A DNA stretch of 11,359 nt from an uncultured Nitrososphaerota archaeon. GTDB lineage: Archaea > Korarchaeota > Korarchaeia > Korarchaeales > Korarchaeaceae. Of the stretch, positions 1-11,359 are shown in pieces (the stretch's first letter is position 1; each line of letters opens with the position of its first letter). The notes below the pieces were generated by a model. The model did not search any database, had not been told where the DNA came from, and worked only from the letters and a program-made list of their open reading frames with translations. Made by a program: the position numbers and the translations under genes. The DNA lies in NCBI GenBank assembly GCA_964480775.1, contig CAYZRF010000039.1, forward strand, positions 1-11,359. The letters are read 5' to 3'.

Positions 1-1082
1 AACTCCTTGATCACCTTCTCAACGACGCTTTCTTCTGCGAATTCTTTTCTTATGACCAGTTTCTCCGCAATCATCTTCGGAGAACTAGAATAAAGCTGTA
101 AAGTCAGTTCTCCAATTATTTCATTGCTAAACAGAATTGCTGGACGAAGATACTCTCCTTTGCTCAGCTGTGGGTATATCCACCTAAATCCAAACGTGCG
201 TTCTAGCCTCTTGTAATACCCAAGCAGCAAGGCATCATCATTGAAGAGGATCCTTACGAGCCCTGGTTCTTCAGGAGAGGTTTCTATGCTGCTTAAGGAT
301 TCAAGGTCCTCCGATAGCAACCACTGGGTGTGGGTTCTCCCTTCAACCTCTACCTTAATCACCTCTCCTTTTTCGTACAGAGAATTAAGGATGTTTCTCG
401 TCTCTTTTACAGTCCAACCAACCCAGTGAGCAATGTCGTGGGCACAGAAGGGGCCGTAAACCTTTAGGCATTTGGAAGCCAGCCATTCCCTTGCTTCCTC
501 CTCAGGAACTTCCTCTATCTTCATCTTAGGGAAGAAGGTGTGAGTTAGTCCGTATCTTGGCCTTACCCGCCTAAATCCCACTCTAATAATCTCTCCAAAG
601 TTATAAAGCTCGTAAAAAAGCCTCTTTGCTTCTTTTTTGAGCTCAGGGTAAGCATCTGAAAAGACCTTGGAGAAACCTGAAGGAGTGATGGGCTGATGTC
701 TTTCTATGAGAGCAAGAGCCTTCCTGTGTGAGCTGGTAAGCCTTTCAGGGCAAGCGTAGTATGCGGCCTTCTTCCTCATTATGCTTCTCGTTGCCTTGAA
801 GAAAAAAGGGTATTCATCAGCTGATACAATTCTCAGGGCCTTTCTCAACACATGGCCGTAAACAAGCTTTCCTCTTTGAAGAAGATCTATCAGCCAGCCT
901 CTCTGGAAGGCCTTCATCCTTGCGAACATCTCGTAAAAATGCCAACCATCTTGGAGTCCTCCAATATCTCTTACAATCGATAGAGTGTCTTTCTTTCCTT
1001 CTCCTAATTTCTCAGGAGTAAGATGAAGCCTTTCTAGGACGAACTTTCTCGCTTCTTCTCTGCTAAAGCTAAGTCTAACCAA
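1..1082 (-). CDS. YcaQ/AlkZ-like winged-helix (HTH_42 / DUF1006 family) protein, putative DNA glycosylase-like. The 3-prime end lies beyond the left window edge.
   Basis: The minus-strand frame is open from a TGA near 1187 down to nt 1. It is missing from the supplied track because it runs off the edge. The first canonical start is TTG at 1082..1080, with GGAG 4 nt upstream. My translation: MVRLSFSREEARKFVLERLHLTPEKLGEGKKDTLSIVRDIGGLQDGWHFYEMFARMKAFQRGWLIDLLQRGKLVYGHVLRKALRIVSADEYPFF...CAHDIAHWVGWTVKETRNILNSLYEKGEVIKVEVEGRTHTQWLL...VRILFNDDALLLGYYKRLERTFGFRWIYP...RPAILFSNEIIGELTLQLY... At least 360 codons are present. The order of motifs matches my memory of the YcaQ/AlkZ family: N-terminal LS..EAR....L.R..L, then GGLQ, then L-R-x-x-L-x-x-V-x-A-x-D, a winged-helix segment, then V-R-x-L-x-x-x-D-x-L-L-L-x-Y. 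The start codon is uncertain. Confidence 0.7.
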   Translation of the reverse strand, partial: MVRLSFSREEARKFVLERLHLTPEKLGEGKKDTLSIVRDIGGLQDGWHFYEMFARMKAFQRGWLIDLLQRGKLVYGHVLRKALRIVSADEYPFFFKATRSIMRKKAAYYACPERLTSSHRKALALIERHQPITPSGFSKVFSDAYPELKKEAKRLFYELYNFGEIIRVGFRRVRPRYGLTHTFFPKMKIEEVPEEEAREWLASKCLKVYGPFCAHDIAHWVGWTVKETRNILNSLYEKGEVIKVEVEGRTHTQWLLSEDLESLSSIETSPEEPGLVRILFNDDALLLGYYKRLERTFGFRWIYPQLSKGEYLRPAILFSNEIIGELTLQLYSSSPKMIAEKLVIRKEFAEESVVEKVIKE

Positions 1083-1265
1083 TTCGCTCCCTGCCAGGTA
1101 AATGCCTGAGACCTTCGCTTCCTTGATTTTAATAAGCTCAAGGTTAGTGACTAAGCAACGGATGCTGACTAATGAAGCCCATTTCGTTCAAGCAATCGTC
1201 CTTTCCTTTTCCTTGATTTGAGGAGTTCATTTCGTGCTATGAACGGTTTTTTAGACCTGGATAGA

Positions 1266-2248
1266 TCAGAACAGGCTGATGATGAAAGCTATGGCTTGTG
1301 TCACTAAGGTCGAGAGGACAAGTTTTCCGAGGAAAGAGAGGTCGATTATCCACGTTTTGGCGTTCCTTATCCTTTCCTCTTTTCCAAGGAGGTTTTGGAG
1401 CTGAAAAAGATCGTTTATTGTAGCTTTCTTTAAACCCTCCATTTCTTCAATGTTAAGTTCTATTTTACGGAGTTCATCATCCTTGACCTTTGAGAGCCCC
1501 TTATGCAGGAGAAAATGAGGAACAATGGCCGTAGGCAAGAACATGAGGAGAGAACCGATAAGAGGAACGAAGAGGATGTACCTCCCCATATACCCATGGC
1601 CAATCCACTTGATACCGCTGTTGCCATCGTGTTTGCTGTTATGAGCTTTCTAAATCCAGAGAAGAACTTCTTCCCGCTTATAGTCAAGGCCTTGTTGTTG
1701 AAACCTATTTTTGAGCATAATTCCCAGTATGCAAGGTTCATTCCAATTGGGATGACGAACATGAACGTTCCTCCTAAAACGCAGCCATTTATGACCTGAG
1801 AAGCCCAACCATAGAGCTCAATAAGGGACGGATTTCTGTAGAAAGAAGCTATTTCTACGATGTTAGATGTCGAGAGGCCGAACTCCTTAACTAGGTAAAG
1901 GTGGAGGGTGCTAAAAACGAGCCAAAACCCGACGATGACCCAATATAAGCGGCTCAATGCCCTTTTACGAAGGACTGAGATAAGATCGTTTATCTCAATC
2001 TCTTTTAGATTTAACAAGGGCTTTAACTCTAAAACGGCTTCGCTCAGTCTTTTCATAGAAAAGATTATTGAAAACCCGCTAACGAACCCAAATGCGCTTG
2101 TGAGCAGCTATTCTATATCAAAGAGAAACCTAGTTACATTATCCGATAAGAAGGCCAATGCCAATCCTGCAAGGTAGGTAGCAGCGCTTATTGCACAAAC
2201 CAAGGCTACTGGGAGGTTCTCAACCTGGATGACGTGTTCTCTACCCAA
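1266..2248 (-). pseudogene. Disrupted polytopic membrane-protein gene of unknown family, present as three collinear fragments.
   Basis: Track ORFs 1460..2056 (198 aa) and 1266..1589 (107 aa) overlap by 130 nt in different frames. The tail of the first (GGTSSSFLLSVLSSCSCLRPLFLIFSCIRGSQRSRMMNSVK) looks out of frame. The second continues with membrane-like sequence (RYILFVPLIGSLLMFLPTAIVPHF...). One extra G in the G4 run (plus-strand CCCC, 1584..1587) would fuse ...GLAMGIWG to RYILFVPL... Upstream, the same frame as the 2056 ATG is open from TTG 2248..2246 through two hydrophobic segments (LPVALVCAISAATYLAGLALAFL and LLTSAFGFVSGFSIIFS). It is interrupted only by TAG at 2110..2108. The alternative reading is two or three genuine small overlapping genes. 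Confidence 0.45.
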
Positions 2249-2490
2249 AAAGACAACACATCACCTTTTGCATCAATCAATTTTCAAATTTAATCTAATA
2301 GATCCATCTAGATTGGACAAAAAGAAAGGAAAGAGGCCCACAAGATTCTGGCGCCGTTTCGTCTAAAGGCCCTGATTTTCAATTATTCAAGTCAATGCGG
2401 GATCTCAACAGCTTTTCATAGGTTGATGTGGGACACGCGACTGCAAAGAAGATATGTATTAGCGAACTAGCGCATCTCACCTTCCACTTG

Positions 2491-3609
2491 TTATTCTCCT
2501 GGAGAAATGTTTTTGAGAAGCGCTTCTATTTCTCCAGCTATCTTCGAACCCACGTTTGGGAGAGCCTTTAGGCCTTGCAACCCTTCTTCTTCATATATCT
2601 TCCTTACGTCTTCCTTCAATTCATCCAATGTCCATGCTGCTTTCCTATATGCCCAGACCTTGTTCTGAGATGCGTTCTGGATTTCAAGCCTGTAAGTCTT
2701 CTCGAAGAGATAATTAGCTACTGCCTTGTTAGTCCTTAATTCCTTAGGATAGATGTGAATTGGTCTCTTGAGCCTATCGTCTAGTCCAAGCTTGTTACAG
2801 ATCTCCATAACCTTCCTTCCTAATTCGCTTTGGTGCTCACGACTGGGTGTGTCCGATAGAGATGAACCTTTACCCGAGAAAATCCTTAATGTTGGACCTA
2901 CTGCCTCTGGCTTGAATTTCCTAAGGAGGGAGAGGTAATGCTCCGTAAGCGGGCTTCCAAGTGTTAGACCACCGCCAATTACATAGCTTCCTCCGTGCTG
3001 CTTGGTCTCCTTAACGACCTCCTCGATATTCTCTTCATCATCGTAAACGAAAGGGAGGGCCGGTATCAGGGCCGTTCCTGTTTTTATGCCAGCCCTACTT
3101 ATCTCTTTCATGGCCTCGAGCCTTCTCTCCGGAGGAGGAGCCTTAGGCTCCCAGAACCTCAGATCTTCCCTCAAGCTTATTATGCTGAAAGTTACGCAAG
3201 TCCAGGACTTCTCGTTTATCTCCTTTAACAGATCAAGATCCTTTAGGATGAGATCAGACTTCTCGTTCATGTGGACTGGAAATCCCAGATCAGCGCAGAC
3301 CTCTAACATCTTCCTTATCAGTCTGTATTTTACCTCGGCTGGCTGGTAGTAGCCCAACATTATTATGTCCCTTTCAACCCTCTTGAGTTCTCTCGAAAGG
3401 AGAAGTGGAGCGTTCACTTTCACCTTAATGACTTCGTAGAACTCCCAGTCTTGTCTGAAGTACTTCCTTGCCCTATAGTAGCAGTACTCGCACCCGTATT
3501 CACAGCCAACATAGGGGTTTGCTGAGTACCTGTTCCAGTACCACCCACCGTCGCAGTGCTTGTATACGTTTAGCACTTTCTTGGGCTTGTACTCCAAATA
3601 CCTAGCCAT
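2491..3609 (-). CDS. Radical SAM protein of the SplB / spore-photoproduct-lyase-like ('DNA repair photolyase', COG1533-type) family with a C-terminal helix-hairpin-helix.
   Basis: 372-aa ORF. The N-terminus KKVLNVYKHCDGGWYWNRYSANPYVGCEYGCEYCYYRAR carries the CX3CX2C radical SAM cluster motif (C36, C40, C43; nt 3481..3504). It sits in the N-P-Y-x-G-C-x-x-G-C-x-Y-C-Y-x-R context I associate with SplB-like enzymes. The C-terminal LQGLKALPNVGSKIAGEIEALL (nt 2515..2580) fits the HhH pattern L-x-x-L-P-x-(I/V)-G-x-K-x-A-x-x-I. Its ATG at 3609 overlaps the upstream stop by 8 nt. Confidence 0.85.
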   Translation of the reverse strand: MARYLEYKPKKVLNVYKHCDGGWYWNRYSANPYVGCEYGCEYCYYRARKYFRQDWEFYEVIKVKVNAPLLLSRELKRVERDIIMLGYYQPAEVKYRLIRKMLEVCADLGFPVHMNEKSDLILKDLDLLKEINEKSWTCVTFSIISLREDLRFWEPKAPPPERRLEAMKEISRAGIKTGTALIPALPFVYDDEENIEEVVKETKQHGGSYVIGGGLTLGSPLTEHYLSLLRKFKPEAVGPTLRIFSGKGSSLSDTPSREHQSELGRKVMEICNKLGLDDRLKRPIHIYPKELRTNKAVANYLFEKTYRLEIQNASQNKVWAYRKAAWTLDELKEDVRKIYEEEGLQGLKALPNVGSKIAGEIEALLKNISPGE

Positions 3610-4282
3610 GAGCTATCTCCCTCAAGGCCTTTTCTTTTAGCTTAGAGACTCCTGCATCATCAATCCTCGTGATTATATCTCTGGCTAAAGGTTCTCTCTT
3701 TCCAATCAGCTTACACGCATATATTGCTGTCCACTTTTTCTCAAGACTTTCAGAGGCCCATTTCCTCAATAAGTCAATGGCATTCACTCCTAAGATTTCC
3801 CATCCTCTGTTATGGATTCTCCTTAAGGCGAAGGCCGCAGTTCTTCTCTCTCCTTCCAATTTAGAGGAGGCTAATTCTTCAAGCTTAGACTGGGAAATGA
3901 TTCCTTCTTTTATGAGTTCTGCAATAGTATCGCCTGTAGACCTATTAACACCCGGTGATGGATCTTTTGCAAGTTCCTGAAGAAGATCAAGTGCAATTTT
4001 ATGCCTTCCTATCTGCCGTAAAGCTCTTGCTACTGCCTCTCTTACGAGCCAACTCTCGTCCTCTACTGCTTTTTTAAGAAGGAATTCTAATCCCTCCCCT
4101 TTTTTGAGCAACTCACCAACAGCTAGAATAGCGGTCTGCCTCATCAGTGGTTCTTCGCTCTTAATCCAGGATCTAACCTTCTCAGCGGCGTCCTTTCTTT
4201 TTAAGGAAAGAAGAAGAGAGATTGCCATCTTCCTTTCCTTTGCGTCTTTGCTGCAAGCCAATTCATCTATCCTTTCTCTCAT
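3602..4282 (-). CDS. HEAT-repeat protein, AlkD-like / DNA_alkylation-like paralogue.
   Basis: 226-aa ORF made of repeated helix pairs with HEAT-type signatures: EPLMRQTAILAVGELL, ESWLVREAVARALRQIG, GERRTAAFALRRI, and LLRKWASESLEKKWTAIYACKLIG. It is similar in size to the adjacent AlkD-like gene. Its ATG (4282..4280) overlaps the upstream TGA (4281..4279) as ATGA. Confidence 0.75.
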   Translation of the reverse strand: MRERIDELACSKDAKERKMAISLLLSLKRKDAAEKVRSWIKSEEPLMRQTAILAVGELLKKGEGLEFLLKKAVEDESWLVREAVARALRQIGRHKIALDLLQELAKDPSPGVNRSTGDTIAELIKEGIISQSKLEELASSKLEGERRTAAFALRRIHNRGWEILGVNAIDLLRKWASESLEKKWTAIYACKLIGKREPLARDIITRIDDAGVSKLKEKALREIAHG

Positions 4283-4935
4283 TTTAGGCCCCTCAATAAT
4301 TCATCTGCCTCCCTCGTTCCCATCAGTTTCTTTAGTCCGTGCCTTATGACGTAATTTGCCTCTTTGCTGGTGTTCATCCACCTCCTGCATAATTCGACCA
4401 CTAGATCTGGGTCTTTCTTACACATTTCCCTTAGGATATGGGCTACGGCTTTCCTTACGTATAGACTCCTGTCATCCTTCAATTTCTCCAGCAAAGGAAT
4501 CACTAACTTTGGCTTATCCTTGGCTATTCCCCTCAATGCCTCTATAGAGGTCCTCCTGACTGCTTCTAGGCTAGAAGAAGACCACTTCTCCATCTTATTA
4601 AGAAGAAGCTCCGGATATTTTCTTCCTATCACAACCAAGGAGGTACTAACTCCTTCAATGACTTCCCAGTTGTCATCGGCTTCAGCTATTTCTCTTAGAC
4701 GCCTAAATGCCTTCTCAGGATCTTTCTTTCCGATGAAACCCCAAGCATCGGCAACAGTCCATCTAGATAATGGAACACCAGTCTTCCAGAGTTCCTCCTC
4801 AAGGATGTAGAAACGCTTGGGATTAGAAAAGAAAAGATCAGCAAGAGCTCTTGAAACCATTCTTCTTGTTTTGACGCTTCTGTCCTGTGCTAGAGAGATG
4901 TACTCTTTTGGAAGAGATGTGTTGGCCTTGGCCAA
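4279..4935 (-). CDS. DNA alkylation repair protein family (AlkD/AlkC-type HEAT-like repeat, PF08713-like).
   Basis: 218-aa ORF with a TTG start at 4935 and GGAAGGA 7-13 nt upstream. Its motifs follow the order I remember for the DNA_alkylation family. DDNWEVIEGVSTSLVVIGRKYPELLLNKMEKWSSSSLEAVRRTSIEAL resembles nWdlvD...l..Wa.s.n.wvrRaa. DDRSLYVRKAVAHILREMCKKDPDLVVELCRRW resembles de.fvqkAvgWaLre..k.dpe.v..fl. Confidence 0.8.
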   Translation of the reverse strand: MAKANTSLPKEYISLAQDRSVKTRRMVSRALADLFFSNPKRFYILEEELWKTGVPLSRWTVADAWGFIGKKDPEKAFRRLREIAEADDNWEVIEGVSTSLVVIGRKYPELLLNKMEKWSSSSLEAVRRTSIEALRGIAKDKPKLVIPLLEKLKDDRSLYVRKAVAHILREMCKKDPDLVVELCRRWMNTSKEANYVIRHGLKKLMGTREADELLRGLK

Positions 4936-4940
4936 TCAGA

Positions 4941-5081
4941 TCATCCTTCCTTTTTTGGCTCAAATGCTTTCATCGGACAATCTTTTGCGTCCATATCTCC
5001 TTTAACTCTGTATCCGAAGCAGTCTCCCTCTTCTTCACTTATGGGCTTATAATACTTACAATCTCTACATTTGGGCATCAT
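4941..5081 (-). CDS. 46-aa Cys4 (CxxC...C...C) miniprotein, putative metal-binding. Not in the supplied ORF track.
   Basis: Hand translation of the minus strand gives MMPKCRDCKYYKPISEEEGDCFGYRVKGDMDAKDCPMKAFEPKKEG, then TGA at 4943..4941. GGAGGGATT lies immediately upstream of the ATGATG. The AbrB gene's TGA (5080..5078) is embedded in that ATGATG. The stop is 5 nt before the TTG of the next gene. This placement in an otherwise gapless operon supports translation. Confidence 0.6.
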   Translation of the reverse strand: MMPKCRDCKYYKPISEEEGDCFGYRVKGDMDAKDCPMKAFEPKKEG

Positions 5082-5422
5082 AATCCCTCCCGCTTCTTTC
5101 TGGAATCTTCGCTTTCAAATGATCGAACTCGGCTGAAGAATCCTTCCTCCTCAGCTATCTTTTCTATGAGGTGATCCATAACTTCAGCTTTGATCAGGAC
5201 GATCCCTGCTCCATCCTTTCTCCCAAGGACTATGAGTCTGGTTCCCCTTTCTATCCCATATTCTTCCCTTGCCCTTGCAGGAATGACAATTTGCCCCTTT
5301 TCGCTCACGGTCACTACACCATATATTAGCGGTCGCTTTCTAGTGCAGATTCCTTCGTCGCTATCAGCCGAGTTCATCTTACTTGTCTTACTTTTCTCAC
5401 TTTTAAAACTATTGTTTAGCAT
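5078..5422 (-). CDS. AbrB/MazE/SpoVT-family DNA-binding protein, likely operon regulator.
   Basis: The core VVTVSEKGQIVIPARAREEYGIERGTRLIVL matches the SpoVT-AbrB swapped-hairpin signature (v.v..kGqvtiP...R...gi..Gd.l.v). The start is ambiguous. The track uses TTG 5467 (129 aa). ATG 5422 gives 114 aa (MLNNSF...). ATG 5377 gives 99 aa (MNSADS...) and sits 23 nt downstream of TTTTAAAA, which is compatible with a leaderless mRNA. I report 5422 as a compromise. Confidence 0.8.
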   Translation of the reverse strand: MLNNSFKSEKSKTSKMNSADSDEGICTRKRPLIYGVVTVSEKGQIVIPARAREEYGIERGTRLIVLGRKDGAGIVLIKAEVMDHLIEKIAEEEGFFSRVRSFESEDSRKKREGL

Positions 5423-5480
5423 CCGATAGAGGGATACAATAGGTCGCTTTGTGCATGGGATTAGCAAGCTATTCTTCTAC

Positions 5481-5489
5481 TATTATAAA
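5481..5489 (-). promoter_or_regulatory. Candidate TATA box (TTTATAATA on the minus strand) for the five-gene operon.
   Basis: This is the only strong A/T box in the 149-nt gap between the aldo/keto reductase stop (5617) and the AbrB gene. It would place the transcription start near 5455-5460, upstream of ATG 5422. An alternative box, TTTTAAAA at 5401..5408, would serve ATG 5377. The call rests on sequence pattern only. Confidence 0.3.
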
Positions 5490-5616
5490 TCATGCAATTG
5501 GGGTCCTTTCTGGCAATAAATAAGGGCTTAGAGGAGTTCTCAATCTAAAGGATACTAGCTGGTTGCTTTTACAAAATATGCAGCAGTGAATGTAACGATC
5601 TAATCCTAGATCTTCC

Positions 5617-6672
5617 TTAGCCTCCAAACTTAACGTTTTTACTTATCTCATCTAAATACCTTAGATCTTCGCTGTTTAGATCTATTTCTGAGGCAGCTAT
5701 GGCTTCTTCTAGGTGAGACAGTTTCGATACGCTAATGATCGGTATGATAGGTATGCCCAGAACTTTTTCCATGTTCATAGTCCAAGCTAATGCCAGTTGA
5801 GCTGGTGTTATTCCCTTTTCATGGGCAAAATTCATGAACTTCAACAGGAAGTCTAACATGCTATTGGTGAAGTACTTCTTAGCTATCCATTTCATGTAAC
5901 TTGCCCTCGAAAGCTCAGGAACTCTCCACTTTCTTTTTTCCTTATCCACATACTTACCCGTTAGGACTCCTTGTGCTAAGGGGGAGTACGCAACAAATCC
6001 CAGCCCATATCTTTTGGCCACAAGTATGATGTCAGCTTCTACCTCTCTTTCCACCAAGTTGTATTTATATTGCAAGGCGGTTATCGGTTCAAGCCCATAG
6101 CGCTCTGCCAGCTCTATATACTCAACCAGACTTATGGCTGGAGCGTTACTAGCCCCTATATATCTTACTAAACCTTGCTCAATTAGAGAGGTGAAAGTGC
6201 GCATTATCTCAAGTTTGGGAGTTTCCGGGTCGTCCCTGTGCATGTAGTATATGTCCACGTATTCCATCTGGAGCCTTCGAAGGCTCTCCTTTATCTGCCA
6301 CATCACGTGCTTACGGCATAGGCCCTCCCCATTTGGGCCAGGTGACATCCTTCCAGCCACCTTCGTGGCTACAACCCATTCCTCCCTGTCATACTCCTTG
6401 AGAAGTTGGCCTAGGAGCTCTTCAGCATATCCAACATGGGTTAATGGAACTGGAGATATGCCTCCATGGTATCGGTTAGCCGAATCTATGAAGATAAGCC
6501 CGTTATCATAGGAAACCTTCAGGACCTTCCTAAACTCGTCTACATCTATCTTATAAGCTCCAGCTTCATCTACTTCAGGCAGCCTAGGTAAATGCCATGT
6601 TCCCAAAGATATTATCGAAACCTTAAGTCCTGAATTTCGAGATAACTTTACGTACCTCAAACCTTTCATCAC
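5617..6672 (-). CDS. Aldo/keto reductase family oxidoreductase.
   Basis: 351-aa ORF. The AKR catalytic tetrad context is visible: LGTWHL, FIDSANRYHGG (Asp and Tyr), VVATKVAG (Lys) and IYYMHRDDPETP (His), plus the later YIGASNA segment. The start is either GTG 6672 or the adjacent ATG 6669. Confidence 0.9.
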   Translation of the reverse strand: MMKGLRYVKLSRNSGLKVSIISLGTWHLPRLPEVDEAGAYKIDVDEFRKVLKVSYDNGLIFIDSANRYHGGISPVPLTHVGYAEELLGQLLKEYDREEWVVATKVAGRMSPGPNGEGLCRKHVMWQIKESLRRLQMEYVDIYYMHRDDPETPKLEIMRTFTSLIEQGLVRYIGASNAPAISLVEYIELAERYGLEPITALQYKYNLVEREVEADIILVAKRYGLGFVAYSPLAQGVLTGKYVDKEKRKWRVPELSRASYMKWIAKKYFTNSMLDFLLKFMNFAHEKGITPAQLALAWTMNMEKVLGIPIIPIISVSKLSHLEEAIAASEIDLNSEDLRYLDEISKNVKFGG

Positions 6673-6910
6673 CGCACTTCACTAAAGCCAAATACAGCAT
6701 AAAACGTTTCTCTGTCAAACCCTTACTTAATAGTTGAAAAATGCATTAGAAACTTGGTTTCTTCGAAAATAAGAATGCTTTGAATCATGGGACAATAAGC
6801 GTGTGAGTTACATCTTAGATATGGGAGATTTATCGCCTACGCTTTACCTAATATCGGCGTTTCATTGTTTTTCAGGTAAGAATTAAATTCCCATACAGCA
6901 ATGGACAATT

Positions 6911-7210
6911 ATGGTATCATGGAGTAGAGCCTTTGGAGCTGCTGGCCTGTACGTCGCCTTCTTAATCATTTGGACTATTGTTGGAGGAATTCTCATATTT
7001 GCAGGGATCTTCACCACAGGAACTCTGATTACATATGATCCATATTCAGGACTTCCCAGGTTCAACCCAGCAGGAATTGGAATCGGACTAGTTCTCCTCA
7101 TAATAGGTTACGTAATCATACTTCTAGGATCTCTGGCCACATTCTTTAAAATAGCAAGCGAAGTTATTGCCGAAGAGGTGGAAAGTAGACTCGGGAGAAC
7201 AGGAGGGTAA
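6911..7210 (+). CDS. Small hypothetical integral membrane protein (99 aa, 2-3 predicted TM helices).
   Basis: It has an ATG start and long hydrophobic stretches (AAGLYVAFLIIWTIVGGILIFAGIF, GIGIGLVLLIIGYVIILLGSLATFF) followed by an acidic, amphipathic tail. An A/T-rich box (AAGAATTAAATT) lies about 30-40 nt upstream. I prefer it to the overlapping antisense ORF 6883..7101, which is Pro/Ile-rich and not protein-like. No family recognised. Confidence 0.6.
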   Translation: MVSWSRAFGAAGLYVAFLIIWTIVGGILIFAGIFTTGTLITYDPYSGLPRFNPAGIGIGLVLLIIGYVIILLGSLATFFKIASEVIAEEVESRLGRTGG

Positions 7211-7284
7211 GTAGTTCAACAGGTAGGGATTCGCGCGTTTTAACTGAAAAACTTGCTGAGATCGTTAGATTCATTGATTTTCTT

Positions 7285-7680
7285 TTAGATGGAGTTAACT
7301 CTCTCCAAAATCATCCTTTCTCCTTCCTTTACTTTCTTAAAGATCCTAGCACCTCCCACGACCTTAGCAAAGACGTTCACTGGACTGTAAGCTCTTGGCT
7401 TCTCCTCTGAGCTTACGGGAGTCGGACCGAAGAATATGCAAACTGCCTTTCCTGGTGGCCAATAAGCTATATCGCCAACCTCAACATCCTGCTTTGCGTT
7501 TTCAAGCTCGATTTCAAGGCCAATACTGAAGTAAATCTCGTCTCCCCATAGGTTGACGTTTCCTTCAAGCGGCAGAGCTTTCCATATTTTCTCGCAGGTT
7601 TTTGGGTTCAGCTCTTCCTTCAACTCAGCTATGACCTGTCCGATAGACTCTGAAATTATACGTAGCCGTTTATTCATCAT
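7285..7680 (-). CDS. Cyclophilin-like fold protein (Cyclophil_like / PF04126-type family of unknown function).
   Basis: MMNKRLRIISESIGQVIAELKEELNPKTCEKIWKALPLEGNVNLWGDEIYFSIGLEIELENAKQDVEVGDIAYWPPGKAVCIFFGPTP...SPVNVFAKV. The signature A-x-L-x-x-N-x-T-x-x-I-x-x-x-LP...WG-x-E-I-Y-F...GD-I-A-Y-W-P-P-G-x-A-x-x-I-F-F-G matches my memory of this family. The track starts at TTG 7707. I prefer the ATGATG at 7680. Confidence 0.75.
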   Translation of the reverse strand: MMNKRLRIISESIGQVIAELKEELNPKTCEKIWKALPLEGNVNLWGDEIYFSIGLEIELENAKQDVEVGDIAYWPPGKAVCIFFGPTPVSSEEKPRAYSPVNVFAKVVGGARIFKKVKEGERMILERVNSI

Positions 7681-7710
7681 CGATCCCGAACTTAAGCCCG
7701 GCGTCAAACA

Positions 7711-7732
7711 AGATAAGGTTTTGCTCTTATCT
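7711..7732. promoter_or_regulatory. Inverted repeat AGATAAG-N8-CTTATCT, a possible operator or 5-prime UTR hairpin.
   Basis: Perfect 7-nt arms (7711..7717 and 7726..7732) with an 8-nt spacer. It lies between the candidate TATA box and the cyclophilin-like start codons. Confidence 0.25.
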
Positions 7733-7758
7733 GCTAAACTTTTACAAGCTTTCTATAG

Positions 7759-7766
7759 ATTTTAAA
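7759..7766 (-). promoter_or_regulatory. Candidate TATA box (TTTAAAAT on the minus strand) for the cyclophilin-like gene.
   Basis: This A/T box lies in the 130-nt gap downstream of the EamA stop. It predicts a transcription start near 7733, just upstream of the 7711..7732 inverted repeat. The call rests on pattern only. Confidence 0.3.
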
Positions 7767-7837
7767 GGAGGATAAGTGCATCCCAGAAGTCGTCATTAGA
7801 TGAGCTTGGAAAATTGTTCTATTTAACGTTCAGCCAT

Positions 7838-8668
7838 TTACACAACACCTAAAGTCATGCCGAGGGTTATGACAGCCGATCCCATAATTGTTCTCAGAGT
7901 TAATGGTTCCCCTTCTGCCCATGATGCAACCTGAGCTACCAACGGACTTATGGCGGTTGCAAGAACTGGAACAGAGACGCCTATCTCGCTGACACTGTAA
8001 TAAAACAAGGTTAGTCCGATCCCTATGCCAATCCCTCCTCCTAGGATAGCTTTTTCGGTTCCAACCCCCCTTAATCTCTTGGATTTGACTGCAAGAACGG
8101 AAAATATGGCAGCCATAATCAAAGAGCCCCAAGCAGATGCAGCAACAGGGTTTATATCCGCTAGTGCCAATCTCATTACCATCGGAGACATAGCCCACAT
8201 AAGGGAGGCCAGTAGGGACCAAGCTATGCCAATCACATTCCACTCGCCCTTCTCTGTCGACAAGAGCCAGATCCCAAAAACGCTTAGCATAGCCCCCAGT
8301 ATCACCTTTGAGGAAAAAGGCTCCCCTAAGAAGATTGTAGAGATTATAGATGCCCAAAGTATGTAGGTAAAGCCGACAGGAGTTGCCTTTCCAGCTCCAG
8401 AAAGAGCTATTCCCCTGAAGAAAGCATAGTCCCCTGCTACAGCTCCAAGGAGACTGTTTAAAGCTATATAGGTGAAAGTTTTTAGACTTGGAACCTCGAA
8501 GAGATCAAACACAGTTATGATGAGCCAACTGACCGTTAAGGCGCCCCAACTCTTCCAAGCATTTGCGCAGATAGGACCATTACGACGTGTAGCCTCTGAA
8601 TAAAGTGCTGGGGTGATTCCCCAAATAACTCCGGTGGCAATGGCAGATAGAAATGCCCACAACAGCAC
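7838..8668 (-). CDS. EamA-family (DMT superfamily) permease.
   Basis: 276-aa ORF (GTG start at 8668) that is hydrophobic almost throughout. It has about 10 TM segments arranged as two similar halves. The Gly/Ala-rich helices are typical of EamA domains (ALNSLLGAVAGDYAFFRGIALSGAGKATPV..., SLMWAMSPMVMRLAL..., VSVPVLATAISPLVAQVASW...). Confidence 0.85.
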   Translation of the reverse strand: MLLWAFLSAIATGVIWGITPALYSEATRRNGPICANAWKSWGALTVSWLIITVFDLFEVPSLKTFTYIALNSLLGAVAGDYAFFRGIALSGAGKATPVGFTYILWASIISTIFLGEPFSSKVILGAMLSVFGIWLLSTEKGEWNVIGIAWSLLASLMWAMSPMVMRLALADINPVAASAWGSLIMAAIFSVLAVKSKRLRGVGTEKAILGGGIGIGIGLTLFYYSVSEIGVSVPVLATAISPLVAQVASWAEGEPLTLRTIMGSAVITLGMTLGVV

Positions 8669-8970
8669 TACACCATTTTGTTATTGGATGCTTACAAGAG
8701 TAGGACTGATCTAATTCAACTTTTCGCTTCAGAATTCACTGATGTAGAATCTAAAATGAAGGGGATTATTTTCATCGGTCTTCTAGGAACAAGGACAACC
8801 TCTAGTTCTTGCCTTATTTTAACCGAGCAGAGTGCATTTCACTATAAACGTCCCTTAAACAACCAAATTTTGTTTTTAGGACGTCTAAGCCATAGATAGA
8901 CATCTAAATGTCTTATAAAATTATTTTGCCGGAAAACTGTTAAATACTAGGTTGAAAAGATCAAGAAATA

Positions 8971-10938
8971 ATGAGGAGGGTTTTACTAACTTATCTTATT
9001 CTCTTTTTGATTTTCATAGCGCCAATACCTCTCTCCTCCTTTAATCCAGAGGCTGATGAAGCTTCATTCCTTCTTACGGATGGAACATTATCGGTTAGGG
9101 TTGACCCTCCTAAGAACGAGACCTATCCAGGAGGCATTTGCACATACAGTGTAGATGTGGATGGAACTTACACAGGGACCGTATCGCTCTCTTACGAGTG
9201 GACCGACTTCACTCCTCCCGGGGTAGAGTTATCCTTTACCCCTGATGAAGGTACAGCCCCATTTACCGCTAAATTGAGGATTAATACAAGTTCTTACACG
9301 CCTCCTGGGAACTATACCCTCCTTATAACTGCAAGAGGAGCTGGAGGGAGTCCTAAGACCGAGGCTGAAGTTGTACTCCACGTAATGATCCCGGACTTCT
9401 CGATATCCATTAATCCTAAGCAAGGATCCGTTCAGAAGGGAGATTCAATCGCATTTAGCGTTGTTGTTCGAGCAACTAAGGGTTTCACCAGCACAGTAAA
9501 CCTAAATGCGACTGGACTTCCTCCCGGAGCGAGTTATACCCTCTCTATCGAATCACTGACTCCACCCTTCACTTCTACCCTGGCCATTATGACGTCTAGC
9601 TCGACTCCCATAGGAACCTACACTATAACAATAGTGGGATCTGGAGGAGGAAGAACCCACTACGAAACTATAACGTTAGAGGTGATCGAGGCATTTGGCT
9701 TCAATATCTCAGTAAAACCAGCCTACAGAAATACAGCGCAGGGAGGTTACGCTACCTACGAAGTGAACGTAACTGCGCTAGGAGATTTCAAATCACCCGT
9801 CTCATTGATGGTCGCAGGCCTCCCTTCTGGATGTTCCATAGTTTCCAGCGTTAATAATGTACCTCCTGACTTTACTGCGACGTTAACAATTAGGACAAGC
9901 AATAAAACTCCTACAGGAAACTATACCCTGCATGTTGTCGGAATTGGTGGAGGAGTGAAAAAGTACTCGAACCCCTTTATCATGGAAATCACAGAACTTC
10001 CTACTCAAACTCCGACTCCAACCCCAACACCGACTCCAACGCCGACTCCAACGCCTGCACCTGAACCCTTTGATTTCTCTATTTCAGCATCCCCATCCAA
10101 GCTTAGTATTTCACCTGAGACCTCTGCTTCTATAGTCATAAACGTAATTCTACTAGCAGGCACTCCCGAACCCGTTAGTCTGAGCGTTCAAGGGCTCCCA
10201 GGAGATGCATCTTTTTCACTCTCTCCGCAATCTGTTACACCAAACGGGGTTGCTTCTTTCAATATAATTGCGGGTAAGACTACAGGGAACTTCTCACTAC
10301 TAATAACTGGAACAGCCGGTGGAATCACAAGAACAACTAGCGTTGTTCTAACGATAGAGAAGGAGAAAAGGTGCATAATAGCCACAGCAGCCTTCGGATC
10401 TGAGCTATCCACTCAGGTTCAGAAACTTAGACATTTCAGAGACGATTTGGTGACGAAAACCTTTGCAGGAAGGGAATTTATGCGTGCTTTCAATGCGTTT
10501 TACTACGCTTGGAGCACTCCGGTTGCGAAATTCATATCAAGGCATGCGCTTGTCCGAACTTTAACGAGACTCCTATTATATCCCCTGCTGGGTATTCTCG
10601 ACCTCTCATTTCTGGCTTATGAATTGCTTTCGCCAATTAGCGCGGAGATAGGAATTATACTCGCTGGAACCGTGGCCAGCTCATTAATAGGTATGATCTA
10701 TGTGGCACCTTGCGTGATGGTAATTATTCTAGCTTTGAGGCACAGGAATTTTCTAAATAAATCATTTCAGCAGAAAATAATCTGGTTACCGGTACTAGCA
10801 AACGTCTCTCTTCTCTCACTTGGAGAGCTTCTGGACATATCTTATTTAGTATTGGTGAGTAGTTCGCTATTCGTTCTCTCCTTAACGCTATCCGCAGCTC
10901 TCATTTTAGGAAAGAAATTGGCCGAACTCTTCTACTAA
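8971..10938 (+). CDS. Secreted, membrane-anchored cell-surface protein with four Ig-like repeat modules, a Pro-Thr linker, a CIIATAAFGS motif and a multi-TM C-terminal region.
   Basis: 655-aa ORF with an N-terminal signal-like sequence MRRVLLTYLILFLIFIAPIPLSS. There are four modules of about 100 aa, each ending in (S/T)-x-TP-x-G-x-Y-T/S-(L/I)-x-(I/V)-x-G-x-GGG. Nine N-x-S/T sequons lie in the ectodomain. The linker is TQTPTPTPTPTPTPTPTPAPEP. After Cys468 the sequence is rich in hydrophobic helices (LLLYPLLGILDLSFLAY, IGIILAGTVASSLIGMIYVAPCVMVIILAL, IIWLPVLANVSLLSLG, LVLVSSSLFVLSLTLSAALILG). Confidence 0.85.
   Translation: MRRVLLTYLILFLIFIAPIPLSSFNPEADEASFLLTDGTLSVRVDPPKNETYPGGICTYSVDVDGTYTGTVSLSYEWTDFTPPGVELSFTPDEGTAPFTAKLRINTSSYTPPGNYTLLITARGAGGSPKTEAEVVLHVMIPDFSISINPKQGSVQKGDSIAFSVVVRATKGFTSTVNLNATGLPPGASYTLSIESLTPPFTSTLAIMTSSSTPIGTYTITIVGSGGGRTHYETITLEVIEAFGFNISVKPAYRNTAQGGYATYEVNVTALGDFKSPVSLMVAGLPSGCSIVSSVNNVPPDFTATLTIRTSNKTPTGNYTLHVVGIGGGVKKYSNPFIMEITELPTQTPTPTPTPTPTPTPTPAPEPFDFSISASPSKLSISPETSASIVINVILLAGTPEPVSLSVQGLPGDASFSLSPQSVTPNGVASFNIIAGKTTGNFSLLITGTAGGITRTTSVVLTIEKEKRCIIATAAFGSELSTQVQKLRHFRDDLVTKTFAGREFMRAFNAFYYAWSTPVAKFISRHALVRTLTRLLLYPLLGILDLSFLAYELLSPISAEIGIILAGTVASSLIGMIYVAPCVMVIILALRHRNFLNKSFQQKIIWLPVLANVSLLSLGELLDISYLVLVSSSLFVLSLTLSAALILGKKLAELFY
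9073..10356 (+). repeat. Four tandem protein-level repeat modules (Ig-like / COG1470-type surface-protein domains) within the 8971..10938 CDS.
   Basis: Approximate modules are 9073..9387, 9388..9690, 9691..9999 and 10069..10356. They share the layout F-x-(I/L)-S-(I/V)-x-P, then Y-x-V-x-V, then V-x-L-x-(A/V)-x-G-L-P-x-G, then F-T-(A/S)-T-L-x-I-x-T-S-x-x-TP-x-G-x-YT-L, then GGG. The repeats are diverged at nucleotide level. Confidence 0.7.
10000..10068 (+). repeat. Low-complexity (Pro-Thr)n linker coding repeat.
   Basis: The sequence is CCT ACT CAA ACT CCG ACT CCA ACC CCA ACA CCG ACT CCA ACG CCG ACT CCA ACG CCT GCA CCT GAA CCC. The unit CCGACTCCAAC occurs three times. Confidence 0.8.
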
Positions 10939-11013
10939 GGGTTAGAGTTCCTTATCACGTCTTGCTCTTTATCTTTAAAGAGGTGATCCAAACTACTATG
11001 GTAGAGTCTATAG

Positions 11014-11359
11014 ATGTTGTTAGTAACACCAGACAATTGGCCTGAGGAAGATCTTATCGAAAAAGAGCTGGATAAGATGATAATTAGAGATTACAATACG
11101 ATAAAGGCATTATTGCCATACTACTTGGTAGATTACGAAGTAAGGACGAGAGAAGGCCTCTTTAAGAGAGGTAAAACAGCTATCAACGCCAGTTTTTTGG
11201 AATTTCCCAAAGAGCTTGGCCAAGTCGTTCCCTTGTTTAGACCTGTTTTGCTAAAACAGAAACGAAAACAGTCTGAAACGGATGTGATTGTCTTTCCTTT
11301 AAGCGGATTAGATTTGAACTCTTTTTTTGATAGGGTAATTGGTTGGGTTCAGGACACAG
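11014..11359 (+). CDS. Hypothetical protein, N-terminal 115 codons; it continues beyond the right window edge.
   Basis: The plus-strand frame is open from ATG 11014, immediately after an in-frame TAG, to the window end. It is absent from the track because it has no stop. Translation: MLLVTPDNWPEEDLIEKELDKMIIRDYNTIKALLPYYLVDYEVRTREGLFKRGKTAINASFLEFPKELGQVVPLFRPVLLKQKRKQSETDVIVFPLSGLDLNSFFDRVIGWVQDT... The composition is protein-like. No family recognised and the start is uncertain. Confidence 0.5.
   Translation, partial: MLLVTPDNWPEEDLIEKELDKMIIRDYNTIKALLPYYLVDYEVRTREGLFKRGKTAINASFLEFPKELGQVVPLFRPVLLKQKRKQSETDVIVFPLSGLDLNSFFDRVIGWVQDT

Follow-up and report, generated by a model that had tools for sequence, protein, structure and literature searches.

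A putative autoregulated archaeal operon with AlkD-like HEAT proteins and a radical-SAM enzyme as a candidate system for processing damaged DNA

What might an AbrB regulator, a four-cysteine miniprotein, two AlkD-like HEAT proteins and a radical-SAM (rSAM) enzyme do together in one archaeal operon? We analysed these genes in a stretch of 11,359 nt from an uncultured archaeon of the Korarchaeaceae (the window), together with homologous loci. The archaeon falls in a Guaymas-type Thermoproteota MAG lineage of hydrothermal sediment and does not belong to the Thermococcales.

Organisation of the operon

Five ORFs, all on the minus strand, span 2491..5377:

5078..5377, minus strand: AbrB gene, 99 aa from ATG 5377 (a longer ORF, 5078..5467, opens from a TTG)
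4941..5081, minus strand: miniprotein gene, 46 aa
4279..4935, minus strand: HEAT1 gene, 218 aa, TTG start
3602..4282, minus strand: HEAT2 gene, 226 aa
2491..3609, minus strand: rSAM gene, 372 aa, last gene of the operon

The first-pass annotation had described five minus-strand genes joined by two ATGA overlaps, a 5-nt gap and an 8-nt overlap, and all were recovered at the coordinates given for them. The ATGA overlaps lie at 5078..5081 (AbrB/miniprotein) and 4279..4282 (HEAT1/HEAT2), the gap at 4936..4940 (miniprotein/HEAT1) and the 8-nt overlap at 3602..3609 (HEAT2/rSAM). Shine-Dalgarno-like GGAGG/GAGGG motifs were found 7-10 nt 5' of all four internal starts, and none was found upstream of AbrB. 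L001, L086, L002, L134 and L136 share this gene order and these overlaps, which argues that the packing is conserved and not due to chance. The rSAM gene is predicted to be translationally coupled to both HEAT genes, as are the genes at all junctions of the five-gene array. For HEAT1, both the TTG start and the 5-nt gap before it are secondary. In L001 and L086, HEAT1 starts with an ATG that overlaps the miniprotein stop (ATGA). The ancestral ATG is still present in the window (4944..4942), with a TGA in frame behind it at 4938..4936; a C-to-A difference from L001/L086 at 4936 makes codon 3 TGA, which leaves TTG 4935, the codon after it, as the sole possible start of the ORF.

Promoter, candidate operator and flanking genes

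The operon is flanked by the following elements and genes:

5481..5490, minus strand: second TATA-like sequence, ATTTATAATA, ~105 nt 5' of ATG 5377
5401..5408, minus strand: TATA-like box, TTTTAAAA, ~27 nt 5' of the AbrB ATG
5375..5400, minus strand: three direct repeats with a 9-nt period, GTGAGAAAA, GTAAGACAA and GTAAGATGA, the last overlapping the start codon
2319..2334, minus strand: pyrimidine/T-rich tract, TCTTTCCTTTCTTTTT, ~160 nt past the rSAM stop, read from the sequence
1269..2259, minus strand: membrane protein gene, 331 aa, the downstream neighbour, interrupted by two frameshifts in the window
3..1079, minus strand: AlkZ-like (HTH_42) DNA glycosylase gene, cut by the window end; PF06224 125.6 bits (cut-off 25.9)

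Candidate TATA boxes had been reported only upstream of the first gene, and a scan of the coding strand over 2300-5700 agreed: the only TATA-like octamers were at 5490 (ATTTATAA) and 5408, both upstream of AbrB. The box at 5401..5408 is likely the operon promoter, with the first gene leaderless or preceded by a very short leader, and homologous loci have an equivalent A/T box immediately 5' of the conserved repeat element. The sequence at 5481..5490 is kept in L001 and L086, not in L002 or L134; it could serve as an alternative promoter or have no function. Homologue alignment and the promoter element make ATG 5377 the most likely AbrB start; the TTG-5467 ORF is probably unused. The repeats at 5375..5400 are a candidate AbrB(-miniprotein) operator. 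Across 2.43 Mb of loci, the motif GT[AG]AGA-N3-GT[AG]AGA was present 30 times, in 27 loci, and all 30/30 occurrences were on the coding strand, either just 5' of an AbrB ORF or overlapping its 5' end.

Downstream of rSAM, the tract at 2319..2334 is a candidate archaeal terminator. A tblastn search of the window with the intact L001 membrane protein gave matches in three different frames, and a Pfam search of the 331-aa protein gave no match. The AlkZ-like gene lies two genes downstream of rSAM, in the same place as in L001, and may be part of the functional neighbourhood of the operon.

AbrB and its miniprotein partner

The SpoVT-AbrB assignment of the first gene was borne out by PF04014 (34.0 bits; cut-off 24.7) and TIGR01439 (40.4 bits; cut-off 28.3), which identify its product as a predicted AbrB/SpoVT-type DNA-binding regulator. 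The miniprotein has four cysteines (C5, C8, C21 and C35), which are conserved in its family; this family has 69 representative clusters. Weak Pfam matches among 34 members were to BssC_TutF (17), HPIP_like (9) and 4HPAD_g_N (9), and the family profile matched the MasC gamma subunit (9O8U_C, E 0.0015). The best fold matches of the AF2 model (pLDDT 89) were 4-HPAD gamma (2Y8N_B) and HiPIPs. These sub-threshold matches make a HiPIP/BssC-like [4Fe-4S] mini-domain the probable identity of the miniprotein.

Among 80 metagenome loci seeded with the miniprotein, AbrB was directly upstream in 56 of the 70 with sufficient upstream sequence. Downstream sequence of at least 2.5 kb was available for 31 loci; these held an SPL-like rSAM gene in 16 cases, a HEAT gene in 14, and one or both in 19 (SPL, spore photoproduct lyase). 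The tightest partner of the miniprotein is AbrB, not the enzymes.

The five genes might be two independent modules placed side by side: a self-contained AbrB and miniprotein pair for regulation or redox sensing, able to settle ahead of many operons, and a separate rSAM and HEAT enzyme pair, with no catalytic role for the miniprotein and no five-protein complex. We hold this as a possible but minority reading. It fits the AbrB-miniprotein pairs that stand without rSAM or HEAT in many long-flank loci, the AbrB::mini fusion protein P0154, the family members that accompany GyrI-like and TrmB genes where no rSAM gene is near, and the operator element, which follows AbrB and not the enzymes. Most bacterial rSAM and HEAT pairs, in turn, lack AbrB or the miniprotein. 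The two relatives that stand closest are L005 (96-98% nt identity) and L006; in both, rSAM directly follows an aldo-keto reductase gene and AbrB, the miniprotein, HEAT1 and HEAT2 are not present before it, so that rSAM evidently does not strictly need these four. However, about half of the well-flanked miniprotein loci carry an SPL-like rSAM gene, many more than chance would give if the regulator were unrelated. In L033 and L087, moreover, the miniprotein follows the rSAM gene, in frame with the rSAM C-terminus and not adjoining AbrB, and every junction in the window operon is coupled.

The rSAM gene and its neighbours

Two features of rSAM are considered here:

3481..3504, minus strand: rSAM cluster motif C36-x3-C40-x2-C43 (CEYGCEYC), invariant in 106 homologues
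2512..2733, minus strand: PolX-type 8-kDa HhH domain, residues 293-366; PF14716 36.4 bits (cut-off 30)

Pfam assigned Radical_SAM and HHH_8 domains to rSAM. The rSAM C-terminus shares homology with the 8-kDa domain at the N-terminus of family-X DNA polymerases, and the family profile matched T. thermophilus PolX (3AU2, 4.2e-6), the Pol beta 8-kDa domain (1.3e-3) and Pol lambda (2.2e-3). In these polymerases the 8-kDa HhH domain binds the DNA backbone and the 5'-phosphate. The best NCBIfam matches of rSAM were the COG1533-type PA0069 and Rv2578c families and also mobile-pair-B, all below cut-offs. COG1533 SplB-like rSAM genes are included in the SOS/LexA regulons of several bacteria (PMC8565304; PMC3765255).

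Synteny was examined in an rSAM-seeded sample of 80 GTDB species and 4 other loci. In 38/85 loci, an AlkD-like ORF on the same strand lay within 400 nt of the rSAM gene; where both flanks reached at least 900 nt, the count was 29/69. All ten AlkD-like ORFs tested of those adjoining rSAM passed the PF08713 gathering score. The rSAM and PF08713 pair is a conserved two-gene core of anaerobic Bacteria and Archaea, ranging over Chloroflexota, Patescibacteria, Bathyarchaeia and methanogens, and its PF08713 partners keep an intact triad in most lineages. An Fpg/Nei glycosylase gene was immediately downstream of rSAM in 16 loci. Across 149 immediate neighbours, an unbiased Pfam scan put PF08713 (23) and the Fpg/Nei domains (8-9) first, with all others at 5 or fewer; ~40% of rSAM-HhH genes had neither partner adjacent. 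DNA-glycosylase-type proteins are the only recurrent cross-phylum neighbours of the rSAM gene. Scattered homologues would have spoken against the first-pass annotation, but the homologues are syntenic. Only a small clade has all five genes in exactly this form. The conserved core consists of two modules, rSAM with HEAT and AbrB with the miniprotein.

HEAT1 and HEAT2

Both HEAT proteins exceeded the PF08713 gathering score (cut-off 21), as their placement in the DNA_alkylation family had implied: HEAT1 with 56.7 bits over profile positions 36-213 of 213, and HEAT2 with 37.9 bits and partial coverage, besides 61.1 bits to HEAT_2. HEAT2 is collinear with HEAT1 (26% identity, E 1e-5) and is a divergent paralogue of it. 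The PDB sequence matches of HEAT1 were AlkD2 (1.5e-11), AlkC (7.5e-8) and AlkD (5.6e-7). Both proteins are AlkD2-like, with AlkD2 the closest solved relative. In place of AlkD W109/D113/R148/W187, HEAT1 has W/E/R/H and HEAT2 W/E/R/F; the canonical D113 and W187 and the N-terminal B-helix region of AlkD are absent from both. Since the catalytic triad is non-canonical and the B-helix region is missing, glycosylase activity is doubtful. AlkD2 itself is inactive as a glycosylase and only a weak DNA binder, and AlkD2, AlkF and AlkG are non-catalytic HEAT-like-repeat proteins of unknown role (PMC4433238). For these reasons a lesion-sensing role of HEAT1 and HEAT2 is not assured.

Some AlkD homologues, such as YtkR2 and C10R5, serve in self-resistance as glycosylases that act on yatakemycin/CC-1065-type adducts (PMC8626424). 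The operon could confer resistance to DNA-alkylating natural products instead of serving housekeeping repair, with AlkD-like, AlkZ-like and, in other loci, GyrI-like proteins handling bulky minor-groove or cross-linking adducts and rSAM processing the adduct or the excised product. The AlkZ-like gene nearby, the pairing of the miniprotein family with GyrI-like small-molecule-binding proteins and the variation of the cassette between close relatives, as is often seen for accessory resistance genes, are consistent with this. We nevertheless consider it unlikely: no biosynthetic cluster lies nearby, YtkR2 and C10R5 keep the triad that HEAT1 and HEAT2 lack, and the occurrence of the pair in very diverse anaerobes, often by Fpg/Nei, points to endogenous or oxidative-type lesions.

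Proposed function

We suggest, with some confidence, that these genes form an autoregulated archaeal operon whose products process damaged DNA; domains and neighbours are what point to DNA as the rSAM substrate. AbrB would act on the GTAAGA repeats to repress the promoter from which it is itself expressed, and the FeS miniprotein would be either a redox or damage sensor of AbrB or a dedicated electron-transfer partner of rSAM. The HEAT proteins, here probably non-catalytic, would bind along the DNA backbone and, with no base flipped out, find or hold on to a lesion that is distorted, cationic or bulky; they may also deliver rSAM to it, as the first-pass annotation proposed, and the five genes may share a single transcript. 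The rSAM enzyme would dock on DNA through its HhH domain and reductively cleave SAM, and the 5'-deoxyadenosyl radical would abstract a hydrogen atom from the lesion, which would then be reversed directly or turned into a form that base excision repair can finish. Carriers of rSAM are almost exclusively anaerobes, from dark, anoxic sediment and subsurface lineages. Candidate lesions would therefore be alkyl or carbon-carbon cross-linked ones, which aerobes deal with by nucleotide excision repair or by enzymes that depend on O2.

Nucleic acids are substrates for modification by many rSAM enzymes. The enzyme could install or remodel a base modification in DNA (or RNA), with the HEAT proteins as nucleic-acid-binding scaffolds, and the unknown roles of AlkD2, AlkF and AlkG would leave room for this. 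We give such deliberate modification little credence, however, since the recurrent partners belong to repair glycosylase families (PF08713 with a mostly intact triad, Fpg/Nei, AlkZ-like), the HhH domain fused to rSAM is of the PolX repair type and the closest fold to rSAM is a repair lyase. Furthermore, methyltransferase, restriction or other modification genes did not co-occur among the scanned rSAM neighbours, and the PADLOC anti-phage defence models gave no match.

The operon is best read as an uncharacterised DNA-lesion processing system. The first-pass annotation knew of no described pathway with this gene combination, and the literature searched likewise held no description of the rSAM and AlkD-like pairing. 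This pairing may represent a new oxygen-independent DNA repair route.

Comparison with spore photoproduct lyase

The top six PDB matches of the rSAM AF2 model (pLDDT 95.6) in Foldseek were all SPL (E 1.6e-8, TMq about 0.55), with the next family at ~1e-5. An hhalign comparison with SPL (E 4e-6) aligned the cluster cysteines and both flanking tyrosines, rSAM Y42 and Y44 with Y96 and Y98 of SPL(Gt). This shared CxYCY motif, the closest solved structure and the JGI label 'DNA repair photolyase' on some homologues would suit a plain lyase of the spore-photoproduct type, one that reverses UV thymine dimers in organisms that do not sporulate. In contrast, rSAM scored 21.6 bits against TIGR04070 (cut-off 400), its sequence-level similarity to SPL was marginal (E 0.04), the H-donor Cys of SPL is not conserved at the aligned position and SPL lacks the extra HhH domain. 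The photoproduct is also not expected in dark, anoxic hosts, and we regard this role as very improbable. The initial description of a SplB-like radical SAM/HhH enzyme stands for the fold and for HHH_8, which is above its cut-off, but not for SPL family membership. The catalytic core of rSAM is most similar to spore photoproduct lyase, within an enzyme that is not an SPL orthologue.

Five coupled genes in the window

The first-pass annotation had described an operon of five minus-strand genes encoding an AbrB/SpoVT-type regulator (AbrB), a 46-aa four-Cys protein (the miniprotein), two AlkD-family HEAT-like-repeat (HLR) proteins (HEAT1 and HEAT2) and a radical-SAM protein (rSAM). All five open reading frames were located as described.

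Genes of the operon, in window coordinates
2491..3609, minus strand: rSAM gene (372 aa)
3602..4282, minus strand: HEAT2 gene (226 aa)
4279..4935, minus strand: HEAT1 gene (218 aa), TTG start
4941..5081, minus strand: miniprotein gene
ending at 5078, minus strand: AbrB open reading frame

The proposed junctions also proved exact, namely an ATGA overlap at 5078..5081, a 5-nt gap at 4936..4940, a second ATGA overlap at 4279..4282 and an 8-nt overlap at 3602..3609. A GGAGG/GAGGG-type motif lies 7-10 nt upstream of every internal start, and none was found for the first gene, AbrB. As had been claimed, candidate TATA boxes occur only ahead of the first gene; on the coding strand between 2300 and 5700 TATA-like octamers are present only at 5490 and 5408. 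A T-rich tract (2319..2334) lies beyond the last gene, rSAM. Since the five-gene arrangement recurs in other contigs, the packing is not due to chance. Rfam and tRNA scans of the window returned no matches.

The ancestral ATG of HEAT1 overlaps the miniprotein stop codon, as in the homologous contigs L001 and L086 (window 4936..4944). In the window, a single base difference at 4936 creates an in-frame TGA after this ATG, leaving TTG 4935 as the sole possible HEAT1 start. The difference may be genuine or may stem from an error in the sequence.

An assumed placement in the Thermococcales was rejected: the closest genomes are Thermoproteota/Nitrososphaerota MAGs. The nearest is the Guaymas MAG 'Thermoproteota archaeon B15_G15' (L005), with 96-98% nucleotide identity to the window. 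A 'Nitrososphaerota archaeon' MAG (L006) is about 85% identical, and a hydrothermal-vent contig (L001, 84%) is collinear with the window over nearly its whole length.

The rSAM gene is paired with DNA glycosylase-type genes in diverse anaerobes

Gene neighbourhoods were compared in an rSAM-seeded set of 80 GTDB species representatives and four other loci. HLR genes were detected with a profile iterated from HEAT1 and HEAT2, and were counted when on the same strand and no more than 400 nt from the rSAM gene. The co-occurrence expected by the first-pass annotation was borne out: an AlkD-like gene adjoins the rSAM gene in 38 of 85 loci. The share was 29 of 69 when only loci with 900 nt or more on each side were counted. 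The hosts include Anaerolineae and other Chloroflexota, Patescibacteria, a Deltaproteobacteria bin, Bathyarchaeia, Methanofastidiosum and Methanomicrobia. Each of the ten rSAM-adjacent HLR genes tested passed PF08713. A second partner was an Fpg/Nei glycosylase gene, found directly downstream of the gene for rSAM with its helix-hairpin-helix (HhH) domain at 16 loci; two loci carry both Fpg/Nei and HLR genes. An unbiased Pfam scan of 149 immediate rSAM neighbours placed PF08713 (23) and Fpg/Nei domains (8-9) at the top, with all other families at five or fewer. No description of a pairing of rSAM with AlkD-like or Fpg proteins was found in the literature searched, in line with the earlier remark that no described pathway with this gene combination was known; this search covered few subscription journals, and absence from it is not proof.

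The upstream half of the operon was examined in a miniprotein-seeded set of 80 metagenome loci. Enough upstream sequence was available at 70 of these loci, and at 56 of them AbrB lies directly upstream of the miniprotein. Among the 31 loci with at least 2.5 kb downstream, an rSAM gene resembling spore photoproduct lyase (SPL) was present in 16, a HEAT gene in 14 and one or both in 19.

Arrangements of the rSAM and miniprotein loci
Exact five-gene form: window, L001, L002, L086, L134, L136
AbrB-HEAT-rSAM::miniprotein: L033, L087
AbrB-miniprotein, then a ~300-aa SPL-like rSAM without HhH, often followed by HEAT: L089, L094, L097, L101, L149-L151, L155, L157
Further miniprotein variants: AbrB-miniprotein then a short HEAT gene; miniprotein with GyrI-like and TrmB genes
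rSAM-HhH followed by Fpg/Nei: L009, L014, L018-L024, L037, L038, L045, L061, L067, L069, L082

rSAM has the fold of spore photoproduct lyase and a family-X polymerase domain

Pfam matched rSAM to Radical_SAM (3e-11) and to HHH_8 (6.8e-9), and Pfam SPL (PF20903) was not reported for it. Its best NCBIfam family was PA0069 (1.6e-40), at 139.2 bits against a cut-off of 360, followed by Rv2578c (7.5e-35; 120.5 bits against 430) and radical SAM mobile pair protein B (1e-24, far under the cut-off). These scores place rSAM outside the PA0069 and Rv2578c families, although these are the best-matching COG1533-type families. In several bacteria, uncharacterised COG1533 'SplB-like' radical-SAM genes are under LexA/SOS control (PMC8565304; PMC3765255), consistent with a role in the damage response. 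We found 489 homologues with the same ~370-aa architecture, mainly in uncultured Bathyarchaeia, Nitrososphaerales, Thermoplasmatota, Anaerolineae and Patescibacteria; an exact look-up of the window protein in the contig index gave no match. C36, C40, C43 and Y44 are invariant in 106 homologues, and C271 and a WAYRKAAW motif are nearly invariant.

A PDB search with the single rSAM sequence gave only noise, and matches came from the family profile and from a fold search. An AF2 model built from 106 sequences (pLDDT 95.6) was compared with the PDB using Foldseek. The top six matches were all SPL, with E values of 1.6e-8 to 2.2e-7 and TMq of 0.53-0.55 over ~290 columns; the next fold family was SkfB, at about 1e-5. 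Aligned to SPL by hhalign (E 4e-6), C36/C40/C43 and Y42/Y44 pair with C90/C94/C97 and Y96/Y98 of the Geobacillus thermodenitrificans (Gt) enzyme. The radical-relay tyrosines of SPL are Y97/Y99 in Bs, and its H-atom donor cysteine is Bs C141 or Gt C140, which sits elsewhere in clostridial SPLs (PMC5368176). Gt C140 falls opposite V78 of rSAM, in a stretch of low alignment confidence. The SplB-type assignment of the first-pass annotation thus stood for the fold and for the CX3CX2C motif with both tyrosines, and did not extend to the SPL equivalog TIGR04070, against which rSAM scored 21.6 bits (E 9e-5; cut-off 400).

The C-terminal match to HHH_8 (PF14716) passes its cut-off (36.4 bits against 30). 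In a profile search, residues 293-366 of the rSAM family matched the N-terminal 8-kDa domain of family-X polymerases, the hits being Thermus thermophilus PolX (3AU2, 4.2e-6), Pol beta (1BNO, 1.3e-3) and Pol lambda (1NZP, 2.2e-3). In PolX enzymes the 8-kDa domain binds DNA by its backbone and, at gaps, by the 5'-phosphate. The window protein has a lysine after the hairpin glycine (VGSK), in a column that varies between S, K, E and R among homologues. rSAM is therefore SPL-like in fold, bears a DNA-binding domain of the repair-polymerase type and is no SPL orthologue.

HEAT1 and HEAT2 are AlkD-family paralogues that depart from the AlkD catalytic triad

Both HEAT proteins score above the PF08713 gathering cut-off of 21 bits, as the first-pass annotation had predicted. 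HEAT1 matches over nearly its full length (56.7 bits), and HEAT2 (37.9 bits) matches profile positions 118-186 only and is strongly HEAT_2. The two are collinear paralogues with 26% identity. The closest solved relatives of HEAT1 are AlkD2 (1.5e-11), AlkC (7.5e-8) and AlkD (5.6e-7).

Catalytic residues were read from an alignment to AlkD 3BVS. The AlkD triad is Trp109-Asp113-Trp187 (PMC8626424); these positions read W/E/H in HEAT1 and W/E/F in HEAT2, so the triad is incomplete in both. Equivalents of W109 and R148 are retained, and both proteins are gapped at AlkD Y27 and R43. Both are shorter, at 218 and 226 aa, and lack the N-terminal B-helix region. This minor-groove 'B-helix' is needed for damage recognition by AlkD, and AlkD2, which lacks it, has no glycosylase activity and binds DNA weakly (PMC4433238). 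The rSAM-adjacent HLR proteins (~250 aa) of most other lineages keep W/D/R/W, including the full AlkD triad.

The miniprotein is a predicted HiPIP-like iron-sulphur domain

A word-indexed protein search with the miniprotein found one near-identical match only, and the family was recovered by exhaustive search. It comprises 69 representative clusters of 42-65 aa with four conserved cysteines, C5 and C8 being invariant and C21 and C35 at least 90% conserved. Against HiPIP-like small-subunit Pfam models the window miniprotein scored 14.8 bits, below the cut-off of 25. Among 34 family members there were weak matches to BssC_TutF (PF08201; 17 of 34), HPIP_like (9), 4HPAD_g_N (9) and HIPIP (4), the strongest BssC_TutF match being 7.5e-4 and all lying below family thresholds. 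The family profile matched the MasC gamma subunit (9O8U_C, E 0.0015). Foldseek placed the AF2 model (pLDDT 89) closest to the 4-HPAD gamma subunit (2Y8N_B, TMq 0.68) and then to HiPIPs, with non-significant E values of at least 0.2. These three independent weak lines, from Pfam, the MasC profile and the predicted fold, point to a HiPIP-like [4Fe-4S] mini-domain. A Zn-ribbon was rated less likely, every family- or fold-level match being to a HiPIP-type cluster domain. Neither the window nor the miniprotein-seeded loci yielded a glycyl-radical enzyme.

One protein, P0154, is an AbrB::miniprotein fusion. In L033 and L087 the rSAM C-terminus and the miniprotein share a reading frame, yet an SD motif precedes the miniprotein ATG. 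Members of the family also adjoin genes for GyrI-like small-molecule-binding proteins, with TrmB regulators encoded divergently, or come as tandem doublets or as the N-terminal domain of larger proteins (L096, L109, L110, L120, L123, L125; P0131, P0139, P0166, P0189).

AbrB loci share a putative operator

The SpoVT-AbrB assignment was upheld, with the swapped-hairpin domain of AbrB above the cut-offs of PF04014 (34.0 bits against 24.7) and TIGR01439 (40.4 against 28.3). An A/T box and, after it, GTAAGAAA-type direct repeats are common to the upstream regions of AbrB genes in loci whose proteins are only ~50% identical. The pattern GT[AG]AGA-N3-GT[AG]AGA occurred 30 times in 2.43 Mb, at 27 loci, compared with ~0.6 expected at equal base frequencies. 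All 30 copies lie on the coding strand, either a short way upstream of an AbrB ORF or across its 5' end. In the window the repeats span 5400..5375 (minus strand), and the final one overlaps ATG 5377. From this position, the most likely AbrB start is ATG 5377, giving a protein of 99 aa, and the TATA box at 5408 is the likely working promoter of the operon. The position also supports putative autoregulation of AbrB through the repeats. The element is a candidate operator of a new AbrB and FeS-miniprotein regulator family.

A Gly-x-Cys motif just before the AbrB domain (residue 11, window ~5345..5347) is invariant in seven aligned AbrB homologues and absent from the fusion protein P0154. This cysteine may be an extra ligand or a redox-sensing residue.

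The rSAM gene can stand alone in close relatives

L005 and L006 lack window 3622..5618 and with it AbrB, the miniprotein, HEAT1 and HEAT2. A ~100-nt spacer lies there between an aldo-keto reductase gene and the rSAM gene (L005:1075-1187, L006:118-230). The rSAM gene can thus stand alone, whichever the direction of change. The five-gene form in the more distant L002, L134 and L136, together with a frameshifted HEAT2 fragment about 4 kb away in L006, favours loss, which is a more economical explanation than gain. The spacer is ~97% identical between L005 and L006, although the flanking genes differ by ~15%. It was considered as a remnant of the HEAT2 3' end; this was rejected, since its local alignment score of 26 is within the shuffled range (mean 22, maximum 32).

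Flanking genes in the window
3..1079, minus strand: AlkZ-like (PF06224) glycosylase gene, two genes downstream of rSAM, cut by the window end
1269..2259, minus strand: 331-aa membrane protein of unknown family, with two frameshifts in the window, intact in L001
8971..10938, plus strand: 655-aa ORF with faint Ig-like matches only, conserved in L001 (660 aa)

The AlkZ-like gene (PF06224, 4.3e-36) has the same position in L001. The broken membrane-protein gene is either a pseudogene or an assembly error. L005 lacks a 1.4-kb stretch matching window 420..1802; the junction (L005:2983-2992), at a GGTTGG(G/A)CT microhomology, would join the membrane-protein and AlkZ-like genes into one.

Proposed function

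The tests proposed with the first-pass annotation support its interpretation, that of DNA-lesion processing or modification, with the corrections given above. The analysis shows what the domains are, how the genes are coupled, that they fall into two conserved modules, that rSAM has glycosylase-type partners and that a promoter element is present. The locus is best filed as a form of radical-SAM DNA repair coupled to base-excision-type proteins. DNA lesions would be the substrate. The HEAT proteins would locate or hold the lesion, the rSAM enzyme would abstract a hydrogen atom from it, and the miniprotein may sense redox state or pass electrons. Anti-phage defence was considered as an alternative role and rejected: with PADLOC, rSAM, AbrB, the miniprotein, HEAT1 and the AlkZ-like protein had no match, and the only two for HEAT2 were weak and to generic HEAT repeats (OloA, 2.8e-4; HEAT-ARM_XIII, 5.5e-4).

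SPL acts directly on DNA and is, to our knowledge, the only radical-SAM enzyme established in DNA repair. Tentatively, and with rather more doubt than confidence, we suggest that the rSAM-HhH enzyme may found a second class of such enzymes, one that is widespread among anaerobes of both Bacteria and Archaea. Together with Fpg/Nei or with AlkD-like proteins that do not flip bases, it would use a 5'-deoxyadenosyl radical to reverse or unlock lesions that aerobes treat by O2-dependent enzymes or nucleotide excision repair. In some archaea, control would lie with an FeS-sensing AbrB regulator of a new kind, acting at a conserved operator of its own. Examples would be an anaerobic counterpart of AlkB-type dealkylation, or reactions that cleave lesions with carbon-carbon cross-links, among them cyclopurines and intrastrand cross-links. 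Many strict anaerobes lack O2-dependent direct-reversal enzymes, and the system could help explain how they handle alkyl or radical-derived lesions. An SPL-like enzyme with a polymerase-X DNA-binding domain, linked genetically to three glycosylase superfamilies (AlkD-like, Fpg/Nei and AlkZ-like) in many anaerobic phyla, would add a new DNA repair chemistry. It may also offer a role for the puzzling non-catalytic AlkD2-type HEAT proteins, and brings a regulatory pair of AbrB and a new, predicted small FeS protein with a recognisable putative operator. The core pair is both widespread and uncharacterised, and recombinant proteins would allow a direct test of these proposals.

Comparison with known systems

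The miniprotein resembles the small subunits of glycyl-radical enzymes (BssC/TutF, MasC, 4-HPAD gamma) in size class and, at non-significant E values, in its top fold matches, and shares with them an N-terminal CxxC-x12-C ('TCKDCKFYxPIxEExGDC' in the miniprotein, 'STCKECRNYFPINEEASRGDC' in MasC). BssC/MasC-type subunits serve glycyl-radical enzymes, whereas the miniprotein is partnered with an AbrB regulator and rSAM. HEAT1 and HEAT2 resemble the inactive AlkD2, with Glu in place of D113, His (HEAT1) or Phe (HEAT2) in place of W187, and no B-helix region. Here two tandem paralogues stand in place of one gene and are coupled to a radical-SAM enzyme.

The PA0069, Rv2578c and mobile pair B proteins (COG1533) are uncharacterised, as is rSAM, but no C-terminal HHH_8 domain and no AlkD-like or Fpg partner has been described for them. 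The 8-kDa domain of Pol beta, Pol lambda and bacterial PolX has a significant profile match to the rSAM C-terminus over ~74 residues, which take in the AYRKAA helix and the G-[IV]-G motif of the hairpin; in PolX it is attached to a polymerase, and here to a radical-SAM core. The dRP-lyase nucleophile lysine of Pol beta, K72, would correspond to a position that is not conserved across the rSAM family.

The closest likeness in fold is to SPL (SplB, for example Gt 4FHC), which shares with rSAM the radical-SAM core, CX3CX2C and two tyrosines flanking the third cysteine (CxYCY). The two are only ~16% identical, and in the alignment, of low confidence at this point, rSAM has no cysteine at the SPL C140/C141 position. 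Unlike SPL, rSAM carries an extra PolX-type HhH domain, and its gene lies beside glycosylase-type genes in anaerobes, whereas SPL is encoded in spore formers.
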